Assembly: GCA_964016885.1 (NCBI GenBank)
Contig: OZ024754.1
Location: forward strand, 34,286,001-34,350,000
Length of the DNA: 64,000 nucleotides
Reading direction: 5' to 3'
Source of the DNA: Eledone cirrhosa
Lineage: Eukaryota
Positions 1 through 64,000 of this stretch are shown one piece after another; within the stretch, counting starts at the first letter, position 1; each line of letters starts with the position of its first letter. A model generated the notes under the pieces. The model had not been told where the DNA came from and searched no databases. It saw only the letters and a list, made by a program, of their open reading frames with translations. Made by a program: the position numbers and the translations under genes.

Positions 1-59
1 TCTGGAACTGGTCCAGATTTTTGGATTTGCAGAATTTCTGGATAGAAGCTAAATACATA

Positions 60-470
60 TTTAACTTTTTATCTTGTGAACCACATAAAAATACATTAGT
101 AAGATATTCTTGAAAAATACAAATCAGCACTGTGACTGCAACACATTAAATATTAAAGTCTTTACTCAGATACTGCAAATTTTCACAACAATCTGTCCAC
201 TAGTAAAGATACAATAAACATTGGAATTGTAGCAGTGGCCTCCCTTGTTGTGACTCACAACCCCAATAGATTAACATCTAGACGGGAAGTAGAACCCTTT
301 CTGTAACTTCCGGCAGAGCCCTATAAAACGAATAGCTCTCGGCTCTCTCCCTCTCATTTGCCCTTCCGGCGCCTGGCCTTCGCCAGGCGTCTCGCGTTTG
401 CCTGCCACTGCTACAGAATTAAACCTATTTATAAATATTTTCTGCTAATTTATCACAGGGCTTTTAGATA
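60..470. mobile_element. MITE of the TTAACTCTTAACATCCTGT-TIR family, interrupted by the solo LTR
   Basis: Flanks align by eye with the intact copy at 63705-63922 (ccacataaaa...acaacaatctgtccactag...aaacatttgaat). Related copies near 23870-24100, 53965-54130 and 61180-61360. Confidence 0.6.
228..415 (+). mobile_element. Solo LTR (Gypsy-like, 188 bp) nested in a MITE
   Basis: TG...CA termini with 12-bp inverted ends TGTAGCAGTGGC / GCCACTGCTACA. 4-bp direct repeat GAAT on both sides (224-227, 416-419). Internal TATAAAA at about 322. GC-richer than flanks. Confidence 0.75.
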
Positions 471-839
471 TAAGATATATACAATAATCAATGAAAAATA
501 AAAAACAAAACTAATTAACAGATACAAATTAATATACTTCTAAAGCAGGATTTGTTTGATTGTTATTAATTCATTTAAAATTTACAAAATGATATCAACG
601 TGCCAGTGCAATGTGTCTTCACTTCAATAGGGAAAGAAAGCCATTTTGAAAGCAGAGAAATGGATCAGTATATATTTATCTTTTGACATGTTTCCTACTT
701 TTTGTATTTTAAAACTGTTTGAGGTTGTGAGAGGGGTCTTAACAATATTTCACATAGCAAAATGAAATAAAGTTAAAAATTGATTATCACTTTACAGACT
801 GTTTGTTTGATTGATTGATTGGAAGGGTGATAATGGTTG

Positions 840-1125
840 TTGCAGTGGGGTGGCAGTGGTTGTGGTGGTGTATGTTGTGAAGAAAAATAGAATGAGATGG
901 TTGGGTCATGTGTTAGGAAGGATGAGAGCAACTGGGTGAGAGGAATAGAACCAGTGATGGATGTTGTAAAGAGAAATGGAATGAGATGATTCAAGTATGT
1001 GTTGAGGAACAATGAAAGTAATAAGTGAGAGGAGTGATGGAAATAAATGTGGAAGGAAGTAGAAGGGGAAGACCAAGAAAGACATGGATAAAGATGATGG
1101 AGGAGGAAATGAAAGCCAGAGGGGA
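840..1125 (+). mobile_element. Degenerate RTE-type LINE 3' fragment
   Basis: Remnants of LRWFGHV (twice) and VEGSRRGRPRKTW, typical of the RTE ORF C-terminus. Confidence 0.6.
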
Positions 1126-1519
1126 AAATGCTCTTAAAATACTGGTTGCTGTTCAGGAAGAAAAGATGTCAGCAAACGAGAATGAGCTACAATATATCAA
1201 AATATGGAAATACAAATTTTAAAAAATAGGAAGAAATGAAAATTTTTTTTAAAATTTTAATTATGTATAATTAAATCTTGTGAAATATTACTTGCCTGTT
1301 TATATAAAATATACCACTACATACACATGAATGTATGCATTGTTTTTCTTGTCCAGTCATTCAACTCTGTCCTCGAGTCAATTACATTGACCTCAGTATT
1401 TGAGCTTGGATTTTATCAATCAATATCTAACGAACTGTTAACTTTTTCAATACACACGCATACTTAGTTGGACACCAGTGAACTTAACACACACAAACAT
1501 TTGGTTTTATACAAGCACA

Positions 1520-1862
1520 TATGGTGAAGACCCCCTTTGATCACAAATGACTATGGGATTTTCACCTAAAAAGTTCCCCCTCCGAGGCACAAGTTCAGGT
1601 AAGATTGTTTGTGGAAGACCAACAGTCACCCATGCATACCAGTTTCCCCTCTACATGCCACTGGTGTTGTCCAAAGGAAAAGTAAACACTGATACAGCTT
1701 GCCACCAGTGATGTTGTAACTCATTTCTACAGTTGAGTGAACTGGAACAATGTGAAATAAAATGTCTTTCTCAAGGACACAACACACTGCCTGGTCTGGG
1801 AATTAAATTCACACCCTCACGATTGTGAGCCCAACACTTTAACCACTGTGCCATGTGCCTTC
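1520..1862 (-). mobile_element. tRNA-head SINE with CORE-like segment
   Basis: Minus strand starts gaaggcacatggcacagtggttaaagtg (A-box like), followed by gtgtccttgagaaagacattttatttcacattgttccagttcactcaactg. Paralog at about 23330-23670. Confidence 0.65.
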
Positions 1863-2329
1863 AAATAACAAGAACATATGTACATTTGGTTTCATCTAAA
1901 TTCCAAAGATATTAGTGAACTTGAGGTTATAGCAGATAGCATTCAATGTACCATAGTGGGATTAAACATGGGATCACATGGTTGAGAAACAAACTTCTTA
2001 ATCACCCAACTATGCTTGTATCTATAAAACTACTGTCATCACTGGCAATCAAGTATGATGTAGTTTGTACGATAGTTTTACTGATGGATTTAGGTGAGAG
2101 GGTTCTCCAGTTAAGTCAATACTCAACAACCTTGCTAGTGCTGGTGCCATGATAAATCATACCCTGTACACTCTATAATATGAGGTTTCTCAGTTGTTTT
2201 AATGATAGAAACATAATCCTTATTAGAAAACCCAAAAAAACCTAAGATATGCAACCTCGTAGGAAGCCAAATAAACTAACTTATACACCTGTTATTGTCT
2301 TCTTTGCTGGCTGATAAAGAGGTAAGGAC

Positions 2330-2935
2330 CAAGTATGTGGATACTATTGCATCCAAATTTAAAGAACTACTTGAACAAACTGAGGATGTTGAAATGGAGT
2401 GGAGACTGTTCAGCTGTTAAATGCTGGGAGCGAAAGCGGCTTTGTGTAGTAGTGCTGGGTGGCATATGAACCCCTTGGTTCAATCAGGAGGTTAAAGATG
2501 CCATCTGAGCAAAGCTTGGCTTAGAAATAAATGCTCTCTCTTGCACTCGTGGTACAAGCAGGCGTGAAAAGTCGCAACAGAGACTGTATAGGTGTCCAAA
2601 GTTAAGACATAGGAGAACTTTGGTTCAGTTAGAATCCGATTTTAGACCAGAAAATCAAGTATTCTGACAGACCACCGACCGTAATAAGAAGTCTCCCTCC
2701 ACGCCTGCTGTCAGGAATGCTTCTGGGGTCCTCCTCTCTTCAGAGAGGTGCATTCTCGCGAGCTGGAAAGAATACTTTTCTGGTCTCCTAAACCCGCTCA
2801 CAACAGCATTTTCTAATGTATATGAGGTACATCTCTGAGCGATGACTAACCACCTAAAAAGCTGAGCCCACCAGGACAATTAAAAAGCTCAAAGGTGACA
2901 AGGCCTTTAAGGAGGATGAAATTCAGCCCAATATG
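2330..2935 (+). mobile_element. Degenerate LINE (RTE-like) fragment, region upstream of the RT
   Basis: Broken frames give PW...EVKDAI, ILASWKEYFSGLLN and AIKKLK.DKA..EDEIQP, the usual endonuclease-RT linker motifs. Confidence 0.55.
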
Positions 2936-3098
2936 AATTATGGAAGCTTCTGATAATAAAGGCAAATATATTTCAAACTTGCCTAATTTCTTAGTAAACT
3001 TATCAGTTTAATAATTTCTATATTTGAAGTTTTGGCAAAAATCCATTATTTAAAAATTTTAGATTTATTTCCCTTTATTTTATCCAAAACTTTGATAT

Positions 3099-3152
3099 AC
3101 CGGAAGCTTAAGAAAAACTATTACCCACAATCCATTACTTTTTCATCTTCCG
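3099..3152 (+). promoter_or_regulatory. Putative EIF1AD promoter with ETS-type motif
   Basis: ACCGGAAG at 3099-3106 and CTTCCG at about 3147, 70-125 bp upstream of the ATG. Motif only. Confidence 0.3.
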
Positions 3153-3223
3153 TTAGCTTACACATGTTTATTTACAACGTTTTAGACTTGTATTGGAACT
3201 TTAAACTACTTTAACTATTAAAA

Positions 3224-3310
3224 ATGACTCATATAACTAAACGGAAGTATGTGGCAAATGAGTTGCTCTACGAATTCGTTCTGCCAGAAAGCCACCAATA
3301 TATTGTTAAG
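3224..3310 (+). CDS. EIF1AD: EIF1AD exon 1 (probable RNA-binding protein EIF1AD)
   Basis: MTHITKRKYVANELLYEFVLPESHQYIVK resembles the EIF1AD N-terminus. Donor AG|gtaaga, phase 0. Gene = join(3224..3310,6044..6152,11615..11723,12730..13099), 675 nt, 224 aa. Confidence 0.9.
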
Positions 3311-4216
3311 GTAAGATTTCATTGAAAAATACAATCTATCAATTTTCATTTTCTGTCATAGCATACTTCAGTGCCTTACCCACATCAAAGTGAAAGTTGA
3401 TTGATTACTTTAAAATGAATTTGGGAACACACTACGTTTATTATTGTTTATAATTCCGTTCGTTAATGCTTTCATTTACCGAATACTTGAGATTTTTAAA
3501 ATTAAAATTAGCTAAACATAAACGCAGACATTTGTTTGTTTGGCGCATCTTCCAATTCTGTGTTGATGATAATATCGATCAGGATAATGTCATAGATTTT
3601 ATATTGAAATGTAATTTAGCATTTATAGTCCTTTCTTCTACACCCAGATCTGCCCTTCTTTACATACATCTAGTAGGCACCACTTGACCACTATACCTCC
3701 GCCTGTCCACTTTACCCTTACAGTCTGAAGAACGAAATATATCTAGTCCACACTGTAAAGTGGTCGTGTAGGAGTCACGAGAAAAATCACCCAGCACACA
3801 CTGTAAATGTTGTTGGCATTTGGAAGTGCATCCAGCCGTAGAAACCTAACCAGAAACAGTTCTATATGAGTAAGACACGGTCAGCTGGCCCAACTTGCCT
3901 CAAATGAGACAACCCCTCTAACCCATGCTAGCGTGGGAAATGGACGTTAAACGGTGTTGATGAATTATTAAAATTCTTTTTCTACAATTATAAATTGCGA
4001 ATTACGATTATGTTGATGACATTTTAAAAATATGTACATGTATATTATTTTATTTTTATTTAATTTTATCAGCATAATCGTACTCTACAACTTCGAAATC
4101 ATTAAAAAAAAGGTATTGTTATAAAAAAAACACCTCAACCGATTTCGACAGGAAATAATTTATTTTTTCGGTTTTTCCGTGTGTTATCAATTAAATTTAC
4201 CTCCCAATATAGTACT

Positions 4217-4462
4217 AAGGACTTATTTCTCGGAAAAGGAAAGGAGAGAGGGGAAGACCCTCGAATTTTTCACACACATGCCCCGTCCACGAGTTTTCTT
4301 TAACATTTCCCCCTCGGTGTTTTCGTGTTCTTCCAACTAGTTTTATCTCCGAACATGCGGCGAAGCCCTTGGAGTAGGGATTAGGGGATAAAAAAAAAAT
4401 CCTAGAGGGGAGGTTCAGGTCTGAGGGTCCCCTGCCGTTTTCCGTGGAAAATAAAGTCCCTG
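4217..4462. mobile_element. Possible MITE with imperfect TIRs
   Basis: Left end aggacttatttctcggaaaagg resembles the reverse complement of the right end (agggactttattttccacggaaaacgg). GC-rich relative to flanks. Confidence 0.4.
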
Positions 4463-4472
4463 GCGTCATAGG

Positions 4473-5059
4473 TTAATTATAACGTCCGCGAAAATGAAAG
4501 TGAATGTGTTTTTTTTGTTTTTTTTACAGTTTAAGTTACGATACACTATTTGTTTATTTACAACAGGTCTCTATAGTGATATGGTGTTAATTAGTATTGC
4601 GTGTGTGATTATTTTCTCATATATATATGTGTGGGTGTGTATATATATGTGTGTCTATGTATATATATATGTTTTTGTATATATATATGTGTTTGTCATC
4701 ATCATCGTTTAGATGTTTTTACCCAAATCCCTTATCATTCTCTGTCCTTCTTAAGACCCGGCCTTAATTTGTTTATAGTTGGTGCCAACTTTGGCAAGAT
4801 ATTACAAAAAAATCTAAACGACGATGATGACACAAACACATATATATATACAAACACACATATATATATACATACAGACACACACATATATATATAAGAG
4901 AAAATAATCACACACGCAATACTAATTAACACCATATCACTATAGAGACCTGTTGTAAATAAACAAATAGTGTATCGTAACTTACATTGTAAAAAAAAAA
5001 AAAAAAACACATTCACTTGTCAGAAAATTCACTTTCATTTTCGCGAACGTTATAATTAA
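4473..5059. repeat. Long inverted repeat, about 250-bp arms and 85-bp spacer
   Basis: 4473-4720 is the near reverse complement of 4806-5059. The ORF track shows the same peptide on both strands (4494+ and 4735-). Confidence 0.9.
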
Positions 5060-5094
5060 GCTATGCCAAAATACTACTATTACAACACTTACCA

Positions 5095-5535
5095 AGGTCA
5101 CAACTATCACTACCACCCCCACTACTACTATTACCAAAGCCACAACTATCACCACCACTACTACTACTACTACTACTATTACCAAAGCCACAACTATCAC
5201 CACCACTACCAACACTACTATTACCAAAGCCACAACTATCACCACCACCACTACTACTACTATTACCAAAGCCACAACTATCACCACCACCCCCACTACT
5301 ACTATTACCAAAGCCACAACTATCACCACCACCCCCACTACTATTACCAAAGCCACAACTATCACCACCACCCCCACTACTACTATTACCAAAGCCACAA
5401 CTATCACCACCACCCCCACTACTACTATTACCAAAGCCACAACTATCACCACTACCACTACTACTACTATTACCAAAGCCACAACTATCACCACTACTAT
5501 TACTAAAGCTACAACTATCACCACCACTATTATCC
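5095..5535. repeat. Minisatellite of about 36-45 bp units (TATTACCAAAGCCACAACTATCACC plus CAC/TAC runs), about 11 copies
   Basis: Direct reading of the repeated unit, with variable trinucleotide tracts. Confidence 0.9.
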
Positions 5536-5539
5536 ATAA

Positions 5540-6025
5540 AGATGAAGGATAAAGCTAACCTCAGCAGGTTTTGAACTCAGGATGTATAGGGTCGTAACTC
5601 TATGCCACAAAGCATGTTGTCCAATGCTCTACCAATACTGTCAGTCAAGTGGATTGGCAGTATCGGTAGAGGGTTGGACACCATGCGTTGACGTATAGAG
5701 TTACGGCCCTTTCCATTCTGAGTTCAAATCCCCCCAAGCTTAACTTTGACTTTCATCCTCATGGGGTCGATAAAATAAAGTACCAGTAATGCACTGGGAA
5801 ATTACTGGCCTTGTGCCAAAAGTAGAAACAATTATTTTTGGCACAAGGTAGAAGGTCGGACGCCATGCTATGCAGCATAGAGTTACGCCCCTTTGTAGTC
5901 TGAGTTCAAATCCCGCCGAGGTTAACTTTGCCTTTCATCCTTACTGGGGGGTCGATAAAATAAAGTACCAGTAATGTACTGGGATAATTGCTGGCCTTGT
6001 GCCAAAAGTAGAAACAATTATTTCA
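5540..6025. mobile_element. Cluster of three family-A tRNA-derived SINEs (one -, two +)
   Basis: Shared gtggattggcagtatcggtagag...ctgagttcaaatcc (B-box like)...ctttcatcc...gtcgataaaataaagtaccagta...ggccttgtgcc. Confidence 0.75.
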
Positions 6026-6043
6026 TTAATATCAATTTTTCAG

Positions 6044-6152
6044 GTGAAACATTGCCGTGGTAACAACTTACATGAAGTTTGGAATGAGGAAGGAGAAGAA
6101 TTTCTGGTTAGCATGCCACCAAAATTTCGAAACCATTTTTATATCTTAAAAG
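6044..6152 (+). CDS. EIF1AD: EIF1AD exon 2
   Basis: tttttcag acceptor. VKHCRGNNLHEVWNEEGEEFLVSMPPKFRNHFYILK carries the GNNLHEV...FLVSMP signature of the S1/OB domain. Ends in phase 1. Confidence 0.93.
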
Positions 6153-6255
6153 GTTTGATTATTTATGTAAATCATTATTGTTAAATTTATGTATTGTTAC
6201 TTTTAACTCTTAACATCCTGTAATAATTTAGAAGATAATTTTTAAAAACAAGATA

Positions 6256-6422
6256 TCGTATTTCCCAGTGCCGAAGACGTTTTGTTCTCGAAGGCGCACT
6301 CTAATTTTGACAACCAAAAATTTGGAAAAAAATAACAACCTTCGGCCTCCAGGACGCATGGTAGATTTTTGAGATTTATTTTAGGAAAAAAAGTAGCGTC
6401 TTAGACGCCAGGAAATACTGTA
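6256..6422. mobile_element. pogo/Tigger-like MITE
   Basis: TA-flanked imperfect TIRs tcgtatttcccagtgccgaagacg / cgtcttagacgccaggaaatactg. Confidence 0.55.
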
Positions 6423-6534
6423 ATTCAAACCTTTATAGTATGGTAATATGCTGTAATACAACTGACCAATCTACCAGTACAAGAATCATGACACTAAAAG
6501 TAAACTTGTTGAGAAACTGTGGAAGCTACAATGT

Positions 6535-9500
6535 CTGACAGCCTAGCATGTGACAACCTCTCTAGTGTTGGTGTCACAATATAACACATCCAGTAATCTG
6601 GCCTAGCATGTGACAACCTCTCTAGTGTTGGTGTCACAATATAACACATCCAGTAGTCTGGCCTAGCATGTGACAACCTCTCTAGTGTTGGTGTCACAAT
6701 ATAACACATCCAGTAGTCTGGCCTAGCATGTGACAACCTCTCTAGTGTTGGTGTCACAATATAACACATCCAGTAGTCTGGCCTAGCATGTGACAACCTC
6801 TCTAGTGTTGGTGTCACAATATAACACATCCAGTAGTCTGGCCTAGCATGTGACAACTTCTCTAGTGTTGGTGTCACAATATAACACATCCAGTAATCTG
6901 GCCTAGCATATGACAACTTCTCTAGCGTTGGTGTCACGATAAAACACATCCAGTAATCTGGCCTAGCATGTGACAACCTCTCTAGTGTTGGTGTCACAAT
7001 AAAACACATCCAGTAATCTGGCCTAGCATGTGACAACTTCTCTAGTGTTGGTGTCACAATAAAACACATCCAGTAGTCTGGCCTAGCATGTGACAACCTC
7101 TCTAGTGTTGGTGTCACAATATAACACATCCAGTAGTCTGGCCTAGCATGTGACAACTTCTCTAGTGTTGGTGTCACAATATAACACATCCAGTAGTCTG
7201 GCCTAGCATGTGACAACCTCTCTAGTGTTGGTGTCACAATATAACACATCCAGTAGTATGGCCTAGCATGTGACAACTTCTCTAGTGTTGGTGTCACAAT
7301 ATAACACATCCAGTAGTCTGGCCTAGCATGTGACAACCTCTCTAGTGTTGGTGTCACAATATAACACATCCAGTAGTCTGGCCTAGCATGTGACAACTTC
7401 TCTAGTGTTGGTGTCACAATATAACACATCCAGTAGTCTGGCCTAGCATGTGACAACCTCTCTAGTGTTGGTGTCACAATATAACACATCCAGTAGTATG
7501 GCCTAGCATGTGACAACTTCTCTAGTGTTGGTGTCACAATATAACACATCCAGTAGTATGGCCTAGCATGTGACAACTTCTCTAGTGTTGGTGTCACAAT
7601 ATAACACATCCAGTAGTCTGGCCTAGCATGTGACAGCTTCTCTAGTGTTGGTGTCACAATATAACACATCCAGTAGTCTGGCCTAGCATGTGATAACCTC
7701 TCTAGTGTTGGTGTCACAATATAACACATCCAGTAATCTGGCCTAGCATGTGACAACTTCTCTAGTGTTGGTGTCACAATATAACACATCCAGTAGTCTG
7801 GCCTAGCATGTGACAACCTCTCTAGTGTTGGTGTCACAATATAACACATCCAGTAGTATGGCCTAGCATGTGAAAACCTCTCTAGTGTTGGTGTCACAAT
7901 ATAACACATCCAGTAGTATGGCCTAGCATGTGACAGCTTCTCTAGTGTTGGTGTCACAATATAACACATCCAGTAGTCTGGCCTAGCATGTGAAAACCTC
8001 TCTAGTGTTGGTGTCACAATATAACACATCCAGTAGTATGGCCTAGCATGTGACAGCTTCTCTAGTGTTGGTGTCACAATATAACACATCCAGTAGTCTG
8101 GCCTAGCATGTGACAGCTTCTCTAGTGTTGGTGTCACAATATAACACATCCAGTAGTCTGGCCTAGCATGTGACAACCTCTCTAGTGTTGGTGTCACAAT
8201 AAAACACATCCAGTAGTCTGGCCTAGCATGTGACAACTTCTCTAGTGTTGGTGTCACAATAAAACACATCAAGTAGTCTGGCCAAGCATGTGACAACTTC
8301 TCTAGTGTTGGTGTCACAATATAACACATCCACTAGTCTGGCCTAGCATGTGACAACTTCTCTAGTGTTGGTGTCACAATATAACACATCCAGTAGTATG
8401 GCCTAGCATGTGACAACTTCTCTAGTGTTGGTGTCACAATATAACACATCCACTAGTCTGGCCTAGCATGTGACAACTTCTCTAGTGTTGGTGTCACAAT
8501 ATAACACATCCAGTAGTATGGCCTAGCATGTGACAACTTCTCTCGTGTTGGTGTCACAATATAACACATCAAGTAGTCTGGCCAAGCATGTGACAACCTC
8601 TTTAGTGTTGGTGTCACAATAAAACACATCCACTAGTCTGGCCTAGCATGTGACAACCTCTCTAGTGTTGGTGTCACAATATAACACATCCAGTAGTCTG
8701 GCCTAGCATGTGACACCCTCTCTAGTGTTGGTGTCACAATATAACACATCCAGTAGTCTGGCCTAGCATGTGACAACCTCTTTAGTGTTGGTGTCACAAT
8801 ATAACACATCCAGTAGTCTGGCCTAGCATGTGACAACCTCTCTAGTGTTGGTGTCACAATATAACACATCCAATAGTCTGGCCTAGCATGTGACAACTTC
8901 TCTAGTGTTGGTGTCACAATATAACACATCCAGTAGTCTGGCCTAGCATGTGACAACCTCTCTAGTGTTGGTGTCACAATAAAACACATCCAGTAGTCTG
9001 GCCTAGCATATGACAACCTCTCTAGTGTTGGTGTCACAATATAACACATCCAATAGTCTGGCCTAGCATGTGACAACTTCTCTAGTGTTGGTGTCACAAT
9101 ATAACACATCCAGTAGTCTGGCCTAGCATGTGACAACCTCTCTAGTGTTGGTGTCACAATATAACACATCCAGTAGTCTGGCCTAGCATGTGACAACTTC
9201 TCTAGTGTTGGTGTCACAATATAACACATCCAGTAGTCTGGCCTAGCATGTGACAACTTCTCTAGTGTTGGTGTCACAATATAACACATCCAGTAGTCTG
9301 GCCTAGCATGTGACAACCTCTCTAGTGTTGGTGTCACAATATAACACATCCAGTAGTCTGGCCTAGCATGTAACAACTTCTCTAGTGTTGGTGTCACAAT
9401 ATAACACATCCAGTAGTCTGGCCTAGCATGTGACAACCTCTCTAGTGTTGGTGTCACAATATAACACATCCAGTAGTCTGGCCTAGCATGTGACAACCTC

Positions 9501-11450
9501 TCTAGTGTTGGTGTCACAATATAACACATCCAGTAGTCTGGCCTAGCATGTGACAACCTCTCTAGTGTTGGTGTCACAATATAACACATCCAGTCGTCTG
9601 GCCTAGCATGTGACACCCTCTCTAGTGTTGGTGTCACAATATAACACATCCAGTAGTATGGCCTAGCATGTGACAACCTCTCTAGTGTTGGTGTCACAAT
9701 ATAACACATCCAGTAGTCTGGCCTAGCATGTGACAACCTCTTTAGTGTTGGTGTCACAATATAACACATCCAGTAGTCTGGCCTAGCATGTGACAACCTC
9801 TCTAGTGTTGGTGTCACAATATAATACATCCAGTAGTCTGGCCTAGCATGTGACAACCTCTCTAGTGTTGGTGTCACAATATAATACATCCAGTAGTCTG
9901 GCCTAGCATGTGACAACCTCTTTAGTGTTGGTGTCACAATATAACACATCCAGTAGTCTGGCCTAGCCTGTGACAACCTCTTTAGTGTTGGTGTCACAAT
10001 ATAACACATCCAGTAGTCTGGCCTAGCATGTGACAACCTCTCTAGTGTTGGTGTCACAATATAACACATCCAGTAGTCTGGCCTAGCATGTGACAACTTC
10101 TCTAGTGTTGGTGTCATAATATAACACATCCAGTAGTCTGGCCTAGCATGTGACACCCTCTTTAGTGTTGGTGTCACAATAAAACACATCCAGTAGTCTG
10201 GCCTAGCATGTGACAACCTCTTTAGTGTTGGTGTCACAATAAAACACATCCAGTAGTCTGGCCTAGCATGTGACAACCTCTTTAGTGTTGGTGTCACAAT
10301 AAAACACATCCAGTAGTCTGGCCTAGCATGTGACAACCTCTTTAGTGTTGGTGTCACAATAAAACACATCCAGTAGTCTGGCCTAGCATGTGACAACCTC
10401 TTTAGTGTTGGTGTCACAATAAAACACATCCAGTAGTCTGGCCTAGCATGTGACAACCTCTTTAGTGTTGGTGTCACAATAAAACACATCCAGTAGTCTG
10501 GCCTAGCATGTGACAACCTCTTTAGTGTTGGTGTCACAATAAAACACATCCAGTAGTCTGGCCTAGCATGTGACAACCTCTTTAGTGTTGGTGTCACAAT
10601 AAAACACATCCAGTAGTCTGGCCTAGCATGTGACAACCTCTTTAGTGTTGGTGTCACAATAAAACACATCCAGTAGTCTGGCCTAGCATGTGACAACCTC
10701 TTTAGTGTTGGTGTCACAATAAAACACATCCAGTAGTCTGGCCTAGCATGTGACAACCTCTTTAGTGTTGGTGTCACAATAAAACACATCCAGTAGTCTA
10801 GCCTAGCATGTGACAACCTCTCTAGTGTTGGTGTCACAATATAACACATCCAGTAGTCTGGCCTAGCATGTGACAACTTCTCTAGTGTTGGTGTCACAAT
10901 ATAACACATCCAGTAGTCTGGCCTAGCCTGTGACAACCTCTTTAGTGTTGGTGTCACAATATAACACATCCAGTAGTCTGGCCTAGCATGTGACAACCTC
11001 TTTAGTGTTGGTGTCACAATATAACACATCCAGTAATCTGGCCTAGCATGTGACAACTTCTCTAGTGTTGGTGTCACAATATAACACATCCAGTAGTCTG
11101 GCCTAGCATGTGACAACTTCTCTAGTGTTGGTGTCACAATATAACACATCCAGTAATCTGGCCTAGCATGTGACAACTTCTCTAGTGTTGGTGTCACAAT
11201 ATAACACATCCAGTAGTCTGGCCTAGCATGTGACAACCTCTTTAGTGTTGGTGTCACAATATAACACATCCAGTAGTCTGGCCTAGCATGTGACAACCTC
11301 TTTAGTGTTGGTGTCACAATAAAACACATCCAGTTGTCTGGCCTAGCATGTAACAACTTCTCTAGTGTTGGTGTCACAATATAACACATCCAGTAGTCTG
11401 GCCTAGCATGTAACAACTTCTCTAGTGTTAGTGTCACAATATAATACACC
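6535..11450. repeat. 60-bp tandem satellite, about 82 copies, in EIF1AD intron 2
   Basis: Unit GCCTAGCATGTGACAACCTCTCTAGTGTTGGTGTCACAATATAACACATCCAGTAGTCTG repeats in exact 60-nt register with point variants only. Confidence 0.98.
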
Positions 11451-11614
11451 CTGTAAAGTGGTATAAAACTGGGGCTATGATAAAACACACCCAGTCCACT
11501 CTGTAAAGTGGTATTGAGTTTCAACAATGCTATAGAAAAGAAAATTCAACAATTTAGCTTGGAGAATGAAGATTACAGTTAATTTTAATCTTTCAATTTT
11601 GATTTTTTTTTTAG

Positions 11615-11723
11615 GGATGTTTCTCATTGTTGAGCCGATAGCTGAAGGCGTAAAGGTGAAAGCTGAAATTGTTAGAATTCTGTATAAGGAGCAAATAAAT
11701 TATATTATAAGTAAAGGAGCATG
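11615..11723 (+). CDS. EIF1AD: EIF1AD exon 3
   Basis: poly-T-tag acceptor. GMFLIVEPIAEGVKVKAEIVRILYKEQINYIISKGAW. Donor TG|gtgagt, phase 2. Confidence 0.93.
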
Positions 11724-11995
11724 GTGAGTAAATGTAATATATTTACAATTTCTTATTCAACAAATAATTTTTATGATGGTAATAAGTAACAACCACAAAT
11801 ATTCTTAACGTAATGATCTAAAAGAAAACCTGACAGTTTTCTTTGAACATCCATATTTTTTTTTTACCATGAACTATTCCTGGCTAGGCAGTTACTATCT
11901 GTAAAAAGATGTCATTTTTGTTTTTAAATATTTTAACCCTTTAGCATTTATAAATACTCTATATTTTATTATATTATATTATTCTATATTTTATG

Positions 11996-12458
11996 TCAGG
12001 TCACTCTTGAGTGCTACTGGTAGCATGTAACCCAGTACAACCTGTCGCATAGTGAGGTCGTCGGCGACTAAACCGGCAACCCCACCAAGTTTACTTGGTG
12101 AGGAGGGTGATTTTGGACACCCTGCAGGACAAAAAACAAAACCTGACAAAGAGCTGAAGAACTCATAAGAGTCAACGGCCATCTAAAAATCCTGCCAAAT
12201 CAATGGGTGGCAGTAATTCCAGCTGCACGCATCGAAAGACTGGTGTAGTGGTTCTGAGAACAATGCAGCTTGCAGATGACAATGGAAAGGCACTTCCGCT
12301 CGAGTTAGAAGAGAACTATTGACCTTCAGGAGAAGCAGCGACTCCTGATTGTATTCAGCAACCAAAACAAATATGAAGTACACCAAATCCAATGCTCCTA
12401 GGGGTGGCCCTGGTTCTTATTTGTGAGTGTAAACTTGGCCAGATTAGATTAGATTAGA
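11996..12458 (+). mobile_element. Short non-autonomous retroposon (RTE-like 5' region, (AGATT)n tail)
   Basis: Absent from the paralogous MITE copies, so it is an insertion. Ends in agattagattagattaga. 5' end has HDV-like pairing order. Confidence 0.6.
12000..12076 (+). ncRNA. Degenerate HDV-like ribozyme fold
   Basis: P1 TCACT(12001-5)/AGTGA(12051-5). J1/2 hairpin TGCTAC/GTAGCA. P2 CCAGT/ACCGG (4 of 5). L3 ACCTGTCG. GG at 12056-7. P4 TCG/CGA. J4/2 CTAA. P3 is mismatched as written. Confidence 0.45.
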
Positions 12459-12729
12459 TATATTTACTATTGTGTTTTCACAGCAAAGCCTGAATCTCAA
12501 ATAATATTAAATTTATGAGATTTTGATATTTATATTTAGAACAATACCTTAACATCAGTATGAGTGGCCAGTTTGAACTGAAAGAGGTGAGAGAATTCTG
12601 GTTGGATACAGCCTGTTTAAATGCTAAAGGGTTAAACCTTTTTATGTGAATTAGCATTCTGATAAAAAAGTATTTAAAGTATAGTTTTTTGGAGGTAGTG
12701 TATGTCTCTTGTTTTGTATTTTTTTGTAG

Positions 12730-13099
12730 GCCTGAAGCTTTTGCTGCTGATGTTGCCAACAAAAAAGATGAAGGCCAGATTCCCGATGACATGTTGCCAC
12801 CATCTGGCTCTGATGAAGAAGACCTCGGTACTTTGGTAAACAACTACAACAGACACGTGTGCCCTGCTCATATCCCTGACATAGACTCTAGTGATAGTGA
12901 TGAACACTCTGATGACAGTGAAGCTGTCTGCAGTGATCATTACAGCTCTGGGGACAACAAAACTTTTTCTAATAGCAAAGCCATCTCTAATAATGAGGGT
13001 AAAGGCAGTTCTGAGGATTTACAGAAAGATAATAATGACCAAATCAATCGGGTTTCTTCAAATATATTAGATTTAAATATAAATAAATCCGACAATTAA
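12730..13099 (+). CDS. EIF1AD: EIF1AD exon 4 (acidic C-terminus, stop TAA)
   Basis: ttttgtag acceptor completes W-PEAF. DMLPPSGSDEED...VNNYNR matches the family's acidic tail and VNxNR motif. Confidence 0.92.
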
Positions 13100-13159
13100 C
13101 TTTTAATTATTTGTTTCTTAAGTATTTTTTTCAACTTTGTTTTAGTTATATTGCATACA

Positions 13160-13195
<36 letters not shown>

Positions 13196-15484
13196 TAATA
13201 TAAGGCTAACTAACCAGGGATGTGCAGACCACATTTTAGTCGGTCAGCTATGATGCAGAAAAAATGAACCACTCAATGACCTGTATAAATAGTACAAGCT
13301 GGAGCATTATGTAGCATTAAAACGATTGGAGGCCATATGTAGTTGATTTAGGTTTATTTATATCTCCATGATAAATATTTCACCGAGGAACACAGCTAGA
13401 TAGTGTTCATTCTACCAAATCCAATAGCCAGGGATTGTCAGACAGTATAAAAAAACTTTAAAATATTAAAAACCTCCTTCAATTTTTTTAAAGAAGTTTT
13501 TTAAAGGATTTTATACCGTCTGACGAGCCCAGGGTATCAGATTTAAGTTATGGTTCTCCTTCAATCACGAAATGGCCATAAGGAAATAAAAACTTTTTTC
13601 GGCTGAAGTACGTATTCTTCCTGGATATATGTGCTTTTTGTGTATGTACAAAATACTGTTTGTTCTCAAAAGATATACAGCAGTTCTCTCTCTCTATATA
13701 TATATATACATATATCTATGAATTTGAATTATATATGTTTTAGGAAGGACATCCAGCTGTAAAATACCTAGCCAAATTTACAGTCCTCGTCGGAGCAGGA
13801 TGTGGCATGGTCAACTCTGACCAGACTTGCCTCCCAGCATGGACAACTCGTCTAAACCATGCAAGCATGGAAAAAGGGACTCTAAATGGTGATAATGATA
13901 TATGTGTGTGTATATATATATGTGTGTGTGTATATATATATATGTGTATATATATATATATATATGTGTGTGTGTATATATATATAAGTTGCAGTATGAA
14001 AATAAAGACTTCTATTTTTAATGTGAAGCAGTCACACTGTTGTTTTGTACATTTCAAGAAAGTCTTACTAATGTGGTTTTATATGGTAGAGGACATTAAG
14101 AGTTAATATTTGGTTATTGCTATAGTTTGTCAGTATAGTATTTAGACTGATTAGTAGTTTAAGTGTAAGCATTTCTTTTAATACAAAAATACAATAACAA
14201 AATCATTGATCTTCCCAGTTGGTAAGTTTTAATGTAGACTGACTGGAAATGTCATGTTTATAACAACATTGAAATGACTAATGTAAACAAGAGAGATAAT
14301 TATAGCAAAGAGGATTGCATAGATGAGTTGAGCAAGACAGCAGCTCTGTTGAGTCCAGTAAAGAAGCTGTCGATATAAAAATAAAGCTTGAACCACTTAC
14401 ATATACAAACTAAACATAAATAACATTGGGATCAATTACAATGAGTAGTTCAAAGAAAGCTAATCATACACCTTAATTAAACTTAGAGAGATCATATTTT
14501 CCTGCAATAGCTATCTTATCAGATATTTTAATGCTTTATTGAAACTCAGTCCCCAGTTTTTTTAATACTTCTACTAGAGGGTGTGAGTTTAATTCAAGAT
14601 GGGTGTAAGATGTCTTTAAAGGAAATAATTAATATCAGGTGTCAATGTAATTTTAGTTATTTTCTAATATTTCTAGTCAACTCTGTTTTAACAAACAATA
14701 TGGAAAGGATCAATGGTTGCTGCTTAAAGAATAACTTAACACTATTAATGTGATCAGAGGCTCTGTTATTCATAAGGCTAACCAGGCTGGTACCCAGGGC
14801 CTAGGCAGTGCAGTAAACACCCAGGATGATGATATTCATAAGGCTGACAAAAAAAAAAACGTTTGATGTCTGAATTGAGCTCAAGGCTCATCAGGCCGGT
14901 GCTTCTGGTTTCCATTGTGTGAAGCAACTGAGAGTACAAGACTTCCCTTGGTCAGAAGTGTTTTGCTCAAGAATACAATACACAACCCAGTCCAGGAATC
15001 AAACCCATGACTTTATGATCATAAGTCCAACACTCTTACCACTGTACAATGGCAATTTTTTTTTTTGCTATTGGGAGGTGAAAGATTAAAGTGCCAGACA
15101 GTCCAAATTCCTGTAAAAGCCTAGAGGCCTCACTGTAGGTTAATATGGCCCTGAATATCCTGCTTCAGTCTGATATTGAATCATGTCTTAGTTAGAGAAT
15201 TGGATTCACAATCGTGAGGCTACAAGTTCAATTCCTGGACCGGGCGATGCAAAATACTTGAGCGAGATACTTTATTTTACATTGCTCTTTCTGCCAAGAG
15301 TTGCAACTGGTAGATTCTATCAGCAATGGAAAGACCAATAGAAACATTGTTTCCTTGGTCCAATTTGGTAAGTGAATGAGGTCTGGAATCTTGTCGATCG
15401 ATCTGTGTGTTCCACCAAGAAGTGTTTGGCTTTGTAGGGAGCAGTATCAAAATCAGGAAGTTCTTCCTACATAGAGGAGAATAC

Positions 15485-15602
15485 CTAAGAAAGAGTATTT
15501 CTACATTTCATCAGCGATTTCATAGCCTCAGGTTTCAAGGGCGGTATAACCACTTGATGATGTCTCAATCTTGAGGTAAAAGAATGCAATTTTCTTGCAG
15601 TT
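15485..15602 (-). CDS. FAM194-domain (C3orf20/ERICH6-like) gene, coding exon 12 (terminal, TAG)
   Basis: aatttcag acceptor, phase 2 matches exon 11. KTARKLHSFTSRLRHHQVVIPPLKPEAMKSLMKCRNTLS*. Supported by phase only, not by recognised homology. Confidence 0.55.
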
Positions 15603-15759
15603 CTGAAATTTATATAAAAATATAAAAATTGAAATAAACAAATCATATAAAAAAAATATTTTTGTTTTGATATTTTTATATATATATCTATCTTATATGA
15701 TATAATTCTGCTTGTGTTTCATACATTTGTTTGTACATTTGCTATGCATTACTAATTTG

Positions 15760-16066
15760 ATGTGTTGTTTCCTTGAGCAAGACACTTTATTTCACATTGC
15801 TCCAGTTTACTCAGCTGTAGAAATGAGATGATAGGGACTGGGGTCCCTATCATTCCACTGCAAAGTGGTCGTGGAAGTGCCACGGCAAAAAAGCACCCAG
15901 CCCACACTGTAAAGTGGACGTGTAGGCACCACGGAAAAAAAGCACCCAGCACTCACTGTAAATGAGGTTGGTGTTAGGAAGGGCATCCAGCTGTAGAAAT
16001 CAAGCCAGAATCAGTTCCCGTCCCACCCTTGCAAGCAGGGAAAAAGCGGACGTAAAATGATGATGA
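15760..16066 (+). mobile_element. Family-B young CORE-like SINE (5' truncated)
   Basis: Near-identical to the copies at 17912, 25684 and 37541. Ends gcggacgtaaaatgatgatg. Confidence 0.8.
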
Positions 16067-16578
16067 CACAACTACACATAAATACATAAAGAGATACACA
16101 CACAACAGAAGTACATGTACACACATCTACATATACATAAATAATTATTCCATACAGTTATGTAATGACTGAGGTAGGAAGGGGTCGTGAAACGCTATGT
16201 ATGTTCGTGTTACTATATATATGTGTGAGAGTTTGTGAGTTTGTGCATTTATATTTATATACTCATACATATAAATGTATGCATATGGATGGATATACAC
16301 ATACATAATCCTAGAACGCAACGCTGTGTATGTATCTGTGATGACTGAGGAAGGAAATGGCTGGTGAAACAGTACTAATATAACTAGCTTACTCTTTATT
16401 ATGTTGGTGTTTGGAACATAAGTTAACAGAAATTCTTACATAAAATTTTGATGGAAGGTTTTTTAGATAAATAAAACAGTGTTGTATTGTAGAATCAGAA
16501 GTAGTTTCAAGCAGTTTGGTTTGAAATGTGTTAAAAGAAAGAAATCAGGGCTTAATGATATCAAGCTGACATACTTAC

Positions 16579-16711
16579 TTGGAAACATCTTCTAAAGCTT
16601 GTATGAAAGTTTCTTTGTTCATTCTATCAACAGCATCTGAGTCATTGGCTAGTTTCTCTGGAATCAATTTATTACAACTGGAAGTCAGCATTGCTTTATT
16701 TGGATAAGTAT
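16579..16711 (-). CDS. FAM194-domain gene, coding exon 11
   Basis: gtctcag acceptor and gtaagt donor. Open frame DTYPNKAMLTSSCNKLIPEKLANDSDAVDRMNKETFIQALEDVS. Phases 1/2. Confidence 0.7.
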
Positions 16712-16994
16712 CTGAGACACATGAAGCATAAATAAATGGCAAATAATTATCTGCATTATATCAAAAATGGGGAAAAAAATGAATAAATTTACAGCTCACA
16801 CCTATGCAGGTTTAACTGGTCTCTTACAGGATTGCATCTCGTTGATTTTTTTATGTGTTTGTGTGTTGATATGGGCCCCAGACTTGTGTCTTGCTGGTTC
16901 AGGAAATGAACCCATGAGCTTATGATTGAGAGTTGGTGACAGGAAATGAATCCAGTTAAGTTATATGTATGTATATATCTATCTAGGGTGGGTA

Positions 16995-17493
16995 AAATTC
17001 CTGAGATCCGTGGACGAGTTCTCTCCAGTGCTTTCCGTCCTTCATCATCGCCACCATGTCCTGTATCTCCCAGGGACCAGTCTGTCATTAGGGCTTCAAT
17101 ATATGTCAACCTCAGTCTCCCTCTTCTAGTGTGTCCATGTAGGGGCTCCCACAGTAGCACTGAGTGCAGTGTCAACTCCAAATGTCAGTGAGCATGTCTA
17201 GTTAACCTCAGTCTCCTCTGTGTCACTTTCGAGCTGACTTTTGAGATGCTCCCATACAGCTGAGTTCTTCATCCTCAGTGTATACCGATTAATGTTCAGA
17301 GCCATCCTCAGCATTCTCGTGAAGCACCCATCCACCATCTGAGTGAGTTTCTTGGTCAGTGTCTAAGTCTCAGACCCGTACAGCAGCACAGACTCCACTG
17401 TAGCAACGAAGAGACGAGTCTTCAGGTCTTTACAAAGGTCCAACTTCCACACCGATCTCAAACTGTGGCACACCGCCCAAGCTTTGCTCTTCC
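16995..17493 (-). mobile_element. RTE-type LINE 3' fragment
   Basis: Minus frames give RLFVATVESVLLYGSET, DGCFTRMLRMALN, RRLRLTRHAH and VLLWEPLHGHTRRGR. Confidence 0.75.
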
Positions 17494-17911
17494 ACATATA
17501 TATATATTGTCTAACCCATGCTAGCATGGAAAATGGACATTAGATGATGATGATGATATATATAGTTTATTGGTGTGCAACAGTTAGTTACTATTGGTTC
17601 ACTAATTTGAGCATTCAATGCTAATATAGGTCCGGTTGCCGATATAGTACAATTGGTATTACACTGTAGTCTGATAAGTTATTGATTCCTGAGTAATCCC
17701 TTGAGCTAATCGATCACAAAACGCACATCTCATGTGAATAAACATGATGATGCTATATTGATAACTCATTCCTACTCCTTATATATATATATAATATATG
17801 TTAAGACCCTCTTCCTGCTATATCAAGTGTTAACCTAATATATTCCTTCCATATACTGTACCGATTGTGTTGTTATTTCTGTTTACCTTTTACATATATA
17901 TATATATATCA

Positions 17912-18252
17912 TTTCATCATCATTTCATTTTACGTCCGCTTTTTCCCTGCTTGCAAGGGTGAGACGGGAATTGGTTCTGGCTTGATTTCTACAGCTGGAT
18001 GCCCTTCCTAACACCAACCTCATTTACAGTGAGTGCTGGGTGCTTTTTTGCCGTGGCACCTCCACGACCACTTTGCAGTGGAGTGATAGGGAACCCAGTC
18101 CCTATCATCTCATTTCTACAGCTGAGTAAACTGGAGCAATGTGAAATAAAGTGTCTTGGTCAAGGAAACAACACATCACCCGGTCTGAGAATTGAACTCA
18201 CAACCTTTTGATTGCAAAGCCAATGCTCTAACCACTAAGCCATGTGCCTCCA
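17912..18252 (-). mobile_element. Family-B SINE, full length
   Basis: tRNA-like head ggaggcacatggcttagtggttagagc...gagttcaattctc, CORE-like body and (ATG)n tail. Confidence 0.8.
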
Positions 18253-18265
18253 TATATATATATAT

Positions 18266-18430
18266 CTCAACTAGAAATTGATTGACATATATATATATCT
18301 CTAAAATAAACATATGAAACAATCACAGGGAATAATTTGTAAAAGTGTGTACTTTTACAAATTATTTCCTGTGATTGTTTCATATGTTTATTTTAGATAT
18401 ATATATATATGTCATTCAATTTCCAGTTGA
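18266..18430. repeat. Near-perfect palindrome, about 80-bp arms and 4-nt loop
   Basis: ...gaataatttgtaaaagt GTGT acttttacaaattatttcc..., centre 18347-18350. Confidence 0.9.
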
Positions 18431-18546
18431 TATAAAATGCTCGGATCTATTTATTGGAATCTTGGAGCATATTCTACAGTGGATATGGCGCATGTCTCTC
18501 TGACATGACACCCTTAATTTAATTTAATTTAATTTAATTTAATTTT

Positions 18547-18580
<34 letters not shown>

Positions 18581-18793
18581 CACTGGATTAACCCCTTTAC
18601 TTCCCTCCGAAGAAGTGATATTATCTCAAAAATTAAGGATATTTAAATAAATATAAGGTAAAAGACTAATTGTCAACAATATCTTTTGCATTTGCATTTA
18701 TATTCTATATCCATACCTGCATTGTCTTGGCCTTACAACTCCAAACGTTTATACCTCATTACATAATGCTTCAAGTGAACTACAACTTCCTCC

Positions 18794-18824
<31 letters not shown>

Positions 18825-19036
18825 GTGTGTATCCAGTTTAGAATAAGTATACTGTATCCCCATGATTAAAAGAGTTGGTTTCAGGAAAGTCATCCGGCTT
18901 TAAAACAACAAAGTATCATCCAACCTACACCAGCATGGGAGCATCAACATAATGATGATGAGGATAATATCCATCCATCTACCACGGTATTTAGATAAAT
19001 ACATTTTAAAATAAACAGCTTAGTATCATATAATCA

Positions 19037-19325
19037 GGCATGTGTCCTGGTGGTTAAGCTGTTGGATTTCCAATCATAATGTCGTGGGTTTGACTCCTTG
19101 ACTGGGTTGTGTGTTGAGTTCTTGAGTAAAAAAAAAATATATATATTTCACATTACTCTAGTATATTCAGCTAAAAACAAATACCAGCAGTAGCTGGGGA
19201 TTTAACCCTGTGATGGACTGGCATCCTTACCTAGAGGGTCTTTTGTAATATCAGTCGCTTAACACCACAGAAGCTGGCATAAGCACCAGGTTGATGAGCC
19301 TCTGGGCTTGAAACAGACTTCAGAT
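19037..19325 (+). mobile_element. Family-D tRNA-derived SINE
   Basis: tRNA-like head, CORE-like body, aaccctgtgatggactggcatcc block and tail ataagcaccaggttgatgagcc. Paralogs on - at 42665-42945 and 14866-15045. Confidence 0.65.
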
Positions 19326-19421
19326 TTTATTATTGAATCAAGGGCAGTTTCAGGAAATTTAGTATTGAAAGGGTTAAAGGCCATATTTAAGTTAGAATAC
19401 AGGTGAATCACTTATATCTAC

Positions 19422-19660
19422 CTGCTTCTGATGTGTAAGTCATTCTTTGCTTCTCCTTGGAGTCACATTCAGTTATTGTGATACATATTGAACCGAGTTT
19501 GTTATCTCTATGTATCAGACTTTCTTTTTCTGTTTCTACAGCTGGACATGTCTGCTTCATCTGGTTACTCTGATAAGTCCCACTGCTTCCTTTGCGCACA
19601 TTCTTTACTGTTAAACCAACACTGACCTGATAGTGTCTCATCCAGTTATTTACAATATTT
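19422..19660 (-). CDS. FAM194-domain gene, coding exon 10
   Basis: ttattgcag acceptor. RNIVNNWMRHYQVSVGL...TSEA. Donor CAG|gtagat. Phases 2/1. Confidence 0.75.
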
Positions 19661-20444
19661 CTGCAATAAATAAATGATTAATTTACATTTGAAGCATCAG
19701 CTAAATATTCCTACAAAACAAAAAGAAAATGCACCTCATGCACTCTGTAAAGTGGTTGATGTCAAATATGGAATGTATGAGGAAGATGAGGTCTCCAACC
19801 TATCTACTCATGGATTGGAATAACCTGCCCAACCCATGTAGAAAACGAATGTAAAATGAAGATATAGTTCATTGCATCTGAGCTGAATATCACTTCATTT
19901 GTAACTTTACTCTTCTTAGTTAAAGAAGTGCTAATTTTCAAATGAGTCTCACTGTAAGTAAATAATAACATTAAGTCTAATATTTTACCAGTAAGATGTC
20001 ATTCCAAGTGCATAACTCAGAGATCAGAGAGTCACTCTAGGTAGAGCAATGGCCTTGTTCCAGGGGAGTACCAGGGGACAAGTCCTCCTAACTTTTTCAA
20101 ATGTCTATGTTTTATTTTTTGTTTATTTGATATAATAAATTCTTTTTAAGCTATTTTTTTATATCTGAACTTCATTTGAATATATAAAATTTAATTAGCG
20201 TAAAACTTTACTTATGTGATAGGGTCCAGGAAAGGCACCATAAGCAATTTATGCTCCTTTAAGAATCAACAAATGTTGGTTTGTCCCCCTCACATTTTTA
20301 AGGCAAACGAGACCCCTGAGGTAGAGTCATAACTTTTCTGAATTGAGAGATCACAGCTTCCAAAATTACAACATTTCAAAATTCATTTATACATGGTTTT
20401 TAAATATAATTTTAGACATCAAATATAATATCAAAATTCATTAC

Positions 20445-20533
20445 CTGGCTTTCTTTTGTAAACATTGTAGTTCAGATTCATTTGGCATCCTAAAACATAT
20501 TTTCTCTGATATGTCCATCGACTTTCTATTTTG
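20445..20533 (-). CDS. FAM194-domain gene, coding exon 9
   Basis: ttttacag acceptor. QNRKSMDISEKICFRMPNESELQCLQKKA. AG|gtaatg donor. Phases 0/2. Confidence 0.75.
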
Positions 20534-21245
20534 CTGTAAAAAAGTGGAGGTAACTGACAGTTGGTCAATGGGGAAGGAGTGTTAATATATATAGATTGGC
20601 AGAATTGGTAGAGCGTCAGACAAAATGCTTTGCAATATTTACTTATGGCTCATTACAGTTCAAATCCCACTGAGGTTAGTTTTGCCTTTCATCCTTAAGG
20701 GGTTGTAAAATAAAGTTCCAGTAATACACTGGGGCTGATTTAATCGACTTTCTCCACCCCCCACCCCCACCCCACCCTCAAAAAAAGAAAATTCTTGGCC
20801 ATGTGCTTAAATCAGAAACCATTATTTATTGTCCTGTTATATATATTTACAAACAGGAAAAGATAGAGGTTGGGGAGAAAAAGTATTTTTTTAAATAGTG
20901 GGAGAATTGGGGGACAGGAAAAACTCTACACCTTTGGCAGGGTGGTATGCCTCAGCTGCACTCTGTGAACAAGGGGGAAGAGGAAGTGTTTGATTTTAAA
21001 TGAAAGGTAAAAGATAACACATAGCTATAGGCAAACCAAATTTAATATTATGATAGTTATTATTGAGGGATTGGTTTCACTTCCATCATAAAGTTTTACA
21101 TGTCTCAACCAGTAAAATTACAGATATTTGTTTTACTGACCCAGAAATGTAGACAGGCTGGGTTGACTTAGTTGATTTATGGACATAAAACAAATGTAAC
21201 ACTAAAAAAAGATATTGCAAAGTATCTATCTGGTTCACTTCTTAC

Positions 21246-21438
21246 TTAACCCTTTAACATTTACATTACTCTATATTTACTATTGTATTTTCTTGGTAAA
21301 AGCTTCGAAATTTTGATGTTATGTATTTTAAAAACAATACCTTAACATATGTATGAACAGCTGGCTATGGCTGGTTTGAACAGAAAGCAGTGAGAGAATT
21401 CTGGCCAAATATGGCCGATTTAACTGCTAAAGGATTAA
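21246..21438. mobile_element. piggyBac-like MITE
   Basis: TTAA-CCCTTT...AAAGGA-TTAA. Same body as 62580-62802 and 11933-12635. Confidence 0.7.
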
Positions 21439-21517
21439 TCTACAATTTTCAATCCTTTCAACCTATTTCATTAACACTGAGTTATTTAGTCATTCATTAT
21501 TTATTTTGACTTGAAAG

Positions 21518-21710
21518 GGCGGTGGATTGGCAGTATCGGTAGAGAGTCGGACGCCATGCTTTCCAGCATAGTTACGTCCCTTTACGGTCTGAGTTCAAAT
21601 CCCGTCGAGGTTGACTTTGCCTTTCATCCTTATGGGGTCGATAAAATAAAGTACCAGTAATGCACTGGGTAATTGCTGGCCTTGTGCCTAAAGTAAAAAC
21701 AATTATTTAT
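21518..21710 (+). mobile_element. Family-A SINE
   Basis: ggcggtggattggcagtatcggtagag...gagttcaaatcccg...aacaattatt. Confidence 0.8.
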
Positions 21711-22268
21711 TTTGACTTCAGAGGGCAGCAAATTGCCAAAATTTTTAGTGTTGGGCAAATCCCTTACAGTATTTTTTTTTTTATTCTTTACATTCTGAGT
21801 TCAAATTCTGCCAAAATCAACTTTGCCTTTTATCCTTATAGAGTAAAAAAATAAAGTATCAGTTATGTACTCAGGCTTATTTAATTGACTTTCCCCTCTT
21901 ACCAAATTGCTGGCCTTGTGCTTAAATTAGAAATCATCATTTATTTCTACAGCTTTTGTTTGTGCTTTGGTTTTTTTTTCCCCAGTTTTTGATCACTTTT
22001 AAATCTGTAAATGTGGCAAGGGATCGGGAGACTGCATGGAGTAGAAAGGTTAGCCTGTTGTGGATGAAACTGGTAGACAAATGAATCATGTCAACAGAGT
22101 AGAGAGGACCATTTAGTCTTGTCAAGGACTTGACAAACTCTCATGTGCTGGTGCCACAATACAATGTACCCAGTACATTTTATAAAGTGGTTGATGATGA
22201 TGGTGCTGGTGGTGGTGTTTGGTGGCGGCGGTGGTGGTGGTGATGATGATGTAATAAAGTAAACCTAC

Positions 22269-22376
22269 CTTTTGGATTATCTCAGGCTGCTTCTGTTGAT
22301 TGGGGGGATATCCTCTAAGGAGATCTTTGGCAAAAGATGACAAAAATGGGCCAGATGTCATCAAAAATAATTCTTT
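22269..22376 (-). CDS. FAM194-domain gene, coding exon 8
   Basis: ttttctag acceptor. KELFLMTSGPFLSSFAKDLLRGYPPNQQKQPEIIQK. AAG|gtaggt. Phases 0/0. Confidence 0.72.
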
Positions 22377-22533
22377 CTAGAAAACAAAAACTAAATTGTA
22401 GAAAAATGTGTGGCTGATATATAATATATGATTGTGAACTCAACGTGCAAATCCCTAGGCCATGCAGCTTCACCGCCCAATATAATATTCCTGTAATTTC
22501 AGTAATGTAATGAATAAAAACAAAAGTGTTTAC

Positions 22534-22710
22534 CGTTTCTTGCTGAGATGATTGAAGGAAAGATCTGTTGGTGGGACCTGGTTTTAGTCGAGTCACGCCA
22601 TGTGATATTGAAGAAGTGAGGTTGAATTTGAAATGTTTTGTAGGATCTAGTTTCAAATGAAGAATAAAGTTTGCTTGGCTGGTACAGTGGAAATAAATCT
22701 GTTTTGTTAC
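22534..22710 (-). CDS. FAM194-domain gene, coding exon 7
   Basis: tttctatag acceptor. VTKQIYFHCTSQANFILHLKLDPTKHFKFNL...QQET. ACG|gtaaac. Phases 0/0. Confidence 0.75.
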
Positions 22711-23728
22711 CTATAGAAAAACAACAACAATCAAAACAAACAAAAAGGAAAAAAAAACCAAAAACATACAGATATGAGTTCATTTAACCCTTTTGATACC
22801 AAAATGCCTGAAACCACCATTGGTTCAAAAATACAGAACTGTATATTTTAAAGTATTTATGTTTATTTTAAATCTCTCCAAATTCTTATTTTCAAAATTG
22901 CGCAAAAATCATAGGAAGTGACTATCATTAGAAATATAGTAATATTTCTAATGATAGCCACTTCTTATGATTTAAAGGGTTAAATATCTTTACAAAGGTT
23001 GTTTCTAACTTACCTGAAACAGCCTCTGATTGTGTCACACAAAACTGTCAGTTTTAAACCGTTTATATTTATATTTATACCTTCATTACTACAAGGTAAA
23101 ATAAAAAAGGAAGGGAGCTGATCGTCAGATCAGACCAAGGAAACAATATTTCTTCTATTGGTCTTTCCACTGATGATACTATTGGCAGAATAAGCAACAT
23201 AAATCAAAGAATTTTGCACAAGAACATTAGCCTTCACCTAGTACAGGAATCAAAACTATGACATTATGACTGTGCATCCATCACTCTAACCACTAGGCCA
23301 TGTGCCTCCATAACTAGTAAAAACAAGAGTAAAGGCACACTTTGATTGCAAAGGACCTTTGGATTTGCATCTAGACAGTTCCCCTCCAAAGCACAAGTCT
23401 GAGCAAGGTTGTTGTTTGTAGAAAACCAGCAGTCGCCCATTAATCCAGTTTCCTTTCTCCATACCACCGATGTTATCCAAGGGAAAAGTAAAGGCTGATA
23501 CAGTTTGGCACCAGTAATGTCACAACTCATTTCTACAGTTGAGTGAACTGGAGCAACGTGAAATAAAGTGTCTTGCTCAAGGACACAACACACCACCTAG
23601 TCCGAGAATCAAATTCACAACCTCATAATTGTAAACTCAACTCTCTAATAACTAAACCACATGTCTTCACTGTCTAATGACAGATAGCAGTAAAAGAATA
23701 GAAAATATATGCCTAATTGCTGTCTTAC

Positions 23729-23834
23729 CTTGTAGCTAGTCTTTGGGAACATCTTATCTCTGCCTCTAGTGAAATGTTTAACTTCTGTACAGTTTTCATT
23801 GAAGAAATAACATTCAACAGGGCTCACAAACATT
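23729..23834 (-). CDS. FAM194-domain gene, coding exon 6
   Basis: tattttag acceptor. RMFVSPVECYFFNENCTEVKHFTRGRDKMFPKTSYK. AAG|gtaaga. Phases 2/0. Confidence 0.78.
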
Positions 23835-24660
23835 CTAAAATAACAATAACAGCAACAATTATTATTATTTCTTAACATCCTATAATAATTTAGCAGAAAA
23901 TATCTAAAAATGGATTTGTTAATTCAAATGTTTATAGTATCATTACTAGTAGACAGATCATTGTGAGCATTTGCAGTACTAACATAAAGAATAATTTTTA
24001 ATGTGATGCAGCTATAGTGTTGTTTTGTACTTTTGTACGATAATTTCTTGCAAATGGGGTTTTATGTGGTATAAGGATATAAAGAATTTAAGTGTACTGT
24101 CTTACAAAAAAAAATGTTTTGACTGTACTGCCTCTACTACTACTACTTGACAGTAAGGTAGTGGATTGGTTGAATTGTTGGAATGTCAGACTAAATACCT
24201 TATGGCATTTGCTCTGGCTCTTTACATTTTGAGTTAAAATTCTGCTGGGGTCGTTGGGGCACCAGATTAATTAACAATGTTTCTAGGGCATTTAAAACCT
24301 AGTGGAGCCCATTTCCTCTCCAGGTCAGAATACAGCAGATTTCTTCAAGAAAAGGATGGAGAGTGAGAAAATGGAAGTGATAAAGAGATATAGAAGAAGA
24401 ATCGACCCCAGTACTTGACTGGTACTTTTTTTATTGACCTTGAAAGGATGAAAGGCAAAGTTGACTTCTGAACAATTTGAACTTAGAGAGCAGAGAGCTG
24501 AAACGAATACTGCAAAGTATTCTATCTGATGTTCTAACAACTCTACCAATTCACCACCTTACTCTGAGATATAAGAATTGACTAATACAAGGTGAAGTGG
24601 AATTGAATGAATAACAACTGAAATTTGAAATAAGACATTAATGGGTAGACCATGTCATAC

Positions 24661-24819
24661 CTGAGGCTTCCATTTTTGTGAAGACACCAACCACAGCCAT
24701 TGGGAAGAAAATTCAACAAAGGTTTACGATTAGGCAGATCATCAAAAACCACAGTAGAAAAGCCTTGAGCATCATCTTTCTGTCTAAAGCGAACAACAGC
24801 AATATTGCCTGATCTGTAA
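24661..24819 (-). CDS. FAM194-domain gene, coding exon 5 (core of FAM194 domain)
   Basis: YYRSGNIAVVRFRQKDDAQGFSTVVFDDLPNRKPLLNFLPNGCGWCLHKNGSLR resembles the YYPSGNxA...F+D.P...L..F...G.G.CY+.NG pattern of ERICH6/C3orf20. AG|gtatga donor. Confidence 0.85.
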
Positions 24820-26299
24820 CTAAGAGTTAGGGTCAAGGTATAATCTATAAAAAGAATTCTTTATATAGCCATAATACAATTGTTATTTGTATTCAATCAA
24901 ACATAATCCCAATGAAACTATAAGCTGATTCTAAAATATAACTCAAACATAATCTTTTTTAAACAGCTGGCTTCGTCCAGAGGGTGTCTTCAGCAAATTG
25001 TTGACTTTGTTCAATGTTTCACTTTATTCTGTTGTTAGTTTTATGTATAACTATACATAGTTTTATACATAACAATCTAACAGTCAGTAAAACTATAAAT
25101 TTAAAGGAAATCTTCATTTCTAAAATTATGTGTGTAATCATCAATCTTTTAAAGAATGGGTCCAGTTTAGACTAGGTACATCGTATATCTGCATGTTGTA
25201 AAGGGTAACTAACTGTACTGAAAGACCATCCAGTTGTAAAACATTGTCTCAAAAGTGACCCCATGCTGAGTATATCCCTGTCATGGCATCTGCAAGTTAA
25301 CTGTTTCAGCAAGGAAAATAGCCTGAAAATGTTTGTTGTTCTTATCTAAAATACATCTACTATAAATCTGATGTATTCAGTCATCCACTTATGACTGCAG
25401 CATTCAGCCAGTCAAAAGTTGTCAGATTATATCCAAATTTTCATGGCTGTTTCCACCCTAAATTACAATGCCCTGCAGTTGGGGTGTCTGTAGGGATGGC
25501 CAATCACTGCCCTTTTTCTCCAAGCTTTCTGCTGGGCTCCTCATGCCTCTACCAAAGTTAACAAGATCCTTTTGCTTTGCTACAAAGCAAGTGCCTTCCC
25601 CTCTAATCTTAGATTGACAAAAAGAAAAAACTTAGTAAGTGTAATTTAGTAGATAAAAACACTGTGGAAGATTATGTATATATGAAGGCACATGGCTTAG
25701 TGGTTAGAGCATTGGGCTTGCAATCGAAAGGTTGTGAGTTCAATTCTCAGACCGGGTGATGTGTTGTTTCCTTGAGCAAGACACTTTATTTCACGTTGCT
25801 CCAGTTTACTCAGCTGTAGAAATGAGATGATAGGGACTGGGGTCTATATCATTCCACTGCAAAGTGGTCGTGGAGGTGCCACGGCAAAAAAAGCACCCAG
25901 CACTCACTGTAAATGAGGTTGGTGTTAGGAAGGGCATCCAGCTGTAGAAATCAAGCCAGAATAAGTTCCCGTCCCACCCTTGCAAGCAGGGAAAAGCGGA
26001 CGTAAAGTGATGATGATGATGATGATGATGATGATACACACACGTATGGACATGTGATATGCATGGATGATGATTGCTGAGTGAAGAAACGCCAGGAAAT
26101 CTCAGTGGAAGAAAGCTGCAATAGAAGAAGACCTGGGCAGAGGTGGTGAGAGCTAATCTCAAATTGCTGAGACTCACAGAGGAGATGACAAAGGACCGCA
26201 ATGAGTGGAAGGATGCTGGAGAGGATATATCCAAGCATGAGAAAGCAGATATAATGATAATGATAATGATGATGATGATATATATATATCCTTATATAT

Positions 26300-26372
<73 letters not shown>

Positions 26373-26527
26373 CACACATACGTATATTTATTTTCTATAG
26401 TGCACTAGCTATAGATTTTAGCTGTCACTGCATGTGTAAACAAATGAAGATTATATAGATATGTTAGACAGTTGTAAAGTCTGTCTTTTGTTTATATAAC
26501 CTCACTGTAAACAGGAAAAAAGGCATA

Positions 26528-26626
<99 letters not shown>

Positions 26627-27022
26627 ATATATATATATACGTGTGTGTGTGTGTGTGTATATATATTATATTAGCTTCAGAAACAGGGGTCCTATTAAGT
26701 TGTACTATACACATATCATACTTTTCGTTTTCTTAACGATCAACAAAATCCCAGACATCATTTGCTTACTAGTTGAGGTGGAACTTGTCAAATCAGACCA
26801 TGGAAACAATGTTTCCATGGCTGATACTATTTACCAGTTGCAACTCCTAGCAGGAAGAGTAACATGAAATAAAGTGTCTTGCTCAAGGACATAACACATT
26901 GCCTGGTTCAGGAATCAAATTCTTAATCATGAGATTGTGAATCCAATTCTCTAACCACTAAGTTGTACTATACACAAAGAAATATTGTATTACTAAACAA
27001 AACAATGTTACATAAAGGATAC
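24820..27022 (-). other. U12-type (minor spliceosome) GT-AG intron
   Basis: 5' site GTATCCTTT. Branch-like TACCTTGAC (24840-24832) with the A 14 nt from the 3' end. No polypyrimidine tract. Confidence 0.85.
25684..26034 (+). mobile_element. Family-B SINE, full length
   Basis: Near-identical to other family-B copies, with (TGA)n tail. Confidence 0.8.
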
Positions 27023-27271
27023 TATATTACAGATGTGTCGTCATCTGTTTCAGTTTTAAACAATGTTTTGCCATTATCTTCATTGTAAAATTCCATAGAT
27101 GGAATATTTGGCATTGGTACATTGTAAAGACTTAATGGTTTTGATAATTTCTGCAGAGCTGGCCTGCGAGGATTCTTTAAAAAAGATTTTTTCTGAAAAT
27201 TATTTCTCTGTTTTGCTGGCAGATTATCATCTTCATAATAAATCCTTGTTGGTGTCAAGTTTGGATGACTT
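27023..27271 (-). CDS. FAM194-domain gene, coding exon 4
   Basis: ccttcag acceptor. SHPNLTPTRIYYEDDN...EFYNEDNGKTLFKTETDDDTSVI. Ends TA|gtatccttt (U12-type donor). Phases 2/2. Confidence 0.8.
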
Positions 27272-27373
27272 CTGAAGGATAAATAATACATGAAAATTAA
27301 ATATCACAAACTTAAAAGAACAATTGTCTTTATTGTCATCATTCTTCAACACAAATAAAATCAGTCTACATAC

Positions 27374-27467
27374 ATTGTCTCTTTTGCTCTCTGAAGAATT
27401 CTAAGACATGTCGTAAGGATTTCTCTCCGCTCCATAGCACTTTTTTCATCTTGTACAACAGCATACC
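27374..27467 (-). CDS. FAM194-domain gene, coding exon 3
   Basis: gttatag acceptor. GYAVVQDEKSAMERREILTTCLRILQRAKET. AT|gtatgt. Phases 1/2. Confidence 0.78.
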
Positions 27468-28177
27468 CTATAACGTGGAAATAGAAACAATAGAAATATC
27501 AAAATAGATTTTAAAAAACACCCAGTACACACTGTAAATGTGGTAGGCATTAGAAGGGTATCCAGCCATAGAAACTTAGCCAGAAACAGTTCTATATGAG
27601 CAAAACACAGTCACCTGACCCAACTTTCCTCTAATGGGACAACCTGTCTAACCCATGCTAGCATGAAATATGGACATTAAACAATGTTGATGGCGATGAT
27701 GATGATGATGATAAACTCTCACAACATTATTCTACATCTCAACATTCAATAGTGGATTTTGACCAAATATCGCAATAAGGTAGCAAATTGTAAGAGTTGT
27801 TAGCACATTGGATAGAATGCTTTCTGGTGTTCGTCCAGCTTTCATGTCTCTGAGTTCAAATCCCACACAAGTCAACTTTGCCTTTCATCCATTTGAGGTT
27901 GATAAAAAAAGTAACAGTCCAATATTGAGGTTGATTTTTCCTCTATATCTCTTTCTCACTTCTTTTCTCTCACTCTATCCTTCTCTGGAAGAAATCTGAT
28001 AAATTCAGACCTGGGAAAGAGATGGGTTCCACCAGGTTTTAAAATTTATATACACATTTATGCAGTCTTGGTTACTTCTGTTATGTATATATATATATAC
28101 AGATATAACTTTATCATATACTTCAGTTGTTTAGTTAAGACACACACACACACTCACATATACATATATATATATAT

Positions 28178-28371
28178 AACGAAGGAAATGTGGTAAGGAA
28201 CCAGGTGGACCATAACGCACCAAAGTACTCAATACTTAGGGTAGTAGAGTGGGTAATAGGAACGAGTGGGACCCCGACGGCTGAGCTCAAGCCGTTTCGA
28301 CGGCTAATTCTGGACCAAATTAGCCGTCGAAACGGCTTGAGCTCAGCCGTCGGGGTCCCACTCATTCCTAT
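28178..28371 (+). repeat. Leader-plus-palindrome element, copy 1
   Basis: About 80-nt leader, then 54-bp arms (28256-28309 / 28318-28371, one mismatch) around ctggacca. Flanked by (TA)n. Confidence 0.9.
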
Positions 28372-28423
28372 ATATATATATATATATATAGTTAAAAGAA
28401 TAGAGGTGTAACACACAAGTTAT

Positions 28424-28965
28424 TATATATTGGTAAACGGAATAGAAAATGCTGACAAATTGTTCACAGTTGAAAAATGGTTTAATTAGGAATAAAAGAG
28501 TATTAGTGATTGTATGGGTTAGTATTCAGTTGTGGTTTTAAGTTTTTAAGTTTTTACCGGTTGCGCATTTCTAAATGCTTTTCAAAAATAATTTTGAGAT
28601 AGAGTGTCCGTGCTGTTTGCTCTGATCAGAGCAAACAGCACGGAGTATTAGTGATTGTATGGGTTAGTATTCAGTTGTGGTTTTAAGTTTTTACCGGTTG
28701 CGCATTTCTAAATGCTTTTCAAAAATAATTTTGAGATAGAGTGTCCGTGCTGTTTGCTCAGATCAGAGCAAACAACACGGACACTCTATCTCAAAATTAT
28801 TTTTGAAAAGCATTTAGAAATGCGCAACCGGTAAAAACTTAAAAACTTAAAACCACAACTGAATACTAACCCATACAATCACTAATACTCTTTTATTCCT
28901 AATTAAACCATTTTTCAACTGTGAACAATTTGTCAGCATTTTCTATTCCGTTTACCAATATATAT
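28424..28965. repeat. Compound palindrome, about 200-bp arms with the centre duplicated in tandem
   Basis: Centre CTGA|TCAG at 28625/6, repeated at 28762/3. About 28499-28644 is duplicated. 28763-28965 is the reverse complement of 28424-28625. Confidence 0.9.
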
Positions 28966-29169
28966 ATATATATATATATATACATCTCTCTCTTCACCAC
29001 CAAATCCTGTTACCCGGAGAATTACCCATCTGCATTGTTGATGCTTCCAAAACGACCAAAAGAAAATATATCCTATATATATATATATATATATATATAA
29101 TAAATATTTGTATTTGATGAATCTCAACCAAGAATTTATTAGTAAAACAACTATTGAAACAAAACTCAC

Positions 29170-29238
29170 CTTTTCTCCAGCAACTTGCAGATGTGAGGCT
29201 AAAATGGATGTTTGGGCTTTTTTCAGCAGCTAAATATG
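29170..29238 (-). CDS. FAM194-domain gene, coding exon 2
   Basis: AYLAAEKSPNIHFSLTSASCWRK(G), like the I.FSLSS..C.EKGW motif of the family. AAG|gtgagt donor. An alternative in-frame acceptor would start the exon at 29229. Confidence 0.75.
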
Positions 29239-30309
29239 CTAGAATTTTAAAAATAAATTGTAAAAGAATCACCAAACATGAATAATCTGAATACGTATCA
29301 TCATCATCATCATCATTCTCATCATTTCACATCTGGGTTTTTTTCTATGTTTGCATTGGTTGGATATGATGATGATGTTGATGACAAAGATGATGATAAC
29401 GATGATGGTGATGATGAGGTTGACGATGATGATGATGATGATGATGATGACAATGATGACATTTACTTTTTTATTCAATAAATGAGAGAATTTCTGATTA
29501 TTTTAAAACTGTAATAATATTATTTTTATAATAATAATGAAATTATTGTGTAGTGCCCAGGTAAAGCACCTAGCTACATCCTTTGGCACTCCAGTGTGTC
29601 ATGATACACAGCTTAAACACCACTGCCCTACCACCTTAACCCTTTTGATACCAACTCTGGTTCTATGAAACAAAACCACTCATTTTAAAGGGTTCCAATC
29701 TAAATTAAAATTTTCCAACATAATTTTATATAAGAACCAAATTAACTAATTAATTGAAATACAGTGTATTTCATTAAAAGTAAGGCAATGAAAGAGTTAA
29801 ATGTAGTTACATTGCATAACAAGCTGACCTGTGACTAAAAAACAACAACTATTGACTTCTGATGTAAATTATTTCCATACCCAACATAATTAATCAAAAG
29901 TTGGTGACAGAGTTAAGAGGTTAAAGAGTTTATATCACAGTGTGAGAGGTTAATGTGAAAAATCACTGGAAAAAACACTGAAGCTATCTCAAGTGTCATT
30001 CTTAATTAGTGGAAAGGCTATCAACAGTTACATTAATGAAGCTGGCAGTTGATTTAATGAGGATAGTTTGTTTTCAGGTTAACCTTGGCTTCAAGCCAAC
30101 AACGAAGTCTAGATGAACATTCAACAAAACATTTTTAAAATACCTTTCTTATCTTTGCATTTATTTAATTTACAACATACACTAAGGTCGCCTCTACATT
30201 GTATGAATAAAATGTATTGTTCCTATTTGTAATTAGCTTTTGTGAAGTACAAAACAGCACTACAACTGCATGATATTAAGATGTGAAGTCTTTAATCTAA
30301 TATTGAGAA

Positions 30310-31939
30310 CTACTGACAGTTGAACCAGGGATCTCTGGGTAATTGTGGTATTACTGACAGTTGAACCAGGGATCTCTGGGTAATTGTGGTATTACTGACA
30401 GTTGAACCAGGGATCTCTGGGTAATTGTGGTATTACTGACAGTTGAACCAGGGATCTCTGGGTTATTGTGGTATTACTGACAGTTGAACCAGGGATCTCT
30501 GGGTAATTGTGGTATTACTGACAGTTGAACCAGGGATCTCTGGGTAATTGTGGTATTACTGACAGTTGAACCAGGGATCTCTGGGTTATTGTGGTATTAC
30601 TGACAGTTGAACCAGGGACCTCTGGGTAATTGTGGTATTACTGACAGTTGAACCAGGGATCTCTGGGTAATTGTGGTATTACTGACAGTTGAACCAGGGA
30701 TCTCTGGGTAATTGTGGTATTACTGACAGTTGAACCAGGGATCTCTGGGTTATTGTGGTATTACTGACAGTTGAACCAGGGACCTCTGGGTAATTGTGGT
30801 ATTACTGACAGTTGAACCAGGGATCTCTGGGTAATTGTGGTACTACTGATAGTTGAACCAGGAATCTCTGGGTTTTTGTGGTATTACTGACAGTTGAACC
30901 AGGGATCTCTGGGTTATTGTGGTACTACTGACAGTTGAACCAGGAATCTCTGGGTTATTGTGGTATTACTGACAGTTGAACCAGGAATCTCTGGGTTATT
31001 GTGGTACTACTGATAGTTGAACCAGGGATCTCTGGGTTATTGTGGTACTACTGATAGTTGAACCAGGAATCTCTGGGTTATTGTGGTACTACTGATAGTT
31101 GAACCAGGGATCTCTGGGTTATTGTGGTACTACTGATAGTTGAACCAGGGATCTCTGGGTTATTGTGGTACTACTGACAGTTGAACCAGGAATCTCTGGG
31201 TTATTGTGGTACTACTGATAGTTGAACCAGGAATCTCTAGGTTATTGTGGTACTACTGACAGTTGAACCAGGGATCTCTGGGTTATTGTGGTACTACTGA
31301 TAGTTGAACCAGGGATTTCTGGGTTATTGTGGTACTACTGATAGTTGAACCAGGAATCTCTGGGTTTTTGTGGTATTACTGACAGTTGAACCAGGGATCT
31401 CTGGGTTATTGTGGTACTACTGATAGTTGAACCAGGGATCTCTGGGTTATTGTGGTACTACTGATAGTTGAACCAGGAATCTCTGGGTTTTTGTGGTACT
31501 ACTGACAGTTGAACCAGGAATCTCTGGGTTATTGTGGTACTACTGATAGTTGAACCAGGAATCTCTGGGTTTTTGTGGTATTACTGACAGTTGAACCAGG
31601 GATCTCTGGGTTATTGTGGTACTACTGATAGTTGAACCAGGGATCTCTGGGTTATTGTGGTACTACTGACAGTTGAACCAGGAATCTCTGGGTTATTGTG
31701 GTATTACTGACAGTTGAACCAGGGATCTCTGGGTTATTGTGGTACTACTGATAGTTGAACCAGGAATCTCTGGGTTTTTGTGGTACTACTGATAGTTGAA
31801 CCAGGAATCTCTGGGTTATTGTGGTACTACTGATAGTTGAACCAGGGATCTCTGGGTTATTGTGGTACTACTGACAGTTGAACCAGGGATCTCTGGGTTA
31901 TTGTGGTACTACTGATAATTGAACCAGGAATCTCTGGGA
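30310..31939. repeat. 41-bp tandem satellite, about 40 copies
   Basis: Unit TACTGACAGTTGAACCAGGGATCTCTGGGTAATTGTGGTAT, in coding intron 1 of the FAM194 gene. Confidence 0.97.
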
Positions 31940-32004
31940 TAGAACTGGTTAAAAAGAATGTTCAGAATTAATCTCAGTAAAAACTTAAAGCAGAAAACAA
32001 TGTT

Positions 32005-32244
32005 TGTGTGTGTGTCTAAGTAAGTTTGTGTGCACCTGTGTGAGTGAAAGAATGTATGTGTATGCCTGTGTGAGTGTATGAGTGTGTGGTGTATGTGTGT
32101 GAGGGTGTGTGTGTGGCTGTGAATGTGTGGGTATATGTGAGAGAGTATGTGCATGTGGTTGGGTGTGAGTGTGTATGAGTGTGTGAGTGAGTGTGTGTAT
32201 GTGACTGCAGGCATGTGGTTGTGTGGGTGTGTAAGTGTGTGTGT

Positions 32245-32304
<60 letters not shown>

Positions 32305-32403
32305 AGGTGTGTGTACAGGTGTGACAAGATCAGCAAATAAAAGGTTAATGGTCAATTTCAGCAGAGATTAGCTGAAGTGTCATTATAGTTATTAATGTTG
32401 TGG

Positions 32404-32500
<97 letters not shown>
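32005..32500. repeat. (GT)n microsatellites, degenerate and pure
   Basis: Direct reading. Confidence 0.9.
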
Positions 32501-32501
<1 letters not shown>

Positions 32502-33067
32502 CTGGGTGTATTTGCATGTGTGTTTGAATCTGTATGCATATTTTGGGGTATGTTTGGATGTGGGAGGGTATGAGAGAGAGAGAGAGAGAATTCCAGATTT
32601 CAGTGAAAAATTAAGCAATAAATGAATTTGACAGACAGATAGATAGATAAACATATATATAAAAAAAAACAAAAAAGAAACTACAAAATGTCAACTAGAA
32701 ATTCGATAGGCCAGTATATATATCACCAGCAGCCCAGCCGTGCCCAGAATTAAACAATCAAGATTTGCAAGCCCTGACTGGTCATAGCCAGGGATTCCAT
32801 ACTTGTCTGGCAAAGTAAGTAAATACACTTATGGAAAGAGCAAGGGGGAAACATTGGTTTGTTGTTGTGACTTGACAACCAAAAAGAGGAAATTAGATTT
32901 GAAAGCTTATGGAGATTCTTACATAACTAATCCTGCCCTGTTCTCACAGCTCTTGAGAAGGCAGTTTTTTATAATCCTCTGCTTATATTATCAAGATTGC
33001 TTTCAAGTACCTCCTTTAACTTTCTCACACACACACACACACTTATATATGGGTACTCTCTCTCTCT

Positions 33068-33068
<1 letters not shown>

Positions 33069-33142
<74 letters not shown>

Positions 33143-33321
33143 GTGTGTGTGTATGTATGTATGTATGTATCACACAGAAATAGATATATATATCAAAATG
33201 GGCGTTAAATGATGATTGATGATGATATATATATATAAACATATATACGTATATATATTTATATATATATATATATATATAAACATATATATATATATGT
33301 ATATATGTATATATATATATA

Positions 33322-33378
<57 letters not shown>
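33069..33378. repeat. (TA)n microsatellite complex
   Basis: Direct reading. Confidence 0.9.
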
Positions 33379-33381
<3 letters not shown>

Positions 33382-33519
33382 ATGCCAGAATGGAAGTATG
33401 AGCAAGATAGATGACTGACCAGTTTAGCCTCAAAACATGACAGCCTGTCTGACCCATCCAAGCATGGAAAATAGATGTAAAATGGTAACATGATAATATA
33501 TATATATAATATATATATA

Positions 33520-34267
33520 TAGAAATAAGAGGGATCAGATGTTGTTTACTCGAGAGAAGGCTACGTTGGTACGGTCACGTGATGCGCATGAAAGACGACA
33601 GCTGTATAACAAAGTGCAGGGCAATAAAGATAGACAGTAGCCACGGAGTAGGCAGACCCAGAAAAACATGGGACGAGCTGATAAATTCCGACCTCACACG
33701 CTTACACCTCTCCAAGACAATGTCACCTGACCGAGACCTTTGGCGGTACTCAGTAATAGAGAAGACCCGCCTTACCTAAATACAAAGTAAAAACCTACTA
33801 CAGTCAGTAGGCACCTCTATCAAAACACACCCCCGTCCCACCACCTCCACCCCACCCACACCGCCCCTTTCAATGTAAAGTTATGTTGGTCCCACAACAT
33901 CCAGGCCGAAACAAACAAATGAGATCGTGTAGGTGTCACGACAAAAAACACACAGTCCACGCTGTAAATGTGGCCGTGTAGGCAACACGGTAAAAACCTC
34001 CCAGCCCCACACTGTAAATGTGGTTGGTGTTAGGAAGGGCATCCAGCTGTAGAAAACCCGCCAGACAGTCCACGCTGTAATGTGGCCGTGTAGGCAACAC
34101 GGTAAAAACCTCCCAGCCCCACACTGTAAATGTGGTTGGTGTTAGGAAGGGCATCCAACTGTAGAAAACCCGCCAGACAGTCCTATGCGAGCAAGACAAC
34201 CACTCTTGCCTCAAGTGGGAAAACCCCCGTCCAAACCCATGCAAGCGTGGAACACGGACGCTAAACC

Positions 34268-34297
<30 letters not shown>
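33520..34297 (+). mobile_element. RTE LINE 3' end with 3' UTR and (TGA)n tail
   Basis: [22 protein letters not shown]...GVGRPRKTW...DRDLWR. The UTR has an internal duplication of about 120 bp and ends ggacgctaaacctgatgatg. Confidence 0.8.
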
Positions 34298-34298
<1 letters not shown>

Positions 34299-34321
34299 AT
34301 ATATATATACACACATATATA

Positions 34322-35206
34322 CAGGGTGCGGACGATATCTGTTCGCAAGATTACTGTCTAGGAAAAAGTAACACAGAAGTTTTATTTTTTAAGATTTATT
34401 TATCAAACTTGGGTCAGTTTGTCTTCATGACTTGTTCTTTCGATCTCACTCGATAAACCCGCCATTGGCTTTGATGACGGCCTCAAGGCGGCCTTGGAAC
34501 CAGCTACAGGCCTTCGTCACTGTCCCCCGACTTAGACCCCTAAAGGCACTTGTGATCCTAGCCTTCAGATCGTCTTTCGTATTGCAGCTAGATCTGTTGG
34601 TGTCTCGTTCCACAGCGCCCCACACAAAGAAGTCGAGGGGGTTGCAGTCAGGCGAGCTGGGAAACCAGATGTCAGGTGAAGTGTGGTCGACGAAGTTCTC
34701 TGGACAGCCAGGCTTGGGTCTTTCGGCTGGTATTGCAGGGCGCTGAGTCTTGCTGCCACACGTACGGCCTACCTGCAGCTACCTTGTCGATCCAGGGCTT
34801 TACTACCTCGCTCAGAATGTGGATGTAGCCATCGGTGTTCAGCTTGAGGCCCTCAGGGAAGAAGTGAGGTGGCATGACGTCACCTTGACTGCTGACGACA
34901 CCTCAGACCAATGTTGTCGATGGAAACTTTGTCTGCATGACTTTGGGCACGTCTTTGGATGAGACACCTGTTATTCTGGGAGTTGATCTTCTGGTCTTAT
35001 TTGTCCTCCTGGCGCGGATTCTAAGAAGAACTCTGTGTCTCTTCCACAAATTTGGAGGTTCAAAATTATTCATAATCAATTATTCTGAAAATAAATAATG
35101 GAAATATAGTCACTCTTTTTATGAAGACAAGAGTGACAACGGAAGTAAAAAAAATGTGCATAAAATTAACAGTTGAAAATTGTGGACAAATATCGTCCGC
35201 ACCCTG
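34322..35206 (-). mobile_element. Internally deleted Tc1/mariner element, DD37D (maT) type
   Basis: TA-flanked TIRs CAGGGTGCGGACGATAT / ATATCGTCCGCACCCTG. Frameshifted transposase MPPHFF...WQQDSAP...SPDCNPLDF...LEAVIKANGGFIE, with about 37 residues between the last two Asp. Confidence 0.88.
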
Positions 35207-35327
35207 TATATATATATATATTTATATATATACATATATATATACATATATATATTTATATATATACATATATATATTTATATATATACATATATATATT
35301 TATATATATACATATGTATATTTATAT

Positions 35328-35516
35328 AACAAAAAGGGTGTGGTAAGACACCAAGTGGACCATAACGCACCAGAGTACTCGATACTTGGGGAGATAGAGT
35401 GGGTAATATGAAGAGATTCAGGTCCCCGACAGCTGAGCTCCGGCCGTTTTGACAGCTAGATCCGATCTAGCTGTCGAAACAGCCGAAGCTCAGCTGTCGG
35501 GGTCCTGAATCTTTTC

Positions 35517-35520
<4 letters not shown>
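35328..35520 (+). repeat. Leader-plus-palindrome element, copy 2
   Basis: Leader similar to copy 1 (tgtggtaag...gtggaccataacgcacca.agtactc.atactt...tagagtgggtaata). Arms 35406-35462 / 35464-35520. (TA)n flanks. Confidence 0.88.
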
Positions 35521-35548
<28 letters not shown>

Positions 35549-35549
35549 A

Positions 35550-36825
35550 TCATCATCATTCTACGTCCACCTTTCCTTGCTTGCAAGGGTGCGATGGGAC
35601 CTATTCAGCACAGCACCTCTTCATTCATCACGTTCCTTCGTCATTTCCTCTGTGAGCTTCAGCGATCTGATGTCAGCTCTCACCACCTCCGCCCATGATT
35701 TTCATGGTTTTCCTCTACTGCATCTTCCTTCCACATGGTTTTCCTCTACTGCATCTTCCTTCCACATGGTTTTCTTCTACTGCATCTTCCTTCCACATGG
35801 TTTTCTTCTACTGCATCTTCCTTCCACATGGTTTTCTTCTACTGCATCTTCCTTCCACATGCGCATCACATGTCCATACCAACATAGTTTTCTTTCCCGC
35901 ACACTACAGTTTATCCCTTTTCGACAGTTTCTCTCTCAATTCGTCTATGCTTGGTCATTCACACACATTGACATTACACATCCATTGGAGCATGCTTGCT
36001 TCATTTCTCTCTACCCATTGCATATCTTCTGCAGTTGCTGCCCATGTCTCACTAACATGCAGTGTCGCGCATCTCACACAGGCATCATATAACCAACCTT
36101 TCGTTTGTAGGGAGAAACTCTTCTTTGTCAACAGAGGAAGCAGCTCCCTAAACTTCTTCCAACCTGTCCTTATTCTAGATATTATGTCCTCGGAGCACAT
36201 TTCCCCCTTGCTAATCTGATCACCTAGGTATCGGAAGTTATCAACCACCTCTATAGATCCTACCTGTATTTGAAAAATGAGTCTATCACTGCCACTTCTA
36301 CTATCAAATTTCCCTGAACATCTACTGCATATGTAGTTTTCCCTACCTGTTAATCCCACTACACTTCTTGTGTACCCATGATCTTCATTGTGTACATTTT
36401 ATAGAATTTATGCCAACTCCTTTTCTGCATATCGAACATGGCCATTACCCTGATGGAATCAGAGTTTTCTCCTCTTTTCTACTTATCAACACTTTAGTCT
36501 TAGCTATGTTCACTCTCAGTCCTCTTGATTCCAACTGCTGTTTCCATAGCCAGAATTTATTCTCTAGCTCCGCTGCTGATTCTGCTATAAGAACCAGATC
36601 GTCAGCATAGAGAAGTTCCCTTGGGCAGCCAATATTAAACTCCTCTGTTATGGCTTGGAGGACTTTAATGAATAAGAATGGGCTGAGGACCGAACCCTGA
36701 TGCACTCCTACTTGTATCTGGAATTCCTCACTAAACCTCCATTTCTACTCTCACTTTACTGACAGCACCTCCGTACATAGATTGCACTGTCCTCACAAGC
36801 CATTCCTCTACACCTAGTTTCCTTA
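35550..36825 (-). mobile_element. 5'-truncated RTE LINE (reverse transcriptase pseudogene)
   Basis: HQGSVLSPFLF, LLYADDLVL, GLRVNIAKTK, VDNFRYLGD and RIRTGWKKFRELLPLL, with frameshifts. Internal 30-bp tandem repeat at 35705-35860. (ATG)n tail. Confidence 0.9.
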
Positions 36826-36872
36826 GGGACCACTAGATGACAGATCAGGGGGTACTGATATATGTATATATC

Positions 36873-36938
<66 letters not shown>

Positions 36939-37204
36939 TGCGCGTGCGTGTGTGCGTGTGTGTGTGTGTGTGTGTGCGTGCGTGTGTGTGTGTGTGTAAG
37001 AGTGTATATAGATGTATGTATAGATGGGTGCATGTGGTTTTATGTGTATGTGTGTATGTATATATATATATATACATTTTTTCCATTATAAGATGTTATT
37101 TTTAGTACATATCTTTTTCAAAATTTATATCCAAAACTGTTTTGTCTAACAACTGAGCTATACGTGTCTGTAAGAATCATCTAGTTTCTTGAAACCTTCA
37201 GTAA

Positions 37205-37392
37205 TGGTTTCTAATATAGGCACAAGGCCAGTAATTTGGGGGGAGGGGAAAGTCGATTAAATCGACCCCAGTATGTTACTGGTACTTTATTTTATCGACC
37301 TCGCAAAGTTAACCTCGGTGGGATTTGAACTCAGACCGTAACTCTATACTGCAAAGCATGGTGTCCGACTCAACCAATACTGCCAATCCCGC
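37205..37392 (-). mobile_element. Family-A SINE
   Basis: Reverse complement of the family-A consensus. Confidence 0.75.
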
Positions 37393-37498
37393 TTCAGTAA
37401 TGGAATAATTATATTCTGTTGTTTATTATATAATGAAATAGCTCTGTACTATACATAGAGCACTCTTATTTCCTTTACCTTTTCTATGGAAATACGTA

Positions 37499-37529
<31 letters not shown>

Positions 37530-37540
37530 AATATATATAT

Positions 37541-37922
37541 GGAGGCACTTGGCTTAGTGGCATTGGGCTTGCAATCGAAAGGTTGTGAGTTCAATTCTCA
37601 GACCGGGTGATGTGTTGTTTCCTTGAGCAAGACACTTTATTTCACATTGCTCCAGTTTACTCAGCTGTAGAAATGAGATGATAGGGACTGGGGTCCCTAT
37701 CACTCCACTGCAAAGTGGTCGTGGAGGTGCCACGGCAAAAAAGCACCCAGCCCACACTGTAAAGTGGACGTGTAGGCGCTACGGAAAAAAAGCACCCAGC
37801 ACTCACTGTAAATGAGGTTGGTGTTAGGAAGGGCATCCAGCTGTAGAAATCAAGCCAGAATCAGTTCCCGTCCCACCCTTGCAAGCAGGGAAAAGTGGAC
37901 GTATGATGATGATGATGATGAT
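37541..37922 (+). mobile_element. Family-B SINE, full length, with internal duplicated segment
   Basis: Same two-unit aaaaaagcacccagc...ctgtaaa structure as the 15760 copy. Confidence 0.8.
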
Positions 37923-39147
37923 ATATATATAGGAACAGGGTAGGATGTATTCTCAAGGAGTTCACTCCAGAACCACATGATTTGGGGTCCAGTACAACTG
38001 TGTGATACTTTGTGCAAGTGTCTTCTATAGCCCCATGCTAACAAAATGCCTTGTAAGTGAATTTGGTAGACAAAAACTTTGTATATATGTGTATGTGTAC
38101 ATGCAAAAATGTGTGTGTGTGTTTATGTTACAAAACATCAAATCAACACCATATATAGATGCCAGCATTGATATTCTGTATTTCTGTCATAAATAATACA
38201 TCCTGCAGTGATGAATATTAGCAATGTATATACTATATGTTAAATAAAGTATGGGTTGGCTTCAGAAAAAGTATCCAAATATAGAAAACCTAAATCAGAC
38301 AGTTTCCTTTCAACATATACAAGAAAATATGTTCAATTATAAAAACAGCAAACTTGAAAGAAACTCCTACAATATCAGTTGTTCCAAATTATTTTTAAAG
38401 TTTAGACAATGGCTGTTAAGAGTAGATGCTATCTTTATACCTAATTAGTGAAACCAGTTGATATGTATTGACCTTGTTATATCTCCTTATCCCATCACAT
38501 TCACCAGTAACTGGTCTACCATTCTCAAGTTGGGACTTGTAGGATTAAATCCCAAGATGTTGGCTCAGATTGGATATCTCAGAGAAATTAGATTGTCAGA
38601 TAGAACACTTTATTGCATTAATTTTGGTTCTCTGCTCTCTGAGTTCAAATCCTACCAAAGTCAATGTTTCAAAGTTGATAAGAAATACCAGCCTAATACT
38701 GGGGTTGATTCTTCTACATATCTTTCTTAATTCCATTCTTTCATTCTCTCTAACCTTCACTGGAAGAAATCTGTTGTATTCAGACCTGGAGAGGAAATGA
38801 GCTCCACCAGGTTTTAAGACAAAAAAACTAAAACAACAAATGTCCTAGAAATGCCACATGTCAGTAGTGCACCCCAACAACTTCCTTGGGAGTTACAAGA
38901 CTTTAAAAAAAACTTTGTGCACATAATGGAATATTTTACCTGAGCCCAAGAAGCCAAGAAGGGGGCCCAAGTATATATCCCACCTCAAAAACACTTTAAC
39001 CCACTTGAATTCTAAGAGCAAATCATCCTCCCAAAAGCAGCCTTGCCTGCACTAAGGTGTTTTCGTTCATCTCAGAGAAATCATAAAATCCTAACAATAA
39101 GAGCAACCAAGTGCCAAATGTTTAAGAAAATATAAAAGTGTGAATAC

Positions 39148-39853
39148 CTCCAGTTTTTGAAAAAGCTCTTTCTCTAGTTGTTCGAGTATTGGCTGAAGAG
39201 ACTTTCGATTCCACATCTCCATAGTCCGATAACGAAGATGATGTATGACGTTTCTTGTATCTAAATAAAGAATCTGATACACTTAGGTCACAGTTAATCT
39301 TATATGTCTCGGCATTGCTTGGTGTAACCACTGAAGACAAAGTTGCATTGATTTGAGCAGCTTCAGCCTTCTTTGCCAATAGGTTGTGTCTAGCTTGTTC
39401 TTTCATGGCAGCTGTTTGCCATTGTCGAGGAACCACGACAACATTCTCAGTAAATTCTTTAAAGCCACACATCAGGTGATATTCTAGACTTTTTGGTATC
39501 AGTTCTGTTAAGTTTGGTAAATTATCGAGATAAACTGCCAATTTGTCAAGTATTTTTTCGGAAGAAGCTTTAGTCTGTTCATATAGCTGTCTCTGTGACT
39601 CTTCATTGTTGGTTAAAGAAGAATCAAGGCGGTTTCTCAGGGAAATGTATGTCTGAGTGATTTCTGGAAGAAGATTACTTCTTACAGGGCCATCTGAGAA
39701 GTTAGGTTTCTGATCAAGACATACTATAGTCGGTGAAGTAGGAGAGCTCTTAGAACCAGACAAAACAGGAGCTTGCACACTGTTATACTTGCGATACCTC
39801 TTTGGAGTAGGTCTGTTTGGAATTTGGTCATAGAAGAATAACTTAGTTTGCAT
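39148..39853 (-). CDS. FAM194-domain gene, coding exon 1
   Basis: 235-codon non-repetitive frame MQTKLFFYDQ...KTG with an in-frame stop upstream. ILDKLAVYL...IPKSLEYHLMCGFKEFTE resembles the C3orf20 N-terminal block. GAG|gtattc donor, phase 1. All 12 exons total 2247 nt (748 aa). Confidence 0.8.
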
Positions 39854-40341
39854 TTTTTGCAGATGTAAGACGAAGTCATTATTATCAATCAGGTTATCGG
39901 GTCAAACCATTCTAGAAAAAAGAAAATACAGAAAAAAAGATGTATAGATTTCAGTTAGCAACTGGCCACCAAAAACTTGACCTTGTGTAGTCTCATAGAT
40001 AAGTTTGTACTGTAATCATTCTTTAGGCATCATGGTGTCTACAATTTTGACGTTAAAATCAGCATCTGTCTATTTTCAAGTTCTGGAGACAGAATGAGTG
40101 ATTCTGATAAAAAGCAGCTATCAGAGTCAACAAAGTAGTAGCAGAGAGTATTTCAAACAGTTAAGATGTAGTCCACTGTCTCACACAGACCCTGCTGGTC
40201 TCTTTCTAGTAGTTTTGGCTTGTATTTGGCATCATGGTCAAGTTTTTATCTTCCTTTATACCCACTCTGCTTCTTCCCACACATAGAATTCTACTTTATT
40301 TTGCAGTCTCCCCAGTCTCGACACCGCAGACTTATATATGT

Positions 40342-40413
<72 letters not shown>

Positions 40414-40899
40414 GTTCTAGCAAAGGCTGGATGCGGAGTCACATATCAGGTCAGAACTTAATCTGAACCACTAATTTCTCAGATGGATTGGGACCCTATT
40501 TCACTTATATACGTTCCCATAATCTACACACTGCTCTGTACATATAGTACCAGCATTAGAAAGATTGATATATCTATGACACACCCGAAGAGTCCATGCC
40601 ACTCTCTGTTTGGCAAGGTTTCTACACCTGGATGCCCATTCACCAGCCACTTATACAATATCCATGCATGTATTCATGTATGCCTGTATGTCTGTGTTTA
40701 TATTGTATCCCTTAACGTCAAGTAACATAGCGGTTCGACAAATAGAGATTGATAAAACATGCATCATATAGAAAGCAAGAACATAGGATTGATTCAATCG
40801 ATTAACACCCACCCCATGGAAAACAATAAAAGAATAAAAAGGCGGTGCCCCAGCATGGCCTCAGCCGGATGGCTGGAACAGGTAAAAGAGTAATACGCA

Positions 40900-41085
40900 T
40901 ACAAGGGTCAGCTGAAAAGTTCGTAGGCTAACCAAGATACTCTCATGGAATGACAAAATAAGGTTTATTTTTCAACATAGTCTCTAGAAAGAAACAATGC
41001 TGTTATTAAATTAATAAAAAGAGTTTCACAGCCCTAGCATCACTCCTTCATTGTCAGCCTATGAAGTTTTCAACCGAACCTTGTA
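40900..41085. mobile_element. mariner-derived MITE
   Basis: TA-flanked TIRs caagggtcagctgaaaagttcgtaggct / agcctatgaagttttcaaccgaaccttg. Paralog at 58656-58860. Confidence 0.7.
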
Positions 41086-41141
41086 TATATCGCCATTAAT
41101 AAATAGTGAGATATAATAATTTCAAAGTAAAGTGAGTTTAC

Positions 41142-42236
41142 CTGAATGAAATAAGCTTTAGACGAGTAATTCATATCAATAGAATTGTCAAACTAAGTTG
41201 TTGTCAGGTCGTTTTTCTTTACTAAACAGATGTGTCAAGTCCAGCCTGTGTTGTTTTCTTCTCTCTCTCTCGCTCTCTCTGTTTTTCTCTATATATCTGT
41301 CCGTCCTTCTTTCTCTCTCTCTGTTTTTCTCTATATATCTGTCCGTCCTTCTTTCTCTCTCTCTGTTTTTCTCTATATATCTGTCCGTCTTTCTCTTTCT
41401 GTGTTTTCTCTATTTTCCCTGTCTGTCTTCTTGTTGCACGCATGTGTGAATATGTCTTACTCTCTCTCCCTCTCTTTGTCTGTTTTATTCTCTGTCTCTC
41501 TTCCTCCCTGTTTATCTTTCTCTCTTACACAAACAAACATAATTTTCTTAATTTCTCTCTCTATTTCTTGTTAGTTTCTCTTTGCCCATTCTTACACATA
41601 CACACACGCACACTTTCGCTTCTATTTCTTGCAACGTATATATACTAAGTAATTTATTTAGGTAATGTAGCTTTAAGAACTCTCAGCAGACTCATCAATT
41701 CACTAATTTTTGAATTTTATGAATATAAGCTATGACATTACACCTTGCAAGGGCCAACCCCTTTCTTCTAACTGAGGAAGGGAAAAAATGAAGTGGTATT
41801 GTTGTTCTTTAACTTTCCTATGGTTCAACTGTTGCCGACATAAACCACCATCAATTTTCTCGGTTTACAGATTTTACCATAAGTATTTTGAGTTGCCACA
41901 CTTTTTTACATTTAACAATTTCCTTATGTATAGCAAGGGGCATAACTTTAGCCCGGATTATCGATATTGGATTTATTGACTTTATTCTATCATAGTTAGC
42001 ATCTAAAAGAAAGGTATTCATGAGAGTTTCGGCTACTATATAATGAGCCGTTGTTCTATTGCCACGAATACATTACTGGTAATATACTGAAAAATATCAA
42101 CAGCTCAACATTATAAATAACGGTAGAAGTTTTATTATTTTCGTCCCCCAAATAAGTTTTGTAGAGGGGAGACAACGCAAAAAACTTCCGGTGTCATTGA
42201 GATTGACGACCAGCATTGAACTTGAACTAACACGAG
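41142..42236. promoter_or_regulatory. Putative bidirectional promoter (FAM194 gene - / MRPL14 +) with candidate non-coding first exons
   Basis: Minus-strand donor CAG|gtaaac at 41142. ETS motif ACTTCCGG at 42184-42191 and plus-strand donor GAG|gtattt at 42236. CpG is raised around 42000-42500. Both ATG exons are preceded by acceptors (39911, 44448). Confidence 0.45.
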
Positions 42237-44467
42237 GTATTTTATGTTTACTGTTTTCTTTTATGCCAGGAATTTCTTTGATTGATGTTGTCTTTAACCC
42301 ATTTCTTTTTCAAAGTATAGTGCTTTCGGTATACTTTATCACTACATACCGACTAAGACAGACCGTTTTCTTTTTTTGCTGCCAGTCGCCATCTAGATCT
42401 CCGGTGTTCTCGCTTCCCGACTGCCACTTATTTTCGCAAAATCGGGAGGAGACCATCTAGCCTTTCGGAAATATCTTGATATCGGCGGCTGTTACAACTC
42501 CGGTGTATAGGATAACTTCTTATCCTATTTTACTTCCATCCCTAACACTTGCAAGTGTCAGAATATTTACACCTTCATATTATTAGTTTAGGACTAAGGA
42601 AAGTGTTTCGGCCTTCATATTACAACTAAAGTGTAAATAGAGTGTTTACACCTTCCTCAAGTTAAGTTGAAGTCTGTTCTAAGCCTTAGGCTCATCAGGC
42701 CGGTGCTTATCCCTGGTTTCCTTGGTGTTAAACATCAGTGAGTACAAGATTCCTTGGATAGGATGCCGGTCTATTGCAGGATTAACTCCCCAGCTACTGC
42801 TGGTACTCATTCTCAGCTGAGTGTACTGGAGAAACGTAAAATAAAGTATTTTGCTTAAGAACACAACGCTGCAGCCTATCCGGGAATCAAACCGACAACA
42901 TTACCATCATGTCAAGCACCCTAACCGTTAGGCCATGTGACTTCATAATGTTATTCAGTTAAGGTGTAAAAAGAGTGTTTACACCTTCATAATGTTATAT
43001 CATTATAGTTAAGGTGAGAGAGAGTGTTTACACCTTCGTAATGTTATATTATTATAGTTAAGGTGTAGAGGTAGTGTTTACATCCCTAAAAATGTATTGT
43101 GGAGGTTTGGTAAAAAAAAAGATATAAAAAATATGGTGGCACTCTCCTCAGAATTTTCCCTGAATTATGATGTGATCTTCGTTAGTCAGGTAAAACATCA
43201 TTCAGTACAGATCTGGAACCAAAGACGCTGGAAAATTGGTGTTGTACTTGGTAAATCTGCTGAAATGTTAAATAACTGATTGAACCAACTTCATATATAT
43301 CCTCCTCTTTTCATTGTCGATTAACGTCTATCTTCCACGCTAGCATGGGTTAGACGGGTTTATCCTATTTAGAGGCAAGTTGGGTTGGGTGACCGTGTCT
43401 TGCTCATGTAGGAGAGTTTCTGGCTGGTTTTCTACAGCTGGATGCCCTTCCTAACGCCAACCACATTGACAGTGGGGGCTGGATGCGCTTCCTAACGCCA
43501 ACCATATTTACAGTGTGTGCTCGGTACCTTTTGTCGTGACACCTTTACCTATAGGTTGTCTTATGATAGAATGAAAAATCAACATCATCATTGTTTAACA
43601 TCAGCTTTCCCTGATAGCAAGTGTTGGACAGGTCTACATAGACCGAGGTGTCTGCATCTAACTTATGTACAGTTATACATTCTATATCAAATGCACAGGA
43701 GAAATTATCTTGTCTTATCTTTTCACACAAACTGAAGGTTCCTCTCAACCCTTTGTTTCGCAAGCTTTCTACTGCTGGATGTCCTTCCTACCACCAACCA
43801 CTTTACAGCATATACTGTGTGTGTTTATTGTGTAGATCACCAACGCTAGGGAGATTGTCATGTCTTTGATACAACTGAAGGGTCCTCCCTTATAACTATG
43901 CACTATTGTATATGTGGATCATCTCATAAATTAATATCACTTAAAATATAGCTGCAGTATGTTACAATACACATTTTGTGTCCAAGCTGCAACTACAAAC
44001 ATCTACATTTAAAAACATCCCATTATAATTTTATGTAATAGGACAGTAGATTGGCAGTATCAGTAGAGCAGCAGACAACATGCTTTATGGTATGTAGTTA
44101 GGCCCTTTACATTCTGAGTTCAAATCCTGCAGAGGTTAGCTTTGCCATTCATCCCTACAGGGTCAATAAAACAAAGTACCAGTATCACACTGGAGTTAAT
44201 TTAATCGACCCCCCCCCCCCTCCAAATTATTATCCTTATGTCTAAACTGGAAACTATTACAATTTTATGTAAGAACCTTTAAGTTATGTTCCAAACACCA
44301 GCTTAATAGTGAGAAAGTTATATTATTAAATCCCTTCAAATACTCGATTATTTTCAAAATTATTTGAAAATCCTACTTAGTGTCTTTAATTAGAAATATT
44401 ATTAAATATAAATTAAAAATTATATTTGTTCATTTTTTTCTTTACAGTTGTGATTGTTACAATCAAA

Positions 44468-44547
44468 ATGCTAGGAAGTATTCTGCAGGCTGGTGTTGTT
44501 CCACGTATTTTACATCTCCCTTCTACTGGCTTTTCTCGAGCATTTGG
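44468..44547 (+). CDS. MRPL14: MRPL14 coding exon 1 (mitochondrial targeting peptide)
   Basis: caaaATG. MLGSILQAGVVPRILHLPSTGFSRAFG has no acidic residues and contains R/S. GG|gtaaat, phase 2, matches the next exon. Confidence 0.85.
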
Positions 44548-44619
44548 GTAAATATCTCAAGTTTTTTTTAACTGGGCAGTGAAGTGACAGAAAAAATGTT
44601 ATTACCATCATCATCATTT

Positions 44620-46310
44620 ACTTTCACTACTAGCAAGAGTTGGTCTACCTGTCACTACTAACAAGGGCTGGTCTACCTTTCATTACTAGTAAGGGTTGGT
44701 CTACCATTCACTACTAGCAATGGTTGGTCTAACTTTCACTACTAGCAAGAATTAGTCTACCTGTCACTTCTAGCAAGGCTTGGTCTAACTTTCACTGCTA
44801 GCAAGGCTTGGTCTAATTTTCACTACTAGCAAGGCTTGGTCTAACTTTCACTGCTAGCAAGGCTTGGTCTAACTTTCACTGCTAGCAAGGCTTGGTCTAC
44901 CTTTCACTGTTAGCAAGGGTTGGTCTAACTTTCACTGCTAGCAAGGCTTGGTCTACCTTTCACTGCGAGCAAGGCTTGGTCTAACTTTCACTACTAGCAA
45001 GGCTTGGTCTAACTTTCACTACTAGCAAGGCTTGGTCTACCTTTGACTGCGAGCAAGGCTTGGTCTAACTTTCACTGTTAGCAAGGGTTGGTCTACCTTT
45101 CACTGCGAGCAAGGCTTGGTCTAACTTTCACTGCTAGCAAGGCTTGGTCTACCTTTCACTGTTAGCAAGGGTTGGTCTACCTTTCACTACTAGCAAGGCT
45201 TGGTCTAACTTTCACTACTAGCAAGGCTTGGTCTACCTTTGACTGCGAGCAAGGCTTGGTCTAACTTTCACTACTAGCAAGGCTTGGTCTACCTTTGACT
45301 GCGAGCAAGGCTTGGTCTAACTTTCACTGTTAGCAAGGGTTGGTCTACCTTTCACTGCGAGCAAGGCTTGGTCTAACTTTCACTGTTAGCAAGGGTTGGT
45401 CTACCTTTCACTGTTAGCAAGGGTTGGTCTACCTTTCACTGTTAGCAAGGGTTGGTCTACCTTTCACTGTTAGCAAGGCTTGGTCTAACTTTCACTGTTA
45501 GCAAGGGTTGGTCTACCTTTCACTGTTAGCAAGGGTTGGTCTACCTTTCACTGTTAGCAAGGGTTGGTCTAACTTTCACTGTTAGCAAGGGTTGGTCTAC
45601 CTTTCACTGCGAGCAAGGCTTGGTCTACCTTTCACTGCGAGCAAGGCTTGGTCTAACTTTCACTGTTAGCAAGGGTTGGTCTACCTTTCACTGCGAGCAA
45701 GGCTTGGTCTACCTTTCACTGTTAGCAAGGGTTGGTCTACCTTTCACTGTTAGCAAGGGTTGGTCTACCTTTCACTGTTAGCAAGGGTTGGTCTAACTTT
45801 CACTGTTAGCAAGGGTTGGTCTACCTTTGACTGCGAGCAAGGCTTGGTCTAACTTTCACTGTTAGCAAGGGTTGGTCTACCTTTCACTGCGAGCAAGGCT
45901 TGGTCTACCTTTCACTACTAGCAAGGCTTGGTCTACCTTTCACTGTTAGCAAGGCTTGGTCTACCTTTCACTGCTAGCAAGGCTTGGTCTACCTTTCACT
46001 GTTAGCAAGGGTTGGTCTACCTTTCACTGTTAGCAAGGGTTGGTCTACCTTTCACTGTTAGCAAGGGTTGGTCTACCTTTCACTGTTAGCAAGGCTTGGT
46101 CTACCTTTCACTGTTAGCAAGGGTTGGTCTACCTTTCACTGTTAGCAAGGGTTGGTCTACCTTTCACTGTTAGCAAGGGTTGGTCTACCTTTCACTGCTA
46201 GCAAGGCTTGGTCTAACTTTCACTGCGAGCAAGGGTTGGTCTACCTTTCACTGTTAGCAAGGGTTGGTCTACCTTTCACTGTTAGCAAGGGTTGGTCCAA
46301 TACCTTTCAC
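44620..46310. repeat. 28-bp tandem satellite, about 60 copies, in the MRPL14 intron
   Basis: Unit CTTTCACTGTTAGCAAGGGTTGGTCTAC with GCG/ACT/GCT and GGC/GGG variants. Confidence 0.97.
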
Positions 46311-47072
46311 TAATTAGTACCAACTTCCTATGTTCTGAGTTCAAATCCTACTCAGGTGACTTTGCCTTTCATTTGTCCAGTGTCAATAAGCTAACTTGGT
46401 CATGCACTGGGATCACTTCAATATATTCCTCATAAAAGGTGACTAGAAGGACATCTAGCCATAAAATATTGCCTCATAAAGAACTCCATGATCAGTATGA
46501 AGCCTGTCATAGGCTTATAAAACTGACCCCTACTTTAGGTTCGCAGGTAAATTGACTTAAAATGTTTTGTTGTTGTTGTGTGCTTATGTGCAAAAAACAT
46601 TGTTAATATCATTAGGGTTGGAAGAGGGTTGTTGTGGGTATCAGATAAAATTCTTAGTAGTATTTAATGCTCCTTTACACTATTACTTCATCTCACACTG
46701 AAGTCAGCTTTGCTTTTCATCCTTTCAAAATCAATAAAATAAATACCAATCAATCTCTCCACATTCCTTTGTCGTCTCCTCTATGAGATTCAGGAATTTG
46801 AGATCGATCAGCTCTCACTATCTCTGCTCAGGGCTTCCTGGCACTTCTTCACCTAGTGATCATCATCCATGCACATGTCCATACTAATGCAGTCTTCTCT
46901 CTTGCACATCACTTCGGATTCCTCTTAAACCCAGCTCCTTTAGCTCATCCAAGCTCTTTCTTTCCCTTACATTTACATTGCAGTAAAAAGAAAAAGAAAC
47001 AAATGTTAATTAAAATTTTATTAAAAAAGGATTTTTTTCAAATGAATTTGTTTATATTAATCTCTTTTTCAG

Positions 47073-47445
47073 CACAACTCAAAGCCTTTGTGAAATCCGC
47101 AAGCTAGCGAGAATGCGTGTTGTTGACAACAGTGTAATTGGTAGAGCAGCTGCTGCTGCAGGGAGGCCTGCATATGTGATCCATGTCTACAACAAAAAGG
47201 AAGTTGGAAAGATAGGTGACAAAATAATGGTTGCTATAAAGGGACAGAAAAAGAAGGCATATATTGTTGGACTGAAGCAAACACAAAAGCCTTTGATGCC
47301 TAGGTTTGACACAAACAATATAGTCCTTATTGAGGAAAACCAAAGCCCTACAGGCACTCGCATCCGTGTACCAATTCCATCACAGCTGAGAAGCAAAGGC
47401 AAGGAGTTTACCAAAATTCTTGCAATAGCATCAAAATTTGTGTAG
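47073..47445 (+). CDS. MRPL14: MRPL14 coding exon 2 (mitochondrial ribosomal protein uL14m)
   Basis: MRVVDNS...IHVYNKKEVGKIGDKIMVAIKGQKKKA...PRFDTNNIVLIEENQSPTGTRIRVPIP...KILAIASKFV*. 150 aa in total. Confidence 0.96.
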
Positions 47446-48084
47446 CAATACATCTTAGAGAATACTTTTTGTACATAAAATATTAAAAATTATCTTAATT
47501 AGATGAATGTTATGTTGTTATTTTTTTATAAATTCCAAATTTATCGTAAATATAAATTTTGATAACACTCCAGGTTTGTAATTTTGATGCGTAACATTTA
47601 TAAATTTAAAATGGATCTACAATTGCTATTTAAATGTAAAATTTTGGTTACATCATTGCAACTATGTATTCTTAAATGTTCCTGATATATCAGAATTCTG
47701 AAAATTATGGTAACTTTTTGAAACTAAGGTTAGGTGGTTAAGAAGTTTGCTTCTGAAACCTTTAGCATTTACATTACTCTATATTTACTATTGTATTTTC
47801 ACAGTAAACACTTTATCTCACATAATATTGAATCTATGAGATTTTGATAGTATTTATTTTGAGAACAATACCCTAACGTCAGTATGAGGGGCCAGTTTGA
47901 ACAGAGAGAGGTGAGAGCATTTTGGCTGGATATATGGCTGATTTAAATGCTAATGGGTTAATGAATTGTGGTTTTAGGTTTAGACCTACTTGGGCATATG
48001 CCTACTATAGCCTTAAACCAACCAGTGGCTTATGAGTGGAATTTGGTAAACAGAAACACTAAAAAAAACCTGTTGTATATATAT

Positions 48085-48220
48085 AAATATATTAGGGAGT
48101 TTGGGCTCGATGGTTGAGCTCTTGCCATTTCAACAGCAAGAGCTCAGCTGTCAGGCTCTGACTCTAATATATTTATACTCTATTTTAAATATCAAGTACT
48201 CTACTGTCTTACTAGTTTAA
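48085..48220 (-). repeat. Leader-plus-palindrome element, copy 3 (diverged, inverted)
   Basis: Palindrome around ccatttcaacagc with gagctc arms. The reverse complement of 48170-48218 gives tagtaagac...agagtacttgatattt...tagagt, matching the leader. Confidence 0.6.
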
Positions 48221-50183
48221 AACTGATAAAATCCTGATTGATCTCTCTCTCTCTTCATATATATATATGCATACACACATGTGCATCTGTGTGTAAATAT
48301 TTGTCTTTTCACAATCAACATTGCAGGCAGTAATATTTATTTACGAGATTCGGTGTGAAGATCAGTACCTCATTTAAAAATCAAGGGTTGGTGTCAAGAA
48401 AAGCATCCGGCCATCGAATCCTGCCTTAATAGGTTTCATCCAACCCATGCCAGCATGATGATAATGTATACATATCAAAAGTGGAGGTGAGATATTTGAT
48501 TTCAGAAACAACAACCAAAAGAATGTCTTTGATTAATTTTATTTTATTTTTGTAAACTTGGAGGTGAAACAAAAATGCAATATTTCAGAGAGACACCATT
48601 TTTGTGGTATAACACTTCCAGAAAATATAAATTAAAAATACACCTGAAGGAAGATGTTAAATTATAGAAAATCATTATTGGTGGAAGGCTTTTTCTGCTT
48701 CGATTAAATGACAGAATATCTATTACAATCTTTGTGTCTACCCAATGTTAATGGTATCAAGTATTTCTCACAAACACTTACTAGTTTGAGAGGGACACTG
48801 AGCTAGGTAAGAGTTTCAATTTGTGTTTTCTTTACACACAAATTTCAGGATGCTTAATGACTAGTAAACGGGTGTAATCAGCTTGTGTGTACTAACAATC
48901 ATATCAACTCCATGCCACTAGTTTCTTACTATTCAACATATTCTGATCACTGTAATTTAACTATTGTAAGAGGTGGTTAAAAGAATTGGCACCAGAAAGG
49001 GTATCAGGTTCCCATGTCATGAGGTCTGTAAGTCAAACCCCCTGCTTTAGTAAGGGAAATGATTTTAAAATGCATCTTGTAATTTGATTAGCCTTTCGCT
49101 TAGACAACAGCAGCAGTGTGGAGAGGGGAGACCGATATGCATGGGTAACTCCTTGCCTTCCACAAACTACTCTGCCTAGGAGGGAGAACTTTCTAGATGT
49201 AAATCTCATGGTCATTTGTGATCGAAGGGCGTCCTCTACTCTATAGTTTGTGAAAGCATGGTACTACTGCTCCCATCTATTCCTCAAAGTACTACCAAAC
49301 TATTCAACCCTCTCCCAACTACTTCCTTCTAATTCGAAACCAAACTGCTATTCAGTGTATGTAAATCATGTGAAGCCTTACTGAGGCCATAAGTGCATGC
49401 TATTGTGCTTATTCATTCATACATCTATGTTGGTTGCAGTGACAACAATATCAAAGTAAATACATGCAAATACGTATGTGTGTGTGTGTGTGTATATATA
49501 TGTGGCTTAGCAGTCAATATGGGCTTACAATTGTAAGGTTGTGAGTTTGATTCCTGCACTGGATGTTGCATTGTGCCCTTGAGCAAGACACTTTATCACA
49601 TTGTTCAAGTCAACTCAGCTGGAAAAAAATGAATTGTATCTGTAATTCAAGGAGCCAGCCGTGTCAGGCTGAATCCCTGTGAATTATATTAAGGATACAT
49701 GTGTCTGTAGAATGCTCAGCCACTTGCCCATTCATTTCATGTTGATCAAACAATTGGAACAGTTGTCATTGAAACTAACAGAGGTCCAGCATATAATTAC
49801 TTGAATAATTGTACATATGAACATTAACTCAACAAGCACTCAATACATAGAAGTAGAGTATAGATATAGAGTTTATTTTACAAAGAAAAATATTGGCAGC
49901 GACAGAAGTTTCAATTGTAATAAACCTTGTCTGATTGCAATTGTAGTTATGATAGGAAGTATATGCTTGGGCCTGGTTAGTTGCTATGGGGTTAGCTCAA
50001 ATCAAGCATATAAACAGTTCCTATCAAGACAACAGCAGCAGTTTAATGAAGTCCATTACAGCTTTTAAGTCAGTGTCAACCTTTTTCTTTTTAAATGATT
50101 GGCTGAATATACACATTTTTTTTCTCAGTTTGTTCCTCTTCTCACTCTCTATCTTTCTATTTCATCTTTTATTTCTCATTTTA

Positions 50184-50219
50184 TCTTCTGATGAAGGACT
50201 AGTGCCTGAAACGTTAAGA
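50184..50219 (+). ncRNA. Minimal type I hammerhead ribozyme motif (Penelope-like)
   Basis: TCTT-CTGATGA-AGG(actagtg)CCT-GAAA-CG-TT-AAGA gives intact core boxes, 3-bp stem II, palindromic ACGT stem III and 4-bp stem I. Confidence 0.6.
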
Positions 50220-52499
50220 CTCTTGTGTGTGTGTGTGTATATATATAATCAATTTCAGTTCACTTTACATGCTGGCATGGCCTGAACAGGTTGTCAACCC
50301 AAGACCAGATAGGTCAGAGTGATCAATCTTGCTCATTACATTCCGTATCTGGCATATTTTCTATTATTGAATGTCCTTCCTTACACCAAACACCTTACAA
50401 TATGTACTGTATTTTTTGTGACACTAGTGCTACCACTTTACAGAGTGAGCTGAGTGCACTAGAGAAGTTGCCACATGTTAGGCCAGACTGACGCGTCCCC
50501 TTAGATCCTATATTTTCTGTTCAATTGCCAACCATTAGCCTCTGGTCTCTCCTCACCACATTTACATTTAGTGTTGTGGTGCTTGTTCTGGTGGATGTGT
50601 TTTTTGTATTATAGCATATCACATGCCAACTTAGCCCTCTGTCATCTCCTATATAATATACACACACACAGCTTTAATGTATATGTTTATATTTGTTCTG
50701 CATATATTTCTCGTTGTGAATGTGGCTGGCTTGATTAACAATATAAAACTATTGTTCTTAAAGCTGGATGAAAGTTTATATTTAATACTAGCCACCAATA
50801 CTTATGTGGGAGAAAACTGAAACAAACAAAGTCAAATACTTTGTTTGGGAGACACAGCATATTGGCTGAAATGTGTTTTCAACTAAATAAGGATAAAAAG
50901 GATTAGAAATTTAAAAAGAAAATTCTGGAAGCTTTTAAGTTCTACATATGTTTCATTTTCAATTCAGTTGTCGTTATTCCAATATTTAACAAAAAAAAAA
51001 CAACAATTATTAGCAATTTGTTATGAAAACTAAACCAAATACTAAAAGCTGAATTATAAGAAATTACCTGAGTATAATAAATCTAATCTAAGTTAATAAA
51101 TGTAATAATTATACATGGTTGTTTAGTTATTTTGATTGATATAAATTGACTATACAATTTCAAAAGCAGATTGCTTTAAAGATTCCTGGATAATGTAACT
51201 TCTAAATCCATTTGTCTAAGTTGTTCAAGTTACAGTTACCAAAGTTATCACAGACTTTTTTGAGAATATTAGAGAAACTAGATTGATCCTGTTTAAAATA
51301 TATCAATAAATACAGAGCCATCAGTATGTCTCCAATGAAAAACACTGTCCTTGTAAATAAATGACAAATAGTCAGATTAAGTTTAACTCTTTCAACACTA
51401 TCTCATCCTAAAATTGCCTCTATTAAAATATTCAAATTTTAAATTCAAATCTTGGATTGAAATTTCATTATTACATGACATATAATATTAGATTTGATTG
51501 GGTAAACATTTGTCTTTGATTACCATGTTGAAAGTTAATTATTTCACCAAACCTCCCTTAATTAATTCTCGATTATTTTAAAAATTAAAACACAAAGGCA
51601 GAATATATTCTTGTTAGAAATATGGTCAGAAAATGGTTAATCAGAGGAACATTTTATCAAAGAAATCACTACAACAACTTCAAAATGTGTTGAGGGATAA
51701 TTTGACTTGTGCTCAGTTAGGTTTGCTAGTGACGGAAGGGGAAAAAATAATAGGATATTATATTTAATGGTGATCAACAAAGAGATACAAGTAATAAATT
51801 GCATGGCTTAAATTCAATTAAGAACCATCTTTCACATTGAAAAGATTTAAAAATAAAAATGATCATGTAACATTTTAAGTGAAAACAATTTGTATATATT
51901 TTGTAAAGAATATATTTTCTTGCAGAGGCATTAAAGCAGTTGGCTTTTAAATGGAAGGAAAATACCAATCGTGATGGTCTTATTTCATCCAAAATGGAAA
52001 TAATATGCGACCTGGGAAACAAAATTTGGTAGCATATAGAGTGTTTGTGTATGTACACACACAGATATATATATATATATATGGTGATTCAGTAGATTTG
52101 TGGTTTGCTGAGGAAAGTACCAATATCAGCACTCTATGCTATAGCAGAGTGTGTACATTAAGAAGAACCAAAACAAGGTTTCACATTAAGGTTCTTATTG
52201 ATTAAGCTCAGTTATGAATGTGTCATAGATGGGGACTAAAGATTCATTTTGTGTTATAGACCCAACTACAGCCCCAATCTACTCATCAGACTTGTTAATC
52301 TCATCTGAGCATAATCAATAATCCTTGTTTGTTCTTTCTCTCTCTCTATATATATACCAAGCATGTTAAAAATATTTGTAAAATACATCAAAATATTTGA
52401 ATAGATTTTGAATAAAATCTGCTTCACAAGATAAGTGTTATCTGCAATAAAGCACAGGATAGAATTTACAATTGCTCATTAACTTTCATAGAGGGTGGT

Positions 52500-52502
<3 letters not shown>

Positions 52503-52585
<83 letters not shown>

Positions 52586-53176
52586 CAATGAAATCTGAGT
52601 GAAGTCAAACTGATTATATAATATTTAAATTTAAATAAAAAGAAGCAGAGTTAATTCGTAAAATAAAATTGAAAATTTATAAAGAATTTAAACTTGAATT
52701 AGGAAAAAAAAATATGTACATATGTGCAAACTAGGTCAGTTAATTATATATACATATGCATATATACATATATACACATGCATATATATATATATATACA
52801 TATATACATGCATATAAATAAATATATATATTCATATATATATATATATATACATATATACATGCATATAAATAAATATATATCTTCATATACATACATA
52901 TACATATACACATGCATATATATATATATGCGTACATACATATACATATACACATGCATATATATATATATGTATGCATATCATCATCATCATTATCGTT
53001 TAACGTCCATCTTCCACGCATGCATATATATATATATAAATATGCATAAATATATAAATATATGCAATATATATATATATATATATTGTTAAATTCACAA
53101 TTTCATTTCAAAAACCTTGCAAAACAAATACATACATATACATGTATATAAAATTATAAACACACACATACACTTA

Positions 53177-53213
<37 letters not shown>

Positions 53214-53230
53214 GATATATATATACACAT
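52503..53230. repeat. (TA)n and (TA/CA)n microsatellite region
   Basis: Direct reading. Confidence 0.85.
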
Positions 53231-53466
53231 GCATATATTCTATAAAGAATGTTATAACGTTTGATAATAATTCATCTGTATTTTAATAAATATGTGCATC
53301 CTTCAGTTACAAACTTGAAGCACACACTCATATATATATCAAGAAAGCAGGTAAATTCATTTGAATGATATAATATAATAATTATTCCTCTGAACATAAA
53401 CAAGAAGATCAGTATCCAGGAATAAAAATTAAGTTAGAAATATCTTACAATCTTGTTTATTTAGCT

Positions 53467-53668
53467 ACTGCCATATATACTCAAATATAAGCTGACTCCC
53501 ATTATTTTATGTCTGAGAAATGGACAAAAATCCAAACCCCATTTATCAGCCAATGCAGCTAATCAACACATAGTGTAGATGGCGTATATAAGCCGACATC
53601 CCTCCGCCATTTTACTATTGGTTATTTGGTCACATGTTCCATTGGCTTATATTCGAGTATATACAGTA
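53467..53668. mobile_element. pogo/Tigger-like MITE
   Basis: TIRs tactg..atatatactcaaatataagc / gcttatattcgagtatatacagta. Confidence 0.65.
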
Positions 53669-56084
53669 AGTAATGTGAAGAAGTGATAAAAAAAAAAAAA
53701 AAATTAAATAAATATAAAAATATTTGAAAGCTTTACAGCACCAAGTTAAATAAATATTCTGAGGAGTAGAGTTTATTCCTACCATGGTAGAACATGACTA
53801 GAACCAAGAAATTGAAAAAATAAAATAAAAATATAATCAAACCAAATCAAAAACTTTATCCATACATATTGTCCCTAAATTATATTATTATTGTGTTTTG
53901 GATTTAACAACATCTGGAACTAAAAAGTCTTTTCTTAGAGAAAGCCATTTCCTATGTGGAGTTTAAACTTTTAGCCTCCTGTCATGATTTAGCTGAAAAT
54001 ATCTAAAAAAATAAAACAGGTTTGTTAAGTTAAATGTTTATAGTATTTTGAAATTTCCAATCTTTAATGTGATGCAGTCCTACTACTGTTTTGTACTTTT
54101 CAATAATGTCTTGCTAATATTGTTTCATGTGATTTGTTAATTCAAACGTTTTTACTATCTTTACTGATGGACAGATTGTTGTAAAAATTAACAGTATTAA
54201 AGGAAAGACTTTCATTTTTTTTATGTGATGCAGTCATAATACTTTTTTGTACTTTTTCAAGAATGTCTTCTTAATGTTGTTTTATTTTATTGAGTATAGA
54301 TTGTCAGTATTGGTAAAAGAAAGAAACAAATAAAACTCAGTTTCTTTGTTAGATTTGAAGTCTGAGAGTTATGTGTAATGGGAAATGAGAAGCTGAGGTG
54401 ATCATCTCATTCCGAGGATTAATTTTAACAGAATTGAAACTGAAGGTGGATGACAGATATCTTCATCATTGTTTTAACATCCGCTTTCCCTGCTAGCAAG
54501 GGTTGAATAGGTCTACATAGACAAAGTCAGTACTGAAGGAGAGGCACTCCCAGACAGGCCAGGGATCTGTGTCTCACTTATGTATGATCTCGTAGAAAAA
54601 AACTCATGCTGCACTGCCAACTAACAATAATTATTCTAATTTAGGCAGAAGGCCAGTAAATTTGGGGAAGAGTAAAGCTGATTAAATCAACCCAAGTACA
54701 TAACTGGTACATTATTTTGTCAACCCCAGAAGGATGAAAGGCAAAGTTGACATCAGTTGGATTTGAACTTGGAATATAAAGAACCAGAACAAATTTCACA
54801 AAACATTTTATCAACGCTCTAACAATTCTGCCAATTCACCACTCTGAACTGACAAGTAATAATGGTTTCTGATTTAGGTAGAAGGCCAACAATTTGGGGG
54901 GAAGGGAAAGTTGATTAAACCCCAGTGTGTTACTGGTATTTCAAGGATGGAAAGGCAAAGCTAACCATGGCAGGATTTGAACTCAGTAACTGACAGACTT
55001 AATAATATCTCAGAGTTATAACAAATGAATAAAGGAGAAGCAGATTATGATGATGATGATAATGATTATCATCTTCATCGAAGTCATTAGCAACAAGTGA
55101 AATAATTCTAATTTAGAATCAAAACTGAATTGCAGACTTGGTTTTTCAAAAGATGTACTGACATATCAGTACTACCACTGTCAAATGACTATAAATATTT
55201 CTTAATTTAAATAGATATGAAATATTAAGAAGTAGTGGTTATCATTCATTTACTACAGCAGGGGTAGGGAACCTATGAACTGGAGGCTGTATGTGGCTGT
55301 CTGAAAGACTAAGTGTGGCCTTCTGAAAGAAGCAGACTCTTCATATTGAAATATATTTTAAGTGATTTCATTTTAATTAACCTTCAGCATGCTGAATTTT
55401 TTTATGAATTGCTTCCCTTGACACTGCATTATGTATTAAGGGGAGATTATTCTGTTGGCTACACATGGCGCCTAGAGTGCACAGAAGGTTAATATTTGTC
55501 TTTCCAACTGATTTTGATTCATAGAAAAAAAAAAAGCAAAAAAAAAAAACAACATATTTCTTTATTTACATTTGTAATTATATTTTTAAAAGTAAGTGAA
55601 GTTTAATGAGACATTATTATTTCAAAATGTGGCCTCACTGAAAGTCAGTTAATTTTTATGCAGACTTCCGACATAAAAAGGTCCCCTATCCATGGTCAAT
55701 AGTAACATAAGAAAAAAAAAACTATTAACATCAGAAAATAAAATATTAATGGCAGAAACAAAGCTTTTTTCCTCTTAAAAAAACAAAACAAACAAAACAA
55801 AAAGGAACAAATAAGGTAGCTGAAAGTAAAACCCCACTTCAAATAACCCTTACTCAAAAACTCCACTTCAAATGATCCTTACTCAAAAATTTCACTTCAA
55901 ATGACCTTTACTCAAAAACTTCACTTCAAATGATCTTCACTCCAATTTCAAATTAATAACAAATTACAGGGAAAATAACAAAAACAACCCCACCTCCCCG
56001 AAGCTGTTGAGACTTGAATTGTAGTAGGGAAAAAAATTATTTTTTAAGTGAGAAACCTTAGAATTCTATTCAATTCCATTGGTT

Positions 56085-56234
56085 TCAGGATGTCTTTAAA
56101 GAGCCAACAAGTTCAACTAAAGCAATGGCACGGTTATAATCGTCAGAGTCTTCTTCTAAACATTTTATAACTTGGTTTAGCAGCTGGGAAATGGCTGGCA
56201 CAGAACAGTCTGGAGTATGGAGAGAAGTGATATC
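56085..56234 (-). CDS. RAB3GAP2: RAB3GAP2 terminal exon
   Basis: DITSLHTPDCSVPAISQLLNQVIKCLEEDSDDYNRAIALVELVGSLKTS* aligns by eye with the RAB3GAP2 C-terminus. ttatccag acceptor, phase 0. Confidence 0.85.
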   Translation of the reverse strand, partial: DITSLHTPDCSVPAISQLLNQVIKCLEEDSDDYNRAIALVELVGSLKTS

Positions 56235-56279
56235 CTGGATAATGAACAAAAAAATATATAAATAAATAATAATAATAAT

Positions 56280-56815
56280 GGTTTCTTATATAGGCACACA
56301 CAAGGCCATCAATTTTGGGGGAAGGGAAAGTCCCTTAAGTCGATCCCATGTGTGTGATTGGTACTTTATTTTATCAACCCCGTAAGGATGAAAGGCAAAG
56401 TTAACTTCGGTGGGATTTGAAGTCAGATCATAAAGGGATGTAACACTATGTTGCAAAGCGCATGGAGTCCAACCCTCAACCGATACTGCCAATCCACCGC
56501 CCTTAATAATAATAATTGTTTCTACGTTAGGCACAAGGCCAGCAATTACCCAGTGTATTACTGGTACTTTATTTTATCAACCCCGTAAGGATGAAAGGCA
56601 AAGTTAACCTCGGCGGGATTTGAACTCAGAATGGCAAGGGCCGTAACTCTATACGTCAAAGCATGGCGTCCGACCCTCTACCAATACTGCCAATCCACCG
56701 CCTTATAATAATAATAATAGTTTCTGATTTAGGCACAAGGCCACCCACCCCCTTTTTTGGTGGTGGTGAGGGGGGTCGATTAAATGACCCCAGTGCTAAA
56801 CTGATACTTTATTTT
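56280..56815 (-). mobile_element. Tandem family-A SINEs (two full, one partial)
   Basis: Reverse complements of the family-A consensus separated by (AAT)n. Confidence 0.8.
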
Positions 56816-57539
56816 ACGACTTGATGAATAGAAAAACCAAAGCAAAACTACAGAGATGTAGGTGCAAACATGGTTGTGTCGCTAAGGAGTCTATTTAGCA
56901 TCCATATAGTTTAGGGTTCAGTCCCACTTCCTGACATCTTGAGCAAGTGTCTTCAACTATAGCACCATTTAACGTCTTCTCTCAGTTAGCAAGGATTGGA
57001 CAGGTTGTCGCTACTCCTCCCTTAGATGACCAATGATTGTGAAGGAGGAAATGTGTCAGTGCCTATGTTTACATCTGTGTCTGAATTTATGTCCTGTAAC
57101 TTAGCGATTTGACGAAAAGTACTGGGATTGATATGATGGAATGAAGGCAGTGCTTAAGTATTGCCAGAGTTTAATAACTGAAACCAGTAAAAGAATAATA
57201 GGGATCGAATCCAATAAAACTTGATGATTAAAGCTCATCTCTATTGAAAGCCTACGTCCTGTCCCCAAATTTTTCTTTTTCAACTAGTGATGGATTAAGG
57301 CATTGCTTGGACTATAACCAGGGATCCCTAAGGTCCCCAAATTATGTTTTTGCTCCCATAAATATTGTGCAAGAGCCCCAATGAAATTTTAAGTCAGGGG
57401 CTTCATACAAGTTTTATCTGACCCTACTTTTATCCCTGCACCAAATATCACACACAGGCATCAAATCATCATAAGTGTTGTTATTTTTACACCCTTCTTT
57501 TCCATGCTGGCATAGACTGGAACAAACTTTTTGAGGCAA

Positions 57540-57765
57540 TATTCAATGACCTTCAAATCTCTGAAGCCCAAAATAGATAAAGATCATCTAATTTGAGCAT
57601 GTAAACATTTCAGACTTTGTATTGAAGCAGTTATCAATGCTAATGGCGGATTTATTAATTAGATGTGTCATGAAGAGTCTCAAGATTATTCATGTCAATT
57701 TTTGTGTCAAATAAAGCACTTCTTTCGTGACTTAATGTTTCTTTTATTAAATTCATGCAAATGTA
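57540..57765 (+). mobile_element. Relic of a maT/Tc1-mariner 3' end
   Basis: ACKHFRLCIEAVINANGGFIN* parallels the C-terminus of the 34322-35206 element. Confidence 0.6.
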
Positions 57766-57789
57766 TTTTGCTACACACTATGCTATATA

Positions 57790-58062
57790 CCAGAAACATG
57801 CGGCCCGCAGGCTGCATGTGGCCTTTTACAAGAACATGTGGCCTGCGCAAAGATTTTTACAGCGCGAGCATGTTTTATCTTCGTAATATAAGATTTAAAA
57901 CATTAGTTGTAATGTGTGCAATTATTTGACGTGTGTGGCCCTCAGACAACACATATCTGACTCATGTGGCCCTCAGACAACACATATCTGACCCATGTGG
58001 CCCTCAGACAACACATATCTGACCCATGTGGCCCTCAGAGGATCCTTAGTTTGACATGCCTG
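57790..58062. mobile_element. hAT-like MITE with internal 31-bp tandem repeat (about 3.5 copies)
   Basis: gcggcccgcaggctgcatgtggcc ... agtttgacatgcctg ends. Unit atgtggccctcagacaacacatatctgaccc. Confidence 0.55.
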
Positions 58063-58409
58063 CTATATACTACACTGTACACCATGTTATATACAACACT
58101 ATCTACTATGCTTTATAATATGTATTCCATGCTATATACCATACTATACACCAGGGTTTCCCAAACGTTCTCAAACATGGAACCCTTTTTGGTTCAGAAA
58201 CTTTTGTTACATTGTCGTAATATAAATATACTCCTCTACCTTTTTTTCATTGAACCCCAGACATTCCTTTGCAGAAACCACTGCCATACACCATACTATA
58301 CACCAGCTTTGTCTGATCATCGTGAGATACTAATTGTTACTTGGAAAATAAAAGTGGGGAATGAGACAAATACTAGAAAAGGTTGAAAAACACTGCTATA
58401 GATGCTTAC

Positions 58410-58568
58410 CTGTTTTTTTAACCACTGTGAAAGTGAGGTGGTCATTGAAGCATATAAATCAAGAGATTTGGACGGATTCTGCTGTTCAATATAATAAACT
58501 ATTCTCTGACCTAACAATTCCAACAAGTTAGCACCAAGTTCTGGATCTAGGTTCATGGTTAACAACAC
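58410..58568 (-). CDS. RAB3GAP2: RAB3GAP2 exon
   Basis: VLLTMNLDPELGANLLELLGQRIVYY...SMTTSLSQWLKKQ. ttgtag acceptor and CAG|gtaagc donor. Confidence 0.88.
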
Positions 58569-58655
58569 CTACAACAAGACAACAAATACAAGTCATTGTA
58601 AAGAAAATATCATGTCATATCACAAAGTTATCATCGTCATTATCATCATCACTTT

Positions 58656-58860
58656 ATGAGGATCGGCTGAAAAGGTCATCGGCTAACCAAGATACTCTCA
58701 TGGAATGACCAAATGAGGTTTATTTTTCAACATAGTCTCTAGAAAGACTTATTAATCACTGCATTGTTTCTTTCCAGGGACTATGTTGAAAAATAAACCT
58801 CATTTGGTCATTCAGTGAGAGTATGTTGGTCAGCCTATGAACTTTTCAGTTGATCCTCGG
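58656..58860. mobile_element. mariner-derived MITE with about 85-bp TIRs
   Basis: Left and right about 85 bp are reverse complements. Same family as 40900-41085. Confidence 0.8.
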
Positions 58861-59194
58861 AGATCGCATTTGTACTTCTACTTACTGACACACTATTAAA
58901 GATTGTAGGGTAAATTTCAGCCCCTTTAAAATAGCATCCATGTAAGTGTCAACCCCATAAATTTACCCCCCCCCCCAAAAAAAAAAAGTATATATACAGT
59001 AGCTATTCTAAACTTTTATATGAGTATATATACAGTAGTTATTCTAAACTTGTATATGAGTAAATATACAGTAGCTATTCTAAACTTTTATACTCTATAT
59101 ATAGAGTAGCTATTCGGTAGCTACTCTAAACTAGATACAAACAGGATAAAGTAATTCACTGACTGAACAAAATAACTGTGTGATCAATACTTAC

Positions 59195-59455
59195 TTCTTC
59201 AGCAGTTTTGTCTAAACCTCTACAATAAAGCTCTCGTACATGATATATACGCAACTGGTCAACATCTTCCTCATATACTCTAGCAATCTCAATGATGAGG
59301 GACGGCCACTCTGCATTGCTTTCGTTCCAAGGCACAAATGTCATCTGTGTCGATTCTGGCACTGTTGCTGTCATAGAAGAAGACAAGTTTTCTTGCGACT
59401 GTTTGTCCTTCTTGGAGAAATCTTCCACTGACTGAGTGATCACTTTTTTGTAGAA
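59195..59455 (-). CDS. RAB3GAP2: RAB3GAP2 exon
   Basis: FYKKVITQSV...EWPSLIIEIARVYEEDVDQLRIYHVRELYCRGLDKTAEE. GAA|gtaagt donor. Confidence 0.9.
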
Positions 59456-59707
59456 CTGAAATATAAATGGAGAGAGAGAGAGAGAGAGTTAAAATCAGTG
59501 TTGCAGCATATGCACAAACTTTATTTGCATATTACAATTGTTTTAGTATTGATCAGCTGAGGGTAAAATAAAAAGAAAATCTCACAGAGTTGAGTTTTTA
59601 ACAATATATCTCTAAAATAAATAATAGTAAAGTCACTAAAATTACTTTTCCTTTTTATGAATTTAATTTTCTTTAAAATATTTTCTGAATATTGATTATA
59701 AAAAATG

Positions 59708-59742
<35 letters not shown>

Positions 59743-59754
59743 TTTCTATATTAA

Positions 59755-59945
59755 ATAATTGTTTCCACTTTTGGCACAGGGCCAGCAATTACCCAGTGCA
59801 TTACTGGTACTTTATTTTATCGACCCCATAAGGATGAAAGGCAAAGTTAACCTCAGCAGGATTTGAACTCAGACCGTAAAGGGCCGTAACTCTATGCTGC
59901 AAAGCATGGCGTCCAACCCTCTACCGATACTGTCAATCCACCGCA
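59755..59945 (-). mobile_element. Family-A SINE
   Basis: Near-identical to the reverse complement of 21518-21710. Confidence 0.8.
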
Positions 59946-60167
59946 TATATACACACACACACATATATATATATATACAGAGAGAGAGAGAGAGAGAAAT
60001 TTACTTGTATCTCTACCAAAACACAGCCAATGTATTTGCTATTAACTAAATGTGTGCACTCTGAACAGCTGCAGCTGCATTACTGCAATTCAGCAGATTC
60101 ATTGAGTGAGCTAGACGCTGGCTGGATGACTTTGAATTAATACCAGCGATCTTCATTACTTTTATTT

Positions 60168-60174
<7 letters not shown>

Positions 60175-60260
<86 letters not shown>
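60175..60260. repeat. (AG)n microsatellite
   Basis: Direct reading. Lies about 12 nt from a RAB3GAP2 donor site. Confidence 0.95.
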
Positions 60261-60264
<4 letters not shown>

Positions 60265-60272
60265 TAACCTAC

Positions 60273-60362
60273 CTTATTTCTCTCTGCAAGGAGGTTAGTG
60301 TCTTTGATTTTAGTGGGTAGAGCAGGGTGGGTGTGTAGGTCTTTGAAGAAAGAGTTCTGTCC
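60273..60362 (-). CDS. RAB3GAP2: RAB3GAP2 exon
   Basis: GQNSFFKDLHTHPALPTKIKDTNLLAERNK (G.N.FFKDL motif). AAG|gtaggt donor. Confidence 0.88.
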
Positions 60363-60619
60363 CTTGAAGTTGGAAACAACAAAAACGAAACAAATATATT
60401 CTTCATGAAATAGAAATAGCTTAATTTTCTTTTTAAATAAATCTTTAACAGACTTGAAAGCCCAACAAAAAAAAAAACAACCAATGTTTTTATCAAATGG
60501 GATTTCAAGTCTGATTTTCTAAAAAAAAAAAATCCTAATGCTTCTATAATCCCTTTAAAAATATTTAGCTGTGAATGTATATTTGAGATGTGACAACTCC
60601 GTGTTCATTTAGACAGGTG

Positions 60620-61052
60620 ACATCATCATCATTTAACATGTTTTCCATGCTAGCATGGGTTAGACGACGTGTTTCGTTATGAGACAAGCCACATCAGGTG
60701 ACTGTCTTGCTCATACAGAACTGACTTTTGTTTGGTTTCTATGGTTGGATGTCCTTCCTAATGCCAACCATATTTACAGTGTGGACTGGGTGCTTTTTAT
60801 CATGGCATCAAAATGTCTACCGTAGAGTGCTTTTTCATCGTGTCACCAATATGACCACTTTCCAGAGTGGACCAGGTGCTTTTTGTCATGTCACCAACAT
60901 GACCACTTTACAGGGCGGGCTGGGAGTTTTTTTTATGTCACCAATATGACCACTTTACAAGATGGACTGGGTGCTTTTTTGTCGTGTCACCAATATGACC
61001 TCTTTACAGGATGCATTGGGTACTCTTTTATCACGCCACCAACATGACCACT
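60620..61052 (-). mobile_element. SINE/LINE 3' tail with about 5 diverged tandem copies of a unit of about 50 bp
   Basis: Repeats of gactgggtgcttttt.tc.tgtcaccaa.atgaccactttacag next to the (CAT)n-catgctagcatgggttaga tail. Confidence 0.7.
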
Positions 61053-61374
61053 GGCAATGGAGTTTATTTATTAATTTATTTCATGTTGCTGACAAAACTT
61101 TACTGATGTGTTAAGAAAAATATTTTAAAAAAGTGTTGTGAATGTGAAAATTTTGGAAAGCTCTGGTTTAATTTTCAACATCTTGTATCACATGAAACCA
61201 CATTAGAAAAACATTCTTGAAAAATACTAAACATCATGAAAAATTGAAATATTTACTGTAATACTGCAATCTGTTCACTTGTAAAGATACTATAAACATT
61301 TGAATTAACACTCCTGTTTTTAAATATTTTTGACTAAATCTATAGGATGTTAAGAGCTGAGATGAGGTACTGAC

Positions 61375-61587
61375 CTTGCAATCAAAAAGAGAAAGAACTT
61401 TGATAGATTTCAAGCCAAACTTCAAGATGGCATACATAAACTGACAAAGCAGGTAATGGTGGAGCAACAAGCCATAATTTGTAGCTTTCTGGTCAACTGC
61501 CAGCTCTACCAGAGAAGCTGGTCCACGGATAGTTTGCCAGAGGGGTTCAATATTAAACACTGGGACTTCGTCTGCTTCGCAGTTCGC
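61375..61587 (-). CDS. RAB3GAP2: RAB3GAP2 exon (Rab3 GAP non-catalytic subunit; gene continues beyond the window)
   Basis: ANCEADEVPVFNIEPLWQTIRGPASLVELAVDQKATNYGLLLHHYLLCQFMYAILKFGLKSIKVLSLFDCK. tttcag acceptor and AAG|gtcagt donor. Confidence 0.92.
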
Positions 61588-62579
61588 CTGAAATTGAAAG
61601 AGAAGTTACAAAACATAAAATATCACAAATATGTTAAAAGCAAATTACAGATGCAACATTTCTTCATAACTCTTACCAGTCCTCCTGGGACTGCTGCTGG
61701 TTCTATGGTGAAGAACAGTTTTTTTTTTAACCCTTTCATGACAGCATTTCTAATGAAATACACCCTGTTTTAAATAATTAATGAAGAATTTGGAGGGATT
61801 TACTAGAATTATTAATTATTTCATTACTAAGATAGTAACTTAATGTAAGGTTCTTATATAAAATTAGGTTGGAAGATTTTAATTGAAACTGGTGGTTTTA
61901 TTTTGTAGAACCAGTGCTGGTTTTGGTCGGGTTGGTAACTAAAGGGTTAAGATGTTTATATTTATATTTAAACCTTTCATTATAAATTTATGTTGGAACT
62001 TTTGATTAAACCTTTCATGGCCATAGTTCTTATGAAAGATGATGTATTTCAATTAATTCTAAAAAATTTGGAAGGATTTACCAAACATAGTAATAACCTG
62101 ATTAAGACCATATTTGTTAACAGAATAAAAGGTTCTTATATTAAATTATGTTGGAAGGTTTTAAGTAAAATAGGAACCCTTTAAAATAGGTAGCATTGTT
62201 TTGAAGAAACCTTTGGTAGGTTGGTATTAAAAGAGTTATGTTTCAAATACCAACTTAATAATAAGAGTGTTATATAACAAAATTCTTCCAAAATTCTTCA
62301 ATTAAAAGAATTAATTGAAAATCCTAGGCAGTGTCTTGCATTAGAAATATGGTAATGACATGGTTAAAGATACATAGCAATAGTTCATTTTTTACTTAAT
62401 TTTGTTGTTCTTGCCAATTATATTTCTCATTTAATTTAATGTTTTAATCATACATACAAACCAATAGTTAGGAATTCATTTTTGGTGGTAAAACATTTTT
62501 TTTTTACTATTATTGCCAAGTGACTGACTCAACTCAGCTGAACTGTATCCCTTAATTCCTAATACTAACTACAAAATCA

Positions 62580-62802
62580 TTAACCCTTATTTACATTACT
62601 CTATATTTACTATTATATTTTCACGAAAGGCTTTAGTTCACACAATTATCTCAAATAATATCGAATCTATGAGGTTTTGATATTATTTATTTTGAAAACA
62701 ACACCTTAACATAAGTATGAGTGGCCAGTTACAGCTGGTTTGAACAGAAAGAGGTGAGAGAATTCTGGCCAGATATGGCCAGTTTAAATGCTAAAGGGTT
62801 AA
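62580..62802. mobile_element. piggyBac-like MITE
   Basis: TTAA|CCCTT...TAAATGCTAAAGGG|TTAA. Confidence 0.75.
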
Positions 62803-63704
62803 ATGGTTTATAACACTAACTGCAATATCATTAAGTGGTTCATTTGGAAGAGTTCTGTATATTTGTTTTGGGTTCCTACATTCTAAATTCACATACCAGC
62901 TTGGTCCACTGTCTTTCATACTACAACAGTTGATACAGCAAGGTGAAGTCTTCTCCTCTCTTTGTCTAGCAATCACACCCTTGATGTTTGGCTGAATCAA
63001 GAGAAGGAGGGTCGAGAGAGAGAGAGAGAGAGAGTCTGTGTTTGTTCAAAGCTGCATGGAAGTCTAAAACCCTTAGTGAAAGTATGTTGTTGTTGTGTCT
63101 CTGCAGACATCATAGGTTTAGCTAGCACGTGGTTGCATCACATAGGAGAGTGTGTTGTTGTTGTTTTTTTGCATGTATGTGTATTTTAATTAGTTTTATT
63201 ATGCCTCAGAGTAAGTAATGAGTTGAAATAAACCGAGTGTTGAGATAAAAACATTTTAAAACATCTACAAGAAACTATGTGGTGATGGAAAAACAACTGA
63301 CATTGCTTTTCACCTCTCTAAGATCAATAATTTACCAGTAATACACTGAAGTTAAGTCAATCAACTATGTGGCACCTAGATATTTACCACCCTAGGCTAG
63401 CTCTATAATGTACAACCATTTCTCTCAGTTGTGCACTCCATTCTCCCAAATAAAACAATTTGCTAAGTTTTTAACACTTCTTGCTCTTACCAGACTAGAA
63501 AAATTACTAAGACTGCAATTTCTACTACATAGTCCACACCAAACCATGTGACAGGTCATAACCTTCTATATATGTATATGACCTTTTCCAATACTTTGGA
63601 TATTCCACAACAATGCCAAGCAGCATAGATATTTAGTGATTTATTGTAGGAAATTGTTATATATTTAATTTAATTATACAAATTTGTATAAAAATGTGAT
63701 CCTA

Positions 63705-63922
63705 TAACTCTTAACATCCTGTACCACATAAAACCACATTAACAAGACATTCTTCAAAATTACAAAACATTATCACATTAAAAATTATAATCTTTACTTC
63801 AATTAACTGCAACTTTTTGACAACAATCTGTCCACTAGCAAAATATACTACAAACATTTGAATCAACAAACTTTTTTTTTTGTATATTTTCAGCTAAATC
63901 CTGACAGGATGTTAAGAGTTAA
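63705..63922. mobile_element. MITE with TIR TAACTCTTAACATCCTGT
   Basis: taactcttaacatcctgt ... acaggatgttaagagtta. Confidence 0.75.
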
Positions 63923-64000
63923 GGTTCAGTAATGCATTTCTCTTAAGTCTACACCCTAGGTAGCCTTAAGGGTAGTGTATATCTAAACACCAGCAAACTG

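What the first reader, a model, noticed from the sequence alone, without database searches (positions are those of the whole stretch)
28178..28371. Palindromic element whose arms each read as half of a hammerhead ribozyme
Seen: an 80-nt leader is followed by a 54-bp-arm hairpin. The right arm reads aattagccgtc-GAAA(28329-32)-CGGCT-tgagctc-AGCCG-TC(28351)-ggggtccc. Established: this order (stem II 3' strand, GAAA, stem III ACGGCT/AGCCGT, GUC triplet, stem I 3' strand) is the cleaved half of a type I hammerhead. The left arm keeps both partner strands (gggacccc and gacggctaatt), but where CUGANGA would sit it has the reverse complement of GAAA-stemIII-GUC. Both DNA strands therefore encode the substrate half and neither encodes the CUGANGA half. 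Inference: a retrozyme/Penelope-type hammerhead was symmetrised by template switching and then spread as a family, or the element is a substrate for a trans-acting partner. I do not recognise this architecture as described.
Basis: partly seen in the sequence, partly recalled or inferred. Interest (0 to 1): 0.78.

Follow-up and report, generated by a model that had tools for sequence, protein, structure and literature searches.

The report
Half-ribozyme hairpin from Penelope-like retroelement
The hairpin is one of at least 18,000 short head-to-head stubs of a Penelope-like jumping gene whose full copies carry a complete but unusual hammerhead-ribozyme motif, and the stubs likely all stop mid-ribozyme because the element's RNA begins there.

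Summary
The hairpin and the half-hammerhead reading are real. The missing half exists: longer relatives carry helix I, a variant core (mostly UUGANAA, U3:A8; 5,266 exact hits, control 0; canonical CUGANGA in 15 of 71 G8 hits), a long covarying helix II, GAAA, a 5-6 bp helix III and GUC. They sit in the pseudo-LTR of an RT/GIY-YIG Penelope-like element with Hydra-clade motifs. The window element is the usual PLE insertion in miniature: two 5'-truncated copies head to head in (TA)n, one with the 78-nt tail (45 of 45 pairs). At least 18,167 such hairpins exist, with 35 of 35 sampled apexes different, so they are made anew at each insertion, not spread from one symmetrised master; no trans partner is needed. 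The unusual part is a truncation hot spot: 71 of 119 arms end within 14 nt in helix II, at a conserved TTAGT, some with an extra G. Best reading: run-off cDNAs from an RNA 5' end inside the ribozyme (inferred). Cleavage and RNA ends were not testable. The scan noted similar PLE fold-backs in other genomes.

The parts
28164..28177 (.). (TA)n target microsatellite, left flank
   Evidence: all 30 top copies flanked by (TA)n on both sides
28178..28255 (-).
   Evidence: tail lies between two RT start sites in PMC11167929
28256..28315 (-). Tail-bearing arm: 3' half of the hammerhead read on the minus strand (helix II 3' strand, GAAA 28298-28295, helix III, GUC 28278-28276, helix I 3' strand); reaches 6 nt past AATTAGCC
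28310..28317 (.). Apex: head-to-head joint of the two 5'-truncated arms, at the family's truncation hot spot in helix II
28318..28371 (+). Tail-less arm: helix II 3' strand 28318-28328, GAAA 28329-28332, helix III 28332-28350, GUC 28349-28351, helix I 3' strand 28352-28356; outer end = second inferred RT start site
28372..28390 (.). (TA)n target microsatellite, right flank
35328..35518 (+). Second hairpin of the same family, older subfamily (78% identical), same tail + inverted arms, different apex

Best explanation
The element is a non-coding insertion of two 5'-truncated copies of the pseudo-LTR of an RT/GIY-YIG Penelope-like retroelement with Hydra-clade motifs, joined head to head in (TA)n, and it likely arises when the element's enzyme primes cDNA from both target strands at two start sites and both cDNAs end about 6-11 nt into helix II, likely because the template RNA begins there. 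Shown: parent element, complete hammerhead motif in its pLTR, one tail arm plus one tail-less arm, (TA)n targets, new apex in each copy, hot spot. Inferred from PMC11167929: nicking of both strands and two internal RT start sites. Inferred: the two cDNA ends are joined by short microhomology or small insertions; the hot spot is an RNA 5' end (a start site at TTAGT inside the ribozyme), so that the element's linear RNA opens with a half ribozyme, while long tandem copies come from a template continuous through the ribozyme (circle or read-through). The hairpin itself cannot be a complete ribozyme.
For: Long relatives join the arm to core and ORF; 21 of 30 copies of the ORF 5' end have the ribozyme-bearing pLTR plus tail upstream, and L152 is a window-like hairpin fused to the ORF. 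45 of 45 inverted pairs are tail + tail-less; partner arms more alike than shuffled pairs (42.6 vs 38.5, max 39.4); 35 of 35 short apexes distinct. 12 of 24 unpaired tail-less arms are joined to an inverted tail that lacks most or all of the arm, and head-to-head chimeras with other hammerhead/PLE families occur, as two separately primed cDNAs would give. 5' ends: 71 of 119 at -14..-1, 21 at +1..+27, 5 at -18..-45, 22 past the core; exact-match stop rate highest at -6 to -11; about 25-fold depth step at the same place in two public runs. For an RNA end: TTAGT conserved 0.97 against 0.68 for the rest of loop II; untemplated G against A before AGTCCAG 12:1 raw, 9:1 after hand curation; 663 poly(T) runs at this spot, control 0; 21 long copies pass the upstream ribozyme and only 1 stops at -6.
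Against: Many arms run on 1-5 templated bases past -7 (A follows CTGGACT in 63 of the first 100 rows, C in 15, by hand count), so the end is a zone, not one base. TTAG can also pair with CTAA, so its conservation may be structural. The extra G is a small sample and some could be templated insertions. No RNA data: no listed run is on record as RNA. The 119 arms were sampled on an intact GTCGAAACRGC in the first 10 Mb of one chromosome. No peak at the predicted cut site could be shown (4 of 266 tail copies start at +34/+35; biased sample).
Confidence: 0.9

Rival explanations
1. Same PLE origin, but the hot spot is a reverse-transcriptase stall in the long helix II (or a fold-back of one cDNA on helix II followed by apex deletion), not an RNA 5' end.
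For: Helix II is long (9 bp plus a distal stem); ends spread over -1 to -14; poly(T) runs at a UUU could be stutter; some apexes keep the distal stem as a palindrome; self-priming was proposed for PLE palindromes (PMC3846280).
Against: 21 long copies pass a second copy of the same helix and 1 stops; only 5 of 119 arms end where fold-back on helix II would put them; neither arm is systematically longer (15:18:2); arms joined to partial tails cannot be copies of the tail arm; extra G.
Confidence: 0.35
2. One reading: one hammerhead was symmetrised once and the hairpin spread as its own non-autonomous family.
For: High copy number and constant outer ends.
Against: Every sampled apex differs; hairpins exist in each subfamily of the long element; short:long ratio 223:11 in the window's subtype against 88,454:5,266 family-wide (patterns of unequal length).
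Confidence: 0.05
3. The hairpin is a substrate for a trans-acting hammerhead half.
For: It holds the whole substrate half, and the enzyme half is abundant elsewhere.
Against: Read across both arms the motif is locked in a 54-bp duplex; GAAA and GUC are no better kept in copies (0.96, 0.94) than loop III or tail (0.94, 0.95, sample partly selected on the core).
Confidence: 0.05
4. A class II MITE or foldback DNA transposon; the hammerhead likeness is chance.
For: Size and inverted repeat resemble a MITE; AGCCGT-CGAA-ACGGCT is itself a hairpin.
Against: Inverted repeats are not terminal, apex varies, and the arm is contiguous with a full hammerhead and an RT/GIY-YIG ORF.
Confidence: 0.01

Closest known systems
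Insertion units of EN+ Penelope-like elements (pLTR, inverted 5'-truncated copy, one-sided tail; PMC8557442, PMC3846280, PMC11167929)
   Same: Head-to-head truncated copies, tail on one end only, AT-rich target, partial tandems upstream of the ORF, hammerhead in the pLTR.
   Different: Tail 78 nt instead of 30-40; most copies stop in one narrow zone inside the ribozyme, giving tens of thousands of near-uniform 190-nt hairpins.
Hydra clade of PLEs (Craig et al. 2021, PMC8557442), including Hydra-1_Obim
   Same: C-terminal GIY-YIG, RW[R/K], DKT, CxCX5C linker, no CCHH, CxxC and CxH around E/N, (TA)n targets, hammerhead near the 3' end.
   Different: Unit about 3.7 kb (paper: generally under 3 kb). 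All 26 Hydra rows of its File S2 have CTGANGA, helix III of 3-4 bp and loop II of at most 10 nt; here U3:A8, helix III 5-6 bp with a 7-nt loop, about 33 nt inside helix II. The listed Hydra-1_oBim ribozyme is a different sequence.
PLE hammerheads of Cervera and de la Pena 2014 (PMC4209133)
   Same: Type I, U3-A8 core described in Schistosoma Cercyon elements; dual motifs on opposite strands 100-700 bp apart; long helix III in fungal/protist PLEs.
   Different: Metazoan PLE motifs there are minimal, dimer-type; this one is predicted to fold as a monomer, and in young subfamilies has a rival fold because helices II and III share AGCCGUC.
Non-LTR retrozymes (PMC7229834 listing; bioRxiv 10.64898/2026.07.22.740005)
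   Same: Short, non-coding, hammerhead-related, derived from PLE pLTRs.
   Different: Retrozymes are tandem and hold a complete ribozyme; these are dispersed inverted pairs lacking the catalytic 5' strand.

Membership tests
EN+ PLE insertion unit | Linked to an ORF with RT and GIY-YIG endonuclease | tested here: met
   Frames in L062, L066, L085 with YRDDG and VIY...YIG motifs; 402 relatives at E<=1e-20. Pfam, NCBIfam and PDB gave no hit.
EN+ PLE insertion unit | Inverted 5'-truncated copy and tail at one end only | tested here: met
   45 of 45 pairs
EN+ PLE insertion unit | Partial tandem forming a pLTR upstream of the ORF | tested here: met
   21 of 30 ORF-5' copies (three are likely segmental duplicates)
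Hydra clade | RWK-like, DKT, CxCX5C, no CCHH, CxxC and CxH around E/N, C-terminal EN | tested here: met
   Read from the L085 frame against the paper's list; RWR for RWK
Hydra clade | Insertion into (TA)n | tested here: met
   101 of 119 arm ends, 8 not, 10 undetermined; 30 of 30 top copies
Hydra clade | Canonical CUGANGA hammerhead and length generally under 3 kb | tested here: not met
   Variant core dominates; unit about 3.7 kb. Descriptive rather than diagnostic in the paper.
Hydra clade | Phylogenetic placement with named Hydra RTs | not tested
   Reference proteins were seen only as text in the supplement and compared by eye
Type I hammerhead (full pLTR copies) | Helices I, II, III around the core | tested here: met
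   90.0% of 1,012 cells paired, slid controls 26-50%; three helix II pairs change on both sides; helices I and III show no two-sided change; fold is MFE or within 3.1 kcal/mol in 11 of 11 copies
Type I hammerhead (full pLTR copies) | Core N3-U-G-A-N7-N8-A, G10.1-C11.1, GAAA, NUH; 3:8 pair | tested here: met
   N7 is the variable position (0.43); 3:8 pair UA 35, UG 5, CG 2, unpaired 4 of 46; GUC in 53 of 58. C3.A8 mismatch in 30 of the first 100 hits.
Type I hammerhead (full pLTR copies) | Self-cleavage | not testable with these tools
   No assay; genomic footprint inconclusive
Type I hammerhead (window hairpin) | 5' catalytic strand present | tested here: not met
   Absent on both strands
Class II MITE | Terminal inverted repeats and a constant interior | tested here: not met
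   One-sided tail, variable apex
Non-LTR retrozyme | Tandem units with a complete hammerhead | tested here: not met
   Dispersed inverted pairs

The most novel reading that the evidence does not exclude
This PLE starts transcription inside helix II of its own hammerhead, so its capped mRNA opens with a half ribozyme that cannot cut off the cap while the 3' pLTR holds the whole ribozyme; priming near that 5' end gives paired run-off ('strong-stop'-like) cDNAs, the hairpins, whereas long tandem copies come from circles or strand transfer through the 41-nt repeat between start site and cut site.
Probability: 0.35. Interest if true: 0.65.

Novelty: new variant of a known kind. Interest (0 to 1): 0.42.

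Why it matters
The hairpin itself is ordinary PLE debris. But tens of thousands of copies record both RT start sites and the template's 5' boundary at near base resolution, which makes an open question testable: what RNA PLEs copy and what their hammerhead does (PMC11167929 found cleavage dispensable in vitro). It also adds a metazoan PLE hammerhead that Rfam and CTGANGA descriptors miss, and warns that such hairpins can be mis-annotated as MITEs or SINEs.

Tried and rejected
CTGANGA within 8-38 nt of the arm: 79 heterogeneous hits, chance or chimeras; failed because the core is variant and about 50 nt away. Rfam: no hammerhead in window, hairpin or full copy. Pfam, NCBIfam, PDB: no hit for the ORF. 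First guess of Neptune clade dropped after reading the Hydra motifs. A first tail classifier was faulty (12 false tail-tail pairs) and was replaced. GAAA/GUC conservation test in copies uninformative. Cut-site footprint inconclusive. Sequencing runs: no RNA holder listed; contigs only, whose depth is no copy number. No PLE protein piece in the window itself. No earlier scan note on this sequence or genome. The host looks octopus-like from genome size and repeats; this is my guess, not tested, and it guided some paper searches.

Full report
Observation. The sequence is as described: 54-nt inverted arms at 28256-28309 and 28318-28371, a 78-nt one-sided extension, (TA)n on both sides, and a fold far beyond shuffles (z -17.6). 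The right arm reads AATTAGCCGTC, GAAA (28329-32), a hairpin closed by A-T, GTC (28351), GGGGT. The left arm is its reverse complement, so the 'partner strands' seen there are not independent evidence. Rfam gives no hammerhead.

Family. The window lies in a 3.0-Gb genome (G000). The best 40 matches are 97-100% identical; 30 of 30 examined are flanked by (TA)n and differ mainly at the apex. The arm 11-mer occurs 88,454 times (control 527) and a strict short-hairpin pattern 18,167 times (control 0). A second, older copy lies at 35328-35518.

The missing half. Reading upstream of arms in 40 ten-kb loci showed longer copies with ACCCC, YTGANAA, G, CGGCTA.., about 33 nt, then the arm. The pattern for this half has 5,266 hits (control 0), with all four bases at N7; 30 of the first 100 listed have C3 opposite A8. 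A G8 version has 71 hits, 15 of them canonical CTGANGA. An older subfamily pattern has 398. A descriptor recovered 58 complete motifs, 53 with GTC. On 46 aligned copies (46 of 68 candidates, dropping 19 that failed a completeness filter and 3 near-duplicates) 90.0% of cells pair, against 26-50% for slid controls; three helix II pairs and the 3:8 pair change on both sides, one of them CpG-type; helices I and III show no two-sided change. The hammerhead fold is the MFE in 4 of 11 copies and within 3.1 kcal/mol in all; in three young copies a rival fold with a GAA-loop hairpin has probability 0.56-0.81 because helices II and III share AGCCGUC. Activity is untested.

The parent. Long copies enclose RT and GIY-YIG frames in inverted arrangement (L062, L066, L085, L077). 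Of 30 copies of the ORF 5' end, 21 have the ribozyme and tail directly upstream, one (L152) is a window-like hairpin running on into the ORF, and the rest are joined closer to the ORF. The 710-aa L085 frame has 402 relatives but no Pfam, NCBIfam or PDB hit. Its motifs (RWR, DKT, CxCX5C, no CCHH, CxxC, CxH) match the Hydra clade of PMC8557442 (section 11), which targets (TA)n. That paper's table lists 26 Hydra ribozyme rows, all CTGANGA with short helix III, including a different octopus element. No tree was built.

How the hairpin forms. In 57 ten-kb loci chosen on the arm 11-mer, 119 arms were found. All 45 inverted pairs have one tail arm and one tail-less arm, partner arms resemble each other more than shuffled pairs, and all 35 short apexes differ. 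This is the described PLE unit (PMC8557442 passages; PMC3846280 passages). PMC11167929 (parts 1-2 of 4) shows that a PLE protein nicks and extends both strands and that the tail is the stretch between two internal RT start sites. Twelve of 24 unpaired tail-less arms are joined to an inverted tail lacking most or all of the arm, and some arms are fused head to head with other hammerhead-bearing or GIY-YIG-coding elements; both fit two separately primed cDNAs. In the window's own subtype there are 223 arms and 11 long copies, 7 of the 11 with CTGAGAA, so hairpins did not amplify apart from their parent.

The hot spot. Of 119 arms, 71 end at -14..-1 relative to AATTAGCC, 21 just inside the arm, 5 at -18..-45, and 22 pass the core (a few ends in old copies are alignment-limited). 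Exact matching of 140 arms puts the highest stop rates at -6 to -11. Contigs of two public runs of unknown kind drop about 25-fold or more at this place (summed depth, no copy number). Three clues favour an RNA 5' end over a stall: TTAGT there is conserved between subfamilies (0.97 against 0.68) and resembles an initiator (recalled, not tested); an untemplated G precedes AGTCCAG more often than A (12:1; 9:1 after dropping L139 and L168 and counting L259 once), as copying of a cap would give (recalled); and long cDNAs pass a second ribozyme 21 times and stop once. Against: many arms run a few templated bases further (A in 63, G 16, C 15, T 6 of the first 100 rows by hand count; 5,289 loci), TTAG can pair with CTAA, and 663 poly(T) runs fit either model. 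I put the PLE origin at 0.9 or above and the RNA-end step at roughly even odds with a stall.

Known and new. U3-A8 cores and opposite-strand motif pairs are reported for PLE ribozymes (PMC4209133, parts 1-2 of 4). A 2026 octopus repeat annotation does not mention hammerheads (PMC13282606 passages); a 2026 preprint links retrozymes to PLE pLTRs (abstract and passages; its supplements were not seen). Nine literature searches showed no description of this family, of half-ribozyme hairpins or of a start site inside a PLE hammerhead; the library lacks most subscription papers, and Repbase/Dfam could not be checked. Scan notes report similar PLE fold-backs in other genomes, unchecked. Verdict: a known kind of insertion from a likely undescribed Hydra-type family, with an atypical ribozyme and a sharp, testable truncation rule.

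Noticed in passing
window 28424-28964: Another (TA)n-flanked fold-back, 221-nt arms 99% complementary with a rearranged apex; relatives in at least 9 fetched loci. Possibly a stub of a different PLE family; no hammerhead seen.
   Followed up: partly
window 50187-50215: CTGATGA...GAAA minimal hammerhead-like motif next to a microsatellite.
   Followed up: no
window 48090-48190: Decayed inverted remnant resembling the same arm.
   Followed up: no
window 25669-26022 and 17914-18267: 356-bp repeat in two inverted copies with a tRNA-like head (Rfam tRNA 25693-25750); likely a tRNA-derived SINE.
   Followed up: no
window 6541-11456, 30309-31941, 44620-46312: Tandem arrays with 60-bp, 41-bp and 28-bp-based units.
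   Followed up: no
L032, L043, L058, L044, L035, L036 near 1500: Head-to-head chimeras between this family's arm and other hammerhead-bearing or GIY-YIG-coding elements, one joined at a shared CAGAAT in helix II; suggests joining of cDNAs from different PLE families.
   Followed up: partly
L002, L004, L010, L012, L022, L029, L035, L048 and others: Several further families with canonical CTGANGA hammerheads in (TA)n-flanked inverted elements: the genome is rich in PLE stubs.
   Followed up: no
L105, L106, L118, L119, L221-L229: A young subfamily, including the window's subtype, has C3 opposite A8, a mismatch in the ribozyme's core pair, yet multiplied; either cleavage is dispensable or A-to-I editing would supply a C-I pair (idea only).
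   Followed up: partly
L133, L160, L005, L127: Four copies begin at or one base from the predicted cut site; too few to call in vivo cleavage.
   Followed up: partly
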